From IMG/VR virus record IMGVR_UViG_3300050821_014397: 64,000 bases of DNA; one strand, written 5' to 3'. Position numbers and translations under genes: made by a program. The stretch comes from an uncultured virus (IMG/VR IMGVR_UViG_3300050821_014397) (taxonomy: Duplodnaviria > Heunggongvirae > Uroviricota > Caudoviricetes). This document shows, one piece after another, positions 1 through 64,000 of the stretch (positions are counted from its first letter, which is position 1; every line of letters begins with the position of its first letter). Under the pieces are notes generated by a model that saw nothing but the letters and a program-made list of their open reading frames with translations, was not told the origin of the DNA and did no database searches.

Positions 1-1
1 C

Positions 2-775
2 TGGGAGGTAATCGAGCTGCCCGCGATCCTGCCGTCTGGCGATGCGCTCTTCCCGCAGTTCTGGTCGGTCGAGGAGCTGCGCGCCACGCGCGCCACCATG
101 CCGGTGACGCGCTGGATGGCGAACTACCAGCAGTCGCCGGTGTCGGAGGAGGCGGCCATCATCAAGCGCGAATGGTGGAAGGACTGGAAGAAGGAGGAGC
201 CGCCCGCCTGCGACTTTGTGGTGCAGAGCTGGGACACGGCGTTCAGCGAGAAGGAGAGCGCCAACCACTCGGCCTGCATCACCTGGGGCGTGTTCCGCTA
301 CCACACCCACGACGAGCCGCCGCGCACCATGACCGGCGTCATCCTGCTCGACGCCTACGAGGCGCGCATCGAGTTCCCCGAGCTGAAGAAGAAGGCCAAG
401 GAGCTGTACGAGAAGTGGAAGCCGGACTCGCTCGTGATCGAGAAGAAGGCCACCGGCCAGCCGCTCACCCAGGAGCTGTACCGCGCCGGGATCTACGTGT
501 GCGAGATGAGCGTCTCGCGCTCTAACGACAAGGTGACGCGCACCAATGCGGTGGCCGATCTGTTCAGCTCCGGCGTCATCTGGGCTCCGCTCGGCCTGCG
601 CTGGGTCGAGCAGGTGCGCAACCAGATGGCGGCCTTCCCTATCGCCCAGGACGACGACCTGCACGACGCCGCCGTGTGGGGCCTGCTGCGCCTGCGGCAG
701 GGCAACCTGATCCACCTGGGGACGGACTTCGAGGAGGACGGGTGGCAGCCCCGGCCCGCCACGAAATATTATTGA
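2..775 (+). CDS. terL: Terminase large subunit, C-terminal nuclease part (5' truncated by window edge)
   Basis: Frame open from base 2 (WEVIELPAILPSG..FW); VQSWDTAF, LVIEKKATG, DKVTR and F..AQDDDLHDA motifs of the Terminase_6C RNase H-like domain. Confidence 0.9.
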   Translation, partial: WEVIELPAILPSGDALFPQFWSVEELRATRATMPVTRWMANYQQSPVSEEAAIIKREWWKDWKKEEPPACDFVVQSWDTAFSEKESANHSACITWGVFRYHTHDEPPRTMTGVILLDAYEARIEFPELKKKAKELYEKWKPDSLVIEKKATGQPLTQELYRAGIYVCEMSVSRSNDKVTRTNAVADLFSSGVIWAPLGLRWVEQVRNQMAAFPIAQDDDLHDAAVWGLLRLRQGNLIHLGTDFEEDGWQPRPATKYY

Positions 776-777
776 AG

Positions 778-978
778 ATGAAGCGCACGCTCAGATTGGT
801 GCCAGTCCGCGACGTCTGCTGTATTTACTGCGGCGGCCCTGCCGTGTACAGTGCGGAGTCGCGCTGGGGGGACAATCTGCGCGTGCGGGCGCTCTGCGAG
901 ATTCACGGGCGCGCGTTTGCCATCCGCTGGGATGTCGAGCTGCCGGAGCCGCCGAGGAGGGAACAATGGGCCGTCTGA
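778..978 (+). CDS. Small hypothetical protein with CxxC...CxxH
   Basis: ATG just after terL stop; MKRTLRLVPVRDVCCIYCGG...LCEIH. Confidence 0.5.
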   Translation: MKRTLRLVPVRDVCCIYCGGPAVYSAESRWGDNLRVRALCEIHGRAFAIRWDVELPEPPRREQWAV

Positions 979-1403
979 CGATTCTGATGGGTGCGCCGGG
1001 CTCCGGCAAATCAACCTGGGCCGGGGGCCGCGACGGGCGCGGCGAGGTGGTCTCGACCGAGGGGGCGCGCGTCGATCCCGGCGCGGCGGGCGAGGTGATG
1101 AGCACGGCCTACCGGCGCATCAAGGAGCTGCTGGCCAACGACGAGCACGTCATCTTCGACACCTGCGCCGCCAGCCCGGGTGCGCGCAAGGCGGCGCTCA
1201 AGATCGCCCGCGAGCACAGCGCGGAGGTCGATGTGACCGTGTTCGACACGCCGGTCGAGGACTGCCTCGAGGCGCAGCGTACGCGCGAGCACCCGGTGCC
1301 GGACGAGACCGTGCGCCGCTACCATGCCGACATCCGCCGCCAGATTCCCGCGCTGGCCAGCGAGGGTTTTCGCCGCGTAAAAATCATTCGCCGGGCGCGG
1401 TGA
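966..1403 (+). CDS. P-loop kinase (AAA_33 / polynucleotide-kinase-like)
   Basis: N-terminal ILMGAPGSGKSTW Walker A, VIFD Walker B, R..R...VP lid. Confidence 0.8.
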   Translation: MGRLTILMGAPGSGKSTWAGGRDGRGEVVSTEGARVDPGAAGEVMSTAYRRIKELLANDEHVIFDTCAASPGARKAALKIAREHSAEVDVTVFDTPVEDCLEAQRTREHPVPDETVRRYHADIRRQIPALASEGFRRVKIIRRAR

Positions 1404-1620
1404 CTTCCTGATCGCGGCACTGGGTGCAGAGCACTCTGCCGCCCGCCAGCTCGATCCGCCCGAACAGCATCACGCGGTGGCCGCATTCGAGAACGGCGTA
1501 ATGACCCACGCGCGTCTCGGGAATCGGGCCAACGGTCTCCACGATGAGTTTGTGGTGACGCGAGGCGCGCGGCTCCTCGTCGGGCTCCAGGTACGCGCCG
1601 CCGCCGAGCGGGATCTTCAC
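1384..1620 (-). CDS. Hypothetical protein (LECGH...CxxC zinc ribbon-like)
   Basis: GTGA overlap with upstream stop; Cys/His pattern. Confidence 0.5.
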   Translation of the reverse strand: MKIPLGGGAYLEPDEEPRASRHHKLIVETVGPIPETRVGHYAVLECGHRVMLFGRIELAGGRVLCTQCRDQEVTAPGE

Positions 1621-1868
1621 ACTTCCCCCAGATACTCGTAGATCTTCATCGGCTCGCCGGTGTTGTCGGTGATCTGCTCCAGGTCGGGGCCAGTGCGCTG
1701 CGCCATAAAGTCCATGCGCAAGACGCCGGACGTGAACAGAACGTAGGCCTTCGTCACCTCGGCCACCCACATGGTGGATAGCATCGGGACGTTGGCCTTC
1801 GCCAGCACCACCACCGTGCGCCATTTCAACTCGCTGACTTTCAGTTCGCGGCCAATCTCGTTGTTCAT
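1617..1868 (-). CDS. Hypothetical protein
   Basis: Coupled overlaps, phage-like codon usage. Confidence 0.6.
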   Translation of the reverse strand: MNNEIGRELKVSELKWRTVVVLAKANVPMLSTMWVAEVTKAYVLFTSGVLRMDFMAQRTGPDLEQITDNTGEPMKIYEYLGEV

Positions 1869-2512
1869 TGGATCTTTTCGTCCTCGTCCTTCTCCTCGGG
1901 CTCGTCGTCGCCGTCGAACTTGACCACCTGAAGGCCTATGAGCTTGGCGATGGGGCTACGCAGGAGGCTCTCGAGCCGCCGCTGCGCTTTGGTTTTTGGG
2001 CTCTCGGTTTTGACGACGACGTACCCGGCCCGCAGGCCCAGGCATTCCGCCGCGTACAGAGACGGCGGATCGATGTCGCGGATCTCCTGCCAGACTATGT
2101 TGCGGAGCAGGTCTTCCATGCTTTCGAGCTGGGCGATCTTGGGGAGGGCGGCGTCCTTTTCCTGCTCCGTAATGGCGACGAATTTCGCCTCGAAGGTAGC
2201 GAGCGAACCACGCTTGTCGTACTCGTGAGCCAGAGCCCAGAGCCGCTGGATGTCAGGCCGGTCGAGCACGGTCAGGACCTGCTCTTCCCCTTCCTGAACG
2301 GACATCAGGCTGGCAGTGGCTGCGGCCATTTGCTCCGGGGTCACGAGCGCTGCCTCGCGGGCCAGCCGCTCAAGTAAGTTCATCGTCGTAGCTCCTCTCT
2401 GTGCGTCATCGATCAGGCGCTGTATCTCGCAATCACTCTTGTGCTCAGTTGCACCGCCCATCAAGTAGACGCCGCAGCTGTAGCAGTGTGTCGGTAACTC
2501 GAAGGTGCTCAC
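1865..2512 (-). CDS. Hypothetical protein (possible internal start at 2383)
   Basis: ORF; strong SD AGAGGAG-CTACGACG-ATG at 2383. Confidence 0.6.
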   Translation of the reverse strand: MSTFELPTHCYSCGVYLMGGATEHKSDCEIQRLIDDAQRGATTMNLLERLAREAALVTPEQMAAATASLMSVQEGEEQVLTVLDRPDIQRLWALAHEYDKRGSLATFEAKFVAITEQEKDAALPKIAQLESMEDLLRNIVWQEIRDIDPPSLYAAECLGLRAGYVVVKTESPKTKAQRRLESLLRSPIAKLIGLQVVKFDGDDEPEEKDEDEKIQ

Positions 2513-2751
2513 TTACGTTTCTCCGCCTGCGCCGTTTCGTAGAGCGCCATCTCGATCACCTGGATCGTCGCCGACTTACCCTTGGGAAACCACTCCGGCT
2601 TGTCGTCGGCCACGCGCAACTGGAAGCACACCCAGGCCCACTGCTCGGGTATGCTGCCGATGCCTTCGAAGAACAGTTCGTCGCCGTGCTGGTACTTGGC
2701 CCATTCGATCAGGCCGTCGGCGGCGGTCATGCTGAGCTTGTTAATCTTCAT
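2509..2751 (-). CDS. Hypothetical protein
   Basis: MKINKLSM..., overlapping stop/start. Confidence 0.55.
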   Translation of the reverse strand: MKINKLSMTAADGLIEWAKYQHGDELFFEGIGSIPEQWAWVCFQLRVADDKPEWFPKGKSATIQVIEMALYETAQAEKRK

Positions 2752-2969
2752 TGGCAGGGTGCTCCGCGTTCCGATGGCGCGATCCGCGCCACCTCGTGAC
2801 CGCATTGGTGACAGGAGATGATCAGATGGCCGAGCGACTTCTCGTAGCGCACGTCCACGCCGCGATGGCGGTGACAGGCGGAGTGCAGGAAGATCACCTC
2901 GTGGTCATGAGCGCAATTCGGCACGGCGCACCGGGCGGTGTCCAGGTCGGCTTTTGCGAGGATCTTCAT
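2748..2969 (-). CDS. Cys/His-rich hypothetical protein
   Basis: C..PNC.HDH...SACH...CHQCG. Confidence 0.6.
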   Translation of the reverse strand: MKILAKADLDTARCAVPNCAHDHEVIFLHSACHRHRGVDVRYEKSLGHLIISCHQCGHEVARIAPSERGAPCQ

Positions 2970-3220
2970 CAAAACTCTCCCGTCTCGATGTCGTGACGCA
3001 TGGCATGCAGGCCGCTCTCGAGCACCCGCGCGCGGTCGCGCGTTTTCTGCTGCACCTTCGCCATGACGAGCAACACCAACACATTGCAAAACCAGATGCC
3101 GCAGGTCAGCGCGATGAACCAGTTATGGCGGTACAGGTTCAGGAAAACCGTAAACAGGTTGCCCACCGCGAGGCCCTGCAGGAGCCAGCGCACGAATTCG
3201 ATGTCGCGATCATATTCCAT
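2969..3220 (-). CDS. Small membrane protein
   Basis: Two hydrophobic segments. Confidence 0.55.
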   Translation of the reverse strand: MEYDRDIEFVRWLLQGLAVGNLFTVFLNLYRHNWFIALTCGIWFCNVLVLLVMAKVQQKTRDRARVLESGLHAMRHDIETGEF

Positions 3221-3414
3221 CAGTCGTCCGGCTCCTGGGTCTGTTTGAAGCTCCACTGGATCAGCTCCATGATGGTCGAGTTACTGAACACTTTGCCGGG
3301 CGGCTGGCGCACGGCCCAGGCGGCGGCCAGCTCGTCGAGCGCCCGGTGCAGTTCGATGTGGCGCTCGCGGCGGCGCTTGTTGGTCATCTTGCGAAACTCG
3401 CTTTGCAGTTTCAT
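3220..3414 (-). CDS. Hypothetical protein
   Basis: MKLQSEFRK..., coupled to neighbours. Confidence 0.5.
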   Translation of the reverse strand: MKLQSEFRKMTNKRRRERHIELHRALDELAAAWAVRQPPGKVFSNSTIMELIQWSFKQTQEPDD

Positions 3415-3650
3415 TTCCTTAAATGTTCGCTCATCAGCTGGCTCATGCGCTCCGCCTCTTTCCGGGCGGCCTCTTCCGGCGCGCGCATCATCCGGGCGAG
3501 CTGCATCAGGCTCTCGACGTACTTGTCCGTCATCGAGACCAGCATGTCGGAGATCATCGATAACTGGATCTCGGCAAACTCCATCAGGCGCGCCTCGACC
3601 ACCTTGTCCACCACCTCGCGAACCTGCATCTTTTCTTTCTCGGTGAGCAT
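3411..3650 (-). CDS. Hypothetical helical protein
   Basis: ORF with typical codon usage. Confidence 0.6.
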   Translation of the reverse strand: MLTEKEKMQVREVVDKVVEARLMEFAEIQLSMISDMLVSMTDKYVESLMQLARMMRAPEEAARKEAERMSQLMSEHLRK

Positions 3651-3872
3651 TCACCGCTCTTCCACAAACGGCACGATGGTCAGCCGGTGCCCGTGATGCT
3701 TGTCGGTTTCGTAGCTGCACCCGGGAAGGTGCAGCCAGTAGAATTCATCGCAGCTGCGGCAGTAGTCTTTCGCCACGTGGCAATCGCAACCCGGCATGTG
3801 CCAGCCGAAGCCGGAGAACGAGCATGCCATGGAGAGCAGCTCCGCAACCTGTCGGTCTTCGAGAAATGGCAT
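3651..3872 (-). CDS. Cys/His-rich hypothetical protein
   Basis: WHMPGC and LHLPGC internal repeat, CxxC. Confidence 0.55.
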   Translation of the reverse strand: MPFLEDRQVAELLSMACSFSGFGWHMPGCDCHVAKDYCRSCDEFYWLHLPGCSYETDKHHGHRLTIVPFVEER

Positions 3873-4100
3873 TCAGCTTTCCTTCGCCAATTCATAGCAC
3901 GACGGGCAGAAGCTCAGGTCGCCCACCTGGGGTGAGCTTCTGCCGCCCAGCAGCAAGGGCTCGTGCCCGCACTCGAGCTTGACCTCGTGGATGTTGGACA
4001 CGATGGGAATGGGGCGGCAGACGGCCAGGACGCGCCGCAGGAAGCGCGGGTCGGCGGTCAGCGGGTCGTCGGTGCGGTAGATGACCGGCTCGTCCGTCAT
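3873..4100 (-). CDS. Hypothetical protein (LECGH...CPSC)
   Basis: Same motif pattern as 1384-1620. Confidence 0.6.
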   Translation of the reverse strand: MTDEPVIYRTDDPLTADPRFLRRVLAVCRPIPIVSNIHEVKLECGHEPLLLGGRSSPQVGDLSFCPSCYELAKES

Positions 4101-4411
4101 TGCGTCACTCCCGGCTGCCAGAAGATGGTGGTCTTCAGTTCAGGATGGTCGAGCTTGCGCTGGACGCGCATGCCCAGCCGGAAGCACATGCGCGCCATCT
4201 GGTAGACGTAGTCGGGCAGCACCGTGCCGATGGGCACGCGATGCGCTCCGGCGATGTCGGCCACATACGAAGGCAGCTTCTGGTCGATCTGCTGGTATTC
4301 CTCGTAGATCGCGTGCCGCATCATGATGTCGAACTCGGCGTTGTCCCTCGCCTCGTAGCACTCCTCGTTGTACTCCTCGGTGACGGCCTCTATCGCCTCG
4401 GCGATGTTCAT
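4097..4411 (-). CDS. Hypothetical protein
   Basis: SD GGAGG, ORF. Confidence 0.65.
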   Translation of the reverse strand: MNIAEAIEAVTEEYNEECYEARDNAEFDIMMRHAIYEEYQQIDQKLPSYVADIAGAHRVPIGTVLPDYVYQMARMCFRLGMRVQRKLDHPELKTTIFWQPGVTQ

Positions 4412-4695
4412 GGCGTCGTGCCTCCCTTCTGATCGACGATCTGGCGCACCAGCCAGACGAATGCGCGCAGGATCTGGTCCAGCCGCCCTGGCGGCAGGGC
4501 GGGCTGCAGCTGCAAGTTTAACGCGCGCGTGGAATTCTCCGGGTGCTTGCGCATGTAGCGGTCCCAGGCCTGATGGGCGACCGGCCCGGGGGAGTCGCCT
4601 TCGGCGGCGAACAGCAGGGCGTCGGGGTGGGCGAACTCTTCCACGTGGATCGAATGCTCTTCGAGCGTAGCCGTGACGTTCACTCTACACAGCAT
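4408..4695 (-). CDS. Hypothetical protein
   Basis: SD AGAGGAG before MLCRVNV. Confidence 0.55.
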   Translation of the reverse strand: MLCRVNVTATLEEHSIHVEEFAHPDALLFAAEGDSPGPVAHQAWDRYMRKHPENSTRALNLQLQPALPPGRLDQILRAFVWLVRQIVDQKGGTTP

Positions 4696-4738
4696 GGTGT
4701 GTCTCCTCTTCGCTTCTCTTGTAACCCGGTTGGTGTAA

Positions 4739-5083
4739 CTAGGCAGCGCCAGCGCTTCGGTGGACGACGCGCAGCTTGCGCTTCTGCCGCTGCTTGGGGG
4801 CGCGCGGGTCCGCGAAGCCGTAGGCCACATAGTCGAAGTAGCGGGTCAGGGGCTGCGAGGGGTCGTGCCGCCGGATCTCGGTGTGGTGGAGCAGGTCCCA
4901 GGCCTTGCGGCCCTCCGGGGTGAGATGGAAGCCGTAGCCGGGCCGGTAGGCCAGCCAGTCGCGGATCAGGAAGCTGCGGAAGCCGCGCTGGTCGAACTCC
5001 ATGGCCTTCTCGATGGTGACGAACTTCTGCCCGACCAGATAGCGTAACAGCGGCAGCTGGTAGTTACTAACAGTGGTGCTCAT
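4739..5083 (-). CDS. Winged-helix-like hypothetical protein
   Basis: FHLTPEGRKAW wing motif. Confidence 0.55.
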   Translation of the reverse strand: MSTTVSNYQLPLLRYLVGQKFVTIEKAMEFDQRGFRSFLIRDWLAYRPGYGFHLTPEGRKAWDLLHHTEIRRHDPSQPLTRYFDYVAYGFADPRAPKQRQKRKLRVVHRSAGAA

Positions 5084-5526
5084 GCGGCGGCCTCTTCGTC
5101 CGTTTTAGCATGCTTCGCCCGCTTCCGCCCGCGCTGCATACTGCGCAGCAACGCCTGTTTCTTGGCGTCGGACATCCCGTCCCAGCGCTTCCTGGCACCG
5201 GCACTCTTCTTCTCCGCGCGCCGCTTGGCCACGCTCACCTCGATGCGCCGCGCCATCTCGCGTCTGCGCGCCTCGGGGTCGGCTGGCCAGCCGGACTTTC
5301 TGACCGCCAGCAGCGTGACCTTCGGCAGCTTCTCCTCCTTCGGCACCTTCGGGGGCCGTCCCATCTTCTTGCGCTCCGGCTTGTTCTCCTCGGGTCCGCG
5401 CTCGTTTGCGAGATCGGCGTAAAAAGTCTCCAAGAGATCAATCGCCAGCCTTACCCCGTAGCGCGCGACGGTGCGCGTCAGCTCGGGAGGTAAGTTCTTG
5501 AGTAAGTCGTTTAAGTTCCCTTGCAT
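5080..5526 (-). CDS. Basic protein with AT-hook-like KMGRPPK
   Basis: ORF just downstream of a consensus promoter. Confidence 0.6.
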   Translation of the reverse strand: MQGNLNDLLKNLPPELTRTVARYGVRLAIDLLETFYADLANERGPEENKPERKKMGRPPKVPKEEKLPKVTLLAVRKSGWPADPEARRREMARRIEVSVAKRRAEKKSAGARKRWDGMSDAKKQALLRSMQRGRKRAKHAKTDEEAAA

Positions 5527-5612
5527 CGGTTCGTGTCCTTTCGTGGAAATCCCCGCCACGAATCCGTTTTTGGCCCACCCGTTCGATTAATCCTTCGGCC
5601 AATATGCTGGCG

Positions 5613-5641
5613 ATTATAGATCCGGTTTTTAAGAATGACAA
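5613..5641 (-). promoter_or_regulatory. Sigma70-type promoter
   Basis: TTGTCA-17 nt-TATAAT on minus strand in an AT-rich intergenic gap. Confidence 0.75.
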
Positions 5642-5695
5642 GTTTATTCTTTTTTTCCTACAAACATTCTAGGGACTCTACCGTACCGGGCGATT

Positions 5696-5950
5696 TCACA
5701 CGCCGGGCTCAGTTACTTCGTCCGGTTTCGCTTTCAGGTTGAGCGTGATGACTCCGGCCCGGCGGCAGCAGTCGAAGTACCGGTCGGCGGCGCGCTGCAT
5801 GCTGCTTGCGCCGCAGAAGCAGCGCTTGGCGGTGCGCGGCGTCTGCGCGGCCCGGCGCTGGTGTTCCTTGCGCTCGGCGGGCGTCACGCCCTTCCAGCGC
5901 TGCTCCGCCATCATGCGCGCGGCGAGGTTGATGGTTTTTTCTTTCTTCAT
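5696..5950 (-). CDS. Small basic Cys protein, paralog 1
   Basis: RWKGV...RCFCG...AADRYFDCCRRAGV. Confidence 0.7.
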   Translation of the reverse strand: MKKEKTINLAARMMAEQRWKGVTPAERKEHQRRAAQTPRTAKRCFCGASSMQRAADRYFDCCRRAGVITLNLKAKPDEVTEPGV

Positions 5951-6120
5951 TTGGTTCCTGATTTCTTTGTGCGTTCCGGCTCGGCGATCTGCCCTTGCGT
6001 CGTATCGGCGGCGGCAGCCCCGGTCGGCGGCCACACTTGCACCCACGACCCTTGACGCCACACGAACCGGCGGCCATCGGAGCAGACCACCTGACCGTTG
6101 AAGCTCAACTCACATTCCAT
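5947..6120 (-). CDS. Hypothetical protein (not in ORF track)
   Basis: MECELSFNGQVVCSDGRRFVW..., overlaps neighbours at both ends. Confidence 0.5.
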   Translation of the reverse strand: MECELSFNGQVVCSDGRRFVWRQGSWVQVWPPTGAAAADTTQGQIAEPERTKKSGTK

Positions 6121-6344
6121 CACTTACTCCCCGATTTCTTGCGATAGACTCCGGCGCGCTTGCAGCAATCAAACCCGCGCTGGGCGGCGGAGTGCAGCGT
6201 GTACTTGCCGCACCGGCAGCGCTTCTCTTTCGAGCGCGGCCTGCCGCCGCCGTTCGCCCGGATGGCCTTCATCTGGCGCGAGCGGGCGCGCTGGCTTACG
6301 CCCTCCCAGCGCGCCTTGCCTGCGGCCTGCTTCTCCTCGTTCAT
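6120..6344 (-). CDS. Small basic Cys protein, paralog 2
   Basis: RWEGV...RCRCG...AAQRGFDCCKRAGV. Confidence 0.7.
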   Translation of the reverse strand: MNEEKQAAGKARWEGVSQRARSRQMKAIRANGGGRPRSKEKRCRCGKYTLHSAAQRGFDCCKRAGVYRKKSGSK

Positions 6345-6520
6345 CGGTGCTTCCTTTCCTGGCACTCGTCGCACCAGCTCCCATGCGAGCACTTATGCGG
6401 GCGCAGGCAGGTTGTAGCGATCCCCGCTATGCCGAGATCACGGGTCTTGATGGCGCTCGATTTCAACGCCACCGTTCTGCCGCACTTGTCACACCTCCAC
6501 GTCGGTATCGTTCGCGTCAT
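6341..6520 (-). CDS. Small zinc-finger-like protein (not in ORF track)
   Basis: MTRTIPTWRCDKCGR...HKCSHGSWCDEC; ATGA overlaps. Confidence 0.5.
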   Translation of the reverse strand: MTRTIPTWRCDKCGRTVALKSSAIKTRDLGIAGIATTCLRPHKCSHGSWCDECQERKHR

Positions 6521-6738
6521 GCGCTATGCGCCTCCACCCGCCGTTCAAACTCGATCCGCCCGCGCGTCTCGCTACTGCAGGGCTTGCGCGAGATCTCGAC
6601 CTCGTTCTGGTAGCCGTACAGATGCCAGCCCGGCTTTTTCTCGGGTGTGCGCCACAGTTCGTAGTACCTTCCATTGACCGGCGAGGAGACCGCGATCCGG
6701 CGCGTCACCTCGGGCTTACCGTCGTCAAAGCTCGTCAT
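6517..6738 (-). CDS. Hypothetical protein
   Basis: SD GAGGAG before MTSFDDG. Confidence 0.55.
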   Translation of the reverse strand: MTSFDDGKPEVTRRIAVSSPVNGRYYELWRTPEKKPGWHLYGYQNEVEISRKPCSSETRGRIEFERRVEAHSA

Positions 6739-6955
6739 GGGTCTCCTCGTCGCCACCGTCTTCCTCGTCCTCCCCGCCGTTCTTCAGCGCCTGCAGGTAT
6801 GCCGCGATCCCGCTCAGCAGGGCCTCGCGTGCGTTGCGCTCCCGCTGGTCCAGGCGCTTCTGCTGTTTGCGCGTGGCTTCGATGTCCAGCATAGCCAGCT
6901 CCAGGTTGTGCGTCAGGGCCTGGAGCCGCTCGTCAATCGTCGGCTGTTCGTCCAT
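6725..6955 (-). CDS. Small coiled-coil protein (TIDERLQAL type)
   Basis: TIDERLQALTHNLEL N-terminus; resembles small proteins I associate with Acidobacteria. Confidence 0.6.
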   Translation of the reverse strand: MDEQPTIDERLQALTHNLELAMLDIEATRKQQKRLDQRERNAREALLSGIAAYLQALKNGGEDEEDGGDEETHDEL

Positions 6956-7178
6956 CTTCGTCTCTCCCTTGCTCGTTAATTTCATTTTCCCAGAAAATGA
7001 GTACTTCCGTCCGCACGCCGCCCAGGCCGCCCAGCCCGGCGGCCCAGCGCGTCAGGTTCCCTAGCGGCTGGCCGATGAAGCGGCGCACGATGGGGGCGGC
7101 CTCGGTGATCACGCCATCCTCGTCGGCGGCCACGCGCACCGTGAACTTGGCGCAGGACACCCAGTAGGCGCGCATCAT
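6933..7178 (-). CDS. Hypothetical protein
   Basis: ORF coupled to neighbours. Confidence 0.5.
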   Translation of the reverse strand: MMRAYWVSCAKFTVRVAADEDGVITEAAPIVRRFIGQPLGNLTRWAAGLGGLGGVRTEVLIFWENEINEQGRDEDGRTADD

Positions 7179-8860
7179 TCCGCTCCAATCAAACAGGGTT
7201 CAAGCCAAATGATCTTGCGCTCCTTGCGGCCCACTCCGACCGGCTGGTTGCGGTAGTGACCCCGACGCCAGTGCAGGCGCGGGCTCGCGTGCGTGCCGGT
7301 CGCGCGCGCGCCGGTCACGAACTGGCCGTCGGCGATGCGCGCCACCTCGCGCTTGAACTTGTACCGCGCCCCGATCACGTTGGGGGTCCAGAACTCGCGC
7401 GCCTTCTCGGCCTTGCCGACGCGCTTCACCAGCTTGCCCTTCTCGACCAGCTGGGGCCGGGCGTTCATGGCCAGGATGGTGCCGAACAGGATCACGCCCA
7501 TTTTCTCCAGAAACTCACTGTCCAGCTCGGTCAGGTCGGAGTCCATGAAGTTGCTCTTCTCGACCTTGGGCGCGGCTTCGCCGGGCGCGCGGTAGAACAG
7601 GTTGTTGAGGCGCAGGGTGCGCCGCCGGTTGGCCGTCAGGATCGAGTCGTACCAGATCATCGTGTCCGGGCACGCGCCCAGCATGACGAAACTGTCGTTG
7701 GGCAGGACCGACGCCGGGATGCCGGGCCAGGGCGACGGGTTGTCACCCTTCCTGACCCGCGACCACATCAGCATGGCCACCTCGCCGTCCTTGGGATGCA
7801 CCAGCGCGCCTTTGGGGAGCATCAGCATGCCGCTCTCGTAAGGCAGGTCCAGGTCCAGCCAGTCGATGTCGTTGTCGAAGTCGGTGCGCAGCACGGCCTC
7901 GAGCAGGTCCGGGGCCAGGAAGAACATCGGCATGCGGTGCTCCCGCATGTAGGCGAGGCCGGGCATCATCAGCCGGTAGGCGGTGGCGCTCCGGTGATAG
8001 CCGTAGCGCAGCATCTCGGCCACCACGTTCGCGATCATGACCGCCATGTTGCGCGGCGAGTGGTAGCGCCCGGTGTGCTCGTAGACCTTCGGATAGAAGG
8101 CCCGGATCATGCCGGGGAAGGCCTCCTCCAGTATGTCCTCGACCGCCTTGAGGATCGGCCTGCCGGTGATCTGGCGGATCAGGTCCTTGGCGTCCTCGTT
8201 CAACTCCTGGGCCTGCTTGTGGAGATCGGGGTCGCCCCCACGCCCAGGCAAGCCAGCGACGAGGTCGTCACGCTGCTTGGCGGTGCGCTGGATCTTGGCG
8301 GCCAGCGGGAGGTCGCGCACTTCGTTGGCGTCCCTGGCCACCCGCCGCTCGTCGAGCACGCGCACCTTGCCCGCGCCGCTCTCGCGCTGGTCGAGCGGCT
8401 CATGGATGAGCGAAGCGATCCCGGCGATCATGCCGTCCAGCGTCTCCAGCTCGGCAGCGAACTCGCCGGACGGGAGCAGTTCGCGCCGCAGGGCGACGGC
8501 TTCCGCGCCCGCCTTCGCGAGCCACGCCTGGATCTGCGCTTCCGTCGCTGGCGTAATCGGGTCGATGTCGGCTACGATGGCGCGGTTCTCACTAGACAGG
8601 GCGAACGCAACCTTCTCCATCGTCTCCGTCAGGTTCGTGATGAACCGGAGCGTCTCCTTGCGCGCGAATTGGAGCACGACGGGATAGACCTGATGTACAG
8701 AGCCCTTGAGCTTGAGGCCGCCCTCGTTGAGTTCCCCCTTGAGTTCCCCCATGAACTCCACCCGCTCGTCACCCCGGCCTGCGGCGATGAGCGCCTTCAG
8801 GCTGGTCACGATATCGCCCATCGCCGTGCCGTCTTCGATGATGTGGATCTGGTCGGTCAT
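7175..8860 (-). CDS. Large hypothetical protein with C-terminal PRLHWRRGHYR motif
   Basis: HASPRLHWRRGHYRNQ..IIW motif seen in many uncharacterised phage proteins. Confidence 0.75.
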   Translation of the reverse strand: MTDQIHIIEDGTAMGDIVTSLKALIAAGRGDERVEFMGELKGELNEGGLKLKGSVHQVYPVVLQFARKETLRFITNLTETMEKVAFALSSENRAIVADIDPITPATEAQIQAWLAKAGAEAVALRRELLPSGEFAAELETLDGMIAGIASLIHEPLDQRESGAGKVRVLDERRVARDANEVRDLPLAAKIQRTAKQRDDLVAGLPGRGGDPDLHKQAQELNEDAKDLIRQITGRPILKAVEDILEEAFPGMIRAFYPKVYEHTGRYHSPRNMAVMIANVVAEMLRYGYHRSATAYRLMMPGLAYMREHRMPMFFLAPDLLEAVLRTDFDNDIDWLDLDLPYESGMLMLPKGALVHPKDGEVAMLMWSRVRKGDNPSPWPGIPASVLPNDSFVMLGACPDTMIWYDSILTANRRRTLRLNNLFYRAPGEAAPKVEKSNFMDSDLTELDSEFLEKMGVILFGTILAMNARPQLVEKGKLVKRVGKAEKAREFWTPNVIGARYKFKREVARIADGQFVTGARATGTHASPRLHWRRGHYRNQPVGVGRKERKIIWLEPCLIGAE

Positions 8861-9162
8861 GTCAGTCCTCGTCCTCCAGTTTTTCAATCGCCATCTGCAC
8901 GTTGTAGCGGGCATCCCGCAGATGCCCCAGCGCTTTCTTTGCGTCGAGGGCCAGGGCGGCGGCGGTCAGTTCCACCAGCGCCGCCTCCGCGTCCCGTCTC
9001 CATCGGTTGTCACTCATGTCAGTAGTCCTCCCCCACTTCCTAGCCGGATCACGTAATACCGGAACAGGCTCCATAACAGCAATCCGACTTCGGGTAATGT
9101 ACGCTTGTCCCAGCCTTCCGATTCAGCCACACGAACGATGGCCGCGCGGATGTCGCCGGTCA

Positions 9163-9339
9163 TCAGTAGTCCTCCTCGATTGGCTCGTCATGCCAGTAAT
9201 TGCCGTCGGTGAAGATGTCGGGCCGGAACCCGGCCCGCTTCTTCGTCTCGCACCGCGCGCACACAAACGCGCAGAAGATGCCGCGCGCGTCGTACAGTTC
9301 CTGCCGGGGCAGGCCGCTTCCGCAGGGACAGGGCTTCAC
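9163..9339 (-). CDS. Small SEC-C-like (CPCGSG) protein (not in ORF track)
   Basis: GTG-KPCPCGSG...YDARGIFCAFVCARCE. Confidence 0.6.
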   Translation of the reverse strand: MKPCPCGSGLPRQELYDARGIFCAFVCARCETKKRAGFRPDIFTDGNYWHDEPIEEDY

Positions 9340-10076
9340 GGTGTCACCTCCAGGTCGGTGCGCCTGCCGGGGCTGAGAGTGACCATGCCGCGCGCCACGT
9401 CCAGCGCATGGTGCAGACTGCGGCCACCAAGCTCGCGGAAGACCTGGGTGCCGCCCCCGTACTGCTCTTCGAACTCCTTGGTCACATCGACCACGAAGTC
9501 CTCGCCGATCATGTGGATCTCAACTTTGATGATTCTGTTTTCTCTCATGCGCGTTTCCTCCCTTGCACCCTTTCCAGCGCCGCCATGCTTTGGGGCGTAC
9601 CCTGCTCCAGGTGATCCACCAGCGCGTTGCACCGGCGGCAAATGGCCAGCGTGCCCAGGCGCGGGTGCTCGCGCCGGAGAACACCGGCGCGGGTACACTT
9701 CAGGAACCACTGGCATTGGGGGCTCTTCATTGGCGCTCCTTGAGGACCGTGATCAGTTCGTTCAACTTTTGGTAGATGTTGCTGCCCACAATCCACACGA
9801 GCGCGGCCACAACGACGACATAGCCGATGACGTGATCCTGTGGCGAGGGGGGATAAAAATGCCAGCAGATCAGGGTTCCCCAAATGCCGACACCAAACCA
9901 CCATGGGGTATTCAAGGTTTCACCTCCACGCCCGGCGGCGGCTGAATCACGCGGCGCAGATCGTCGATCCGCGTCTCGCAATGGTCGATCTGGCGCTCGA
10001 TGGCGTTCGATGTGCGGCGCAGGGTTTTGATCTGCTCGCGCAGGAACGTGATCTCCTGTTCGATGGCCTCCTTCAT
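9336..10076 (-). other. Run of four very small coupled hypothetical ORFs
   Basis: MRENRII.., MKSPQCQW.., a small membrane ORF and MKEAIEQE.. with overlapping stops/starts. Confidence 0.45.
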
Positions 10077-10510
10077 TTCGTCACCCCCAGGTGTTTCTTG
10101 GCTGCCGCGCGTCCCCTGGCGCGGGCCGCGCTGGCCTTCGCCCGCACCTTGGGGTCGAGCAGATGCCGGTGCGGCGTCTCGCCGCGCGCGATGCGATCCG
10201 CCATGGTCGCCTTGGCCGCTTTGCTGCGGCTCTTCGTGCCCAGCCCGTCGCGCTGGCGGGCGATGGCCTCGGCCACCTGCGGCGGGATGGCGAGCCGGAT
10301 GGTCTCGCCGTGCCCCACCGTCTCGATGAAGATCGTGTCGCCACGCTCCTTCTGCCGGTAGGTCTGCACGATGAAGCTGCGCGCGATGCCGATCAAAGGC
10401 AGCATAGCGCGCACCGTCGTCGGCTTGCTCTTGACCACGTCCGGCAGGCCCTCGAGCGCGCCCACCAGCCGGTCGAATTCGCTGATCGTGTTGTCGTTGG
10501 TCGTCGTCAT
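10073..10510 (-). CDS. Hypothetical protein with basic C-terminus
   Basis: SD AGGAG-ACGACA-ATG. Confidence 0.7.
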   Translation of the reverse strand: MTTTNDNTISEFDRLVGALEGLPDVVKSKPTTVRAMLPLIGIARSFIVQTYRQKERGDTIFIETVGHGETIRLAIPPQVAEAIARQRDGLGTKSRSKAAKATMADRIARGETPHRHLLDPKVRAKASAARARGRAAAKKHLGVTK

Positions 10511-10519
10511 TGTCGTCTC

Positions 10520-10840
10520 CTATGCGTAGATCAGAAACACATCCATCAACACGCCCGCTTCCATGCGGCCCTGCCAGTAGCCCAGCCCGGCGATGTTCTC
10601 CGCGAGGAATTGGGCCACCTCGTTGCTCGCCTTGAGCACCAGCTTCCGGTTATGGCCGCCCGGGGCGAAGCTGGCCGCGTAGCGGTCGCTCTTGTGGTCG
10701 TACTCCAGGCCGGTGAGGCTTCCCAGGTAGACCGGGGCGTTCAACCCGGCCAGGATGGCGGCGTGCTTCGCGCGGCCCTCCTCCGGGGTTGCGGGCTTGG
10801 GTTCGCCATACACAAGCTCGGTAATTGGGACGACCCGCAC
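10520..10840 (-). CDS. Hypothetical protein
   Basis: ORF, codon usage. Confidence 0.6.
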   Translation of the reverse strand: MRVVPITELVYGEPKPATPEEGRAKHAAILAGLNAPVYLGSLTGLEYDHKSDRYAASFAPGGHNRKLVLKASNEVAQFLAENIAGLGYWQGRMEAGVLMDVFLIYA

Positions 10841-11139
10841 TAGCTCACCCCCTGCGCGCTGTAGCGCGGCGCGAAGCAGCCGCCATGGGTCAGCTTGCCG
10901 GTCGTGTGATCGAGGTGCGCGGCGATGCCGAACACGTCGTGCGTGAAGTTGAAGTCGTCTGCCGCCAGCAGTTCGGCCAGCCGGAGGGGATTGCCGTTCG
11001 CGTGCGCGGCGGTCAGGTCCATCGTGGCGTCGTGCCAGCTATACTCCATGCCTTGCCGCCGGGCGATTGCCTTGGCCCGCTCGGCAATCTGGTTGATCAG
11101 GTCGTGGTCTTCCTTCGATACCTTCCAGTTCAGAATCAT
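10840..11139 (-). CDS. DUF6874-like phage protein
   Basis: MDLTAAHANG.PLRL..LLAADDFNFTHDVFGI..HLD..TGKL...F.PRY. Confidence 0.7.
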   Translation of the reverse strand: MILNWKVSKEDHDLINQIAERAKAIARRQGMEYSWHDATMDLTAAHANGNPLRLAELLAADDFNFTHDVFGIAAHLDHTTGKLTHGGCFAPRYSAQGVS

Positions 11140-11182
11140 ATTTATCCCTCTGCTCGTAATCTTCAGTTGCTCGTAATGTTCA

Positions 11183-11211
11183 GTGTGCCACGCCCTTGCG
11201 AGCGTGGCAAG
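11183..11211 (-). promoter_or_regulatory. Sigma70-like promoter overlapping an 8-bp inverted repeat
   Basis: TTGCCA-17-CACACT; TGCCACGC...GCGTGGCA. Confidence 0.45.
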
Positions 11212-11217
11212 ATGTAT

Positions 11218-11364
11218 TTACTTTCGTCCTCCCAGCACCCACATCCAAAAGTTGATGAAGCCCGCTCCGCGCGGATCGAGAAAGGTACTCCAGACTACGC
11301 CGACTACGATCAGCGCAAGAATGATGGCCACAGTACGGCCTTTGTTATCGTTTAAAAATTGCAT
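11218..11364 (-). CDS. Small membrane protein (not in ORF track)
   Basis: MQFLNDNKGRTVAIILALIVVGVVWSTF..., SD GAGGAG. Confidence 0.55.
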   Translation of the reverse strand: MQFLNDNKGRTVAIILALIVVGVVWSTFLDPRGAGFINFWMWVLGGRK

Positions 11365-11382
11365 TGGTCTCCTCAAGAATTC

Positions 11383-11450
11383 GGCCTGTCTTCCGTCAGG
11401 CGTGGTAGGCCATCTCCACGCGACCGGCGGTGGGCGCGCCGGTTTCGACT
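11383..11450 (-). ncRNA. Hammerhead ribozyme, type II, variant core
   Basis: GUC-GAAAC-stem III-GUC-stem I-CUGACGGAA-GAC; loop I GGCCU pairs with 3' AGGCC. Confidence 0.6.
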
Positions 11451-11452
11451 AC

Positions 11453-11869
11453 TCAAAATGGCTCGAAGTGACCCGGCAGCGTATCGCCTTCCGCGTCCAC
11501 CGGCCAGCCGCTCGGAGTGTCGTTGAACTCCAGGTCGCCGTCGGTCCACAAGCCCCCCTCGTAGCGCAGCCGGTAGCCGTCGGCGGTCACGAAGGTCAGG
11601 CCGGGCTGGCCGCCGAAGGAGCCGCGCCGCTCGAAGGCCGTCTCGGCGTCCTGCGCGGCCTCCTCGCGCCGCTCCTGAATGGCCAGCACGCGCCGCAGCA
11701 GGCCGTAGGCGTCCTCGCCTTCGAGCAGGCTGCCGAAGGCCAGCGGGTCGCCCTTGATGTTCTCCAGGTCCTGCGCGGTGGCGAAGATGTCGCCGCGCGC
11801 GTCACGCTGCTCGCTGGCCCATTCGACCAGCGCCTCTTCCAGCAGTTCCCTCAGTTCCCGTTTCGTCAT
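11453..11869 (-). CDS. Hypothetical protein
   Basis: SD GGGAGAGACGACG-ATG. Confidence 0.7.
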   Translation of the reverse strand: MTKRELRELLEEALVEWASEQRDARGDIFATAQDLENIKGDPLAFGSLLEGEDAYGLLRRVLAIQERREEAAQDAETAFERRGSFGGQPGLTFVTADGYRLRYEGGLWTDGDLEFNDTPSGWPVDAEGDTLPGHFEPF

Positions 11870-12147
11870 CGTCGTCTCTCCCTTGCCTGTTCCCAGGTGT
11901 CAATCACCACGCGTTCCTTCTTCGCCCGCGCCTCCACGTCCGTTACCTGCCTCCCGGCCACGATCTCGGTGTGCGAGGAGTAAGGCCCGGTCACGTAGCT
12001 GAAGTCCGCGACCTCATACAGCCGCCCGGCCACGTTCACGTAGACCGGGTCCGGTGCCCAGGAATCGAAGCTCGATCCCTTGCAGGGCGCGACAAGCTCG
12101 CGCAGGAACCGCAGTGAAATAGTGCCGTCGTTTCGTTGGTTGCTCAT
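11866..12147 (-). CDS. Hypothetical protein
   Basis: SD AGGAG before MSNQRND. Confidence 0.6.
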   Translation of the reverse strand: MSNQRNDGTISLRFLRELVAPCKGSSFDSWAPDPVYVNVAGRLYEVADFSYVTGPYSSHTEIVAGRQVTDVEARAKKERVVIDTWEQARERRR

Positions 12148-12181
12148 GGATCTCCTGTGGAAAATCTGTGGATCTCTCTCG

Positions 12182-12335
12182 GCCAGCGCCCGCACGAGGC
12201 GGTCACTCACGTCCCGGCGGGGCGTCCCCCGATGACTTCCCGGTGTTTCACCGTCCCTACTGTCCACCGCGCTCGGACTTACGTGGATGCTTTCAGTGGG
12301 GCAGGACGCGAGCGCCGCCTCGTGGGGGCACTGGC
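12182..12335 (-). ncRNA. Candidate structured ncRNA (long closing stem, multi-hairpin core)
   Basis: 12182-12216 pairs with 12302-12335 (about 34 bp including G-U); internal GAAA-capped hairpin. Confidence 0.5.
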
Positions 12336-12342
12336 AATACGT

Positions 12343-12399
12343 GGCCGGGCTTGGGAACCGGCCTGCCGCATTAGGGCCGCGTAGCGGCCCCCCTCTGCG
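12343..12399 (-). ncRNA. Twister ribozyme (P5-type permutation)
   Basis: CGCA-GAGGG-P1 hairpin-UAA-UGCG-GC-GGCCGG-UUCCC-AAGC-CCGGCC. Confidence 0.85.
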
Positions 12400-12603
12400 T
12401 GACTACTTCTGTCCCGGCTCGCGGGTCAACAGCGCGTACAGGGCCTTCTCCTCGTCGCGCAGCATGCGCGCTTCCAAGGGCGGCGCGTCCGCGATCTTGC
12501 TTCCGCACCTCGTGCCAGCGCTTGGCGGCTTTGCCGTGCCAGCGGCACTCGGTGTTCCAGCACTCGGGCCAGCCGCCCTTCAGGTCACACTTGCTTTGTC
12601 GTT

Positions 12604-12813
12604 TCATCGTCTGGGTCTCCTCTGCGTCTGCTTGCTCGGCGGCACGCTGGTGTAGAACCCGCGCGCGGCCACGAAGCCGGTCGTCGCGGGCCATAGCTCG
12701 TGCGCGCCCGCCTCGCGCGCCTCCTCGTTGCGCTCGGTCAATTCCTGTACCGCCCGGTCGATCAGGTCGCACAGTTCGCCAGCGGTCATCTGCTCTAGTT
12801 GCTCGTTGTTCAT
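12604..12813 (-). CDS. Hypothetical protein
   Basis: SD GAGGGAGACGACGACG-ATG. Confidence 0.6.
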   Translation of the reverse strand: MNNEQLEQMTAGELCDLIDRAVQELTERNEEAREAGAHELWPATTGFVAARGFYTSVPPSKQTQRRPRR

Positions 12814-12831
12814 CGTCGTCGTCTCCCTCGT

Positions 12832-13215
12832 TTAGAACGGAACGTCGTCGTCGTCCCAGTGCACCATCACCGGCGGTGGCGCGTTCACCGGCCCATGGAC
12901 CGGATGCGCCCGCTGGTACTCTTCCAGGCGCGTGTAGTGGCGCTTGGCGTGACCGCGCTCGTGGATCTGCTCGCACCACATCTCGAACAGGCCCCAGGCG
13001 TTCTCCATCTCGTACTGCCCCAGGATGCGTCCGGCGGTCTCGGGCAGGTCATAGCGGGCCAGCAGGCGTTCCATCTCCGCGCCGGTCAGGTGGCGCGCCG
13101 TGTGCACCAGCCGGTGCTCTTGCTCGTAGGTCATCGTCATGTCGTCGTCCTCGTCCTCGTCCTCGTTGTCGTCATGGTCCACGAATTCCGTCATGGGCAG
13201 GTAGCGCATCGTCAT
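12832..13215 (-). CDS. Hypothetical protein with acidic tract and DDDVPF tail
   Basis: SSB-like acidic C-terminus WDDDDVPF. Confidence 0.6.
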   Translation of the reverse strand: MTMRYLPMTEFVDHDDNEDEDEDDDMTMTYEQEHRLVHTARHLTGAEMERLLARYDLPETAGRILGQYEMENAWGLFEMWCEQIHERGHAKRHYTRLEEYQRAHPVHGPVNAPPPVMVHWDDDDVPF

Positions 13216-13397
13216 TCCCCCTCGCTCAGTTCCCACTGGTAGGATTCGCGGGCCACCCTACGGTCTTCGATGGTGCACTCCAAGGCCACCATCGAGCGCT
13301 TCCATGCGCGTGCCGCCTGCTCCGCCATGCGCTTGGTCCGGTACTCGCCCGGAAGCTGGCCGCAATCATGGCCGTTGTCCCAATTGATTTTCCACAT
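13212..13397 (-). CDS. Hypothetical protein
   Basis: Conserved leader motif before ATG. Confidence 0.6.
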   Translation of the reverse strand: MWKINWDNGHDCGQLPGEYRTKRMAEQAARAWKRSMVALECTIEDRRVARESYQWELSEGE

Positions 13398-13433
13398 CGT
13401 CGTTTCTCCCTTGCTCGTATTGTTCAGACTACC

Positions 13434-14282
13434 TCAGGCGCACTCACTCCATGCCGCCCCGTCCACTGGGCCAGCGGGCACATAGCCAGCGGCCAGCGTG
13501 CGCTCGATCTGCACCAGCGGCAAGTGCTGCTTGAAGTCATGGCCGATGGCGCGCTCCACCTTGACGTACTCGCCGAGTAACTCCCGGTTGTGATAGCCCG
13601 CGAGTAACAGCGCCTCGGGCGGCGCGTAGAAGCAGAACACGCACGACAACCTCGGCATGCCCAGGTCATAGGCGCGGTGGTACTCGAGGCCGCGCGATTT
13701 GATGTGCAGCCATACCTCACTCTCGCTCCACCCATGGATCGGCAGCCAGCGCGTCACCTCGCGCCGCGTCAGGTTGGTCGCCGGGTCGTCGCTCACCGGC
13801 TCCATGTCGCGCCGCTTGGTCGACTCCTGCGCGCGCAACCCCAGGCAGTTGAGGATGCGCACGCGCCGGTAGGGCCGCGCCGCCACGCTCCTGCCGCGCG
13901 TCAGGGCGAGCCGTTCGACGGTCTCGTTGACCAGTTGGGTCATCAGGCCGGTCACCGGCTTCGTCTTGTGATCGCTCGTGCAGTAGCGCGTGCTGTAGCC
14001 CGGCCACTTGCCGCGCGCCGCCACATGATCGAGCAGGTCATTCTGCTCGCGCCGCACCACCTCAAAGCGCAGGCCGTAGCGCTTGGCCTGCCGCTCCGCC
14101 AGTTCGCGCGTGCCGCTCCACTCCACGCGTCCGAGATCCGCGTGCACCACCACCAGCCGCTCGCGGTTGACGCCCGCCTCGTCAGCGAGGGTCACGAGAT
14201 AGTCCAGCATGGCGAGCGAGTCCTTGCCAGCGGAAGTGTTGATCAGAATCCAGTCGTACGTGCGCAGGTCCGGTGTCGTCAT
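13434..14282 (-). CDS. Phosphoadenosine phosphosulfate reductase family protein (CysH/DndC-like)
   Basis: SAGKDS PP-loop, RYCTSDHK, GLRAQES..R, PIHGW, RLSCVFC. Confidence 0.85.
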   Translation of the reverse strand: MTTPDLRTYDWILINTSAGKDSLAMLDYLVTLADEAGVNRERLVVVHADLGRVEWSGTRELAERQAKRYGLRFEVVRREQNDLLDHVAARGKWPGYSTRYCTSDHKTKPVTGLMTQLVNETVERLALTRGRSVAARPYRRVRILNCLGLRAQESTKRRDMEPVSDDPATNLTRREVTRWLPIHGWSESEVWLHIKSRGLEYHRAYDLGMPRLSCVFCFYAPPEALLLAGYHNRELLGEYVKVERAIGHDFKQHLPLVQIERTLAAGYVPAGPVDGAAWSECA

Positions 14283-14283
14283 G

Positions 14284-14562
14284 TCAGTTCAGTTCCTTTC
14301 GGTCAGCCCCGGTCATGGGCTGGACTTCGTCATCGAACGGGTAGCCACTGGCCGCGTTCTGGTCGAACGACTCAATCAGGTCGTCCATCTGGGCGCGCGT
14401 CAACAGGCCCAGGCGCGGCCCGTCCTCGATGCGCGCCGCCATCAACTGCCAGCCGTCGTCGTCCTTGGCCACGTACAGCCGCAGACTCCGCTGCACGCCG
14501 TCAGCGAAGACGTGCTGCCAGCTTTCCACCACGTGGGTGGGCTTCAGGTGTTCGTTCGTCAT
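14284..14562 (-). CDS. Hypothetical protein
   Basis: MTNEHLKP..., SD GAGGAG. Confidence 0.55.
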   Translation of the reverse strand: MTNEHLKPTHVVESWQHVFADGVQRSLRLYVAKDDDGWQLMAARIEDGPRLGLLTRAQMDDLIESFDQNAASGYPFDDEVQPMTGADRKELN

Positions 14563-14762
14563 TTGCTCTCCTCGGTGGTCTCCGCCACCACGCGGTAGCG
14601 CTTCTGGGGGGCATCGCCCACGATGTAGCCGCGCGTGTACGAGTACTCGTGGCGGATGTTGCGGTAGGGTGATTCGGGGCCAGCCGCGAGGCGCGCAGTG
14701 GCCACCGCGTGCTCGGCCTCGCGCAGGGTCAGGCCGTCGCGCAGGATCGTCGTCGTCGTCAT
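14559..14762 (-). CDS. Hypothetical protein
   Basis: ORF coupled to neighbours. Confidence 0.55.
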   Translation of the reverse strand: MTTTTILRDGLTLREAEHAVATARLAAGPESPYRNIRHEYSYTRGYIVGDAPQKRYRVVAETTEESK

Positions 14763-14764
14763 GG

Positions 14765-15133
14765 TTAGCTCCGTTCCTCCAGCTTCTCGGCCAGCGCGTT
14801 TGCACCGGCCAGCACGGCCTCGATGTGCTCCGCGCCGCTGTAGTCGTTGATCACATCCCAGCCGTCGTTGCCGTACACGAGCCGGACCCAGCCGTGCTCG
14901 CGTTCCAGCCCGACAATCCGGCGTTCGAGGTGCAGCACGTCCTCGTCAGTGTTGATCAGCGCGTCCAACACGGCCTTGCGGCTGGTGGAGCGGGTCACGG
15001 CGTACTCGTCGCCGCCATCGTCCACGCTCAGCGTGTAGCCAGCCTTCAGGGCGTCAGTGACGATCCTCTTCACAATGGCCACTTCCATGGCTTGGCGCTT
15101 GCGCACCGTTTCGTTCTCGGGGTTCAGGTACAT
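14765..15133 (-). CDS. Hypothetical phage protein
   Basis: GWVRLVYGNDGWDVINDY; SD GAAGGAG. Confidence 0.7.
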   Translation of the reverse strand: MYLNPENETVRKRQAMEVAIVKRIVTDALKAGYTLSVDDGGDEYAVTRSTSRKAVLDALINTDEDVLHLERRIVGLEREHGWVRLVYGNDGWDVINDYSGAEHIEAVLAGANALAEKLEERS

Positions 15134-15155
15134 GTTCGTCGTCTCCTTCTAGCGT

Positions 15156-15220
15156 GGCCGGGGTTGTGACCGGCCTCCCGCATTCCAGCCGGGGCACGTG
15201 GCCCCGGGCTGCACTCTGCG
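15156..15220 (-). ncRNA. Twister ribozyme (P5-type permutation)
   Basis: CGCA-GAGUG-P1-GAA-UGCG-GG-GGCCGG-UCAC-AACC-CCGGCC; GG/CC compensatory pseudoknot. Confidence 0.8.
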
Positions 15221-15222
15221 TG

Positions 15223-16014
15223 TTAGCTCTTCAGCTTCTTCATCTCCTCGGCGAGGGTCCACAGTGCCTTGTTCAGGCGCGTGTTCTCGCTGATGCCTTC
15301 GACCGGGCGCACGCGGGCGCGACGGCCAGAGGTCTGGTTGCGGTAGCGCGTGCCGCCCTGGGTCAGGTTCTCCTGGGCCACGTTGAACGTGTTCCACAGC
15401 GTGGGCTCGGCGTCCTCGGTGCGGCGCGGGCGAACGACGGCCTCGGGCGTGATCGGCGCGGCGTCGTCGTAGCGGAGGGCCAGCGCGGCGGTGGCGAACG
15501 CGGCGCGCTCGGGCGGCGCGAGGCGCAGGTTGCGGAACGACTCCACCGACTCGAGCGCGCGCGGCATCTGGTCGATGACTTCGAAGCTGGCCTCGATGAT
15601 GCCGTCAGCCGTGCCCCGGTGTGGCACTTTGATCGCCGCCACGATGCCGTCGTCGACCATCAGGCCGTTCGCGCAGACGTAGCGGTACAGGCCGCCCGCC
15701 ACCTCGTACGCGCTCGCGCCGTCGTGGCTGTTCGTCACCACCACCTCGGGCACGATGCCGCCCACGCGGGCGACGGCTTGCGCCATGTCCAACTGGCGGA
15801 AGCGGATCTGGTGGCGGGTGAACTCGGCTTTGCCCGGGACGCGCGTCCGGCTCTGCACGGCCTTGACCGGCACGAAGCCCTCGTGGCGGAGCTTTTCGAC
15901 CACCTCGATGGTGGGGATGAAGGCGTACTTGCCGGACATCTTGTGCCAGGGTTCGCTGGCGAAAATGGAAGGCGCGAAAGCGCGCAGTTGATCGTTGGTC
16001 AGTACGTTGGTCAT
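15223..16014 (-). CDS. DUF932 domain protein
   Basis: APSIFA..P...S.KY.FIPT, NSHDG.S, GLYRYVCANGL, TLWNTFNVAQENL, LNKALW. Confidence 0.9.
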   Translation of the reverse strand: MTNVLTNDQLRAFAPSIFASEPWHKMSGKYAFIPTIEVVEKLRHEGFVPVKAVQSRTRVPGKAEFTRHQIRFRQLDMAQAVARVGGIVPEVVVTNSHDGASAYEVAGGLYRYVCANGLMVDDGIVAAIKVPHRGTADGIIEASFEVIDQMPRALESVESFRNLRLAPPERAAFATAALALRYDDAAPITPEAVVRPRRTEDAEPTLWNTFNVAQENLTQGGTRYRNQTSGRRARVRPVEGISENTRLNKALWTLAEEMKKLKS

Positions 16015-16052
16015 GGTGTTTTCCTTTGGTTGCGTTCTGGGGGATTTGCGTG

Positions 16053-16111
16053 AGCCGGGCTTGTGACCGGCTGGCCGCATTACGCCCGGGCGAAGCCCGG
16101 GTCACTCTGCG
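16053..16111 (-). ncRNA. Twister ribozyme (P5-type permutation)
   Basis: CGCA-GAGUG-P1 (UUCG loop)-UAA-UGCG-GC-AGCCGG-UCAC-AAGC-CCGGCU. Confidence 0.85.
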
Positions 16112-16112
16112 A

Positions 16113-16463
16113 TTAGTGGGAAGGCGTGACGCTCCACCCGCACCCGGTCAAGCGCCGGTACTCGCGGCTGGCGTCGTCCATGGCGGCGCGAGAGGCGAGC
16201 ACGCGCCGGTAGTGGTCGACCTTGACGTCGACGTCGTGGTCGGTGTCCTCGGTGGTCACCACCTCGTACCATGCGAACGTGGTCGGTGTGGGCTGGCCCT
16301 CGCGGTACATCACCTCGTACCGCGCCGCGCTCGGGTTACAGGGGTCACAGACCCACCAGTGCGGCCAGAAGGCCACTTTGACCACCGGCTCGCCGGTAGC
16401 GTCCGGCACGATCAGGCGCAACGGCTGGCATCCGCCCGTGCGGTCGGTCAGGGTGTAGGCCAT
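16113..16463 (-). CDS. Hypothetical protein
   Basis: ORF ends immediately before a twister. Confidence 0.6.
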   Translation of the reverse strand: MAYTLTDRTGGCQPLRLIVPDATGEPVVKVAFWPHWWVCDPCNPSAARYEVMYREGQPTPTTFAWYEVVTTEDTDHDVDVKVDHYRRVLASRAAMDDASREYRRLTGCGWSVTPSH

Positions 16464-16642
16464 CAGCGCACCCCTTCCACGAGCCTAGTGAACGCCATCT
16501 CGGCGTCGTTGGTCTCCTCCAGGCGCTTGGCCCAGTGGGCGAAGTCGCCCTGGACCTCGTGCGAGAACAGCCAGTTGGAAAGCAGTTCCTTGCGGCGGGT
16601 GGCGAAGGCCACGCGGGTGTTTACTACGTTGTCGAATGTCAT
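16463..16642 (-). CDS. Hypothetical protein (not in ORF track)
   Basis: MTFDNVVNTRVAF..., SD AGAGGAGACGACGACG. Confidence 0.6.
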   Translation of the reverse strand: MTFDNVVNTRVAFATRRKELLSNWLFSHEVQGDFAHWAKRLEETNDAEMAFTRLVEGVR

Positions 16643-16657
16643 CGTCGTCGTCTCCTC

Positions 16658-16918
16658 TTACATCACGCGCTGGCCGTCGCGGTAGTCGATCCAGCGGCTT
16701 TCCCCGTCTTCCACAATCTCGATCTCGGCGGTGGCGTCATGGGCCAGCATCAAAGCCATCTCGATGGCCGAGACGTGCGAGTACATGGCGGTCTCGCTAT
16801 GGCCGGTGTACAGCGTCACCACCCGTTTGCCGTTCCAGCATTCCAGGTTCTCGTTCCTCTGCGGGACCGTGCCGCGCGAGGCGTGCAGGTTCACTGCGAA
16901 GCGCTTGATCTTCTTCAT
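16658..16918 (-). CDS. Hypothetical protein
   Basis: SD GAGGAG. Confidence 0.6.
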   Translation of the reverse strand: MKKIKRFAVNLHASRGTVPQRNENLECWNGKRVVTLYTGHSETAMYSHVSAIEMALMLAHDATAEIEIVEDGESRWIDYRDGQRVM

Positions 16919-16933
16919 GGTTGGTCTCCTCGG

Positions 16934-17086
16934 TTAGCTCACGCGCAGGTTCTTGCGCACCATCAGCTCGTTGTCCAGGGCCAGTTCAAACTCACGCCCG
17001 TAGCGGGCGTAGCGCCCGCGCTTGACCACGCTGATCAGCGTAGCGGTGGCGATCTTCTCGAAGGGTCTGTTGTTCGTCGTCGTCAT
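16934..17086 (-). CDS. Small hypothetical protein, first gene of the early operon
   Basis: MTTTNNRPFEK..., SD AAAGGAG. Confidence 0.6.
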   Translation of the reverse strand: MTTTNNRPFEKIATATLISVVKRGRYARYGREFELALDNELMVRKNLRVS

Positions 17087-17104
17087 GTTGTCTCCTTTGC
17101 GTTT

Positions 17105-17174
17105 GCGCGGGCTTGTGAACCGCGCGTGCCGCATTACGCGCTGGCCTTTTCAGGCTGGCCAGCGTCACTCTGCG
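17105..17174 (-). ncRNA. Twister ribozyme (P5-type permutation)
   Basis: CGCA-GAGUG-P1-UAA-UGCG-GC-GCGCGG-UUCAC-AAGC-CCGCGC. Confidence 0.85.
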
Positions 17175-17191
17175 ATTTGGTTGATTGGTTT

Positions 17192-17276
17192 GAAAGGCCG
17201 GGACCATGCGTTTATAAGTGGATTCTCTTTTCAGAGAGTCAGGTGTGTTTCAACCTGTTCACTATCCCGGTCTTTC
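17192..17276 (-). ncRNA. Structured multi-stem RNA element in the early leader
   Basis: 12-bp closing stem GAAAGACCGGGA/UCCCGGCCUUUC with two internal GAAA-containing hairpins. Confidence 0.45.
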
Positions 17277-17509
17277 GTTTTCCATTTGCGATGTGGACCT
17301 GTCACGTCCACTCCCGTCGCTTTTCGCGTGTACCTTGGGCGGTCAGATGATCTTCGGGACTTACGTTCGCCGCTCTCGGGGGCTTCGCGCGCTGGTCACA
17401 CCAACGGCACGCGATCCTACACACGGTCACCTACGTCCTGGTCAAAACCTACGGGATGGTCAACGGCCTACTCGCCCTACTGCCTGGGTTTTCGCTACTT
17501 CGCTCGGGG

Positions 17510-17529
17510 CTATTCAGTTGTCAAGGATC
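17510..17529 (-). promoter_or_regulatory. boxA-like antitermination element
   Basis: GATCCTTGACAACTGAATAG resembles rRNA-leader boxA sequences. Confidence 0.5.
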
Positions 17530-17646
17530 ACGCGGTCCAAACGGCGGAAAGCTCTCGGGTCTGGCAGGGAGTGGTCAAACCCACGCCCCCTGGCCGGTTG
17601 GTCATCCCTATGACCGGCGTTCAGCCCCTCGCTTCGTTCCGTTCTC

Positions 17647-17799
17647 GCCTACACTCTATAAGATGCGCTGGCTGAGTCATTGGTTACCGCATTTCACCCC
17701 AGCCTCGCTTTTCTTTTGTTTTCGAAGATCTCGCAGGCCGTTGCCGTTTCGCTCAACTGCCTACATATACTAAGATGCGCTGGCTACGTCAGTGGTTAC
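17647..17799 (-). promoter_or_regulatory. Tandem 41-bp direct repeats, putative ECF-type early promoters
   Basis: 17647-17687 vs 17759-17799, 33/41 identical; GTAACC...CGCATCTTA on minus strand. Confidence 0.55.
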
Positions 17800-17953
17800 A
17801 TGGTTTCGAAAAGAATTCCGGGAGCGGGGTGAAATCCTGGGCCGGTGGCTTAGCGGTTATTTCGGATCTTGATATGCGGCTTTACCGGGGAAGCGGTGCG
17901 GGTTGGGGGAAAGGGCCGGACCTGGAGTGCGGCTGGTTGCGGCGGAAACCGGC

Positions 17954-18304
17954 CTAGGAGCGTTCGCTCTTGACCGGGATAGACTCCGCGCTCTCGGCTT
18001 CGACCACCAACGGGGCTGGCCCCAACGCCTTGGCATACAGGCCTTTCAGGTCATTCAGCAAATCGGATCTCGTTTGCTGAAATGCCTTGACCGGCTCCGG
18101 CTGGCGCGCGGCTTTCTCGGCCAGCAGACGCTCGCCGAACTCCACGAGGTACATGGCGGCCTGCATGGCCTCCTTGGCCTGCCTGTGGTCCGGGCTCTGC
18201 GCGATCCGCACCAGACTGGCCAGCCCGTGCGCCACCAGCCCGTAGCCATCACGCGGCACGTAATCCAGTTGCACTTGCGCACCGTTGATACGCGCGGTAG
18301 GCAT
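17954..18304 (-). CDS. Hypothetical protein (possibly small terminase)
   Basis: Isolated ORF in the control region; function is a guess from size and position. Confidence 0.4.
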   Translation of the reverse strand: MPTARINGAQVQLDYVPRDGYGLVAHGLASLVRIAQSPDHRQAKEAMQAAMYLVEFGERLLAEKAARQPEPVKAFQQTRSDLLNDLKGLYAKALGPAPLVVEAESAESIPVKSERS

Positions 18305-18779
18305 GAAACCTCAAGCGTACCTCGGAGACTTGCCCGCCAGTCTCCACAAAGTTCCCGGCAATGGGTGAAATCGTACAGATGCAGGATTGAGGCTGGTTGT
18401 CAACCGGCATGGGGTGAAACTTACGGGTTGCCGCTGGCGTAGCAACCTGCAAGCGCGCCAGAACTCCGTGTTCTTGCCATCTTGTTGAGCCAATTGGACT
18501 TAGCACGGTTTGGCTTGGTTTTGGCTGGATTTCGTACAGTTTGGTCCGGTTTCGACCTGAGCGGCACTGTCAAGAGGCAGTGGGTGAAACGCGGCGGCGC
18601 ACAGTCCCGGCGGCCTGTCAACCCCGCCGAGGGGTGAATTCACCTGTGCGCACCCACCGTACACCCCGTGCCCGTGTGGCACAGGTGAAATCCGAGCGGA
18701 GGGGGCCGAGTTTCCGCCCCATAAATAGCACCCCCCCCCATCTCCGGGTCCCATCCACACGCGGATTAAAAATAACATT

Positions 18780-19060
18780 TCGGAAAAATGAAGGGTCTCG
18801 CGGAAACCCTCGGAAGGGTGAAGGGGGGGGGGGTGTGTGTGGGTAAAGGTAAAATAGGGTATCTTAATATCTCTTTTAAATATATATATATATATATATA
18901 TAAACGGAAAAGCGGTAACCAGCTGCGGCTCAGTAACTTACACCTTCTCACTTTCTCGCCACCCTTCCCTTTTCCGTTCTTCCGCATATTCCACCAACCC
19001 CCTTGTCACCTCTTCCTACCCTTCGAAATACCGTGAGACCCCCACCCCCTCCCCCCCTTC
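18780..19060. other. Putative replication origin
   Basis: (TA)11 at 18881-18902 flanked by oppositely oriented GAAGGG(T) / (A)CCCTTC motifs, at the end of the replication operon. Confidence 0.5.
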
Positions 19061-19388
19061 AGTCGTATTCCCCCATCTTCGCAAGGGCGGCGCGCCGGAT
19101 GGTATCGATTGCCACATCGAACTCCGCGAGGGAATGGATGACGAAGCAGGCGGCACCGGCGCGTTTCCAGGCCTCGAGGCGGGCACACTGCAGGGGGGTG
19201 GGAGACTGGCCCGGGCGCTTCAATTCCATCTCGAAATGGTGGCCGTGCCAGCAGCCGAAAACATCGGGATCGCCGGAGACGGTGAAGACCGAGCCGTGTC
19301 GTTTGCGCCACTGGAGCGCCGGGTCGGCCTGGGCGAGCTTCTTGAGGCGGCGGGTGATCGAGGCGAGGAGCTGGCTCTCGAGGGGCAT
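19059..19388 (-). CDS. VRR-NUC domain nuclease
   Basis: GDPDVFG...EMELKRPG..PTPLQ, PD-(D/E)xK pattern. Confidence 0.85.
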   Translation of the reverse strand: MPLESQLLASITRRLKKLAQADPALQWRKRHGSVFTVSGDPDVFGCWHGHHFEMELKRPGQSPTPLQCARLEAWKRAGAACFVIHSLAEFDVAIDTIRRAALAKMGEYD

Positions 19389-19404
19389 CCGATTTCAGAG
19401 ATTC

Positions 19405-19474
19405 TTATCTTATGCTATGTCATGTAATGAGATGGGATCGGAAGCGATCTGAGCTGATGGTATCGGATCGTATC
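19405..19474 (-). repeat. Pentamer array 3 (14 x [G/C]NT-NN)
   Basis: GATAC GATCC GATAC CATCA GCTCA GATCG CTTCC GATCC CATCT CATTA CATGA CATAG CATAA GATAA. Confidence 0.9.
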
Positions 19475-19481
19475 GAAATCT

Positions 19482-19958
19482 TCATCCCTCCCACTTCGGC
19501 GGCTTGGCGTCGATGCGCTTCGGGCTGGCGGCGGTGGCCAGCTTGCGCGACATCGACAGGAAGGTCTTGCTCAGTTCGCTGAGCACCGCCGAGAAGGCCA
19601 CGTGGGTGACGCGCTGCTCCTGGGTCAGCTTCTCGTCCTGCACGTAGTCCACGATATCTTTGGCCAGCCCGACCTTGCGCTTGCCCTGCTTGACGCGCCG
19701 CTGGGAGGCCTTGATGTGCGCCTGGGGCTCGATCACCGTGTAGCCGTAGCCCGGCTGGTTTTCGAACCACAGGCGGCGCGCCTGCTGCATCTCGGCGCGG
19801 AATTTGTAGAACTGCTGCCGCCCGCGCGGAGTGCGGATGTCCACTCCAGCCAGCTCGCCCAGCACCTCGTAGCTGAAGTTGGTCTCGCCCCGGTCGAGCA
19901 GCGGGCCGATTCCGTCCAGCAGGCGCTTCCACTCGGGATGGCGATAGGTTTGTCCCAT
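19482..19958 (-). CDS. Hypothetical protein embedded between pentamer arrays (wHTH-like N-terminus)
   Basis: FSYEVLGELAGVD...GYGYTV followed by a helical, basic C-terminus. Confidence 0.75.
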   Translation of the reverse strand: MGQTYRHPEWKRLLDGIGPLLDRGETNFSYEVLGELAGVDIRTPRGRQQFYKFRAEMQQARRLWFENQPGYGYTVIEPQAHIKASQRRVKQGKRKVGLAKDIVDYVQDEKLTQEQRVTHVAFSAVLSELSKTFLSMSRKLATAASPKRIDAKPPKWEG

Positions 19959-19969
19959 AAAAGAGTCTC

Positions 19970-20039
19970 TTATCTTAAGTTATCGGATGAAATGACAACG
20001 TATCCTAGCGCAGCATATGCAATCATATGGCAGCATATG
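19970..20039 (-). repeat. Pentamer array 2 (14 x [G/C]NT-NN)
   Basis: CATAT GCTGC CATAT GATTG CATAT GCTGC GCTAG GATAC GTTGT CATTT CATCC GATAA CTTAA GATAA. Confidence 0.9.
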
Positions 20040-20065
20040 AGAACTCTCAAACCTTGGGAAAAGCC

Positions 20066-20130
20066 TTATCTTATCTGACGCCATGAAATCCGATGCCAGC
20101 TGAGCTTATGCGATGGCACCTTATCGCACG
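20066..20130 (-). repeat. Pentamer array 1 (13 x [G/C]NT-NN)
   Basis: CGTGC GATAA GGTGC CATCG CATAA GCTCA GCTGG CATCG GATTT CATGG CGTCA GATAA GATAA. Confidence 0.9.
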
Positions 20131-20136
20131 CGAAAC

Positions 20137-20718
20137 CTATGCGGCGGCCTCTTCCTCGTCCTGTTGCCATGCGCAGTCGATCACGTCACATCGTCCGTAC
20201 AGGCCGCCGTTGCGGGGCCGCCACCGGCCAAAGCCGATGAACTTGCCCATCACCTTGAGGTGCTGGAGGAAGGCGTCCTCGGTGACGATGGGGTCGCCGA
20301 CGTAGAAGGTCACCGTGCCTTCCCATCGCCGCACGATGGGGAAGATTCTCTTCACCCGCCTGGAGCCGCCCCGCTTTCCGTTCGCCGAGCAGAACAGCCG
20401 CTCCTCCTCCAGGGCGTCTTTGTGGACACCCAGATCAATCCCCTCGAGCACAATCACCCCGGCGTCGATATGCTTGGTGTAGGTCGAAGTGCCCTTGCCG
20501 GGAATCTTCATCCCCAGATAGAGCGCCGAGGCCTTGAAGGTGCTGGAGATCATGTTGGCCGGGATGTAGACCATGCCCTGCTCGTCGTAGTGGGCCTTCT
20601 CTCTCCAGGTCCGTTCCTCGTAATCCATGTCTTGCTCGCGCGTCTTCTTCGGCGTCCCGTGGTGCCGGGAAAAGGAGATGGGCGATGCGCTTTTCAATCG
20701 GCAGATTGCTTGTGGCAT
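20137..20718 (-). CDS. Stand-alone Cas7/RAMP-like protein
   Basis: SPI strand, YIPANMISSTFKASA (RAMP IP.S..KG-like), C-terminal Gly-rich loop GKFIGFGRWRPRNGGLYGRCDV. Confidence 0.7.
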   Translation of the reverse strand: MPQAICRLKSASPISFSRHHGTPKKTREQDMDYEERTWREKAHYDEQGMVYIPANMISSTFKASALYLGMKIPGKGTSTYTKHIDAGVIVLEGIDLGVHKDALEEERLFCSANGKRGGSRRVKRIFPIVRRWEGTVTFYVGDPIVTEDAFLQHLKVMGKFIGFGRWRPRNGGLYGRCDVIDCAWQQDEEEAAA

Positions 20719-20725
20719 CGCCAGC

Positions 20726-20754
20726 AGTATCCTGCAATTGAAAAACAAATACAA
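20726..20754 (-). promoter_or_regulatory. Dedicated promoter of the RAMP-like gene (probably leaderless)
   Basis: TTGTAT-17-GATACT, 7 nt before ATG, no SD. Confidence 0.55.
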
Positions 20755-20790
20755 GAGTTTTATCTTTTTAATCTGTAAGGTCGGGCACCC

Positions 20791-20985
20791 TCAGTCCGCG
20801 CTCGCCTCGGCCACCAGCGGGATACTCGCCCCGGCCCGCTTGCGCTTGCGGCGCTCGGGCGCGGTGACGACCAGCTGGACGCGCTTGTTGTCGGCGGTTT
20901 TGAGTATCAGCATCAATGAGCCCGTGTTGGCCTTGGCGGCCTCGGCGAGCGCGAGTAGATCGTCGCGGTTGATTTCAATCTTCAT
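20791..20985 (-). CDS. Hypothetical protein
   Basis: MKIEINRDD..., ATGA overlap. Confidence 0.5.
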   Translation of the reverse strand: MKIEINRDDLLALAEAAKANTGSLMLILKTADNKRVQLVVTAPERRKRKRAGASIPLVAEASAD

Positions 20986-22847
20986 ATCTGCTCCAGAATT
21001 CGTGCCCAGGTCGGGTTCCATGTCCACGCGCCCGCATGTTTGTTGAGGACGCCCGCGTAGACCAGCTTGCTCAAGACTTCGTAGGTTTTGGTCGGCTGCC
21101 AGCCGATCTGGTCCTTGACCTCCTTGGCTTCGAAGCTCTTCCCCCGGAAGACGCGCAGCAGGCTTTGCAGCTCGGGGTAATGGGCGGCCACCGGGCCGTC
21201 CAGAATGAAGTCGTAGTCGAGCGTGGCCTCCCGAAACATGAGGACCGCCTGCAGTCCCTTCAGGTGCCGCCCGCGCACGCTGACGAGGCGGGCTGGATCG
21301 TTGATCGCGAGATTGGGGAAGCGCCCGAGCACGATCTGCGTGTCGCTGCAGGCCTGCATCGCGAACGTGCCTGCGGCCCGGCTGAACAGGTCGAGCGAGG
21401 CGGCGGTCTTGCTGTCGTGGTGGAGGAGCAGGATGGCGCTCTTGGTCTCTATCGCGATCTCGCCGAGCATCATGATTTCCTGAGCGTCCAGCTTGACCAC
21501 GTTCCGCTTCTTGTCGTCTTCGCCGAAGCCGCGCAGCGCGGTGAGCGAGTCGAGCATGACGAACTGGGCCGGACGCCGGAGGATCTGTTCCGTCAGCCAG
21601 GGCCGGAACCCGGGGTCAGAGATCGTGCCCGCATCGCGGGGCCGGGTCACGATGTCGAGCGGCTGGTTGGGCCGACTGGCGCGGCATTTGACGAGGAAGT
21701 CCTGCAGCGAGGCTTCGCCCTGCTGGTCGTCCCACTCGACGATCAGCACACCGGCTCCGCCTTTCACGGTGGTGTAGTTGTCGAACAGAGGCAGGCCATT
21801 GGCAACGCTCATGGCCATCCCCACTCCGAGCACGGTCTTGCCGATTTTGCTCGGCGCGACCAGGAGCGCGATGGAAGGGACGCTGACCATGTCCTCGATC
21901 AGTGCCTGGGGTCGCGTGATCACGCGGTGGCGCAGCTCCTCGATGGGATAGGCCTGGGGCCACTCCACCGGCTTTTTCTCCGGCGGCGGCTGGTTGTGCA
22001 TCCAGGCTTCCTGGTTGTCGAGCCCGAGCAGGTGCTTGGCCCGCTTGTAGACGCGCTCGTCGATCAGCCCGGCGAGCGTGCGCAGACCGGTGATATCCTT
22101 GCCGTCGTCGTAGGACTGAAAGGTCGAATCGACCTCTTTGTCGGCGGCCCTTAGATCCGCCGCCTCCCGCCACTTCACCCGGAAGATGGCGCGCATGAGG
22201 CGCTGCGCTTTCTCGAGCGGCCACGCGGCGCGGCATAAGGCCCCGGCGAGCGCGAGGAAGATCTGGTGGCACGCCCCGTCGCGCGCATGGCGGCCCAGCA
22301 TGATCGCGACCGCCGTGTGCCGGACCCGCTCCATCAGGTCGTTGCGCTCCGCCTTGCCCGGGAAGCCCGCGCCGCCCACGAACTCGATGGGCTCGTCGTT
22401 GGGATGGACCGATGGCGGTGCCATGGTATTGAGGCATTTGCCTCCTTTGTCCTGGCAGCGGATTTCGATCAGGCAGGCCTCTTTCGGATCGTCGACGGCG
22501 GGATCGAGATAGCGGAGGGTGGCGGGCGGCTCGTCGCAGAGGTACAGGTAATGCGTGGGCGTCACCTCTCCGTGCCCCCACTTCATGCCGGTCGGCAGCT
22601 CATACTCGATCCAGGCCCACACGCCTTCCAGGCAGTCGATGTCGATATCGGTCAGGTTCTTGGGGCCGGTGAGGACGCAGAGGTTCTGGCGCTCGCCGTT
22701 GAAGTACTTCTGGAAGTCCTCGGGCGCGGTGATCCGTAGTTCGTTCCAGCCCGGGATCACCGGCCCCTTCTTCATGAAAGGGGCCGGGACCGTGAACATC
22801 TGGCGCTCGGTGAGAAACCACTGCGCCGATTCCCTCGCTTTCATCAT
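20982..22847 (-). CDS. Bifunctional primase-polymerase fused to AAA_25 (RepA-like) helicase
   Basis: KGP..PGW, DIDID, H.LY, APPSVHP prim-pol motifs; APSKIGKT Walker A, VMLDSL, LLHH. Confidence 0.85.
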   Translation of the reverse strand: MMKARESAQWFLTERQMFTVPAPFMKKGPVIPGWNELRITAPEDFQKYFNGERQNLCVLTGPKNLTDIDIDCLEGVWAWIEYELPTGMKWGHGEVTPTHYLYLCDEPPATLRYLDPAVDDPKEACLIEIRCQDKGGKCLNTMAPPSVHPNDEPIEFVGGAGFPGKAERNDLMERVRHTAVAIMLGRHARDGACHQIFLALAGALCRAAWPLEKAQRLMRAIFRVKWREAADLRAADKEVDSTFQSYDDGKDITGLRTLAGLIDERVYKRAKHLLGLDNQEAWMHNQPPPEKKPVEWPQAYPIEELRHRVITRPQALIEDMVSVPSIALLVAPSKIGKTVLGVGMAMSVANGLPLFDNYTTVKGGAGVLIVEWDDQQGEASLQDFLVKCRASRPNQPLDIVTRPRDAGTISDPGFRPWLTEQILRRPAQFVMLDSLTALRGFGEDDKKRNVVKLDAQEIMMLGEIAIETKSAILLLHHDSKTAASLDLFSRAAGTFAMQACSDTQIVLGRFPNLAINDPARLVSVRGRHLKGLQAVLMFREATLDYDFILDGPVAAHYPELQSLLRVFRGKSFEAKEVKDQIGWQPTKTYEVLSKLVYAGVLNKHAGAWTWNPTWARILEQI

Positions 22848-22866
22848 CGGAGGTCAGCCTCCCTGG

Positions 22867-23670
22867 TTAATAGGGCCGGTCGGGGTCGTTGTCTTCCTGG
22901 TCCTGATCGGCCTCGCCGCCGGTGATGTCGTAGGCGGTCGTGTCCACCGTCATCGGCGTGAGCAGGCCGCGCATGCGTTCGTGATAGGGCGCGAGGATTG
23001 CGCTCTCGCTCTCCGGCAGCGCCGTGTAGAGCTGGAAGCGGATCTTCGCGTAGGGTACGCCGCCTGTAGAGGTGGCGGGCTCGAGCACGAGCTTGGTGGT
23101 CACCGTCCAGTAGCTCAGGCCCGCGCTGATCAGGTTGAGCGAGTACTTGGTGAAATTGGCGAGCGAGGTGGGCGGGACGGCGAGCAGGTGCGGCAGCATC
23201 TGGCCGGGCATCAGGATCAAAAGCTCGCGCAGGTCTTTGCAGGCCTGCCCCGGCCCGGCGCTTCCGTCGGCGGCCCGGGCGCTGTTGAAGGCCGCCATCG
23301 GGCAGTCGGTGCAGTTGCCGCCCGGATCGCCCTCGCCGATGAAGCCGTCCTTGCTGCTGCAGTCGGGCGGCCCGACGCGGCCTACGCCGAAGGGCTTCTT
23401 CCAGTAGGCGCGTGCCTGCCGGAAGGCGGTGATCACGCCGGTCACGCTGCTCCGGCGCTCGACCCCGCCTGGGGTCTCGACCTTGAAGTCGCGGTCGTCG
23501 CCCGAGGGCACCTTGATGCGCGCGAGTGAGCGCGGAGAGAACTGCTGGCCGCCCAGGTTCTCGTCGATCAGGGCAAGCACCTTGCGCATCGCCCCGGGCT
23601 GGAGCAGGGGATAGTCCTTGCGCACGGTGGGCACTTCAATCGTCTGGTTGTCGTCATTCTGCGGATTCAT
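22867..23670 (-). CDS. Putative ssDNA-binding/recombination protein
   Basis: PDCSSKDG..G...CTDCP..F...GQACK, VPPTSL, acidic tail. Confidence 0.6.
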   Translation of the reverse strand: MNPQNDDNQTIEVPTVRKDYPLLQPGAMRKVLALIDENLGGQQFSPRSLARIKVPSGDDRDFKVETPGGVERRSSVTGVITAFRQARAYWKKPFGVGRVGPPDCSSKDGFIGEGDPGGNCTDCPMAAFNSARAADGSAGPGQACKDLRELLILMPGQMLPHLLAVPPTSLANFTKYSLNLISAGLSYWTVTTKLVLEPATSTGGVPYAKIRFQLYTALPESESAILAPYHERMRGLLTPMTVDTTAYDITGGEADQDQEDNDPDRPY

Positions 23671-24184
23671 CGTTCGTCTCCTGTTCTTCCTGGTTGATTT
23701 CCTGTTCGAATTCTTCGGCGTAGGCCCGCGCCTTTTTCTGCACGCGGATGCTGAAGGCCGGTTTGATGTTGAGAATGTGGGCGAGCGCGGGCGGCAGGAG
23801 CTTCTCGAGCGCGCCCGGCTGGAGCCCGCTGATCAGCTTGTGATGATCCTCGAGGTCCTTGATGTATTTGGTCAACGACTGCGTCGAGTAGTTCTCGCTC
23901 ACCATGCGCCCGAGGCCGCTGATCTTGAGCGCCTCGCAGACCATCGGGCGCGAGACGCCGGTGATCGGATAGACCCAGGGCTCGCGGTGCGGGGAGACCA
24001 GATAGTTTTTGACGGCGAAGCAGGGCAGGCCGGTGGCGCTCAGGTAGCCGACCAGGGCCGGTTCCAGCGTCTTCAGCTGGCCGTCGACTTCCTTTAGGCG
24101 CTCTTTGAGCGCGCGCTTCTCGAGCGTCAATTCGACGAAGCGCGCGGCGGCCTGATATTCGGGCGTCTCAACTAGTGACGACAT
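23654..24184 (-). CDS. Hypothetical replication-module protein
   Basis: N-terminal coiled coil; position in operon. Confidence 0.65.
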   Translation of the reverse strand: MSSLVETPEYQAAARFVELTLEKRALKERLKEVDGQLKTLEPALVGYLSATGLPCFAVKNYLVSPHREPWVYPITGVSRPMVCEALKISGLGRMVSENYSTQSLTKYIKDLEDHHKLISGLQPGALEKLLPPALAHILNIKPAFSIRVQKKARAYAEEFEQEINQEEQETNDESAE

Positions 24185-25598
24185 GCTGGGCTCCTTTTTT
24201 CTTCAGTTGTTCGAGGACCGGCCCGGCGAGATCGCCTTCTCCCAGGACACTGTCGATCAAGTCGCGCCGGGCCTCGATGGCGCGCAGGATGTATGCGTCG
24301 ATGCTATCGGCGACGACGAGGTGGTAGAACACGCAAGGCCTGGACTGCGGCGGTCGGTGGATGCGCTTGCGCGATTGCAGGTAGTTGGCGAGCGAGAAGT
24401 CGAGCGAGTAGTAGATGGCCACGCGCGCCCGGGTCAGGTCCACGCCCACGCCGCCACTCTGGATCTGCACGGCGAGCACGACCGGATCGCTAGCGAGCTG
24501 CCACGCGCGCAGCTCGTCCTTCGAGCCGGACAGTTCCATCGAGGCGAGCCCGGCCTTCGCGCTCGCGCGGTGGACCGCTTCGAGATCGGCCCGGAAGCGG
24601 CAGAAGACCACCACCGGCTCGCGCAGATCCATCAACAGTTCACAGAGCAGATCCTCCTTGGCGGTGTCGATCTGGTGGCGCGTGCCGCCTTCGTCTTCGA
24701 GCGCGCCGCCGGTGATCTGGGCGAGGCGCAGGAGGCGCACCAGGGCGTTGGCGGCGGTGGCCTGCTGGGTGCCGATCCAGGCGATCATCTCGCGCTCCAT
24801 CTCGCCATAGATGCGCGCACCCTCTTTGCCCATGACGGTGGTGCGCGTCTCGTCGAGCACGGCGGGCAGCGCGAGCACGCTCTCGTCCACCTGGAAGGCC
24901 AGCTCCTTGAAGCGCGCACGCAGCCCGTCGAGATTTCTCCAGCCGACGATCTCTTTGTTGAAGTAGCCGCCCATGATGGCGTACTCGTTCTTGAAGCGCC
25001 AGTAGCTGCGGTCGAGGTGGAAGGGGTTGAGGAAGCGGAACTGCGCCCAGAAGTCGATGGGCAGGTGCGGCATGGGCGTGCCGGTCAGGCCCAGCCGCCG
25101 CCGCGCCATCAGGCCGACCTTGGCCAGCCACAGCGAGGTGCGGCCCTGCGGCTCTTTCGCCCGGTGCAGCTCGTCGGCGATCACCATGTCCCATAAGCGG
25201 TTCGCCGCCCAGCTGCCGAAGGGGGCAAGGCGCGCCGCGTCGTAGTTGATCACGATGGCCACCGGCTTATGGCGCTCCCGGCCCCAGCTGAGGATGCGCA
25301 TCGCTTCCTTGTGCTTGCGCTCGACCGTGTAGCCTGCGCGGTCGTCAAGCGCCAGGACGTGGAAGTAGCCGGGGGCATAGCGGGCGAACTGCTGCTCCCA
25401 GGTGGGGACTACGCGCAGGGGGCAGGCGACGAGCATCTCCTTGACGCCGTCGTCCACCGCCAGCTCGGCGGCCACCCGGCTCTTGCCCAGGCCCATGGCG
25501 AGCGCCAGCATGGCTCCGTTCTGCTGGCGGCTCCACAGGCCGCGTACGAAGCGGAAGGCCTCCTCCTGGTGCGGCCAGCGCGGCGGGATCGGGCTCAT
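24168..25598 (-). CDS. SNF2-family helicase
   Basis: MGLGKS, DELH, LTGTP, GGVGVDL, QSRKRIHR motifs. Confidence 0.92.
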   Translation of the reverse strand: MSPIPPRWPHQEEAFRFVRGLWSRQQNGAMLALAMGLGKSRVAAELAVDDGVKEMLVACPLRVVPTWEQQFARYAPGYFHVLALDDRAGYTVERKHKEAMRILSWGRERHKPVAIVINYDAARLAPFGSWAANRLWDMVIADELHRAKEPQGRTSLWLAKVGLMARRRLGLTGTPMPHLPIDFWAQFRFLNPFHLDRSYWRFKNEYAIMGGYFNKEIVGWRNLDGLRARFKELAFQVDESVLALPAVLDETRTTVMGKEGARIYGEMEREMIAWIGTQQATAANALVRLLRLAQITGGALEDEGGTRHQIDTAKEDLLCELLMDLREPVVVFCRFRADLEAVHRASAKAGLASMELSGSKDELRAWQLASDPVVLAVQIQSGGVGVDLTRARVAIYYSLDFSLANYLQSRKRIHRPPQSRPCVFYHLVVADSIDAYILRAIEARRDLIDSVLGEGDLAGPVLEQLKKKGAQHVVTS

Positions 25599-25834
25599 GG
25601 CCACATCCCGGCGCGCTCGAGCGCGAGCGTGAGCAACAGGAGCATCTCCAGCTCCTTGCTGGTATAGGCGCGTTCGGGATGGCGCAGGCGGTTGACCAGG
25701 ACACGCAGCACCTCGCCGGTGAAGGTGGGCGAGCGCAGGGTGTCGGCCAGCGCCGCGATCCGGTCAATGGTATGTTTTTTGTCAGAAGTTTTAAATTTTT
25801 CTTGTATATTTAAATCGGAGATAGGGACGGGCAT
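25595..25834 (-). CDS. Small protein heading the replication operon
   Basis: First ORF after the leftward promoter. Confidence 0.55.
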   Translation of the reverse strand: MPVPISDLNIQEKFKTSDKKHTIDRIAALADTLRSPTFTGEVLRVLVNRLRHPERAYTSKELEMLLLLTLALERAGMWP

Positions 25835-25906
25835 GGTTCGGTGTCGGGTCCTTTCTGCCGTCCGGTTCCCGGGAAGGAGTTTCGGGCGGCTTTGGAGACG
25901 CATCTG

Positions 25907-25935
25907 ATTCTGCTCGCAATGCAGGTTCCTGTCAA
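25907..25935 (-). promoter_or_regulatory. Leftward sigma70 promoter overlapped by an operator-like palindrome
   Basis: TTGACA-17-CAGAAT; overlaps TGCAGGTT-N14-AACCCGCA (25920-25949). Confidence 0.65.
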
Positions 25936-25975
25936 GAAGCAAACCCGCAATTACGCGGGGCGGAGAGAACCGAAC

Positions 25976-26512
25976 ATGAAGAAAAAGACAAATCTACAGA
26001 CGCCGACTGAGGGGGAAGTCAAGCCGCGTCAGCATGGCCCTCAGAAGGAAAAGACGCAGATCACAATTCGCGTGGATACGAACCTGATGAACGAGGCGTA
26101 TGCACAGATGAAGGAGGACAATACCCGCATCACCGACATCGTCGAGCGCGGCCTCGTGCTGGCGCTCACCGAGCGCAACCACCAGTTGCCGAAATGGAAC
26201 AAGGAAGTGCGTTTCATGGTGGCCAACGCCACCAAGCAGCAGCAGGCGCTGATTCGCGGCCTGCTGATCGCCATGGTCGAGCCGCTGCTGGACCGGAAGG
26301 ACACCACCACCAACAAGGTGATTGTGGATGGAAAGCAGCGGGCGGCGGTGTTTATCAGCCATGCGTTCACGCCCGAAACCGAGAAAATCTTCGAGCTGGT
26401 GCGCTGGTTTCTCGAACTGCGCAATAAATCGCCGCATGCCCCTGCCGCTCTCGAGTACTACTCGCGCTACGGCAAGAGCGCCGAGGAGATGGCCGAGCTG
26501 GCCAACCTCTAA
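25976..26512 (+). CDS. Ribbon-helix-helix regulator (putative repressor)
   Basis: KTQITIRVD..L....A.......ITDIVERGL RHH pattern; divergent from replication operon. Confidence 0.6.
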   Translation: MKKKTNLQTPTEGEVKPRQHGPQKEKTQITIRVDTNLMNEAYAQMKEDNTRITDIVERGLVLALTERNHQLPKWNKEVRFMVANATKQQQALIRGLLIAMVEPLLDRKDTTTNKVIVDGKQRAAVFISHAFTPETEKIFELVRWFLELRNKSPHAPAALEYYSRYGKSAEEMAELANL

Positions 26513-26572
26513 GACTGCAGGTTTTTAAAATCCGCAGCACCTGCACTTGCGCCGGGCTATAATTGGCCCCAG

Positions 26573-26734
26573 ATGTTGAACAAGGCCCGGCGGCAGGAAA
26601 AAGTGCAGCAGGTCATGGGCGAGTTCAAACGCGGCCAGCTGCACTCGGGATCGAAACAGGGACCGACGGTCAAGCGCCGTCCCCAGGCCATCGCCATCGC
26701 CATGCAGCAGAGCGGCCAGGGGAGGCGCAAGTGA
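26573..26734 (+). CDS. DUF6496-like small basic protein (not in ORF track)
   Basis: KVQQVMGEFKRGQLHSGSKQGPTVKRRPQAIAIA. Confidence 0.75.
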   Translation: MLNKARRQEKVQQVMGEFKRGQLHSGSKQGPTVKRRPQAIAIAMQQSGQGRRK

Positions 26735-27471
26735 GCCCCGCCTATCCCGTCTTCGACATCGTGGAAATCGCCCAGGAGGCGAGCGACCGGGCCGGGGTGG
26801 AGTTCCGCTCGGGCTACGCGCTGCGCAGCGCCCGCCGGGCGCTGGAGCTGGTCCTGATCGAGTGGGCCAACCGGGGCCTGAACCTGTGGACCATCGAGGG
26901 GCCGGTGGTCATCGACCTCATGCCCGGCGTCTACCAGTACCTCCTGCCGGTAGACACCGTCGACCTGATCGAGCATGTGATCCGCACGTGGCCGCCGGGC
27001 AACGGCAGCCCCGGCTGGACCCCGGACGCGGGCGATGGCTGGCACGGCAACCAGCCGAGCGATCTGCCGCTCACGCGCTTCACGGTGAGCGAGTACGCGT
27101 CCATCCCCAACAAGCTGGCCCAGGGCCGACCCTCATTGATCAGCATCCGGCGCGCTCTCCAGCCCTACTTCCTTCTCTGGCAGGTGCCCGAGCAGGGCCA
27201 GCAGAGCTACCAGCTGGCCTACTGGCGGCTGCGGCGGATCGCGCCTATGCCGCCCGGCGGGACGGCGGAGCCGGGCATCCCCTGGCGCTTCGTCAATGCG
27301 CTCACGGCGGGCGTGGCCTTCTATCTGGCGCTCAAATCGACCGATCCCAAAGCGCTGGCGAAGATCGAGCTGCTCAAGACCGAATACCAGGAGCAGTTCC
27401 AGTTAGCTTCCGACGAGGACCGCGACCGTGCCTCGTTCAACTTTGTGCCGTTCGACTACTCGTATTTGTGA
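26731..27471 (+). CDS. Virion structural protein (head-tail adaptor-like)
   Basis: SARRALEL...EWANRGLNLWT, IPNK..QGRP, P.RF..AL.AG.A.YL motifs of podovirus-like phages. Confidence 0.7.
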   Translation: MSPAYPVFDIVEIAQEASDRAGVEFRSGYALRSARRALELVLIEWANRGLNLWTIEGPVVIDLMPGVYQYLLPVDTVDLIEHVIRTWPPGNGSPGWTPDAGDGWHGNQPSDLPLTRFTVSEYASIPNKLAQGRPSLISIRRALQPYFLLWQVPEQGQQSYQLAYWRLRRIAPMPPGGTAEPGIPWRFVNALTAGVAFYLALKSTDPKALAKIELLKTEYQEQFQLASDEDRDRASFNFVPFDYSYL

Positions 27472-27485
27472 TGGGGAATTGAGAT

Positions 27486-28352
27486 ATGGCTAACTCAACC
27501 ACGACTCTGACTTCCTCGCTGAATCCAGCGGTCTTTGGGCAGGCGGTGACCTTCACGGCAACGGTGGCTGTGGTTCCGCCAGATACCGGCACGCCGACGG
27601 GCGTGGTGACTTTCCTCGATGGCGGCGTGAGCATCGGCACCGGGACACTCAACGTCTCGGGCGTGACTACTCTCATCACCAGCGCGCTCACTCCCGGCAG
27701 CCACACCATCACTGCCAGTTATGCCGGGGACGGCACCTTCAATCCGAGCATCGGTTCCTTGACCGGAAATCCACAGGTCGTCGCGAAGGCGAATACCACC
27801 ACGACCTTGACCAGCTCCTTGAATCCGTCGACGATCTCTCAGCCCGTCACCTTCACGGCGACGGTGGCGGTGGTGGCCCCGGGAGTAGGCGTGCCCTCGG
27901 GCGTCGTGACGTTCCTCAATCAAGGCAACCCCGCCGGGAATGCGACTCTGACGGCAGGCGTGGCCACGCTCACGCTGGCGGCGCTCACTCCCGGCAGCCA
28001 TACCATCGTTGCCGAGTATGACGGCGACACCCGGTTCAACCCGAGCACCGTGCCATTGACCGGCAATCCGCAGGTGGTCAGTCAGCTGACGCCGGTCACG
28101 CTCAAACCCCTCAACACGCTGAGTCTGGTGGCGGCCACGCCTCAGTGGCTGGTCGGCCCCCTGGGGAACTATACGTTTCAGATGTTGAACCTGGGGACGG
28201 GGCCGGTTTTGATTTCCGAGAGCCCCTCGTTTAACTCATCCTACACGCTGCCTCCGCAGACGCCGTTTGCGTTATCCCTCTGGGGGCCAACGGGGATCTT
28301 TGTTTCGGCGGCGGCGGCGGAATCGCTCAGCGTGGCTCTGATCCCGAGATAA
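27486..28352 (+). CDS. Protein with two Ig-like (group 3) domains
   Basis: Two TTTTLTSSLNP..GQ/SQ.VTFTATV...G.VTF...GSHTI.A.Y.GD..FNPS repeats. Confidence 0.85.
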   Translation: MANSTTTLTSSLNPAVFGQAVTFTATVAVVPPDTGTPTGVVTFLDGGVSIGTGTLNVSGVTTLITSALTPGSHTITASYAGDGTFNPSIGSLTGNPQVVAKANTTTTLTSSLNPSTISQPVTFTATVAVVAPGVGVPSGVVTFLNQGNPAGNATLTAGVATLTLAALTPGSHTIVAEYDGDTRFNPSTVPLTGNPQVVSQLTPVTLKPLNTLSLVAATPQWLVGPLGNYTFQMLNLGTGPVLISESPSFNSSYTLPPQTPFALSLWGPTGIFVSAAAAESLSVALIPR

Positions 28353-28356
28353 AACG

Positions 28357-28755
28357 ATGGCCGTTTCGCCTAAATTCGCGACCGGCAAGTACGCCTGGGG
28401 GATGTGTGACCGTTGCGGCATCAGAGCGAAGCTCCTCGACCTGCGCATGGAGACCCAGATGGGGCGGGCCAACAATCTCAAGACCTGCCCGGCGTGCTGG
28501 GATCCCGACCACCCGCAGAACTTTCTCCCGAAGTTCGTTTCGAACGATCCGCAGGCGCTGCGCCAAGCGCGCCCCGATACGGGGCAAACGCAAAGCGAGC
28601 AGATGATCCCGCCCGGCAACTGGATCAACGGCCAGCCGCCCAGCCCTGAACAGCGGGCCAAGTGGCAGCTCGAGATCGACGCCGAGCACGAACGGCAGCG
28701 CGCCATCTGGGCGCAAGAAATGGAGGCTCAGCGCCTCCGGCAAAGGAGCTTCTAG
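28357..28755 (+). CDS. Conserved phage CxxC protein
   Basis: A.GKYAWGMCDRCG...CPACWDPDHPQ. Confidence 0.7.
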   Translation: MAVSPKFATGKYAWGMCDRCGIRAKLLDLRMETQMGRANNLKTCPACWDPDHPQNFLPKFVSNDPQALRQARPDTGQTQSEQMIPPGNWINGQPPSPEQRAKWQLEIDAEHERQRAIWAQEMEAQRLRQRSF

Positions 28756-30018
28756 ATGCGAATCAAAGGCGGCATGCGGCCTCGTAAGTTTCAGATGGGC
28801 GGCGGCGCGGGCGGGACGGCGTTCAATCCGGCGACCTTCAATCCGGTCGGGATGAACCAGCAGCAGATGGAGCAGGCGGCGCAGCAGGCCGCCGGTGCCG
28901 GGCGGGGTACAGCGCCGCAGAACCTCGCCATGATGGGGCTGGGGATCAGCCCGTTCACGGGAATGAGCGCGCCGGGTGGAGCGCCGGGTGGAGCGCCGGG
29001 TGGAGCGCCGCCACCGCAGGCCAACCCGTTTGCGCAGCAGCTGGCAATGCGCGGTGCCATGCCGAATCCCTCTCCGGGTGGGGGCGCGATCTCTCCGCTG
29101 GGCGCTGCGCCTCCTGGTGGGATGCCCGGCGGGATGCCTCCTGGTGGCCCGCCTCCTGGTGGTCCGCCGCCTCCCGGTGGTCCGCCTCCTGGCGGGCCGT
29201 CTTTCGGGCCGCCTCCCGGCGGCGGTGGCATGCCCGGCGGTGGGCCTCCCGGCGGTATGCAGCCGCGTCCTGGCATGGGCTGGGGAGCGCCTCCCGGCGC
29301 GGGTCCGATGGGAGTGCCTCCCGGTGGTGGGGCGGGCATGGCGGGTGCCAGCGGAATGCCGGGCGCGCCGCCGGTGTCGCCGCAGCAGCAGGCGCTGTTC
29401 GCCGCGCTGGCCGGTCGTGGCAGCGGGGCTCCCGCGCCCAGCCTGATGGGCTTCGCCGAAGGCGGCGAGGTGAACACGTTCGATTCCACCAAGGCCGCGC
29501 CCGGCAATCTGGCCACGCATCCCGGCAAGGCCAAGATGGCGAAGGGCGGGGTCTTGCGGCGCAAGCCGAAAGCGGCCAAGGCGGCCAAGGTGAAGTCGGC
29601 TCCGCAACCGCCGCCGGACGACTCGGACGAACTACCGGCAGCAGTGGGCGCTCCCAGCCTCGGTCCCGGCCTGAGCGCAAGCATGCCGCCGCCGCCGGTT
29701 GCGCCCGGGCCTCCGGGCATGGCCAAGGGCGGGAAGTTCGCCAAGGGCGGGAAGTTCGCCAAGGGCGGCAAGTTCGCCAAAGGCGGCAAGTTCGCCAAAG
29801 GCGGGAAGTTCGCCAAGGGCGGCGAGTGCATCAAGGACGCCGACAAAGACGGCATGAACAAGGGCGGCGAGTGCGACAAGATGGCGGCGGGCGGCGCGGC
29901 CAAACAGCGCAAGAAGTTTCCCAACACGAACCCTCCGCCCAAGAAGTTTGCTTCGGGCGGCGGGGTGCGCGGCGCGGGCATCGCCCAGCGTGGCACCAAC
30001 TTCAGCGGGATTTACTAA
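28756..30018 (+). CDS. Pro/Gly-rich low-complexity protein with AKGGKF repeats
   Basis: ORF in structural operon; 18-bp tandem repeat. Confidence 0.7.
   Translation: MRIKGGMRPRKFQMGGGAGGTAFNPATFNPVGMNQQQMEQAAQQAAGAGRGTAPQNLAMMGLGISPFTGMSAPGGAPGGAPGGAPPPQANPFAQQLAMRGAMPNPSPGGGAISPLGAAPPGGMPGGMPPGGPPPGGPPPPGGPPPGGPSFGPPPGGGGMPGGGPPGGMQPRPGMGWGAPPGAGPMGVPPGGGAGMAGASGMPGAPPVSPQQQALFAALAGRGSGAPAPSLMGFAEGGEVNTFDSTKAAPGNLATHPGKAKMAKGGVLRRKPKAAKAAKVKSAPQPPPDDSDELPAAVGAPSLGPGLSASMPPPPVAPGPPGMAKGGKFAKGGKFAKGGKFAKGGKFAKGGKFAKGGECIKDADKDGMNKGGECDKMAAGGAAKQRKKFPNTNPPPKKFASGGGVRGAGIAQRGTNFSGIY
29722..29823 (+). repeat. 18-bp tandem repeat (about 5.5 copies) encoding AKGGKF
   Basis: GCCAARGGCGGSAAGTTC units. 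Confidence 0.9.
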
Positions 30019-30028
30019 GTGAGGGCGG

Positions 30029-30661
30029 ATGAACTACTCCGAGCTGCGTGCCGCGATACAGACTTACTCTCTGGATTTCGAGGCCAGCTTCGTTTCCAAT
30101 ATCGACACCTTCATTCACCTGGGCGAAGCGCGCCTGCGGCTGAATGTTCGTCTGCCCAACTTCCGTAAAGACGTCACCGGCGTGCTCGCCGAAGGGGAGC
30201 CGCTGGTGGCGCTGCCCTCCGACTTCCTGGCCCCGGATTCGCTCGAGGTGGTGGTCCCCGACGGCTCGCTCGTCTATCTGCTCAACAAGGACCCGGAGTT
30301 CCTCGACGAGTGCTATCCCTCGACCTCGATCCAGGGGCAGCCGCGTTTCTATGCCTACCTGAACGAGACCTCGATCAGGATCGGTCCCACGCCGGACATG
30401 GACTATCCCACCAACATGGGCTACTTCTATCAGCCCGCCTCGATTACGGTGACCCAGACCAGCTGGCTCGGCGAGCACTTTGCGCACGCGCTGTTGAGCG
30501 GCTCGCTGGTCGAGGCGGCGAAATACATGAAGGCCGAGGACGCTCTCTACCAGCGCTTCGACGCGGCCTTCAAAGAAGACTTGCAGATGGATCAGGGCTA
30601 CGCCAAGGGGCGCACGAAGAAGGACACCTATCAGGAGCCCGATACGAGGCAGCCGATATGA
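30029..30661 (+). CDS. Virion structural protein (adaptor / tail tubular-like)
   Basis: MNYSELR.AIQ.Y, G.PRFYA, GPTPD, SWL...ALL.GSLVEA..YMK. Confidence 0.7.
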   Translation: MNYSELRAAIQTYSLDFEASFVSNIDTFIHLGEARLRLNVRLPNFRKDVTGVLAEGEPLVALPSDFLAPDSLEVVVPDGSLVYLLNKDPEFLDECYPSTSIQGQPRFYAYLNETSIRIGPTPDMDYPTNMGYFYQPASITVTQTSWLGEHFAHALLSGSLVEAAKYMKAEDALYQRFDAAFKEDLQMDQGYAKGRTKKDTYQEPDTRQPI

Positions 30662-30951
30662 TCCAGAAGAAAGATCCGCTCTCTGTGCTGATCCGCGAGA
30701 CGCTGGCGGAGGAGTACCCCGAGCTGCTGACCGCCGACGGGTTCGACGATGCGATCCTCGGCGTGGTCGAGGGCTGTGGCCGCGAGACGGTCGTTTGCTA
30801 CGACTACGGCAAGTGCGTTCAAATCCTCATGCGCGATAGCAAGATGGACGAGGCGGAGGCGGAGGAGTTTCTCAACTTCAATACGGTCGGCGCTTATGTC
30901 GGCAAGGAGACGCCGATGTTTCTTCATAACTGGCGGGAGTCGATGGCATGA
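30658..30951 (+). CDS. Conserved phage hypothetical protein
   Basis: ADGFDDAILG...Y...EEFLNFNTVGAYVG..TP.F. Confidence 0.7.
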   Translation: MIQKKDPLSVLIRETLAEEYPELLTADGFDDAILGVVEGCGRETVVCYDYGKCVQILMRDSKMDEAEAEEFLNFNTVGAYVGKETPMFLHNWRESMA

Positions 30952-31370
30952 TCAGCGGCCCCAAGATCTGCACCGGATTCAAGCGCGACCTCCTGCTCGG
31001 CTATCACGCCTTCGACCGGGACCAGTTCGCGCTCGCGCTCTACACGGCACAGGCTCCGCTCGATCCTGACGACACCACCAGCTACAGCGCCCTTGGCGAG
31101 GTGGTTGCTCCCGGCTACACGGCGGGCGGCCAGTGGCTCCTGCATCCGCAGATTCTGACCATGGGAGGGATCTGCTTTGTGACCTTCGACGACCCGGTCT
31201 GGAGCGATAGCACGATTGTGGCGCGCGCCGCCCTGGTCTACAACTATTCCTCGGCGAATCGGGCGGTGGCCATTTTGGATTTCGGTAGCGACCAGCGTTC
31301 GAACCAGGGCTCCTTTCACGTGCAGTTTCCGCCGCCGGGTCCGACGACGGCTTTGATTCGGATCGCATGA
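30948..31370 (+). CDS. Putative tail structural protein
   Basis: CTGFK.DLL.G.H.F...F.LALYT...GYTAGG...ALVYN...AVAILDFG. Confidence 0.7.
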   Translation: MISGPKICTGFKRDLLLGYHAFDRDQFALALYTAQAPLDPDDTTSYSALGEVVAPGYTAGGQWLLHPQILTMGGICFVTFDDPVWSDSTIVARAALVYNYSSANRAVAILDFGSDQRSNQGSFHVQFPPPGPTTALIRIA

Positions 31371-31573
31371 CGCCCGACACTCCATCCCGCAGCGTAATGG
31401 TCCCGGTGGCCACCCCGGCGCTCAGCGTGCAGCTCGGCTGGGTGAAGGTGGAGGGTCTCTGGGGCGAGTCGAAACCGACGCTCGCGCGCTGGGCCGCGCG
31501 CCGCGCCGGGAAGGCGCGCTGGGGGCCGGTGGCACCGGCGCAGCGGCTGATCTGGAGAGACAGGGGACTCTGA
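31367..31573 (+). CDS. Hypothetical protein
   Basis: Coupled overlaps. Confidence 0.45.
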   Translation: MTPDTPSRSVMVPVATPALSVQLGWVKVEGLWGESKPTLARWAARRAGKARWGPVAPAQRLIWRDRGL

Positions 31574-32919
31574 TGCCTTCGACTTACACACCGAACCTGG
31601 GGATCGAACTACCGGCGACCGGCGAGCAGGCCAACACCTGGGGGCTCACCATCAACCGCAACATGGACACCTTGGATACGGCGATCAACGGCAATGTCCA
31701 TCTGGCGCTTTCCACCTCGCCCTATCAGCTGACCATCAACAACGGGGCCGACGCGCCGGTGGCCGCCAATCCGGTGATCATCTGGACCGGCGCGCAGACC
31801 GCGCAGGGCGTGGTGCAGATCGACTGGCAGAGCAACCGCAAGCACTTCTACTGCATGAGCAACCAGACCTCGGGCGGCTTCGGGATCGCGTTCGCGCAGG
31901 GCTCGGGCACGCAGTTCGTGCTGCAGGCCGGTTACGACGCGCTGCTCTATAGCGACGGCGGCGGCGCGGGTGCGAACGTGGCGGCGGCTCTGGCGAGCCC
32001 GCAGTTCACCAACCTGCTGGCGACCGGCGCGGCGCGCGTGCTGGGCGCTCTCACGGTGGCTGGCAGCATCAACGGGATCATCTCTACGGACGTGCCGGGC
32101 AACGTGCATCTCACCGGCGGCCTGGGCGTCGGGAACCCGACTGCGATCCCCGATCCGGTGACCATCCTCGGGATAGGCTCCGGGCAGCTGCGTCTGGTCT
32201 ATGGCAATTACGGCGTCATCTTCCGCAATGACGGCGCGACCTTCTACCTGATGTTCACCGCCAGCGGAGACCCGTATGGCTCCTACTCCGCGCCTTACCC
32301 GATCCAAATCGATCTGGCGTCGAGGTGCGTCGGCTTGGCGGGCTGGGGGCCGAGTACGTCTTATGGCCTGAGTGTGCCGTCGATCCATGCCTCTTCCATC
32401 GCGGCGGATGGTGCCATCAGCGCGGGCGGCGTGATCAATGCGGCTGGCGGCTTCAACAACACGGCGGGCCGTAGCTACTTCAAGAGCGGCGATCCCTACA
32501 ACATCGGCCTGGAGTACGGCTCGTTCGTTAACTGGATCGGCACCAACGCGAGCAACCAGTTCCAGCTGGCGCGCGCGGATGGCACCGTGCTTTTCGCGGT
32601 GGATCAATCGGGGAATGCGGCGCTCACCGGCGGGCTGCATGTGCTTGCGGGCGGCGTCCAGTTTCCCGACGGCACGATTCAGACGACAGCCACCTCGTCA
32701 AGTTTTCCGGGCAACATCACGGTGACGGGCGCGATCTATGGTCCCGCCAGCACGCAGCAGAGCGCCATGCTGCATTGTCCTCCGTACACTGTGGACCTTT
32801 CCGGGGTTCCGAACTCGCTGTTCTTCTCTTACAACGCCGCCAATAACTGGGTCACTCTCTGGGTGACTTTGTCGGACGGCAGTACGCGGCACGTCAATGT
32901 GGTTTTCGTAGTGGGCTGA
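31573..32919 (+). CDS. Tail fibre / tail-associated protein
   Basis: MPSTYTPNLGIELPATGEQANTWG anchor; GGVQFPDGTIQTTA fibre motif. Confidence 0.75.
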   Translation: MPSTYTPNLGIELPATGEQANTWGLTINRNMDTLDTAINGNVHLALSTSPYQLTINNGADAPVAANPVIIWTGAQTAQGVVQIDWQSNRKHFYCMSNQTSGGFGIAFAQGSGTQFVLQAGYDALLYSDGGGAGANVAAALASPQFTNLLATGAARVLGALTVAGSINGIISTDVPGNVHLTGGLGVGNPTAIPDPVTILGIGSGQLRLVYGNYGVIFRNDGATFYLMFTASGDPYGSYSAPYPIQIDLASRCVGLAGWGPSTSYGLSVPSIHASSIAADGAISAGGVINAAGGFNNTAGRSYFKSGDPYNIGLEYGSFVNWIGTNASNQFQLARADGTVLFAVDQSGNAALTGGLHVLAGGVQFPDGTIQTTATSSSFPGNITVTGAIYGPASTQQSAMLHCPPYTVDLSGVPNSLFFSYNAANNWVTLWVTLSDGSTRHVNVVFVVG

Positions 32920-35900
32920 TGCTGACCAAGATCCAAGACACGGTGACTTATTTCGACGGCTCCGCCGCCTCTGGCAAGATCGTCGTGACGTGGCCGCCGT
33001 TCAACTACGCGGGCATCGCCGTCGCGGCGGGCCAGCAGGAATACGATCTCGCCCCCGACGGCTCGGTCGTCATCGAGTGCTATCCCTGCGTCGGCGCGCA
33101 GCCTCTGGGGACTTACTACACCGCCACCTACGAGCTGGACAAGGGCGCGGTCTACGACGAGTACTGGCTGGTCCCGGCCACGCCCACGACCACGATTGGG
33201 GTGATCCGCGTCTCGGTCCCCGAGACGCCCTCGATCATGATCAACGCGCAGCAGCTGACCAGCTCGGGTGCGCTGAGCGGCATGTTCCTGGGCTGGAACG
33301 GCTCCAACTGGGTGCCGATGTATCCCTCCAGCTTCAACTGCGCCGTGCAGAGCTTCTTTGGCCGTGTCGGCGCTGTCATGCCGCAGACCGGCGATTACAC
33401 GGTCGCTCAAGTCACCAACGCGGTGGCCAACACGAGGCGGGTCATTGCCGGGAGCGGCCTCTCCGGGGGCGGCCCCTTGACGGCTGATGTGACGCTCTCG
33501 GTGGCGACGGGCGGCTTCGTGCCATCGACCACGCGGATCATCGCGGGCGCTGGCCTTGCTGGCGGCGGCCCGCTGACGGGGGATGTCACGATCTCGGTCG
33601 CGTCGGCGTACGTGCCGCAGACCACGCAGATCCTCGCCGGGAGCGGCCTGACCGGCGGCGGGCCGCTCACCGGCAACGTGACGCTCTCGGTCCTGCCGGG
33701 CGCGTTCGTGCCCCAGACCACGCAGGTCATCGCGGGCGCGGGCCTGACCGGCGGCGGCCCGCTCACCGGCAATGTCACGCTCTCGGTGGCGGCGGGCGGC
33801 TTCGTGCCGCAGACGACGCAGATTATCGCTGGCACTGGCCTCTCTGGCGGCGGCCCGCTGACGGGCAACGTGACGCTCTCGGTGGTGGCCGATACGACCG
33901 TGCAGCGGTTGCGCGTTTCGACGGGCGGGACGCTGGTGGCTACCCGGCCCCAAATCAATTTCCTGGTCGGCAACAACATTCAGCTCACTGCGACCGATGA
34001 TGCAGCCAATAACCGCGTCAATGTCACCATCGGCTTCACCGGGATGAGCATGTTCACCAACGGCACGCTCACGGGTGTGTCGTCCAATCTCGACCTGGAA
34101 GCGGGAGCCAATATCACGATCACCGGCACGCTGAACGGCTCCGTCATGCAGTACGTGATCGCTTCGACCGGCCCCTCTGGTGGCATGAGCGATCCGACCA
34201 CGACCAAGGGCGATTTGATTGTGCGTGGTTCGATCACCACCAATCGCCTGGGTGTAGGCGTGGATGGTCAGACGCTGATCGCGGACTCCACGCAGCCGCT
34301 CGGCATGCGTTGGGGCGCAGGCGGAGGTGGCGGCGCGCAGACGCCATGGACCAGCAACATTGACGGCGCTGGGTTTGCGCTAAACAACGCGCGGAACATC
34401 GGGATCAATCAGGCATCGCTCGCGGCGGTTCCTTTGGTGATGACTTCCTTCGCGGGTTCTGGCGATGCGACCATCGTGATCAACCCGGTGAGTTCCAGTT
34501 CGCTGATCGGCACGGCGTTGCGCGGCATCGGCATCGAAGGTGGTCTGGTCCTTGCGGGCTCGACTTATAGCACTGCATCCTGGCGTAGCATCACCTCGCT
34601 CTATTCCCAGGTTGATTTTGTGGTGTTGACCGCCGCTTATCCCGGCGACCCTTCCGCGCTCGAGCGGCTGCGCGTGCTGGCCTCCAACGGCAACGTGGGC
34701 ATCGCCCAGTCCGTCCCCGCGTTTAAGCTCGATGTGACCGGCGATGTGAATGTGACCGGCGGTGTCTATCGGGTGAATGGCGCGCCGCTGGTCACGAGCA
34801 ACCAGACGCCATGGACCAGCACCATCGACGCGGCGGCGTTTAACCTGAACAACGCGGGCGGGATTGGCGTCGGCACCGCAGCGACGGGGTCGCGCGCGCT
34901 GACCGTGCAGAGCGCGGCGGTGGTGAGCTTTGACGTCTACTCCCAGAACACCAACCCGGGCTCGACTCCCGGCATGGCGCTGCTCAACGATTCGAACGAT
35001 CAGGTTCAGTTTGGGCTGGGCGGTTCGACTGCTGGCGGCGGGCCGCTGCGCCGGGTCGCGTTCTGGATCACCACGAGGGACATTGCCTTCGGCACGGGAT
35101 CGAGCTTTACGGAGCGCATGCGGATCACAGCGGCGGGTCTGGTGGGCATCGGGCGCACGCCGACCACTTACCTGCTTGAAGTCGCTGGCGATGTGAATCT
35201 CGTCGGCGGCGTCTACCGCGTGAATGGCGTTCCCCTTGCCACCGGCGGTGGAGCGCAAACGCCCTGGACGAGCGACATCAATGCGGCGGGGTTCAAGCTG
35301 AATAGTGCGGGTGCCATCGGTATCGGTGTTGTGGCGAACGCGGCCTATCCGCTCTGGGTCAGGGGCGCAAGCGGCGCGAGCGGCCTCTCTCCGCAAAGCT
35401 ACACCACAGTGTTCTTTGAGAATGGCTCCACGACGTATCTGGAACTGGCGGGCAATGCGAGTCCTGGCCCGCCGAATTGCGGGATCGTCTGGAGTTCCGG
35501 GTCCTCGCAAACGAGTTACATCATCGATTACAACGGCGCAGTGAACTGGGTGGCGGTGGGAGCATCTCGCCCGATAGCGATCTACACCAATAGTCTTGAG
35601 CGAATGCGGATCACCCCGGCGGGTCTGGTGGGAATAGGAACGACGGTGCCCTCTGAAAGGTTGACCGTTACGGGAGTCCGTACGACTGCTTTTAATGCGG
35701 GCGATGTAACCACCTGGGGAGATGTCCTGGTTGAGAATCCAACGCAGGTAGCTAACCCTGCCACTGGCATCGGCTTTAGCATAACGAGCACATATCAAGG
35801 GAATTCGACTGTGGCCGCTGGCATTGCGGCGGTGAGGATGAGTACCGCACCGGATACTCAACTGGATCTTGTGTTCATCACTCGCGCGCCGAGTGTGGTT

Positions 35901-37829
35901 TCCGCCGAGCGCATGCGGATCACGGCGGCGGGTCTGGTGGGTATAGGTACTTCAACGCCAGCCCGCTTGATCGACTGCCAAGCAGCTTCCACCAACACCA
36001 TTGTAACCAACGCATCGACAACGACAATCCGGTTGATCAATTCTGACCTCACCGTCAATAACACTGCGGATCTGACTTTTGCCACTAACGATGCAGGAGG
36101 GACAGTAACTACGGCTGCGAAGGTCACTGCTGTGTTCTCCTCGCATACCACAAGTGCAGTCTCTGCCAGCCTCGCCTTTGTGACCATGAATGCTGCTGTG
36201 GCTGGTGAACGGATGAGGATTGATCCAACTGGCAATGTGGGGATAGGCACCGCGAGCCCTGATGGTCACTTGACCGTGATAGGTGGTTCTCCGACACACT
36301 TACAGGCCGCAGCCCAATTCACGCTTCAACTTCAGGCAGGATCAACAGGGATTCCGTTTTCTTCGGTGATCCAATTCTACAAGCAGGACGGTACTCAGTT
36401 GTGGCAGATCGGATCGGGAGCGATCACGGGAACGAATCAGGAGTTTGCGATCTATGATGTGCTGGCGGCAACGTCGCGTATGTACATCAACGCAGCTGGA
36501 AATACTGGTTTTGGAACGAATACGCCAGGAACGATCCTGCATATCAAACAACAGGTTAATTCGTTGAGTGGCTTGCGCATCGAACGTGCGGGGGGAACAA
36601 ATTCTTGGGATGAGTATGTGGGTGGCGACAACGCTCTTTATATCCAAACCGGAGGTTTATATTCGCAATTTGCTAGCAACGGGAGCGTGTATCTGTGCGT
36701 AACTGGGGGCTCTTGTGGCATCGGGACGACGTCACCCGCAAGGCTTTTAGATGTCGAGACTACGGCGGCGGGAGGGTGGGCGGCGCGATTTGGAAACTCA
36801 AGCGTAAATATGGACCTTGGCGGTTTTGTTGATGGTACGAGCGTAGCCATCAACTCTTCCGCTTGGCCGCTGGCTCTGCAAACTGGCGGCACTACACGGG
36901 TGACTATTACGACGGGCGGTCTGGTGGGCATCGGCACTGTATCTCCGGCGCAATTGCTTTCGGTGATACCTTCTACCACCATATCTACGGTTGCGAGTGC
37001 TAATCAAATCACGATTGGTGAGGCAGGCAATAATGGTGCTTATAGGCTATGTCTGGGTTATGCCCTGCTCAACGGAGCCTGGGCGAGTGTAATTCAGTCT
37101 ACGGTTGGAGGGGCAAGCGGCCTCCTCCTGGTCAATCCTAGCGGCGGCGGCGTTGTCATTGGATCGACCGCTGCTTCAGGGTATACGCTGGATGTTACCG
37201 GGACCATCCATTGCACGGCTGGCTTTGCCACCACTGCAAAGGGCAATACCTTCGGGCAAGCCACCGGGAACAACACCGCCATCCAGCCAACCGATGCCAA
37301 TATTCAGTTTTATAACCAAGGCTCTGGAAACTGGGCGGGGATCGGCTCGGATTCCGCAGGAGGTGTGTGGATCAGAACTGGAGGGAGCGGCACGCCGGAT
37401 GCGCGTTTGCTGATCACTTCTGTAGGCAATATCGGCATCGCTCAGACGGTCCCGAATTTTCTGTTACAGATCGGTCAGGATTCCGCCGCCAAGCCTGGGA
37501 CCAATACCTGGACTGTGATTTCTGATGTGCGTACCAAGCGCAACGTTCGCCCATTTACCGAAGGCCTGGACACACTGCTGAAGCTGCGGCCCACCGCATT
37601 CACCTACAACGGCGAGGCCAGCATGCCGGATGGCATGGAGGGTGTCGGGCTGGTTGCGCAGGAAGCGGCGGAAGTGATCCCGTCCTGCGTGCGGCACTCG
37701 CGCGGCGTGATCGCTGGCGAGGAGACCGAGGTCCTTGCTCTAAACACGGGCGACCTGACCTGGATGATTCTGAATGCGCTGCGTCAGATCAACGAGCGAT
37801 TACTTAGATTGGAGAATAACGCCATATGA
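32919..37829 (+). CDS. Long tail fibre with C-terminal intramolecular chaperone (peptidase S74)
   Basis: Repeated ERMRI...GLVGIG, QTPWTS.I and IAG.GL.GGGPLTG.VTLSV units; SDVRTKRNV...GLVAQE...coiled coil. Confidence 0.9.
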   Translation: MLTKIQDTVTYFDGSAASGKIVVTWPPFNYAGIAVAAGQQEYDLAPDGSVVIECYPCVGAQPLGTYYTATYELDKGAVYDEYWLVPATPTTTIGVIRVSVPETPSIMINAQQLTSSGALSGMFLGWNGSNWVPMYPSSFNCAVQSFFGRVGAVMPQTGDYTVAQVTNAVANTRRVIAGSGLSGGGPLTADVTLSVATGGFVPSTTRIIAGAGLAGGGPLTGDVTISVASAYVPQTTQILAGSGLTGGGPLTGNVTLSVLPGAFVPQTTQVIAGAGLTGGGPLTGNVTLSVAAGGFVPQTTQIIAGTGLSGGGPLTGNVTLSVVADTTVQRLRVSTGGTLVATRPQINFLVGNNIQLTATDDAANNRVNVTIGFTGMSMFTNGTLTGVSSNLDLEAGANITITGTLNGSVMQYVIASTGPSGGMSDPTTTKGDLIVRGSITTNRLGVGVDGQTLIADSTQPLGMRWGAGGGGGAQTPWTSNIDGAGFALNNARNIGINQASLAAVPLVMTSFAGSGDATIVINPVSSSSLIGTALRGIGIEGGLVLAGSTYSTASWRSITSLYSQVDFVVLTAAYPGDPSALERLRVLASNGNVGIAQSVPAFKLDVTGDVNVTGGVYRVNGAPLVTSNQTPWTSTIDAAAFNLNNAGGIGVGTAATGSRALTVQSAAVVSFDVYSQNTNPGSTPGMALLNDSNDQVQFGLGGSTAGGGPLRRVAFWITTRDIAFGTGSSFTERMRITAAGLVGIGRTPTTYLLEVAGDVNLVGGVYRVNGVPLATGGGAQTPWTSDINAAGFKLNSAGAIGIGVVANAAYPLWVRGASGASGLSPQSYTTVFFENGSTTYLELAGNASPGPPNCGIVWSSGSSQTSYIIDYNGAVNWVAVGASRPIAIYTNSLERMRITPAGLVGIGTTVPSERLTVTGVRTTAFNAGDVTTWGDVLVENPTQVANPATGIGFSITSTYQGNSTVAAGIAAVRMSTAPDTQLDLVFITRAPSVVSAERMRITAAGLVGIGTSTPARLIDCQAASTNTIVTNASTTTIRLINSDLTVNNTADLTFATNDAGGTVTTAAKVTAVFSSHTTSAVSASLAFVTMNAAVAGERMRIDPTGNVGIGTASPDGHLTVIGGSPTHLQAAAQFTLQLQAGSTGIPFSSVIQFYKQDGTQLWQIGSGAITGTNQEFAIYDVLAATSRMYINAAGNTGFGTNTPGTILHIKQQVNSLSGLRIERAGGTNSWDEYVGGDNALYIQTGGLYSQFASNGSVYLCVTGGSCGIGTTSPARLLDVETTAAGGWAARFGNSSVNMDLGGFVDGTSVAINSSAWPLALQTGGTTRVTITTGGLVGIGTVSPAQLLSVIPSTTISTVASANQITIGEAGNNGAYRLCLGYALLNGAWASVIQSTVGGASGLLLVNPSGGGVVIGSTAASGYTLDVTGTIHCTAGFATTAKGNTFGQATGNNTAIQPTDANIQFYNQGSGNWAGIGSDSAGGVWIRTGGSGTPDARLLITSVGNIGIAQTVPNFLLQIGQDSAAKPGTNTWTVISDVRTKRNVRPFTEGLDTLLKLRPTAFTYNGEASMPDGMEGVGLVAQEAAEVIPSCVRHSRGVIAGEETEVLALNTGDLTWMILNALRQINERLLRLENNAI

Positions 37830-38113
37830 CTTACGATGAATCCGCAGCCTTGATGGTGGACCAGGAGTTCCGGGGGCGCGTCAAAGTCGCGTGCTTGAAA
37901 TACGCGGACTCGATCATTGGCGAGCCGACGGGCACTGCGGCTCACAACACTCGCCTGCGCTGGGCGGCGAACTGCTTGCAGAACCCTGACATGGTCGCGG
38001 CCCAGACGCAGCCGCCCACCGTGATGGACGCGGAGGTGCAGGCCGATGGTCCCGCGATCACCGATACGGCTCTGCAGGCCAGCGTGGAAGTAACGATCAA
38101 CAAAATGATGTGA
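37826..38113 (+). CDS. Hypothetical protein (possible fibre assembly factor)
   Basis: ATGA overlap after the fibre gene. Confidence 0.65.
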   Translation: MTYDESAALMVDQEFRGRVKVACLKYADSIIGEPTGTAAHNTRLRWAANCLQNPDMVAAQTQPPTVMDAEVQADGPAITDTALQASVEVTINKMM

Positions 38114-38124
38114 GGAGATTACAT

Positions 38125-38541
38125 ATGAAGCTAAGTCTGGATCATACACAGCGGTTGAATCTGCATTCGCTGATGGGCGCGCAGCGCGCCAGCCTGGACG
38201 ACCTGCGGATGTTTTGGAAGCTGCAGGACCGCATCGAACTCTCGGCGCGGGAGAAGGCGGCGATCAACTACAAGGTGACGCTGGTGAACGGCCTGCAGCA
38301 GGTGCAGTGGGATGTGTCAAAAGACCTCCCCCTCGGAGAGTATGAATTTAACGAGCAGGAGTCGGCGCGCCTGACCAAGATGCTCAAGGAGTGGCAGCCG
38401 GGTTATCTGATCGGGGCCGACCGGCAATGGCTCGAGCCCTTGCTGGCCCAGATCGACGGCCTGCTGACGGAAGGCAAGGTGGATGGCAAGGCGTCGGGCG
38501 CGGGCCTCGGCCAGCTCGCCCGTCCTCCTCTGGCCCAATAG
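38125..38541 (+). CDS. Hypothetical protein
   Basis: SD GAGGAG. Confidence 0.65.
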   Translation: MKLSLDHTQRLNLHSLMGAQRASLDDLRMFWKLQDRIELSAREKAAINYKVTLVNGLQQVQWDVSKDLPLGEYEFNEQESARLTKMLKEWQPGYLIGADRQWLEPLLAQIDGLLTEGKVDGKASGAGLGQLARPPLAQ

Positions 38542-38543
38542 CT

Positions 38544-40466
38544 ATGTCGCTTGCGAAGATCCAGTTTCAGCCGGGCATTGTCAAGGAGACGACCAGCTAC
38601 ACGCAGGCCGGTGGCTGGTACGACTGCGACAAGGTGAGGTTCCGCGCCGGGATGCCGGAGAAGATCGGCGGCTGGACTCCGATTGTGAGCACGCCGTTCA
38701 TCGGGACCTGCCGCTACATTCACCAGTGGTCGAACCAGGAGGGCAATCAACAGTACCTGGGGCTGGGCACGAGCGACAAGCTGTATATCCTGTGGTCGAA
38801 CTCGTATTACGACCTCACGCCGGTGCGGCTGACCCAGACGCTCGGGACGAACCCGCTCACTGCCTTGGGCGCAACCAGCCCGTACATGTACGTTCATGCG
38901 CCTTCGAACGGGGCCGCTATCGGTGACTACTTCACGCTGAGCGGCGCGACCGGCTTCGACGTCTTCACGCCCGCGATGCTCAACGGCCAGCAGTTCCAGG
39001 TGACCGGCTATTACGGCGACAATCCGGACTACCTGCTCTTCCTGGCTCCGGCGCAGACGGCCTCGGCCACGCCGGTCTCGGGCGGCGGCACGCCGACGGC
39101 CACCTTCTACATCTCGAGCGGCCTGCAGGATGCGGTGGTCGGCCAGGGTTGGGGCGTTCCGCCCTGGGGTGGCTGGTACGTGACCATGGGTCCGAGGCCA
39201 GCGCCTTCGCCTCCGGCGACCGGCTGGGGTGTCGCCTTTAATCCCAAGACGCTCAACCCGGTCGATCCCACGATCAATCAGATCCGCCTGTGGAGTCTGG
39301 ATAATTTCGGCGAGGACTTGGTGGCCAACGTGCGCGGCGGCCCGATCTATTACTGGCACGCGTCGATGGGCCTGTTGTGGACCGCCCTGCCGTTGACCCA
39401 GGAGGTCAATATCGACGGCGTCGATTACGTGCCCTCCGATGTGCCCGCGACTGCGATGCAGATCTTGACCTCGCCCAACGACCGGCACCTGATCGCCTAC
39501 GGCTGCCCGGACTTTGGCGAGACGAAGGCCGACCCGCTGCTCGTGCGCTGGTCCTCCCAGGAGAACGCGTATGACTGGACGCCGCTGAGAACCAACGACG
39601 CCGGTTCGCAGCCGCTCTCCGCCGGGAGCTACATCATCTGCGCCTTGCGCACCGCTGGCGGCCAGATCCTGATCTGGACCGACCTCGGCCTGTGGCTGCA
39701 GCAATACATCGGGATGCCCTACGTGTTCGGCTTCCAGCCGGTCGCGCAGAACCTGTCGATCATCGGGCCTAACGCCATGATCAACGCGGCCAGCGTCGTC
39801 ATGTGGATGGACAGAGGGCTTTTCTACAGCTACACCGGGACCGTTCAGGAGCTGCCGTGCAGCGTCAAAGATTTCGTCTTCAGCAACCTGAATTACACGC
39901 AGGCCTACAAGGTCTATGCCGGGCACAACCACGCGATGAGCGAGGTCTGGTGGTTCTACCCCTCGGCCAATTCGCAAGAGAACGACTCGTACGTGATCTA
40001 CAACTATGGCGAGCAGCTGTGGAGCGTGGGAACGATTGACCGCACCGCGTGGCTCGACATGGGCCGCGCCAATCACCCGGTGGCGACGGATCGCACCAAC
40101 AGCCTGATCTACTATCACGAGTACGGCGACGACGCCAACGGCCAGCCCCTGGTTTCTTGGATCGATTCCGCCGACATCGACGCCGACGGCGGCGACCACT
40201 ACCTGTACCTGCAGCGCTTCATTCCCGACGTGGTCTTTCGCGGCGACGGCTCGCAGCAGGCGCTCGGCGTCACTATTTTCGGGCGCAGCGAGCCGTTGAA
40301 GCCCAAGGCCACGCTGGCCGTGTTGACGGTGACGACGATGACGGGCCAGCAGTATCTCCGCCTGCGGGAGCGGCAGATCAGTTTCCGGTTTCAGTCCGAC
40401 GCCTTGGGAGTGGGCTGGCGGCTGGGCACGATCCGCGCCGACTGGCAGCAGGATGGAAGGCGGTAG
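38544..40466 (+). CDS. Tail nozzle / tubular-B-like structural protein
   Basis: PGIVKE.T.Y...GGWYDCDKVRFR.G.PEKIGGW, WSLDNFGEDL, EVWWFYPS, WRLG...DGRR. Confidence 0.8.
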   Translation: MSLAKIQFQPGIVKETTSYTQAGGWYDCDKVRFRAGMPEKIGGWTPIVSTPFIGTCRYIHQWSNQEGNQQYLGLGTSDKLYILWSNSYYDLTPVRLTQTLGTNPLTALGATSPYMYVHAPSNGAAIGDYFTLSGATGFDVFTPAMLNGQQFQVTGYYGDNPDYLLFLAPAQTASATPVSGGGTPTATFYISSGLQDAVVGQGWGVPPWGGWYVTMGPRPAPSPPATGWGVAFNPKTLNPVDPTINQIRLWSLDNFGEDLVANVRGGPIYYWHASMGLLWTALPLTQEVNIDGVDYVPSDVPATAMQILTSPNDRHLIAYGCPDFGETKADPLLVRWSSQENAYDWTPLRTNDAGSQPLSAGSYIICALRTAGGQILIWTDLGLWLQQYIGMPYVFGFQPVAQNLSIIGPNAMINAASVVMWMDRGLFYSYTGTVQELPCSVKDFVFSNLNYTQAYKVYAGHNHAMSEVWWFYPSANSQENDSYVIYNYGEQLWSVGTIDRTAWLDMGRANHPVATDRTNSLIYYHEYGDDANGQPLVSWIDSADIDADGGDHYLYLQRFIPDVVFRGDGSQQALGVTIFGRSEPLKPKATLAVLTVTTMTGQQYLRLRERQISFRFQSDALGVGWRLGTIRADWQQDGRR

Positions 40467-40469
40467 CGC

Positions 40470-40772
40470 ATGGCACGTATCATCCGACAGCCCTTGCCCG
40501 ATCCGCCCGCGACCTACGATCCGTCGTATATCGCCAAGCTGGTCAACGCGGTGAATCAGTTTATGCTGCAGAGCACGGCGGAAGCCGAGGTGGTTGCGGC
40601 CAACTACATCGCGACGGCCCCGGTGGTCGTCGATCCCACTGGCACGGTTCCCGGTTCGCAGGCCAGCACGGTCGGTCTGCCGACGGGCACTTTCTATCTC
40701 TACCGGGCCGCGCCGCCGCTCGGTTCACCCGGAGCCTTTTACGTGAGCGTCGTGACGGAGCAAGACAAATGA
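40470..40772 (+). CDS. Hypothetical structural-module protein
   Basis: LPDPP..YD motif. Confidence 0.6.
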   Translation: MARIIRQPLPDPPATYDPSYIAKLVNAVNQFMLQSTAEAEVVAANYIATAPVVVDPTGTVPGSQASTVGLPTGTFYLYRAAPPLGSPGAFYVSVVTEQDK

Positions 40773-41719
40773 ACACAACGGCTGGCTACACCAATCCGAT
40801 CCGCAGCATGGAGCGCAAGCTCGCGCCCGACTATGCTTCGCGTGAGTTCAGAGATCCCGGCCTGCGCACGACCCGCCAGTCGGCGGGGCTGGGCTCGCTG
40901 AAGCACACCATGCCGCATCTCCAGCGCAGCCTGCACCTGCAGGGCGGCGGCGGCCTGAGCAACCCGGTGGGGGAGATCGCTGCCGCCTCGCATCCCAACC
41001 TCTACAACCCCGATCCGCAGTTCCGCCAGTTCCTGCAGCTGGCCACGCGGGCTCCCTTCAGTGGCCGGGATCTGGTGCGCGCCCCGACCGCCGAGTCGCA
41101 GTTCGTCTACCAGGGCGGCGGCGAGGTGGACGGCCCGGACGACGAGAACGAGGGCCAGCCACCGGACCTGGGCGAGGTGCAGTCGCCCGACGACCAGATG
41201 TCGTCCAATGAGCAGCAGGAGCGCGAGATCGTGCTCAACGCGATGGCGGCGCTCGACGGGCAGAGCCCGGACCCGGAGGGCGACATCAAGGCCTTTGTCC
41301 AGGCCTTCGGGCCGCGCGCGCTGGCCGACCTCCAGCAGCTGCTCGAGCAGCACCACCAGCAGGCGCAGGGCGAGGAAGGCGAGGAAGGCGGCCCGCCCGC
41401 TGGCGGCCAGGAGGACCAGGAGGCCGAGCAGAACCCACTGCTGCAGCAGGCGGGCGGAGGCCTGCTCCATGGCCAGGGCACCGGGCAGAGCGACGAGATC
41501 GAGGGCACCACGCCTTCGGGCCGCCCGGTGCTGCTCAGTGACGGCGAGTATGTGATCGACGCGCCGACGGTGGCGGCGCTGGGCGACGGCTCGACCAAGG
41601 CCGGGGCGCGGCGGCTGGACGATCTGCGCAAGCAGATCCGCACCAACGCCTACGGCCACGACAAGCAGGCGAAGCCGATGAAGAAGGACAAGGGCGGCGT
41701 GACCGTCGTGCTGAAATGA
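40769..41719 (+). CDS. Internal virion-type protein with GTG.SD.I...LSDGEYV motif
   Basis: GQGTGQSDEI...LSDGEYVIDA..V..LGDGS..AGA..L. Confidence 0.7.
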   Translation: MNTTAGYTNPIRSMERKLAPDYASREFRDPGLRTTRQSAGLGSLKHTMPHLQRSLHLQGGGGLSNPVGEIAAASHPNLYNPDPQFRQFLQLATRAPFSGRDLVRAPTAESQFVYQGGGEVDGPDDENEGQPPDLGEVQSPDDQMSSNEQQEREIVLNAMAALDGQSPDPEGDIKAFVQAFGPRALADLQQLLEQHHQQAQGEEGEEGGPPAGGQEDQEAEQNPLLQQAGGGLLHGQGTGQSDEIEGTTPSGRPVLLSDGEYVIDAPTVAALGDGSTKAGARRLDDLRKQIRTNAYGHDKQAKPMKKDKGGVTVVLK

Positions 41720-41931
41720 GGCAACTGGTCGGTTCCCGGGGCTGGGAATATGCTTACGAGAAGGCTCTTGTGGAGCAACTTGAAAGGCTGCGCGACCAGC
41801 TCGAATCGGGGACCAAGGCCAACTACCAGTACCTGTGCGGCCAAATTCATGGTATACGTGTAGCCATTAAGGAATTGTCGGAAATCCGCCACAGATTCAA
41901 TCTGGACGAGGATTCGGATGTGCGGGAGTGA
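41716..41931 (+). CDS. Conserved small head-module protein
   Basis: Y.YLCGQIHGI motif upstream of GroES-like gene. Confidence 0.6.
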   Translation: MRQLVGSRGWEYAYEKALVEQLERLRDQLESGTKANYQYLCGQIHGIRVAIKELSEIRHRFNLDEDSDVRE

Positions 41932-41935
41932 TGGG

Positions 41936-42367
41936 ATGGAATCGATGACGCCGGTCGCGTTGCCGTTAGCGGAGCCATTGCGGCTTGATCCGATTGTGAA
42001 ACCCGCAATCAGCGAGGACGACCGGATCGACCAGACCTTGCACCCCACCGGGTTTCGCGTCCTGGTGCAGATCCTGCCGCCCGAGGAGTATCTGAAGCGC
42101 TGGCAGAATTCCAATCTGGTGATGCCGGATGAGGTGCGCGACCGGGAATGGCAGGCCCAGCTCTGGGCGCTCGTGATCGAGCTGGGGCCGGAGGCCTACA
42201 AGGATGAGAAGCGGTTTCAGAAGCCCTGGTGCCAGCCGGGCGACTGCATCATCATGCGGCCCTACTCGGGCACGCGTTTCATGGTGCGCAACCATCTCTA
42301 CGCGCTGATCAACGACGACACGGTGCTCGCCGTCGTCACCGATCCCGGGGAGATCGAGAGGGCCTGA
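41936..42367 (+). CDS. groES: Phage co-chaperonin GroES-like protein
   Basis: PTGFRVLV, LGPEAYKD, PWC.PGD, YSGTRF, LINDD.VLAVV. Confidence 0.85.
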   Translation: MESMTPVALPLAEPLRLDPIVKPAISEDDRIDQTLHPTGFRVLVQILPPEEYLKRWQNSNLVMPDEVRDREWQAQLWALVIELGPEAYKDEKRFQKPWCQPGDCIIMRPYSGTRFMVRNHLYALINDDTVLAVVTDPGEIERA

Positions 42368-43377
42368 TGGCTGACGAACCCAAAGCGCCGCCGGAAGTGG
42401 ACGTGGACGTAGCCGAAGGTGGCGTCACCGTCGAGGTGCAGCCTTACGACGAGAAACCCGGCAAGCCGCAGCTGACCGACGAGGAAGTCGAGAAGCTCGA
42501 CTCGCTGCCGCCGGACGATGAAATCGGCAAGTACGCCAAGGACGCCCAGAAGCGCATCAAGAGCCTGCACATCGCCAATCAGGAATGGCGGCGGCGGGTG
42601 GTGCAGTCCACCCGGGACGTGGCCACCGCCACCAATCTGGCGCAGCAGCTCTACCAGGAAAACCAGCAGCTGAGGACCTCGACGCAGCGCAGCGAGCATG
42701 CGCTGATCGAGCAGGCCCTGCAGCGCGCCGACGCGCAGCTGGCGCAGGCCAAGAGCCGCTTCCTACAGGCGCGCAACAATAACGACACGGCGCAGGAGCT
42801 GGCGGCGCAGGAGGAGATCGCGCAGGCCGTCAGCGAGCGCGACCGGCTGCGCCTTCTGCGGCCCGCGCAGCCGCCGGTCAAGGACGGTGAGCCGGGTCCT
42901 CCGGCGCAACCGGCTACACCCGTTCCGCAGCAGCCGCCGCAAAACAGCGAGGCCACAGACGCTTGGCTGCGGCGCAATCCCTGGTTCAACCAGCCGGGCG
43001 AAGAAAAGATGCGCGGCTTCGCCCTGGGCGTGCACGATGCGCTCGTGAAGCAGGGCATCACCGAACTCAACAATCCCAAGGAATATTGGGGCACGATTGA
43101 TCGCGAGCTGCGCGCCACCTTCCCCAGCCGGTTTGGCGAGAAGGAAAAGCCGGAAAAGCCGGAGGGCGGGAGCCGCCCGGTGGCGGTGGCGGGGGCCACG
43201 CGCACCAACGGAACGGCGGAGCCCAAGCGCGGGCCGCGCCACGTCGTGCTCACCGAAAGCCAAGTTACGCTCGCGCGTTCGCTCGGTCTTACTAACGAGC
43301 AATACGCGATGCAGTTAGTCCGAGACGAAGGAAAGCAGGAGGGGAGCTACCATGACATCTCTACCAAACGACAGTAG
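42367..43377 (+). CDS. Capsid scaffolding protein (putative)
   Basis: Coiled coil, W..RNPWF, C-terminal LTESQV.LA..LGL..EQYA. Confidence 0.7.
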   Translation: MADEPKAPPEVDVDVAEGGVTVEVQPYDEKPGKPQLTDEEVEKLDSLPPDDEIGKYAKDAQKRIKSLHIANQEWRRRVVQSTRDVATATNLAQQLYQENQQLRTSTQRSEHALIEQALQRADAQLAQAKSRFLQARNNNDTAQELAAQEEIAQAVSERDRLRLLRPAQPPVKDGEPGPPAQPATPVPQQPPQNSEATDAWLRRNPWFNQPGEEKMRGFALGVHDALVKQGITELNNPKEYWGTIDRELRATFPSRFGEKEKPEKPEGGSRPVAVAGATRTNGTAEPKRGPRHVVLTESQVTLARSLGLTNEQYAMQLVRDEGKQEGSYHDISTKRQ

Positions 43378-43867
43378 GCTGCCGAGGGACGAACAGAGCC
43401 GTGAGGCAGAGTCGAGGGAGAAAACGTGGTTGCCTCCGAATGCGCTGCCGGACCCGCATCAACGCCCGTCGATGGTCCATCGCTGGATTAGAACGTCGGC
43501 CATGGGTCAGAGCGATCCGGTGAATGTCTCTACCGCCTTCAGGGAGGGATGGGTTGCCGTCATGGCCACCGAGTACCCCGAGCTGAAGATCCTCTCCGAC
43601 CAAGGGTCGCGCTGGCCGGAGAGCGTCGAGGTAGGAGGCCTGTTGTTGTGCAGCGCACCCGCGAGTTCGATCACGAGGCGCAAGGAACACTACGAACGCA
43701 TGGCACGAGCCCAGATGAAATCGGTGAACGACCAGCTCGAATCCGAAGAGGACCCGCGCATGCGTACCATGTTCCGCGAACACTACTCGACGGTCTCTCG
43801 CGGCTTTGGGCCGGAGGGCGAGCGCCGCAACAACAAGCGCGCCAACGGTCCCAACCAGCAGCCGTAA
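43352..43867 (+). CDS. Conserved head-module protein
   Basis: W.PP..LP, RWIR.S..G..D..N....REGW, VGGLLLC. Confidence 0.7.
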   Translation: MTSLPNDSRLPRDEQSREAESREKTWLPPNALPDPHQRPSMVHRWIRTSAMGQSDPVNVSTAFREGWVAVMATEYPELKILSDQGSRWPESVEVGGLLLCSAPASSITRRKEHYERMARAQMKSVNDQLESEEDPRMRTMFREHYSTVSRGFGPEGERRNNKRANGPNQQP

Positions 43868-43904
43868 CCAACCAAGGCCGCTCTGCGGCAGACAAGGATC
43901 ATGT

Positions 43905-44525
43905 ATGGGCCAGATCTCAGGTCCGTATGGTCTTCGGGGCGTAAAGATTCTGGGCGAGCAGTATTTCAGCGGGGGGATGCACACGTATCCGATTCAGAAT
44001 CCCTCGGCGATTGCCACTCAGGGCTGTTACTTTGGCGACCCCGTCGGCCTACAGGGCGGTAGTGTAGTTCCCCTCGCGGCAAGTCCAACAGCCGGTGTGC
44101 CGGGGGTGATTGGTATTTTCCAGGGTTGCAGTTGGCAGGACCCGATACGCGGGTTCGTCAATTCGCAGTATCTGCCCGCCGGGCTTTTCTCCAGCGGCGT
44201 GAGCGACGTGAAGGTCAAGATTCTGGACAACCCGCATGTCGTGATGCGTGTCCAGGCCGACGGGCCGGTGACGCCGGATAAGATCGGTTTCAACGGGGCG
44301 CTGGGGCAGCTCGGGCAGAACAATCCTCAGACCGGCAACAGCAAGGTCAACCTGCTGTCGGCCTCCATCGCCGCCGGTGCCGCGCTGGCCGTGCGGATCT
44401 ACGGCTTCGTGCTGGACGCCGCCCCTTCGCCGGGCGCGGGCTCGATGCCGGGCGATGCGTTCACGGACGTCCTCGTGGTCTGGAACTTCGGTATCGACCG
44501 ATACCTGAATGCGACGGGAGGATAA
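43905..44525 (+). CDS. Putative capsid decoration protein
   Basis: PYGLR, FGDPV, IGIFQGC, directly upstream of capsid gene. Confidence 0.65.
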   Translation: MGQISGPYGLRGVKILGEQYFSGGMHTYPIQNPSAIATQGCYFGDPVGLQGGSVVPLAASPTAGVPGVIGIFQGCSWQDPIRGFVNSQYLPAGLFSSGVSDVKVKILDNPHVVMRVQADGPVTPDKIGFNGALGQLGQNNPQTGNSKVNLLSASIAAGAALAVRIYGFVLDAAPSPGAGSMPGDAFTDVLVVWNFGIDRYLNATGG

Positions 44526-44528
44526 GCC

Positions 44529-45437
44529 ATGCCAGCCATATCCAGAGCACAACTGATGAAAGAGCTGGTCCCCGGCTTGAATGCGCTTTTCGGGCTCGAG
44601 TACAACCGCTACGACGACGAGACCAAAGACATCTTCGTGTCGGAGAACTCCGAGCGGTCGTTCGAAGAGGAGACGAAAGTCACCGGCTTCGGCCCTGCCC
44701 CGGTAAAACCCGAGGGCGAGGCTATCCAGTACGACGATGCGCAGGAGACCTACACCGCGCGATACACGCACGAAACCATTGCGATGGGTTTCGCGGTGAC
44801 TGAGGAGGCCTTCGAGGACAACCTGTACGACAGTCTCTCGAAGCGCTACACCAAGGCGCTGGCGCGCTCGATGGCGCACACCAAGCAAGTCAAGGGTGCC
44901 GCCATCCTGAACAACGCTTTCAACCCTGCCTTCCCCGGCGGTGATGGAGTAAGTCTCTGTAACTTGCAACATCCGCTGGTCATGGGCGGGGCCTACAACG
45001 CCAACATGCCGTCCACCCCGAGCGATCTCAACGAGACCTCGCTCGAAGCGGCGGCCACCACGATCTCGCTCTGGCTGGATGATCGCGGCCTGTTGATCGC
45101 GGCCAAGCCGCGCAGGATGGTCATCCCGGCGGCGCAGATCTTCACCGCCACGCGCGTCCTGCGCAGCCAGTACCGGCCCGGAACCGCCGACAACGATGTG
45201 AATGCGTTGTGGACCAACGGGACGATCCCCGAAGGCTGGAAGGTCAACCATTGGCTGGTCGATCCCAAGAGCTGGTACATCATGACGGACATCCCGAACG
45301 GTCTGAAACATTTCGTCAGGGTTCCGTTACAGACCAAGGACGATCCAGACTTTGATACGGGGAACCTTCGTTACAAGGCGAGGGAGCGGTACTCGTTCGG
45401 CTGGAGCGATCCGCTGGGGGTCTACGGCTCACCGTAG
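44529..45437 (+). CDS. Major capsid protein
   Basis: AISRAQL.KEL.PGLNALFGLEY...YKARERYSFGWSDP.G.YGS. Confidence 0.9.
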   Translation: MPAISRAQLMKELVPGLNALFGLEYNRYDDETKDIFVSENSERSFEEETKVTGFGPAPVKPEGEAIQYDDAQETYTARYTHETIAMGFAVTEEAFEDNLYDSLSKRYTKALARSMAHTKQVKGAAILNNAFNPAFPGGDGVSLCNLQHPLVMGGAYNANMPSTPSDLNETSLEAAATTISLWLDDRGLLIAAKPRRMVIPAAQIFTATRVLRSQYRPGTADNDVNALWTNGTIPEGWKVNHWLVDPKSWYIMTDIPNGLKHFVRVPLQTKDDPDFDTGNLRYKARERYSFGWSDPLGVYGSP

Positions 45438-45447
45438 ACGATGCCGC

Positions 45448-45481
45448 GCGGGCCGGTGATCGCAACCGGCCCGCACTTTTC
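45448..45481 (+). terminator. Intrinsic terminator after capsid gene
   Basis: GCGGGCCGGT-loop-ACCGGCCCGC followed by a short T run. Confidence 0.7.
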
Positions 45482-45482
45482 A

Positions 45483-48296
45483 TCAGGGCTGAGGTGGGGT
45501 TAGCTTCGCGGCTCGGGCTTGTGCGGCTTGTGTCCACTCGGCGAACTCGGCGTCTCGGTTTTGGGCGATTCGCTGGATGGCTTGCCGGATACGCTTGAGA
45601 TTACGGACGTTGTACGTGGGATTCCCAGCGCGTCCGCTTCTTCCGGGCTTATTAATCTTGTTTTGGGCATCAATTTTCTCCTGGTAATTACTATTATGTA
45701 CAAAGTCGCTGTCGTAGGCGCGCGGGACTACTGCTAGATCATGGACGTTGCCGTCGCGGCCAAAGGTTGCGTCGGAGGCGTTACTCACCGCCTCGAGAGT
45801 GGGGCCGACCCCCTTGTCAGCGATATTGACATCCACCAGGACGCCATTGGGAGTGCGCGAGACGTTGACGGGATAGCCGAGCTGGCGGCTGAATTCCTGA
45901 ATCGCGTTCTGGTCCACCTGATTGTCGTAGCGCCGCATGAACACCGAGAAGGTGCGATCCGCTGAGGGCGGGCCTTCGGCGTGGGGCACGGTGGTGAAGT
46001 GCGATGCGGCCATGCCGTCCTGGTTCAGATCCTGGCCCAGGATGGAGAGAAAGGCCTCGCGCTGGGGCTTATCCATCTGCACGAAACCCTTGCCGCCGGT
46101 GCCGCCCATGGGGATGCGCAGGTTGGGATTGATGTCGCCCTCGTAGGTGCCGTAGCCGTTCCACTCCAGGCGTGAGGTGTCGAGTTTCTGGCCGGTGAGG
46201 TGGCTCATCAGCTGACTGACCAGACTGGGATCGTCGCCATGCCGCATGGCGAAGTCGGTCATGGCGTTGCGCTGGATCTGTTCGTACTTCGCCTTGGCGT
46301 CCCGCACCCAGGGGATATTGGGGTCGTACTGCTCGAGCTGCGAGCGCATCTGGGTTGCCGCCGCGCCTGCCGGTGTCTTCGTCGTGGCGAACTCCACCGT
46401 GCCTACCGGAGTCCCCATGAAGTTCTCGCGCGTGCCGCTCATGACGTTGGGGAAGCGCGGGTCCATCATCGTCTCGAGGCTGATCTTGCCGCCCGGCGTC
46501 TCGATCCCGGCGTCGTTCAGCTCCTTGGTGATTCTGGGGAGCACCATGGCGTAGTCGTCGTAGGTGGATTTCGGGTCTTTGTCGAGGCGGTTCTGCACCC
46601 AGGTGGGGGCCTGGACCTGCCACGTCTCCCAGGGCTGCCCGCCTTCCGGCATGAGCGCGTTCTGCGCGTCCCGCACCTTGTTGGTGTACCGGCTCAGCAC
46701 CTCGTACAGCGCCGGGTTCTTGCCGATGTCGGAGCCCTTGATGCCGAATATGTCGGCCATCTGGACGTCGTTCACGCTCAAGGGGGGCCGGTTGTCCAGG
46801 CCGCTCGTGTATTGCATGGTGCCACTGAAGTTCTGGTACTTGTGCGTCCCCAGGCGGTCCAGTTCCGGGTTGAGCGCGTTGCGCACGCTGGCCGGGTCGC
46901 GCAGGTCGGTGTAGATCGGGACGTTCTGCAGGTTCTCCGCGTAGGTGCCAAGCGCGCGCTTCATGTTGGTGTAGGGCTTTGCGCCGCCCGAGGTGGCGGC
47001 CACGTTGTCGATGAAGCCGGGCTGCATCTCGCGCGGTATGTCAATGTGATCGCCGGTGAATGAATTGCCCGACAGTTCATACCAGTAGCGCGCGCGCTGC
47101 GGCAGTTGCATGGAGCGGTGGAGGAACTCCGCCGTCGGCGGGCGCGCGCCGGTCCTGCGGACCGCCTCCATCGCCGCCGATCCGCCGGGCAGCTCGCTCT
47201 CCTTGATGGAGTCCAGCCACATCCGGTCGTTGAGGTGGTTCGCCTCCTCGGCCCCCAGGTGAACGAACGGCAGGTAGCCTTCGCTGGGCGCGTTCATGTC
47301 GAGAGAGGAGAACGGCTGGCCGTTGATCAGCTTGGTCGGATCGGTGGAGACCACACGCTGCTCGTTTGGAATGCGCCGCTCGAGATCCTCGACCGAGCGG
47401 GCCAGCACGTCGCGTACCGGCGCTTCGGCGGCGGCCTCTACCGGGGCTGGCCGCCGGATCAGCTCCTGAATCTGGCGGGACATGGCGGCGGCCCGTTCAG
47501 CGGCGCTGTACACGCCACTGCCGAGCGAGGAGGCGCTCGTGATCGCCATATCGCGAATCGTGGCCGGGTCGAGGAACTTGCCCATGGGAGCGGTGGCTCC
47601 GCTATACATACCGCTCTGCTGGAGCCGGGCGTTGGCGGCCTCGCCAGCGGCCTGGAGTTCCTCCCGGGTGGGTAGCATGCTGATGGCGTCCTTGGCCAGT
47701 CGCGGCCCGTACTCGGCGAGGGCCTCCGGCACATTGTGCATCAGCCCGGTCATGGCGGCGCTGGCCAAGCCGCTGGTGACGGCCTGCCCGGGCGTGTCGG
47801 CCTTCAGGGCGTCGGCGGCGGCTGCACCCAGAATGGGGTCGCCCGCCGTAGCTGCGGTGGCAAGGCCGTAGCGGGCGACGTCGGGGAGCGTGCGCCCGGC
47901 GAACTGCATGGCATGCTGGAAGGGCTGGGTGCGGCCCGCCAGCTGATTCGGATCGGGGCCAACCTCTTCGCTGACTGCCTGGGAAAGCGGCTTGTCGCCC
48001 GCCACCCTGCCGCCGTAGAGACCCTCGGCTGGCTTGTAGAGCATGTTGGTCAGGTCGCCCATGCCCGACTGGAAGCCCAGCTGGAGGTCCAGGTTGGGAT
48101 TGAAGCTGGTGTCCGGCTGGACCGGCTTCGGTTGCGCTGGTTGCACCGGCGCAGGGGGCTGCCACTTGTGCGCGGCCTCCGGGTCGATAGCGAGCGGCAC
48201 GTCGGGGTTCCAGTCGCTCGCGGCGTTGGGGTTGACGTGGAGACTGGCGAGTGTCCGGCGGCGCAACCCCTGGGTAAAGGGGTCGTCGGGAAACAT
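45483..48296 (-). CDS. Large protein with central DUF7178-like domain
   Basis: WY...AATS...N..RA...KYQNF...VND..M...Y...QVQA..W motif order. Confidence 0.65.
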   Translation of the reverse strand: MFPDDPFTQGLRRRTLASLHVNPNAASDWNPDVPLAIDPEAAHKWQPPAPVQPAQPKPVQPDTSFNPNLDLQLGFQSGMGDLTNMLYKPAEGLYGGRVAGDKPLSQAVSEEVGPDPNQLAGRTQPFQHAMQFAGRTLPDVARYGLATAATAGDPILGAAAADALKADTPGQAVTSGLASAAMTGLMHNVPEALAEYGPRLAKDAISMLPTREELQAAGEAANARLQQSGMYSGATAPMGKFLDPATIRDMAITSASSLGSGVYSAAERAAAMSRQIQELIRRPAPVEAAAEAPVRDVLARSVEDLERRIPNEQRVVSTDPTKLINGQPFSSLDMNAPSEGYLPFVHLGAEEANHLNDRMWLDSIKESELPGGSAAMEAVRRTGARPPTAEFLHRSMQLPQRARYWYELSGNSFTGDHIDIPREMQPGFIDNVAATSGGAKPYTNMKRALGTYAENLQNVPIYTDLRDPASVRNALNPELDRLGTHKYQNFSGTMQYTSGLDNRPPLSVNDVQMADIFGIKGSDIGKNPALYEVLSRYTNKVRDAQNALMPEGGQPWETWQVQAPTWVQNRLDKDPKSTYDDYAMVLPRITKELNDAGIETPGGKISLETMMDPRFPNVMSGTRENFMGTPVGTVEFATTKTPAGAAATQMRSQLEQYDPNIPWVRDAKAKYEQIQRNAMTDFAMRHGDDPSLVSQLMSHLTGQKLDTSRLEWNGYGTYEGDINPNLRIPMGGTGGKGFVQMDKPQREAFLSILGQDLNQDGMAASHFTTVPHAEGPPSADRTFSVFMRRYDNQVDQNAIQEFSRQLGYPVNVSRTPNGVLVDVNIADKGVGPTLEAVSNASDATFGRDGNVHDLAVVPRAYDSDFVHNSNYQEKIDAQNKINKPGRSGRAGNPTYNVRNLKRIRQAIQRIAQNRDAEFAEWTQAAQARAAKLTPPQP

Positions 48297-48297
48297 C

Positions 48298-50874
48298 CTA
48301 CACTCCCTCGGGCGGCAGCGGCGGCGCTTCGTTGGGCGCGGGAGCCGTCTCCGGCCCCTCGCTCGGCAGGTTGCGCAGGACGGAATCGATCCCGGCCTGA
48401 TCCGCGTTGCGCTGGTGCTTCTCGCGCTCGACGCGCTGGGTCATGATATGCCGCAGGGTGTCGGCGTGCTCGCTCGCGTGGTGGCGGTGACTGTCGGCGA
48501 TCTCGCTTGCGTGGTGGCGGGTGTTTTCGGCGGTGACCTTGAGCATGGTCTGCCGCTCCTGGCTCTCGATCTTGGCGGCTTCGAGCTGGCCCTTCTGGGT
48601 GACGGCCTGCTGCTCGACCTGGAGCTTCGCCGTGTCGATCTGGTGCTTCGACTGCTGCGCCTGCTGTTTCAGTTGCAGCTCGGCCTTCTGCTGCTCGAGG
48701 ATCGGGTCCTGCTGTTGCTGCTGTTGTTGCTGCTGCTGGTCCTCGGCCTGATTCTGCTGGAGCAGCTTGCTGCTCGCCTCCTGCACGAGGCCCGATAGCT
48801 CGTTCTCCGCATCCGCCGGTAGGCGCGCGCCCAAAGGCGGCAGCTGCGTGCCCAGCTTCTGCTGGATCTGGCTTCTGTACTCGTAGGCCATGTGCTCGTT
48901 GAGGTGCGCCCACATGGCCTGGGTGATGGACGGCCCGAGCGGGTTCTGGCCGAGCGCGGATTTGGTCGAGGGGTCGTTGAGGAAATTCTGATGCACCTGG
49001 ATGTGCGCCATGTGGTTCTGCCACTCGAAGGCCTTGACCGGCTTCGAAGTGACCAGCGCCATGTTCTCGGCCACCGGGTCCATCGGCTCGGCGGCGGTCT
49101 TGTCGGGCACGATCTGCGCCGAGTTGTCGATGCCAAGGACCTCGAGGCAGCTGCGGTGCAGGAGCGGCAGGTCGTAGAGCTGCGGGGCTTGCGAGCTGAG
49201 CTGGATCGCGGCCTGATACTGCATGACTCTTTGGGCCATGGTCGAGGCTGCCGGATCAGAGACCGGCGTGACCGTGATCAGCTCGTTGTAGTCGGCCACC
49301 TTGATGTCGCGGCCCAGGCCGCCCGGCGGGTCGTACTCGTACTCGGGCGGGGTGTGGTCGCGGATGATCTCGGCGATCAGGCTCAGCTCCCGGGCGAGCG
49401 CGATATGCATGCGGGCCTGCACCGCCGTGATCACTTCGGTGGCGCGCTCGATGAGCGCGAGGATGGTGCCGACGGGCGCGTTCTGCGCGCTGGTGGTGAT
49501 GTCCAGCTCGGCAATCGAGGCGAAGCTCTTGCCCTCTTCCACCAGCATCTGGAGCAGCTGGAACAAAACCGCCGACGGCTCCTTGTAGGGCAGGAATGCA
49601 ATCGAGTCGAGGATCTTTCCGGCGGGCACGTCGACGTCCCGAAATTCTCCGGGCTGGATCGGGTCGTTGTCGCCCTTGATGCGCAGCTGGCGCGACTTGA
49701 GGCCGCCCGGCAGGTTGCTCAACGTGCCCGCGTCTACCAGCTGCCGCAGAATGCTGGTCGTGGAGTGGCCGATGCCGCCGATCAAATGGATTAAGCCCAA
49801 GCCGTAGGCCCCCTTCCAGGGGACGTAGCGGTAATGCACCCAGCTCAGCACCTTGGCGTGGCTCTCGTCGCCTTCGCGCCAGTTGCGGTAGATCGAGAGC
49901 ACCGCGCTACTGGCCTCGTCGATGGTGACGACGTAGGGCTTCGAGCTGCCGTCGATGGCGAGGTTGGTGGTGCATTCCCACAGGGTCAGCAGCTCGTTGC
50001 GCGAGTAGCTCGGGCCGATGCCGCTCAGCCGCTGGACCTTCTCCTCGATGCGGTCGGTGGTGAGGGTTGCGTTGCGGAACAGGGTCACGTCGCGGTAGAA
50101 GCCGATCTGCTGCAGCTCGATGATGTCGCCGTAGGCCTTCTTCATGACGTGCGTGTAGCGCGGGCACGTCTCGAGGTTGGGGAAGCCGTAGGGCATCAGG
50201 AAATCGTTGGCGGGCACGTACTGCGCGACAGGCCGCTTCAAGAGCGGATCGTAGTAGACCTTCTTGAAGGCCGAGCCGTCCACCGGGATGGCGAACAGGA
50301 GCTGCTCGGTCTCGTCGCGATACTCCAGCATCTTTTCGGTGAGCCAGAAGTTGATGTCGTCGCTGACCCTTTTGGCTTGCGCGATTTTGGCCTGATTGGA
50401 TTCGCCGACCACCTTGGCGGTGGCGGGGCCGGTGGGCGGAAACAGGCGCGTGATGCATTTGCTCTGAAACCGGACGCTGGCTTCCATGATCATCGGATGC
50501 ACGACGCCGCAGGCCCCGGGCCAGGGCGTGGTGCGCAGCTCGTCCTTGATGCCGAGCAGGTCCATGCCCTTGGTGAGCGCGTCTTCCCAGTCGCGGCGGC
50601 CCTGCTTGTCCTCGTCGATGGCGTAGCGGATGTCGCTTGAGATCTGCGCGAGCAGGTTATCGGGGATCACCTCGGCGAGGTTCGTATCGAAAGGCGCACT
50701 GGCGACGGATTCTTCCACCGACGGCGGTTCGCCTGCACCTTCGAGGTAGACGTCCACACTGCCATCGGAATTTTCGATAGAGAAGGCGTTGGGATCAACC
50801 GGCACTGAGGCCTGGGCAAGGCCGGTCGATCCCAGGCCATTGGAAAGTGGCGAAACCAATGGCCGGTCAATCAT
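48298..50874 (-). CDS. Portal protein
   Basis: PWPGACGVVHP, GSAFKKVYYD, YGLGLIH, LRQL.DAGTL.NLP.G.K, LPYKEPS. Confidence 0.9.
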   Translation of the reverse strand: MIDRPLVSPLSNGLGSTGLAQASVPVDPNAFSIENSDGSVDVYLEGAGEPPSVEESVASAPFDTNLAEVIPDNLLAQISSDIRYAIDEDKQGRRDWEDALTKGMDLLGIKDELRTTPWPGACGVVHPMIMEASVRFQSKCITRLFPPTGPATAKVVGESNQAKIAQAKRVSDDINFWLTEKMLEYRDETEQLLFAIPVDGSAFKKVYYDPLLKRPVAQYVPANDFLMPYGFPNLETCPRYTHVMKKAYGDIIELQQIGFYRDVTLFRNATLTTDRIEEKVQRLSGIGPSYSRNELLTLWECTTNLAIDGSSKPYVVTIDEASSAVLSIYRNWREGDESHAKVLSWVHYRYVPWKGAYGLGLIHLIGGIGHSTTSILRQLVDAGTLSNLPGGLKSRQLRIKGDNDPIQPGEFRDVDVPAGKILDSIAFLPYKEPSAVLFQLLQMLVEEGKSFASIAELDITTSAQNAPVGTILALIERATEVITAVQARMHIALARELSLIAEIIRDHTPPEYEYDPPGGLGRDIKVADYNELITVTPVSDPAASTMAQRVMQYQAAIQLSSQAPQLYDLPLLHRSCLEVLGIDNSAQIVPDKTAAEPMDPVAENMALVTSKPVKAFEWQNHMAHIQVHQNFLNDPSTKSALGQNPLGPSITQAMWAHLNEHMAYEYRSQIQQKLGTQLPPLGARLPADAENELSGLVQEASSKLLQQNQAEDQQQQQQQQQQDPILEQQKAELQLKQQAQQSKHQIDTAKLQVEQQAVTQKGQLEAAKIESQERQTMLKVTAENTRHHASEIADSHRHHASEHADTLRHIMTQRVEREKHQRNADQAGIDSVLRNLPSEGPETAPAPNEAPPLPPEGV

Positions 50875-50892
50875 GGGTCAATCATACCCCTC

Positions 50893-50930
50893 AAAAAAAG
50901 GCGGCGGAAGCACAATAGGCTCCGCCGCCT
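50893..50930 (-). terminator. Terminator-like hairpin upstream of portal
   Basis: GGCGGCGGA...TCCGCCGCC followed by T6 on minus strand. Confidence 0.6.
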
Positions 50931-51045
50931 GCTAAAACAGTGTCATCGCACTTACAGGTTCGATTCTACACCAAACCTGCAATCGGACTGCGTAAATTGG
51001 CTTGCATTGCCAACAGGCCAGATCTAGACTTCCGATAGTCGGCAT

Positions 51046-51450
51046 ATGGGACTAACCAGCCAGAAAGTTCAAGCCCACGTGATTACGGAAGACGTCAAGT
51101 ACGCGCCTTCCAAGAAATGTGTCGTCTGCGGCCTGCCGACTCGCATGGCCGCGCTGAAGTGTCTCCACTGCATCGAGGCGGCCTATCTGGCCGAGGAACG
51201 GGCCTATACGCGCCAGTGGCTTCTCGAGCATCCGGCGCTAGAGGTGGAGGTGGGGCACGACAAGCACGGGCTGCTGCATCTGTCGTTCCTGCGGGAGCGC
51301 CTGCGCAATGTGGGCTGGTGCGGAGAGCGGGTGACCCAGAAGCGGGACAAGCGCAAGCTGGTGGCGCGCCATGCGTTTCCGGCGACGGTGCCGGAGAAGA
51401 TCTGCGTGCCGTGTCTGGCGGCCTGGGATGAGATGGGGCTGGGGTCATGA
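51046..51450 (+). CDS. Cys-rich hypothetical protein
   Basis: Three CxxC pairs. Confidence 0.6.
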   Translation: MGLTSQKVQAHVITEDVKYAPSKKCVVCGLPTRMAALKCLHCIEAAYLAEERAYTRQWLLEHPALEVEVGHDKHGLLHLSFLRERLRNVGWCGERVTQKRDKRKLVARHAFPATVPEKICVPCLAAWDEMGLGS

Positions 51451-51620
51451 AGAAGACCAGCGTCGACGAGCTAGCGAGTTACCTCACCAAGCTGATCCTG
51501 GGAGGCGCGACCGAGGTGGGCCTCGAATTCATGGCTGGCTTCACGGTCCTTCGTTGGAAGTTTCCCGACCAGCCGGGCGGCGTCCTGCCGCTCGAGATGG
51601 ATATGGAGGAGAGCATATGA
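51447..51620 (+). CDS. Hypothetical protein (not in ORF track)
   Basis: MKKTSVDEL..., ATGA overlaps at both ends. Confidence 0.5.
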   Translation: MKKTSVDELASYLTKLILGGATEVGLEFMAGFTVLRWKFPDQPGGVLPLEMDMEESI

Positions 51621-51790
51621 CGCTTGCCGTATGGTTTTGGATCTTGATGGTCATCTGGCTGGTGTTTGGCTTTTGGAGCGGGTATACGCCCGGCCAGCCT
51701 TATCCGGTTCGCAGCTGGGGCGGAAACATTCTGCTGTTCGTATTATTCGCGCTGCTGGGGCTGGCGGCGTTCGGCGGCCCCATCAAGTAA
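51617..51790 (+). CDS. Small two-TM membrane protein
   Basis: WFWILMVIWLVFGFW...LLFVLFALLG..FG.PIK. Confidence 0.65.
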   Translation: MTLAVWFWILMVIWLVFGFWSGYTPGQPYPVRSWGGNILLFVLFALLGLAAFGGPIK

Positions 51791-51951
51791 GGCGCACGTG
51801 ATTCTGCTTCCCCCAGAACCGAACTTGGCTCGCGAGCTGGAGCTGGAGTACGGCTGCGAGCGCTGCCACAAAGTACCGGCGACGGAGATGTTCGACTCCC
51901 AGTTCGTCTGCTCTCCCTGCCGCCGGGAGCTAGAGGAGAAGTTGACCAAAA

Positions 51952-52323
51952 ATGGATGAACAGAGCGAGTTTAATTTCACGCAGCGTGACGAGATTCCGC
52001 TGGCGCGCAAGGGCGACCCGGTCACCTCCCACATCGCCGCCGAGAAACTGGTCGAGAGCGGCAAGTGGCGCGGCCAGAAGGGCGTCGTATTGACCTGGAT
52101 GCGGGAGCACAAGATCGACAAGGACCACAGTCTGACGGCGAGCGAGATGGCGCGGGAGAGTAACATCCGCCATCCGGTCTGTCACAAGCGGCTGCCCGAT
52201 CTGGAGGCGGCGGGCTGGGTGCGGAAGTGCGTCAAGCGCATTTGCAAAGTCACCGGCGAGCTGTGTTGGACATGGTGTCTGACCACCGCCGAGGAGCGCG
52301 CGGCGCTATCGAGGGTGGCATGA
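51952..52323 (+). CDS. Winged-helix DNA-binding protein
   Basis: ARKGDPVTSHIAA, LTASEM, KRLPDLE..G.V. Confidence 0.7.
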   Translation: MDEQSEFNFTQRDEIPLARKGDPVTSHIAAEKLVESGKWRGQKGVVLTWMREHKIDKDHSLTASEMARESNIRHPVCHKRLPDLEAAGWVRKCVKRICKVTGELCWTWCLTTAEERAALSRVA

Positions 52324-52478
52324 AGAATTGGGATCGCAACGAATACGTAAAGCAGTGCAACCTGCTCGGGAGCGCGCTGCGCCAGCTGGCCGACGTCCAC
52401 AACCAGTGGGCCGAGGAGTGCCGCGAGCGGTACGGTGAGGGACCTGAGGAAGTGCTTTTGACGGGGTACGAGGAATGA
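52320..52478 (+). CDS. Hypothetical protein
   Basis: ATGA overlap. Confidence 0.45.
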   Translation: MKNWDRNEYVKQCNLLGSALRQLADVHNQWAEECRERYGEGPEEVLLTGYEE

Positions 52479-52479
52479 T

Positions 52480-52632
52480 ATGGGGGCCGTGAAGCAGTAC
52501 GAGCTTGAGGAATTCTTCAAGGAAGAGGAGCGGCTGGATCGGGAGTGGGCGGAGGCAAACCCGGATCTGGTCCGGCAGGGCTTCGACCGCGAACTGGATG
52601 AAGCGTGGGAAGAAGCGCTCGAAAAGGATTGA
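52480..52632 (+). CDS. Small acidic hypothetical protein (not in ORF track)
   Basis: MGAVKQYELEEFF... Confidence 0.45.
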   Translation: MGAVKQYELEEFFKEEERLDREWAEANPDLVRQGFDRELDEAWEEALEKD

Positions 52633-52636
52633 CTGA

Positions 52637-53293
52637 ATGACACCAACGCCAACAACTATGCGGCCCGAGCTGACTCCGCTGCCGCCGCGCATGCTGCACC
52701 TGAAGGTGGACGCGAGAGGCTACGTCGTGCCCTGGTTCGTCGCCTGGGTGGACGGGGTGCCGGAGTTCCGCGCGATGGACGGGCGCAAATGGGTGGAGGC
52801 CGTGCGCTACAAGCTCTGCTGGGTGTGCGGCACGCGCCTGGGCGCGCACTTCGCCTTCGTGGTCGGGCCGATGTGTCTGGTCAGCCTGACGGCGAGCGAG
52901 CCGCCGAGCCACCTGCAGTGCGCCACCTGGAGCGCGATCAACTGCCCGTTCCTGAGCCGCCCGCGCATGGTGCGCCGCGAGAACGACCTGCCCCAGGGCA
53001 TGGTTGATCCGGCGGGCCTGCCGATCCTGCGCAACCCCGGGGTCACGGCGGTCTATGTGACCAAGGGCTTCCGCACGTTCAAGGACGACGCGGGCAAGCC
53101 GCTCATCAAAATGCCGGAGGAGCACACCGAGATCCACTGGTACGCCGAGGGCCGCAGGGCCACGCGCGATGAGATTCAGGAGTCCATCGACACCGGCCTG
53201 CCGATCCTGATGGAGATGGCGGAGAGGGAGGGGCTGGAAGCGGTGAAGGAGCTGAATGGGATGGTGCGGAGGCTGGACCGATGGCTGGAATGA
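52637..53293 (+). CDS. Conserved Zn-binding hypothetical protein
   Basis: GYVVPWF, LCWVCG, EPPSH..CA.WS...CPFL. Confidence 0.7.
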   Translation: MTPTPTTMRPELTPLPPRMLHLKVDARGYVVPWFVAWVDGVPEFRAMDGRKWVEAVRYKLCWVCGTRLGAHFAFVVGPMCLVSLTASEPPSHLQCATWSAINCPFLSRPRMVRRENDLPQGMVDPAGLPILRNPGVTAVYVTKGFRTFKDDAGKPLIKMPEEHTEIHWYAEGRRATRDEIQESIDTGLPILMEMAEREGLEAVKELNGMVRRLDRWLE

Positions 53294-53583
53294 CCTTCCC
53301 GCCGATGCGCCCGCAGCTCGAGATCCAGCTCAAGCACGACATGCTGATGTGCCTGATGGGCGACTCGAGGCTGCTCCAGGCCATCGTTCCCCGGCAGTAT
53401 CACGCGGCGCTCGCCATGGCGACGGACGCATTGTGCTGGGTGCTCCATCACGACGTGGAGAGCCACCCGCACTCGCATGCCGGGGATTTCGCGCAGTGCC
53501 TGAAAGATATTCAGGAAGGGCTGGAAAGCATCGGTGGTCCGTTTGAGCCGCCGCCCGATACCGAGTACGTCGTGGAGGAATGA
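53290..53583 (+). CDS. Hypothetical protein
   Basis: Coupled overlaps. Confidence 0.55.
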   Translation: MTFPPMRPQLEIQLKHDMLMCLMGDSRLLQAIVPRQYHAALAMATDALCWVLHHDVESHPHSHAGDFAQCLKDIQEGLESIGGPFEPPPDTEYVVEE

Positions 53584-53978
53584 TGCCCCGCTACCCCAAG
53601 CAGCCGCTCGAGGACAAGCTCGCCTGGATGCGCGACCGGCAGAACCAGAAGAAGGCCGAGGAGGATCTGCGCGCCAGGGAGGAGACCCGGCGCGCGCAGG
53701 TAGCCAGCGGGGCATCCTCCCCGGCGGAGGCCATACTGCGCGATCTGCTCCAGACCCTGGCGGCGCAGCGCCAGCCGGTGCGACCGGCACCGGCGGTGAC
53801 GCGGCAGATGCTGCGCGTCGGTCAGGTGGCGGAGATCCTGTCGGTCTCGGCCCGGACGGTGCAGCGCTGGTTCGCCGACCGGGCCGTCATCGTCCAAGGG
53901 CCTACCAAGACCACCATGCTGATCCCCCAGCAGGCCCTGGACGACTGGTTGCGCGAGCATGCGCCGAAGGTCAGTTGA
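53580..53978 (+). CDS. Excisionase-like HTH protein
   Basis: MLRVGQVAEILSVSARTVQRW...IP..ALDDWL; convergent with integrase. Confidence 0.7.
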   Translation: MMPRYPKQPLEDKLAWMRDRQNQKKAEEDLRAREETRRAQVASGASSPAEAILRDLLQTLAAQRQPVRPAPAVTRQMLRVGQVAEILSVSARTVQRWFADRAVIVQGPTKTTMLIPQQALDDWLREHAPKVS

Positions 53979-55248
53979 CGCTCGCGGCTTCCGCCGAGGC
54001 GCAGGCTTCGGCGAAGTTCGCGGCCTGCTTGGCGGCGGCCTGCCGGTTCTCGACGGCTTCCTGCATGCCGAGCACGTAGGGCGCGTAATACTTCTGGGTG
54101 GTGGCGATGGTGCGGTGGCCGAGCATGCGCCGCACGTCCTCGAGCGAGAGGCCCAGGTTGAGCATGTTGACCGCGAAGGAGTCGCGGAAGCGGTGCGGGC
54201 GCAGCGAGCCCTCGATCCCGAGCAGCACGCCCAGCTCGCGCAGCGGCGTGTCGAGCGCGATCTTCAGGTAGTTGTTGTGATCCTTGCGGGAGCCGTCGAA
54301 GAACGGATACATGCCCGCGCCGGGCTGGCTCGGATCGCCGCGCCACTTGAGGCAAGGCAGGGCGCGCAGCCGGTCAACCAGCGCCTGGGGCAGGAAGCAG
54401 ACCACCTCATCGCTGGTCTTGACCTGCGCGGTGATGTATCTGCCGCCATGCCGCGTGTTCACGATCCAGTCGGGGCGGAAGATGAGGGCGTCACTGCGGC
54501 GCAGCCCGGTCTCGTACATCAGCCACAGCATGGTGAGGAAGGTGTCGGGGTGGCGGAGGAGCGGGTTCCCCCGGCGGATCTTCTGGCGGGGCAGCTGGCC
54601 GCGCACGAAGGCCGGAACGGCTTCCTGAATGCGCAGCCAGTTGGCGTTGCCCTTGCGGTCGAGCGGCAGGGTGGCAATGCCTTTGTCCTGCTTCTTGCCC
54701 GCCATGATGTCTTCCTTGGTCAATTTCTTTTCGGTGATCGCCTCGACCGGCTTCCAGGGGTTCTTGACGAGGTCGTGAAAATTCACGCAGTAGTTGAAGA
54801 GGCACGAGGTGTACTTGCGCCAGTTATGGATCGTGTTCAGGCTCTTCTTCCGCCAGCCCTCCTGCAGCTCGTTGAGGTGCTGGCTGGTGACGTCCTTGAC
54901 GAAGACCACGCCCTTGGCGGTGAGCGGTTCGATCAGCACGTGCTTGACCGAGGAGTAGGCCTGCCATGTGGGCGAGTCCTCGACATACCTCCCTTGCCCC
55001 AGCCAGAGGTTGTAGGCGTCGATCAGCTTCAGAGCCTCGGGCTCCTCGGGGGCCTCCTTCCTGGGCGGCCACTCGGTGACCTTCTCGAGTTCGATTACCC
55101 TGGCTTCGGCGGCCTGCCGGGTGAGCTTGTCGACCTTACCATAGCGGTCGTAGACGGCGATGTTGATCGTGTGGCGCTTGATCTTCACGCCCATGTTATT
55201 CTTTCCCTCGACGTGATACCAGGGGCCTCGGATCTTCAGTTTCAGCAT
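53971..55248 (-). CDS. int: Tyrosine recombinase / integrase
   Basis: TGLRRSD, KT, HRFRDSFA, LGH, T..YY catalytic set. Confidence 0.92.
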   Translation of the reverse strand: MLKLKIRGPWYHVEGKNNMGVKIKRHTINIAVYDRYGKVDKLTRQAAEARVIELEKVTEWPPRKEAPEEPEALKLIDAYNLWLGQGRYVEDSPTWQAYSSVKHVLIEPLTAKGVVFVKDVTSQHLNELQEGWRKKSLNTIHNWRKYTSCLFNYCVNFHDLVKNPWKPVEAITEKKLTKEDIMAGKKQDKGIATLPLDRKGNANWLRIQEAVPAFVRGQLPRQKIRRGNPLLRHPDTFLTMLWLMYETGLRRSDALIFRPDWIVNTRHGGRYITAQVKTSDEVVCFLPQALVDRLRALPCLKWRGDPSQPGAGMYPFFDGSRKDHNNYLKIALDTPLRELGVLLGIEGSLRPHRFRDSFAVNMLNLGLSLEDVRRMLGHRTIATTQKYYAPYVLGMQEAVENRQAAAKQAANFAEACASAEAASVN

Positions 55249-55513
55249 CAAAATCTCCCTTGCTTGCCGGACGTTTCTCGTCCAACGAGCCAATCCTACC
55301 AGGATCTGATGCTGAAAACAAGCTACTTATTGCTAGCAAGCAAGAACGTCTTGTTCTGGAACCTGCAATTAAGCGCCTATGCCTTATTGATTCTACGGCT
55401 TAAGGCGTATCTTACATCACACGCAAAAACTACAAGAGTGACTGGTTCTTCAAACTTGCTGGACAAATTTTAGCCAAAAGGGAGAGACGTGTCTTATTTG
55501 GGTAGGGCTGGGT

Positions 55514-55762
55514 CTAGTCGAAGTCCTTCGACTCCTGGCGCGCGATCCCGGCGTTGGCCCACATCACGCACTCCTCGAGCTTGGTCAAAGCGAGCGACCG
55601 CTCGCGCCGGTCGGGGCACAGCTCGACGATGAGGAGGGCGAGCGCCTTCGCCTGATCGCGGAGCTTCTGATAGCGCGCAGGCTGATCGCCCTTCGGTGCG
55701 TGGAACGTGAAGTCGCCCTCGATCCGCTCCACGAGCATCTTGTCGGTGGCGCTGAGTGGCAT
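55514..55762 (-). CDS. Acb2/Tad1-like helical hairpin protein (possible nucleotide-signal sponge)
   Basis: FTFH.P...Q..RY..LR...A......CP..RERSLALTKLEE.VMWAN.GIAR. Confidence 0.7.
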   Translation of the reverse strand: MPLSATDKMLVERIEGDFTFHAPKGDQPARYQKLRDQAKALALLIVELCPDRRERSLALTKLEECVMWANAGIARQESKDFD

Positions 55763-55763
55763 G

Positions 55764-56372
55764 CTAGCTCCACTTCTGGGGCAGCCGGAAATAGAACAGC
55801 ACGATGAGGCCCTGGCCTGCCGTTCCGCCCGCCATCCCGGCTACGTTGAGCCAGCCCTGAAACGGGACGACGGGAGCGACCGCGTTCCAGAGCGGCAAGC
55901 TGGTCGTGATGTTCTGATCGAGTTCGCCCCCTGCGGCTCCGAAGCTGCCGTTGGCAAAAATGTCCGTCAGGCCCGACTGCGATCCCATGGTGAACGCCAC
56001 CGGGCCGGGCGAGGCGTTGAACGGCGTGAAGCAAACCGACATCCACGAATAGAGGAAGCTGGCGGCTGGGAACGGAATCGCCAGCGAGAAGTTTCCCATC
56101 GTGTAGTCGAGCATCATCGCGAGCGCCAGCGGGGTGACACCGGCAACTTGCGGCCCGCCGGTCGGCCCGCTTACCACCGGACCCGCGAATTGCGTGGCCA
56201 TTCCCCCGGGCAGGTTGGACATCATCTGCCGGTAGCTGGTGGGCGTGCGCCCGAGCAGGGGCGGCAGGCTGGCAGACAGCGTTACCGACGGGGATTCCGG
56301 CGGTCGCTGGATGGGCAGCTGCGGCTGGTTGGGGTCAATGATGGTCGGTTCAATGGTGATGTCAGGTGCCAT
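55764..56372 (-). CDS. Putative minor structural protein
   Basis: Internal MATQFAGPVVS resembles N-termini of proteins that usually follow the capsid gene. Confidence 0.5.
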   Translation of the reverse strand: MAPDITIEPTIIDPNQPQLPIQRPPESPSVTLSASLPPLLGRTPTSYRQMMSNLPGGMATQFAGPVVSGPTGGPQVAGVTPLALAMMLDYTMGNFSLAIPFPAASFLYSWMSVCFTPFNASPGPVAFTMGSQSGLTDIFANGSFGAAGGELDQNITTSLPLWNAVAPVVPFQGWLNVAGMAGGTAGQGLIVLFYFRLPQKWS

Positions 56373-56406
56373 GTCGAGGATTATACTTGATTGCAGGTTT
56401 CGAGGA

Positions 56407-57015
56407 ATGGTCAAAGTCGAAATGCTTCCGGTCCCCCCGGAGTACGTGGATAAGTTCATGAAAGGGGTCTATCTGACCACGCTCCGCAAGATCCCCGGCT
56501 ACGACCTGAAGCGCACGCACCAGCGCCTGCTGGTCGGACTCGACCAGCTCTGGGTCGCCTGCTCGCCGCAGGCCTGCTCGAGCATCTGGGGCGTTGTCAT
56601 CACCACGATCAGCGACCGGCCACCGAGCAAACGGAAATGCTTCGAGCGCCAGGACCCCGCGCTGATGCGCTCTCTCACCGTCCACATCGCCGGTGAGTAT
56701 TACCTGGGCACGTGGCTGGAGAGCGCGATAGAGCGCATCATCCACTACGCGCGCCAGCAGGGCTGCCGCCAGCTGTTCCTCCTGTTCCGCAAGAACTGGC
56801 AGAGGCGCATCCTCAGGCCTTTCTTTTCGGCTGGGTGGGAGGCCGTCGCCATCAGCCGCGACCGGCCCACCAAGTCCACCTGCAAGGTGTACCGCCACCG
56901 CAACACGCCCGGCCATTTTCGAATCGTCATCCCGATCCCGGCCAAACGTTTTACCCGGCACATGTATCACATGACGGGCCGGTTCTACCTGAAGGAGGAG
57001 GAGGCAGCAGCATGA
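56407..57015 (+). CDS. GNAT-like podovirus virion-module protein
   Basis: GVVITTI...AGE...W......YAR..GC......RK.W.R pattern, upstream of ejection proteins. Confidence 0.5.
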   Translation: MVKVEMLPVPPEYVDKFMKGVYLTTLRKIPGYDLKRTHQRLLVGLDQLWVACSPQACSSIWGVVITTISDRPPSKRKCFERQDPALMRSLTVHIAGEYYLGTWLESAIERIIHYARQQGCRQLFLLFRKNWQRRILRPFFSAGWEAVAISRDRPTKSTCKVYRHRNTPGHFRIVIPIPAKRFTRHMYHMTGRFYLKEEEAAA

Positions 57016-58529
57016 CCCCAACGCCTCGCAAAGTGCGCTCCGGGCGCAGGCAGTTCGGCCCGAGCCCCGGCACCGACCAGGAATGGGCGAAGGTGATGGC
57101 GAGCCCGCACGTGCAGCGCGCCTTCAGCGATCCAGCGATCCAGCAGGCCCTCATGCAGCACATGCAGCAGCAGGCCGCCGCCGCGCCTCCAGCCGCGCCA
57201 GCGCCGGGCATGGCGCAAGGCGGCGCGCTCCACTTCGACACCGGCGGCGCGAACAACGCCACCGAGATCCACGACCTCGAGCGGCAGATCGCCGATCTAC
57301 CCGAGGGGGAGAAGAAGAACAGCCTGCGCATGCGCCTCGCCACGCTCCAGTCGCAGCAGTCGGCGAGCCCGTTCTCAATACCCGGCGGGGGCACCGTCTC
57401 CGGCAGCACCATGAGCGGCATCAACCAGATGGTCAAGCCGCCCACCATGGGGAATACCGCCCTCGCAGCGGGCATGGGCGCGCTGATGGGTGCGGGAACC
57501 ACCAGCCACCAGGGCCTGAGTGCGCTCGTGGGCGCGGGCCTCTCGGGCGCGCTCAGCTACCTGATCCGCAAATACGGCAAGAACGCGCAGGCCCAGAAAG
57601 ACCAGCAGCAGAGCGGCGGCGGTGGCGGCTACACTGGCGGCTACACCCCGATGCAAGCACCGCAGGGCGGCGCAACGGGCAGCAGCACACCGGCGCAGCC
57701 TTCGGTGACGCTCCCGACCTCCGGCCCCACCGGCGGGCCGCAGAGCGTGCCGGGCCTGGACAACGTCGGCGCGCTTCCCTCCGCGCCTCCCGGCGAGGGC
57801 CGCCTGATGATGGGCACGGCCAACTCGGATTCCGGCAACGTGATCTCCCGCGACGGCGGCAAGACCTGGGTGGACAGTCAAACCCAGAAGCCGTACCACG
57901 ACGTGGTCGTCAACCAGACGCAGATCGATCCGGGGAGCAGCCTGACCAGCGCCGCCCCGGCCACCACGCCACCGGCGCAGACCGGCCTGGGCTCGGCGCT
58001 CGCAGGCAGCGCCGACACGAACACGACCACGCCGAATTTGATGGGGCCGACCTTCGCCGCAGGCCAGGAGAAGCGCCTCCAGCAGGGCCTGATCCCCCGG
58101 GGACCGGCGGGCGCGTTTGCGCCGGGCTGGGACGAGAAGCTCGGAAAGAACACCTTGCAGGGCACCACACCAACCGCCGCGCCAACCGACTCCTGGTTCG
58201 CGGGAGCCCCCGGCGACTTCGGCGGCGAGTTTGGTGAGGCCACCACGCCGTTTCAGAAGGGCGGCCCGGTCGCGAGCCCTGAGCCGCTGGCGCACAAGAT
58301 GCCGATCCCGGTCCTGCACACCACCATCGTGATCGCGGGCAAGCCCAAGCAGGACGACAAGAAGCCCACCAAGAAGGCGGGCGGCGGGGTCTATCCCAAG
58401 ACGCAGCTGCTTCCGCCCAAACGCGGCCCCCAGGACCACGAGGACCGGCCTCGCGCCCATGGCCGAGTGCAGGTTCCGCGCGGCAGCGGAGTCGCAATTA
58501 AAGGCAAACGATTCGGCGGCATCTACTGA
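57012..58529 (+). CDS. Low-complexity internal virion-type protein
   Basis: MAQGG / FQKGGPV motifs; ends RGSGVAIKGKRFGGIY. Confidence 0.65.
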   Translation: MTPTPRKVRSGRRQFGPSPGTDQEWAKVMASPHVQRAFSDPAIQQALMQHMQQQAAAAPPAAPAPGMAQGGALHFDTGGANNATEIHDLERQIADLPEGEKKNSLRMRLATLQSQQSASPFSIPGGGTVSGSTMSGINQMVKPPTMGNTALAAGMGALMGAGTTSHQGLSALVGAGLSGALSYLIRKYGKNAQAQKDQQQSGGGGGYTGGYTPMQAPQGGATGSSTPAQPSVTLPTSGPTGGPQSVPGLDNVGALPSAPPGEGRLMMGTANSDSGNVISRDGGKTWVDSQTQKPYHDVVVNQTQIDPGSSLTSAAPATTPPAQTGLGSALAGSADTNTTTPNLMGPTFAAGQEKRLQQGLIPRGPAGAFAPGWDEKLGKNTLQGTTPTAAPTDSWFAGAPGDFGGEFGEATTPFQKGGPVASPEPLAHKMPIPVLHTTIVIAGKPKQDDKKPTKKAGGGVYPKTQLLPPKRGPQDHEDRPRAHGRVQVPRGSGVAIKGKRFGGIY

Positions 58530-58596
58530 TAAACTGTAGTGCGATGGATCGTTTCGTTTCCGTTGTCGTTGTCAGTAACCCGGTTTGATAGGGTGA

Positions 58597-58641
58597 GCGC
58601 CGGGCTCGTTCTCCCTTGCTCGGGTCCGGCGCGTTTTCTTT
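58597..58641 (+). terminator. Intrinsic terminator hairpin (possible sRNA 3' end)
   Basis: GCGCCGGGCTCG...CGGGTCCGGCGC followed by GTTTTCTTT. Confidence 0.65.
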
Positions 58642-58654
58642 GAGGGCGCGTTAG

Positions 58655-60811
58655 ATGGGCTTCTTCTCTCCGTCTCCGGCGACCAGCACCAGCACCTCCA
58701 GCAGTACGACCAACTACACCCCTTCACCGGCGATCCAGGGCCAGTGGAACGATATCACCGGCACCGCCTCGGGCCTCGTCACCGGCCCCGGCGGCATCGT
58801 CAACAACTACCAATACCCGGGCCAGATGGTCGCCAACCCGAGCGACCTGATGAATCAGTACTGGAATCAGGCGGGCTCGATGGGAGCCAACGCTCCCAAC
58901 ATGCAGCCGTACCAGCAGCAGATGACCGGGTACGGCTCGCAGCTCGCGGGCACGCAGGTCGATCCCAATTCGATCAACCTGCCCGGCTATAACCCGCAAT
59001 CGTTCCAGCCCGGCCAGCTGAACCTGCCGCAGTTCGGCGCTACGCCCAACGTCACCGGCACCACCGGGCCGAGCGGCCTCGCCTCTTCCTATCTGGTCAA
59101 CCCGGGGCAGGTGCAGGCACCGGCGGCCTATACGCCGCAACAGGTGCAGGCCATGAATGTCTCGGCACCCGGCTCGGTCAATCCGATCACCGGCGTGCCC
59201 AATGTCAGTGCGCCCCAGCTCCAGCAGTATCAGATGAACCCGAACGCGTACCAGCCGGTGAGCGCGCAGGGCCTGCAGAACTTCACCATGCAGGCGGCGG
59301 GCAACGTGGCACCGACGGGCCTTGCGAGCACGCAGAGCTTTACCGACCCGGGCGTGGCGCAGCAGTACATGAGCCCGTACACGCAGCAGGTCGTCAACAG
59401 CCAGCTCGCCCAGGCTCAGGTGCAGGAGCAGCAGCAGCTCCAGCAGCAGGGCGCGCAGGCGGCGCAGGCCGGGGCCTTCGGCGGATCGCGCTCGGCGGTG
59501 GAAGCCGCCAACACGTCCATCGGGTATCAGCAGCTGGCCTCGCAGATCCAGGCGCAGGGTCTGCAGAGCGCGTATCAGCAGGCCCAGCAGCAGTTCAACA
59601 CGCAACAGCAGGCGGGCCTGCAGGCGCAGCAGTTCAACATCGGCACCGGCCTCCAGGCGCAACTCGCGAACCAGCAGGCGCAGCAGCAGGCCAACGTGCA
59701 GAACCTGTCGGCCTATCTGCAAACGCAGGGCCTCGGCGCGCAGACCGGCCTCCAGGCCCAGCTCGCCAATCAGCAAGCCGGTCTCTCGGTCGGACAGCAG
59801 AACCTGCAGGCCAACCTCGCCACGCAGCAGCTGGGCGCAACCACCGGCCTGCAGGCGGCGCTCGCCAACCAGTCGATGTCGTACCAGCAGCAGCTGGCCA
59901 ACCAGCAGGCGCAGGAGTTCGGCTACGGCCAGCAGCTGCAGGCGGGCCTCGCCAATCAGCAGGCGGGCCTGCAGGCGCAGGGCATGAATCAGTCGGCGGG
60001 CCTGCAGAGCGCGCTCGCCAGCATGGGCTATCAGTACGGCGCTTCGCAGGCCAACGCGGCCAACCAGCTGCAGGCCGGGCTTGCCGCGCAGCAGCTCGGC
60101 TACCAGGGCTCGCAGTTTAATGCCCAGCAGATGCAGCAGGCGGCGCTGGCCAATCAGGCCGCGCAGATGCAGGCGCAGGGCATGACCTACCAGGGCGGCC
60201 TCTCGGGCGCATTGCAGACCCAGAACCTGGGCATGCAGGGCCAGATCCAGGGCGGCCAGATGGGCCTGCAGAGCGCGGCCCAGCAGAACCAGCTCCGGCA
60301 GTCGCAGCAAAACCTGAACATGGGCGCGATCCAGGGCGCGGCGGGCCTCCAGCAGCAGGCGGGAATGCTCGGCATGCAGGGCTACCAGACCGGCCTGCAG
60401 GGCCTCAATGCGCTGCAGCAGGGCGCGACCTCGAACCAGGGCTACAACCAGCAGGTGGCCGACGCGGGCTATCAGCAGTGGATGAATTCCCTGACACTGC
60501 CGCTGCAGGGCCTGGGCGCGCTCGCGCAGCTGACCGCCATGCAGCCGCTCCCCTACACCATGAACCAGAGCGGCACCTCGACCGGCACGCAGATGCCCGC
60601 CCAGGCCTCGCCCTTCAGTCAGATCCTGGGCGGCGCGTTCGGCGGCCTGGGCGCGGTGGGCAGCCTGTTCGGACGCGAGGGCGGCCTCGCCGAGAACCTG
60701 CCCGAGCTGAAGGCGAAGAAGCCCCGGAGCAAGCGCACCGGCCTCGCCGCCGTCGTCGCCATGCCCCAGGCTCCGGCCTTCCAGCGGCACGGCCTCGAGC
60801 GGGCGGCCTGA
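58655..60811 (+). CDS. Gln-rich DNA ejection / internal virion protein
   Basis: QYMSPY...V, AGAFGGSR, repeated LQA.LANQQA. Confidence 0.75.
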   Translation: MGFFSPSPATSTSTSSSTTNYTPSPAIQGQWNDITGTASGLVTGPGGIVNNYQYPGQMVANPSDLMNQYWNQAGSMGANAPNMQPYQQQMTGYGSQLAGTQVDPNSINLPGYNPQSFQPGQLNLPQFGATPNVTGTTGPSGLASSYLVNPGQVQAPAAYTPQQVQAMNVSAPGSVNPITGVPNVSAPQLQQYQMNPNAYQPVSAQGLQNFTMQAAGNVAPTGLASTQSFTDPGVAQQYMSPYTQQVVNSQLAQAQVQEQQQLQQQGAQAAQAGAFGGSRSAVEAANTSIGYQQLASQIQAQGLQSAYQQAQQQFNTQQQAGLQAQQFNIGTGLQAQLANQQAQQQANVQNLSAYLQTQGLGAQTGLQAQLANQQAGLSVGQQNLQANLATQQLGATTGLQAALANQSMSYQQQLANQQAQEFGYGQQLQAGLANQQAGLQAQGMNQSAGLQSALASMGYQYGASQANAANQLQAGLAAQQLGYQGSQFNAQQMQQAALANQAAQMQAQGMTYQGGLSGALQTQNLGMQGQIQGGQMGLQSAAQQNQLRQSQQNLNMGAIQGAAGLQQQAGMLGMQGYQTGLQGLNALQQGATSNQGYNQQVADAGYQQWMNSLTLPLQGLGALAQLTAMQPLPYTMNQSGTSTGTQMPAQASPFSQILGGAFGGLGAVGSLFGREGGLAENLPELKAKKPRSKRTGLAAVVAMPQAPAFQRHGLERAA

Positions 60812-60812
60812 T

Positions 60813-63344
60813 ATGCCGGACATCAGCCAGATGACGAGCGACCTGCGCGGTCTGCCCGATCAGGTCCTGCAGCACGAGCTGATGCAGCCGAGCGGCGTCG
60901 TGCCCAGCTACCTCGTGCTCGCCGAGGCGCAGCGCCGCCAGCTCATGCGGCAGGCCGCGCAGAAGCAGCAGAGCCAGGGCCAGAGCGGCACGGTGATGGA
61001 CGACGTGGTGCGCAACATGATGGCGGGCCAGCCGTCGCAGGACGGGCCGCCGCCACCGGCGGGCATGACGCCGCCCAAAGCAGGGCAAGGTCCTCCGCAG
61101 CAAGGTCCTCCCGGCATGCCGGGCGCGGCACCGCCGCAGCAGATGGGCTTCGCGCGCGGCGGCGTGATCCAGATGGCGGATGGCGACCTCTACGAGGATG
61201 ACGGTGAGGGTGAGGATCAACCTGATCAGCCGCAGGTGCAGGCGCAGGGCTCCGCCGACCGCGCCATGCAGCCGGTGAACGTCGACGATCTGGCCGAGGC
61301 CATGATCCAGTTCGAAGGCTCGCGCAAGCCCGACTCTCCCGGCTACCACGCCAATAACCCGGGCCACCTGAAGTACGTCGGGCAGAAGGGTTCCATCGGC
61401 AAGGACGCGCTCGGCTTTGCGCGCTTCAACGACTGGAACACCGGCCTCACGGCGATGAAGGATCAGATCCGCACCAACCTCAAACGCGGCCTGACCTTGA
61501 GCGAAATGATCGGCGGCAAAGAAGGCGTGTATCCGGGCTGGGCTCCGGCGAGCGACAACAACAACCCGGCGAACTACATCAACTACCTCAAAAAGCAGAC
61601 CGGCTACGATCCCGACGCGCTCATGCAAGAGGGCGGCGCGCAGGCCGCGCCGAAGCCGCCGGTGCTCGCGGCCTCGCAGGCAGACCAGGGACCGGCCACC
61701 GGGCCGGTGCAGGGCTCCGCCGACACGCCGACCGAGAAGCCGGTGCCTAAGCTGCCGCCTGCGGTGGAAGAAGAAACCGACGGAGAAGACGGAGATGGAG
61801 AGGCAGCGGCTCCGCCCGCGCCGCCCGCCAAGCCAGCGGCCCCGTCCTATGTCATGCCGTCGGCCCGGGAATTCGATCCCTACAATCCCGCCAACATCGA
61901 CAAGCAGCGCCAGCTGTACTACACCATCTTCGGCGGCTCGCCCGAGCGCCAGCAGCAGCTCGAGGCGCAGCGCGCGGCCACCGTCGCGCAGCTCCAGGGC
62001 CTGCAGCAGGACACCATCAACCGCTACCGCAACCCGAGCCCTTGGGAGTTCCTGGCCAACATCGGCGCAGGCATGGGAGCCTCGCATCAACTGTCCCTGC
62101 CGCTCATGTTCGCGCAAGGCGTCGGGCAGGCGTGGCAGGCGCGCGATCAGCAGCAGGACCGGGCGCTGACGCAGGCAGAGGCGCTGCAGCAGCACATCGA
62201 TGCGATCCAGAACATCGGCGGGACGGAGCGCGAGCGCATGGGCCGCGATCTGGTTACGCTGCTCGGGCAGCAGAGCAAGACTCCTGGTGGCGCGGCCAAG
62301 TTCGAAGACTTCGTGAAGATGCCCGGTGCCACCTACGGATCAATCGACCCGAGTCAGGCTCCGGGGCCGGGCATGATCGGCGTGCCCGATCCGGGCCACC
62401 CCGGCTTCGGCGTATGGATCAGCCAGAATCAGGCTACCCAGGCCCCCAAGGGGCAGCAGCTGACCGGGATGTTCGAGAAAGACTTCCTGCCCGGCTGGGC
62501 GGAGGAGAACGGCACCTCCGTCGATAAAATGACCGGCACGCAGCGTCAGCAGGCCTTCAAGGATTACCGCGCCTCGCTGGTCGATCCCAGCATCAAGGAG
62601 GCCGCGCAGGAAATCGCCAAGGGCATCATGGAGGGCACCTCGCCGCCCGACATGAAGGGCCTGTACCGCTACGGCGGTCAGGTGCGCGCCATCCTGAACA
62701 AGAACGGCTACGACCTCACGACTGCGATGCGCGACTGGCAGAACCTGCAGAAGTATTACACCACGCTCAACGGTGCAAAACAGATCCAGATGCGTCAGTC
62801 CACTCAGTTTGTCGCCGAGAGCATCCCTTACATGCGCCAGCTGTACAAGGACTGGCAGGCCACCGGACTGCCGACGGGATTCAAAGAGTACAACAAAGCG
62901 GCTCTGGTGGCTGCTACCAACCTGCCCGGCGAACAAGGGGTCAAGGCGCGGCTGTTGCTCTCGCAGCTTTCCCACATGACTTCCGAGGTTGGCACGATGT
63001 ACAAGGGCGGCAACAACTCCACCGACGATAGCCTGCGGCTGGCGGGAGAGAGCCTGCAGGCCGACTGGAACCCGGAGCAGTTCATGGGTGCCCTCGGCCA
63101 GCTTGAAAAAAACGTCCAGCTCCGCAGAAACTCGTGGAACTCCATCGCGCCTGCGGGCGTCAGCCCCGACTCGCAGTATCTGGTGAAGCCGGGCGGAGGA
63201 GCAGGGGGCGCGGGACCAACCGCCGGTAATGCGCCGCCGCGACCTGCCGGGATTCCGGCGGGTGCCGCCGCGCAGTGGAACCCAACGCGGCAGCAATGGC
63301 GCTATAAGAAGCCGGGAAGCGACACATGGCAGATCCTGCAGTAA
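60813..63344 (+). CDS. Internal virion protein with lysozyme-like domain
   Basis: FEG...NNPGHLK...FARF....G..AM...TL.EMI...WAP.SDNN.P.NY. Confidence 0.7.
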   Translation: MPDISQMTSDLRGLPDQVLQHELMQPSGVVPSYLVLAEAQRRQLMRQAAQKQQSQGQSGTVMDDVVRNMMAGQPSQDGPPPPAGMTPPKAGQGPPQQGPPGMPGAAPPQQMGFARGGVIQMADGDLYEDDGEGEDQPDQPQVQAQGSADRAMQPVNVDDLAEAMIQFEGSRKPDSPGYHANNPGHLKYVGQKGSIGKDALGFARFNDWNTGLTAMKDQIRTNLKRGLTLSEMIGGKEGVYPGWAPASDNNNPANYINYLKKQTGYDPDALMQEGGAQAAPKPPVLAASQADQGPATGPVQGSADTPTEKPVPKLPPAVEEETDGEDGDGEAAAPPAPPAKPAAPSYVMPSAREFDPYNPANIDKQRQLYYTIFGGSPERQQQLEAQRAATVAQLQGLQQDTINRYRNPSPWEFLANIGAGMGASHQLSLPLMFAQGVGQAWQARDQQQDRALTQAEALQQHIDAIQNIGGTERERMGRDLVTLLGQQSKTPGGAAKFEDFVKMPGATYGSIDPSQAPGPGMIGVPDPGHPGFGVWISQNQATQAPKGQQLTGMFEKDFLPGWAEENGTSVDKMTGTQRQQAFKDYRASLVDPSIKEAAQEIAKGIMEGTSPPDMKGLYRYGGQVRAILNKNGYDLTTAMRDWQNLQKYYTTLNGAKQIQMRQSTQFVAESIPYMRQLYKDWQATGLPTGFKEYNKAALVAATNLPGEQGVKARLLLSQLSHMTSEVGTMYKGGNNSTDDSLRLAGESLQADWNPEQFMGALGQLEKNVQLRRNSWNSIAPAGVSPDSQYLVKPGGGAGGAGPTAGNAPPRPAGIPAGAAAQWNPTRQQWRYKKPGSDTWQILQ

Positions 63345-64000
63345 CCGATCCGAACGAGGGCTGGATCGACGTCCCTGCGACCGCGCCAGCGGCGGCAGCT
63401 CCGGCGGCAGCTCCAGCGAGTGCGGACACCGGCTGGGTCGATGTGCCGGAGGACAAACCCCAGGGACCTCCGCCGCCATCGGCCACCGACTTCCTGCTCA
63501 ATCAGGCACCGCACTCGATCTACCGCGCGGCTTCGAGTCTCACGCACGCGGTGATCCATCCCATCGACACCGCCTGGAACGCGGGCAAGCTGGTCGCGGG
63601 CACGCTCCGGGCGGCGGCGCGCGGCGCAGGCATGGACATGCCGGACAACGAGGCGGATCAGGTTGCGCGCCACTTCGTGGACTACGCGAAGAACCGCTGG
63701 GGCGGCGTGGATGAAATCAAGAACGCGCTGTATCACGATCCGGCGGGGATGCTGATGGACTTCTCGGCGGCCTTGAGCGGCGCGGGCGGCGTACTGCGCG
63801 GCGCGGGCGCGCTCTCCGGTGTCGAAGCAGCCAGCACGCTGGGCCGGGAACTGACTACGGCAGGCGAGGTAACCAACCCGCTGTACGTTCCGAGCAGGAT
63901 CGCCTCGGGTACGATCAACCGCCTGATCACCAAACCCCCTCCGGCTCCGCCTGAGCCGCCAGCTTTCGATCCCAAGACGGTCACCTTCGCGAATGAGGAG
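63326..64000 (+). CDS. Large internal virion protein (3' truncated by window edge)
   Basis: MADPAVTDPNEGWIDVP... open to the window end. Confidence 0.65.
   Translation, partial: MADPAVTDPNEGWIDVPATAPAAAAPAAAPASADTGWVDVPEDKPQGPPPPSATDFLLNQAPHSIYRAASSLTHAVIHPIDTAWNAGKLVAGTLRAAARGAGMDMPDNEADQVARHFVDYAKNRWGGVDEIKNALYHDPAGMLMDFSAALSGAGGVLRGAGALSGVEAASTLGRELTTAGEVTNPLYVPSRIASGTINRLITKPPPAPPEPPAFDPKTVTFANEE

Follow-up and report, generated by a model that had tools for sequence, protein, structure and literature searches.

Four short intergenic elements recur within a run of small genes in the genome of an uncultured temperate tailed phage from soil, raising the question of whether they encode self-cleaving RNAs and what such RNAs would do to the message that carries them. 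When the window, the whole 64,000-nt stretch of phage DNA analyzed here, was searched with Rfam cmscan at the gathering threshold, all four elements matched Twister-P5 (RF02684, clan CL00120; the type-P5 class definition is reviewed in PMC5408937). All four matches lie on the minus strand. ORF and GC3 maps show this to be the coding strand across the region, and the elements are thus on the strand of the genes. In transcription direction, they are:

17107..17174, minus strand: Twister-P5 copy 1, the first of the four; Rfam 44.0 bits (E 7.2e-06), own model R1 41.6 bits
16055..16111, minus strand: Twister-P5 copy 2; Rfam 52.5 bits, R1 61.3 bits
15158..15220, minus strand: Twister-P5 copy 3; Rfam 48.2 bits
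12345..12399, minus strand: Twister-P5 copy 4; Rfam 55.2 bits (E 9.3e-09), R1 52.6 bits

The first-pass annotation had called these elements permuted twisters from the letters alone, and this identity is borne out by the Rfam scores (44.0-55.2 bits, with a gathering cut-off of 37.6 bits) and by alignments that span model positions 1-58 of 58 in every copy. Its positions and coding strand likewise agreed with the Rfam matches, its ends being 2 nt longer on the 3' side; in folds, these extra 2 nt bring P4 to 6 bp, with P4 of copy 1 reaching 17105. The original description of the type-P5 twister ribozyme is reportedly that of Roth et al. 2014. Besides these four, no Twister-P5 was found by Rfam in the window or in the 6.5 Mb assembly that contains the phage, and neither the 60 related genomes nor the 14 control genomes gave a single match. 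At E ≤ 1, the only other Rfam matches in the window were two junk miRNA hits, and models of the hammerhead and other self-cleaving ribozyme classes had no match there.

Each copy presents its parts in the order P2 3' strand, L1, P1 hairpin, cut site, P2 5' strand, L2 and P4, with a loop capping P1 and the termini where P5 would be, which is the permuted arrangement. No flanking P5 helix was apparent by eye between the flanks of the four copies, and this helix is described as optional in twisters (PMC5408937). P1, P2 and P4 form in all four copies both in the Rfam alignments and in unconstrained MFE folds, which give P1 stems of 7-10 bp. The proposed formula, CGCA-GAG(U/G)G-[P1 hairpin]-NAA-UGCG-G(C/G)-[P4], is present in every copy, and alignments and folds agree with the statement that P1 and P4 diverge in sequence yet stay paired; the first P4 pair is G-C in copy 1 (17174) and C-G in the other three. 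P2 is identical across the copies, and the unconstrained parts differ in all four, both the L2-P4 linker and P1 in its sequence and length. Pairings and core are thus kept while the unconstrained parts vary, as selection for the fold would lead one to expect.

In twisters, pseudoknot T1 joins internal loop L1 to loop L4 through three Watson-Crick pairs and T2 joins L2, with its conserved GC, to two L4 nucleotides, and L1 and L4 hold about ten strongly conserved nucleotides (PMC5408937). Both of the pseudoknot covariations claimed for this locus are seen in the alignments: T1 reads GAGGG/UCCC in copy 4 and GAGUG/UCAC in the other three copies, and T2 reads GG/CC in copy 3 and GC/GC in the other three. 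Covariation was also followed in an alignment of 121 type-P5 matches listed from phage contigs (94 distinct rows), made with a model in which the pseudoknots were not encoded. Across the distinct rows of these listed matches, the variable T1 pair is UA in 67, GC in 14, CG in 6, AU in 2, UG in 1 and other in 3, and the T2 pair is CG in 69, GC in 22 and other in 3. The pseudoknot cells of the matches listed are paired at 97.4%, versus 77.9% when shuffled, and none of 500 shuffles reached the observed values. P1, P2 and P4 are 96.9-99.5% paired over the 94 rows listed, with double-sided changes at 12 of 14 pairs, in an alignment that is itself fitted to these stems. Columns conserved at 97% or more in the 121 sequences listed hold the consensus base in all four window copies, and the A at the cut is invariant in the aligned sequences among the matches listed (120/120).

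Counting on the Rfam alignments places the predicted cuts at the N-A step after P1 (UAA in three copies, GAA in one), at U17136/A17135, U16082/A16081, G15185/A15184 and U12373/A12372 in copies 1 to 4, which are the same bonds that had been predicted from the letters. The scissile N-A step of twisters adjoins P1, its A being highly conserved and its U less so, and self-cleavage is described as Mg2+-assisted, leaving 2',3'-cyclic phosphate and 5'-OH ends (PMC5408937). Copy 2 is the sole fully canonical copy. Rare features occur in the other three: an extra U in L4 in copies 1 and 4, found in 4 of the 94 distinct aligned sequences among the matches listed, and a G before the cut in copy 3 alone of the four, found in 1 of 93 such sequences. 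The two extra L4 nucleotides and the one pre-cut G make no categorical difference from the type-P5 class, with which the window copies share P1, P2, P4, both pseudoknots and the conserved cut-site A. By covariance model and pseudoknot covariation, the four elements are assigned, at the level of sequence, to the type-P5 twister ribozymes.

Small accessory genes form a run here, and a twister lies in each of its large intergenic gaps; in our own ORF map, every intergenic gap of more than 40 nt between 17086 and 12147 contains one. The features around them are:

17175..17953, minus strand: gene-free stretch of 779 nt upstream of copy 1, without an ORF of coding GC3
16934..17086, minus strand: 50-aa ORF; ATG 20 nt past copy 1, RBS AAGGAGA
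15223..16014, minus strand: DUF932 gene, 263 aa; PF06067 E 9.4e-38, phrog_12094 E 1.7e-73
14765..15133, minus strand: 122-aa gene; phrog_5680 E 1.3e-20, ATG 24 nt past copy 3
13434-14282, minus strand: PAPS-reductase-like gene; PF01507 for 13437-14282
12182..12335, minus strand: long, very stable hairpin; MFE -104.6 kcal/mol, z-score -6.38
11866..12147, minus strand: likely first gene after copy 4, from GC3 profile and translation; ATG 12147, GGAG RBS

Copies 2, 3 and 4 are preceded by stop codons at distances of 1, 2 and 4 nt, those before copies 2 and 3 belonging to ORF 16113-16463 and the DUF932 gene, and start codons follow copies 1, 2 and 3 after 20, 40 and 24 nt. Copy 4 does not adjoin an RBS; instead, a 197-nt spacer precedes the ATG at 12147 and holds the long hairpin, which begins 10 nt past the copy, has 21-nt arms that are 90% complementary, was equalled in stability by none of 200 shuffles and has no Rfam family. 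The frame of the gene after this spacer stays open back to a GTG at 12267, and neither this gene nor the 50-aa ORF past copy 1 has a family in PHROGs or Pfam. In the gene-free stretch upstream of copy 1, the ORFs had no Pfam match, no sigma-70 consensus site was found and the fold z-score is just -1.6; the stretch contains a 41-nt direct repeat (D10, 17647-17687 and 17759-17799, 80% identity) and is presumably a leader or promoter region. Consensus scanning yielded neither a promoter nor a terminator, so that the ends of the transcript and its "early" timing are assumed. The sequencing runs listed included none of RNA, and in none did the share of sampled words exceed 8%.

The reading that we favor, and consider probable, is that four functional twisters lie in one leftward multi-gene phage message, cleaving themselves and splitting that message into segments. 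Once transcribed, each copy would fold, forming pseudoknots T1 and T2 along with P2, P4 and a P1 closed by its loop, and would then cleave itself at the N-A step just past P1. The upstream product would carry a 2',3'-cyclic phosphate and have the GC-rich P1 hairpin at its end; in the predicted 5' products, these terminal hairpins have energies of -14.7 to -19.3 kcal/mol and stand 0-3 nt from the new 3' end. The downstream product would begin with a 5'-OH and the P4 hairpin, with an RBS and start codon following 20-40 nt on in three of the four copies. The products would be a leader and, downstream of it, four coding segments: segment A (17135-16082, 1054 nt) with four small genes, the first being the 50-aa ORF; segment B (16081-15185, 897 nt) with the DUF932 gene as the sole gene between copies 2 and 3; segment C (15184-12373, 2812 nt) with about nine genes, beginning with the 122-aa gene and including the PAPS-reductase-like gene; and the remaining message downstream of copy 4. 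As cleavage splits the message, the stability and translation of each segment would be freed from upstream sequence, and no host nuclease would be needed. Co-transcription, intracellular cleavage and the consequences for stability and translation are inferred, and self-processing of polycistronic RNA into 5'-OH, hairpin-ended segments fits the anatomy of the region.

The same arrangement recurs elsewhere, a core pattern scan of IMG/VR having returned at least 124 stretches. An RBS, a start codon and an ORF of 35 codons or more follow within 130 nt in 92 of the 103 distinct type-P5 matches listed, the window's four included; among the matches listed, the median twister-to-start distance is 27 nt (quartiles 22-33), and a stop triplet lies within 15 nt upstream in 52 of 67. 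Same-strand arrays of 2-6 Rfam-level copies are found in other viral contigs among these matches, including IMG/VR loci with six copies (L063 and L086) and four copies (L065 and L129). The cultured Tunturiibacter phage Tunturi_4 (PP885687.1) also carries four Twister-P5 copies, which have no annotation in its record, and neither "ribozyme" nor "twister" occurs in the main text of the Tunturi_4 paper (PMC11924767). Like the window, these IMG/VR and Tunturi_4 arrays have same-strand copies within a few kb, intergenic, set just before an RBS and surrounded by small accessory genes; they differ in belonging to different phages with unrelated flanking genes, and in the window a long hairpin, not an RBS, comes after copy 4. 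Downstream of twisters in other phages, 72 of 88 genes among the matches listed are without a Pfam family, mostly small orphans, and the others include accessory or anti-defence types (AcrIC5, N6_N4 DNA methylase and pentapeptide-repeat proteins).

In the early mRNA of phage T7, intercistronic cuts by RNase III leave a protective 3' hairpin on the upstream piece, through a host enzyme that acts on long double-stranded stems and produces 5'-phosphate and 3'-OH ends. The layout in the window resembles this in its predicted intercistronic cuts, its polycistronic phage message and the 3' hairpin on the upstream product, and differs in that the RNA itself is predicted to cut, which would leave 5'-OH and 2',3'-cyclic phosphate ends. 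RNase III sites of the T7 type were rejected as an identity for the four elements, their P1 stems being too short; with its long stem, the hairpin at 12182-12335 is a possible RNase III substrate and the sole candidate here. RiboJ, an engineered hammerhead-type insulator, offers another likeness, as a self-cleaving ribozyme directly before the RBS strips upstream RNA and leaves a defined leader that starts with a hairpin; the window element differs in being a natural twister with a putative effect on expression.

Other explanations have to be weighed against four active twisters in one message. That the resemblance is due to chance, or that the elements are repeats of a non-ribozyme kind (e.g., a REP-like element, terminator or protein-binding site), is scarcely credible: nothing but the general GC-richness of the genome speaks for it, the E values run from 9e-09 to 7e-06 against 4227 Rfam families, the control and related genomes are free of matches, the pseudoknots covary and no T-run follows P1. 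It is unlikely, with a small but real chance, that the sequences are genuine twisters but that catalysis is absent or too slow in all or part of them, which would then act only as structured spacers (e.g., hairpins that slow exonucleases) or have no role. The rare deviations in three copies would fit this, as would the report that many computational ribozyme candidates failed to cleave on testing (PMC8782182). However, all four copies exceed the curated threshold over the full model and keep every core position that is invariant in the 121 sequences listed, conservation is described as lower at the nucleotide preceding the cut (PMC5408937), and T1, T2 and P4 show compensatory changes within the window, which speak for ongoing selection on an active fold.

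We also regard it as distinctly unlikely that the main role is played at the DNA level, with a conserved core of about 27 nt plus the RBS serving as the boundary of portable cassettes and as short homology for their exchange among phages, and with cleavage insulating the cassettes so that each could function wherever it lands. The DUF932 gene, bracketed by copies 2 and 3, is indeed the sole gene of this stretch common to all 48 relatives' loci (DUF6874 is common to 2 of 48 and one other gene to 1), and among the matches listed the downstream genes are mostly small orphans, some of the rest being accessory or anti-defence genes, and the start-codon distance is tightly fixed. A single mosaic junction in the window is an anecdote, however, and twisters were found at none of the 48 loci where other viral contigs have a DUF932 homologue (the 14 closest being searched with Rfam), so that cassette junctions do not need twisters and a gene neighbourhood of this kind can do without them; moreover, covariation at the RNA level shows that the RNA fold, and not the DNA sequence alone, is under selection. 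Very improbable is the joining of segments A, B and C into circular mRNAs through the reverse reaction or an RtcB-type ligase; such circles would withstand exonucleases and be nature's equivalent of the circular-RNA systems engineered from twisters. Each segment would have complementary twister halves at its two ends, with a 5'-OH and a 2',3'-cyclic phosphate, and such twister product ends are what RtcB joins in the engineered Tornado system; the identical P2 would also suit this, and T1 is compatible in two of three hybrid combinations, which is the chance level because three copies share one T1. Against it, RtcB (PF01139) was not found in the 93.9%-complete assembly with the phage, 10 of 14 control genomes being positive, nor was it seen among the phage ORFs scanned, and a G-A mismatch would arise in the third segment. 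In a milder version, the unit of twister and RBS could be a natural insulator that makes accessory cassettes portable between phages.

The processing of one phage message by several active twisters, which remains our preferred reading, has precedent in print. A 2019 review (PMC6765202) describes the roles of bacterial self-cleaving ribozymes as "largely elusive", and processing of polycistronic mRNA is there "suggested" for bacterial twisters near phage genes. Since this role had already been put forward and similar arrays recur in many viral contigs, the novelty implied by the first-pass annotation was overstated; the four-copy layout is real but recurrent in many phages, not unique, and the finding leaves existing knowledge of twisters unchanged. 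The window is one more clean case, with four diverged, intact copies in the large gaps of one operon, and twister, RBS and small accessory gene form a stereotyped unit in many phages among the matches listed. As the cultured pair of Tunturi_4 and Tunturiibacter empetritectus has the same kind of array, the question of their role can be tested at the bench.

The whole 64-kb window was searched with the curated covariance models of Rfam at their gathering thresholds, which yielded exactly four matches. Each is to Twister-P5 (RF02684; cut-off 37.6 bits), lies on the minus strand and spans the full 58-position model. Relaxing the search to E≤1 added just two miRNA matches, which were judged meaningless. 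The four elements are numbered below along the direction of minus-strand transcription.

Twister-P5 elements of the window (Rfam RF02684) and their immediate surroundings
17174-17107, minus strand, Twister-P5 copy 1, 44.0 bits; follows a 779-nt gene-free stretch, with the ATG of a 50-aa ORF 20 nt after it
16111-16055, minus strand, Twister-P5 copy 2, 52.5 bits; begins 1 nt past a stop codon, with the DUF932 start 40 nt downstream
15220-15158, minus strand, Twister-P5 copy 3, 48.2 bits; begins 2 nt past the DUF932 stop, with the next ATG 24 nt downstream
12399-12345, minus strand, Twister-P5 copy 4, 55.2 bits; begins 4 nt past a stop codon and is followed by a 197-nt spacer with a very stable long hairpin

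The first-pass annotation had read these elements as permuted twisters and named an Rfam covariance-model search as a check; with four full-length matches of 44.0-55.2 bits, the type-P5 identification is correct and the presence of the four elements is confirmed. Counting on the alignments bears out the sequence formula proposed for all four, the covariation noted between copies (GAGUG/UCAC vs GAGGG/UCCC, and GC/GC vs GG/CC) and each of the four predicted cut sites, and the 2 extra nt originally assigned to each 3' end lengthen P4 to 6 bp in folds. The four copies are the sole Twister-P5 matches in the source assembly (6.5 Mb, 538 contigs), and searches with the Rfam model found none in 60 related genomes or 14 control genomes.

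The window is a tailed and probably temperate phage, which is split over two assembly contigs of 19,018 and 48,563 bases. Its right arm carries genes for terminase, portal, major head protein, tail fibres and integrase, and its left arm encodes, on the minus strand, an SNF2-type helicase, a primase-polymerase/AAA protein, DUF932, a PAPS-reductase-like protein, DUF6874 and many small orphan ORFs. As the genes across 1.9-25.6 kb are encoded on the minus strand, the ribozymes lie in the sense orientation. As we read the ORF map, a twister occupies each of the intergenic gaps between 17086 and 12147 that exceed 40 nt, and the remaining genes there abut or overlap.

In the small gene upstream of copy 4 (12371-12607, minus strand), the frame with high GC3 switches near 12540-12520; the frame opened by the ATG at 12607 continues to a TAA at 12371-12373, within the twister itself, and the second frame stops at a TAG at 12404-12406. 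Possible causes of this switch are a frameshift, an error in the sequence, or a pair of small genes that overlap.

The four copies have a constrained core in common and diverge all along P1 and in the linker that precedes P4, and are therefore not recent duplicates. For an independent test of selection on the fold, IMG/VR was scanned with a pattern of the conserved 3' half in which the covarying positions could take any base; this matched at least 124 stretches, and 80 loci were fetched. A covariance model (R1) was trained on 19 gapless type-P5 examples, with the stems encoded and the pseudoknots left without encoding; among the matches listed, it aligned 121 type-P5 sequences from 78 of the 80 loci and the window, giving 94 distinct rows. 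In these rows, among the matches listed, pseudoknot T1 has UA as its variable pair in 67, GC in 14, CG in 6, AU in 2, UG in 1 and other in 3, and T2 has CG in 69, GC in 22 and other in 3 (pseudoknot names as in the review PMC5408937). Pseudoknot cells are paired in 97.4% of cases overall, vs 77.9% when shuffled, and sliding the partner columns by 1-3 positions reduces pairing to 24-50% (94 distinct rows, among the matches listed). At every column of the 121-sequence alignment that is at least 97% conserved among the matches listed, all four copies carry the consensus base.

The arrangement of twister, ribosome-binding site and gene recurs in many phages. Among the matches listed, 92 of 103 type-P5 sequences, counted as distinct by the ribozyme plus 30 nt on either side and including the window's four, have, within the next 130 nt, an RBS-like motif and the start codon of an ORF of 35 codons or more, and the median distance to the start is 27 nt (quartiles 22-33). 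A stop triplet lies within 15 nt upstream in 52 of 67 non-self type-P5 pattern matches among those listed. The genes after the twisters are mostly small orphans, with 72 of 88 lacking a Pfam family at E≤1e-4 among the matches listed; the others include a DNA methylase, a pentapeptide-repeat protein, the anti-CRISPR AcrIC5, a DNA ligase and HTH proteins. Rfam searches of 16 loci, chosen because R1 found more than one copy in each, returned 54 matches, 53 of them Twister-P5; after overlapping loci were merged, these chosen loci formed arrays of 6, 6, 4, 4, 4, 3 and 3 copies and several of 2, with the copies within any one contig always on the same strand. One of these loci, the uncultured viral contig L117, also carries an HDV-like ribozyme (RF02682, 5572-5640, 48.4 bits vs a cut-off of 44) on the strand shared with two Twister-P5 copies. 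Our search of the openly accessible literature found no paper describing arrays of type-P5 twisters in phage operons.

The gene neighbourhood itself was compared across 49 viral loci around DUF932 homologues. Among the 15 closest, the one locus in which Rfam found twisters was L005, from the window's own phage, and R1 found none in the 48 other loci; synteny therefore offers no comparative support, and this absence argues against a conserved role of the twisters in this neighbourhood. No gene of the stretch other than DUF932 is common to all 48, DUF6874 being shared with two of them and one other gene with a single locus, so the twisters sit in a mosaic accessory region, in which they come and go. 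Two hammerhead-like candidates in the equivalent slot of relatives of the DUF932 region fell below threshold and are regarded as unsupported: L006 6407-6474 scored 26.8 bits with Hammerhead_3 (cut-off 48.5, E 0.15), and a core found by eye at L007 5783-5830 scored 16.1 bits with the wrong topology. The latter closely follows a stop codon and has a good TTGACA/GATACT promoter downstream of it.

Self-cleavage of a nascent multi-gene RNA, as the first-pass annotation proposed, is the best-supported reading of copies 1-4. Each ribozyme would cut the nascent transcript, with predicted fragment lengths of 1054, 897 and 2812 nt from one ribozyme to the next. The upstream piece would end in the P1 hairpin and a cyclic phosphate, with P1 hairpins of -14.7 to -19.3 kcal/mol lying 0-3 nt from the end in folds, and the downstream piece would begin with a 5'-OH and the P4 hairpin, the RBS following shortly after. 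RNA with such ends is degraded poorly by 3' exonucleases and by the 5'-monophosphate-dependent RNase E and RNase J, so segment-specific stability and translation independent of the upstream context would be expected. Co-transcription, cleavage in the cell and these downstream effects are what we infer, and a processing function is plausible but unproven. Among the sequencing runs listed, no RNA run held the phage, and just two DNA soil metagenomes held small shares of the sampled words (0.08 and 0.06). The idea is not new, as a 2019 review noted bacterial twister and hammerhead ribozymes near phage genes and stated that a part in processing polycistronic transcripts had been suggested (PMC6765202, section 13).

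Several other readings were weighed against such processing. The probability of a chance resemblance is negligible. That some copies are dead or partly dead catalytically is rather unlikely, and the case for it comes from rare deviations in three of them: copies 1 and 4 have an extra U in L4 (4 of 94 rows overall, among the matches listed), copy 3 has G instead of U before the cut (1 of 93, among the matches listed), and copy 2 only is fully canonical. One mosaic junction and the stereotyped spacing to the start codon would fit a mainly architectural role, with twisters as cassette boundaries or insulators, which we consider unlikely. Circularisation of the twister-flanked segments is very improbable, as RtcB was not found in the 93.9%-complete assembly and hybrid ribozyme halves are compatible no better than chance.

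A further element, a second CGCA (the sequence of the P2 3' strand) downstream of P4, might hold the new 5' end by re-pairing with it once the RNA has been cut; this was not adopted, as the evidence is mixed. Across loci L054-L133, an exact CGCA lies within 30 nt after P4 in 29 of 67 type-P5 twisters among the matches listed, vs a mean of 8.3 and a maximum of 19 in shuffles and 8-15 in control windows, counts that are inflated by related sequences. The downstream CGCA clusters 10-12 nt after P4, copies 1 and 2 of the window being also concerned, and the minimum-free-energy folds of all four 3' products pair the 5' end with it. A helix-length control with G-U pairs allowed did not bear this out: the twisters did no better than coding control windows, with helices of at least 4 bp in 62 of 99 cases among the matches listed vs 43-72 of 97-98, and a surplus was seen solely for helices of 6 bp or more (14 vs 2-7, among the matches listed).

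The most unusual local feature is a long hairpin at 12182-12335 in the spacer (12148-12344, minus-strand RNA) that lies directly behind copy 4 and ahead of the likely start ATG at 12147. Its arms (12182-12202 and 12315-12335) carry a small junction on top, and its minimum free energy of -104.6 kcal/mol (z-score -6.38) was equalled by none of 200 dinucleotide shuffles. It matches no Rfam family; cleavage by RNase III, stabilisation of the RNA or a role at the DNA level are possible functions. A sliding 120-nt fold scan of the minus strand over 1900-25700 gave no further outstanding element in the operon, its best window being an AT-rich palindrome near 18900.

The gene-free stretch 17175-17953 upstream of copy 1 contains two direct copies of a 41-nt repeat (17647-17687 and 17759-17799), which share 80% identity and are placed much as a promoter would be. 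A search of this stretch for sigma-70 consensus sites was negative, the consensus scan for promoters and terminators gave nothing useful and identified no promoter, and the leader 17175-17650 was rejected as a structured RNA with a fold z-score of only -1.6. Farther upstream, at 18819-19061, G-runs and C-runs form an inverted repeat with 33-nt arms on either side of a (TA)n palindrome (18868-18917); a contig break of the assembly falls here (overlap 19009-19017), and the region may be origin-like or hard to assemble. At 19404-20130, a 31-nt CTTATCTTAT-type repeat occurs four times between small genes; the copies match the reference copy at 65-74% identity and look like iterons or operators.

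A BLAST search of copy 2 against cultured phages matched Tunturiibacter phage Tunturi_4 (PP885687.1; an Acidobacteriota phage in culture with Tunturiibacter empetritectus M8UP27), in which Rfam detects four Twister-P5 copies (62.2, 54.9, 49.6 and 48.2 bits) that the record leaves unannotated.

Twister-P5 elements of Tunturi_4 (Rfam)
2843-2900, gene strand, Twister-P5
3766-3827, gene strand, Twister-P5
6001-6058, gene strand, Twister-P5
7583-7643, gene strand, Twister-P5

These lie in the gaps gp88/87, gp87/86, gp81/80 and gp79/78 and precede gp87, gp86, gp80 and gp78, the last a DNA methyltransferase, and one copy has an A-U variant of a T2 pair. A term search of the main text of the Tunturi_4 paper (PMC11924767) returned neither 'ribozyme' nor 'twister'. 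The main value of the window's twisters is as an extra example and as a pointer to this cultured system, in which their function can be tested.
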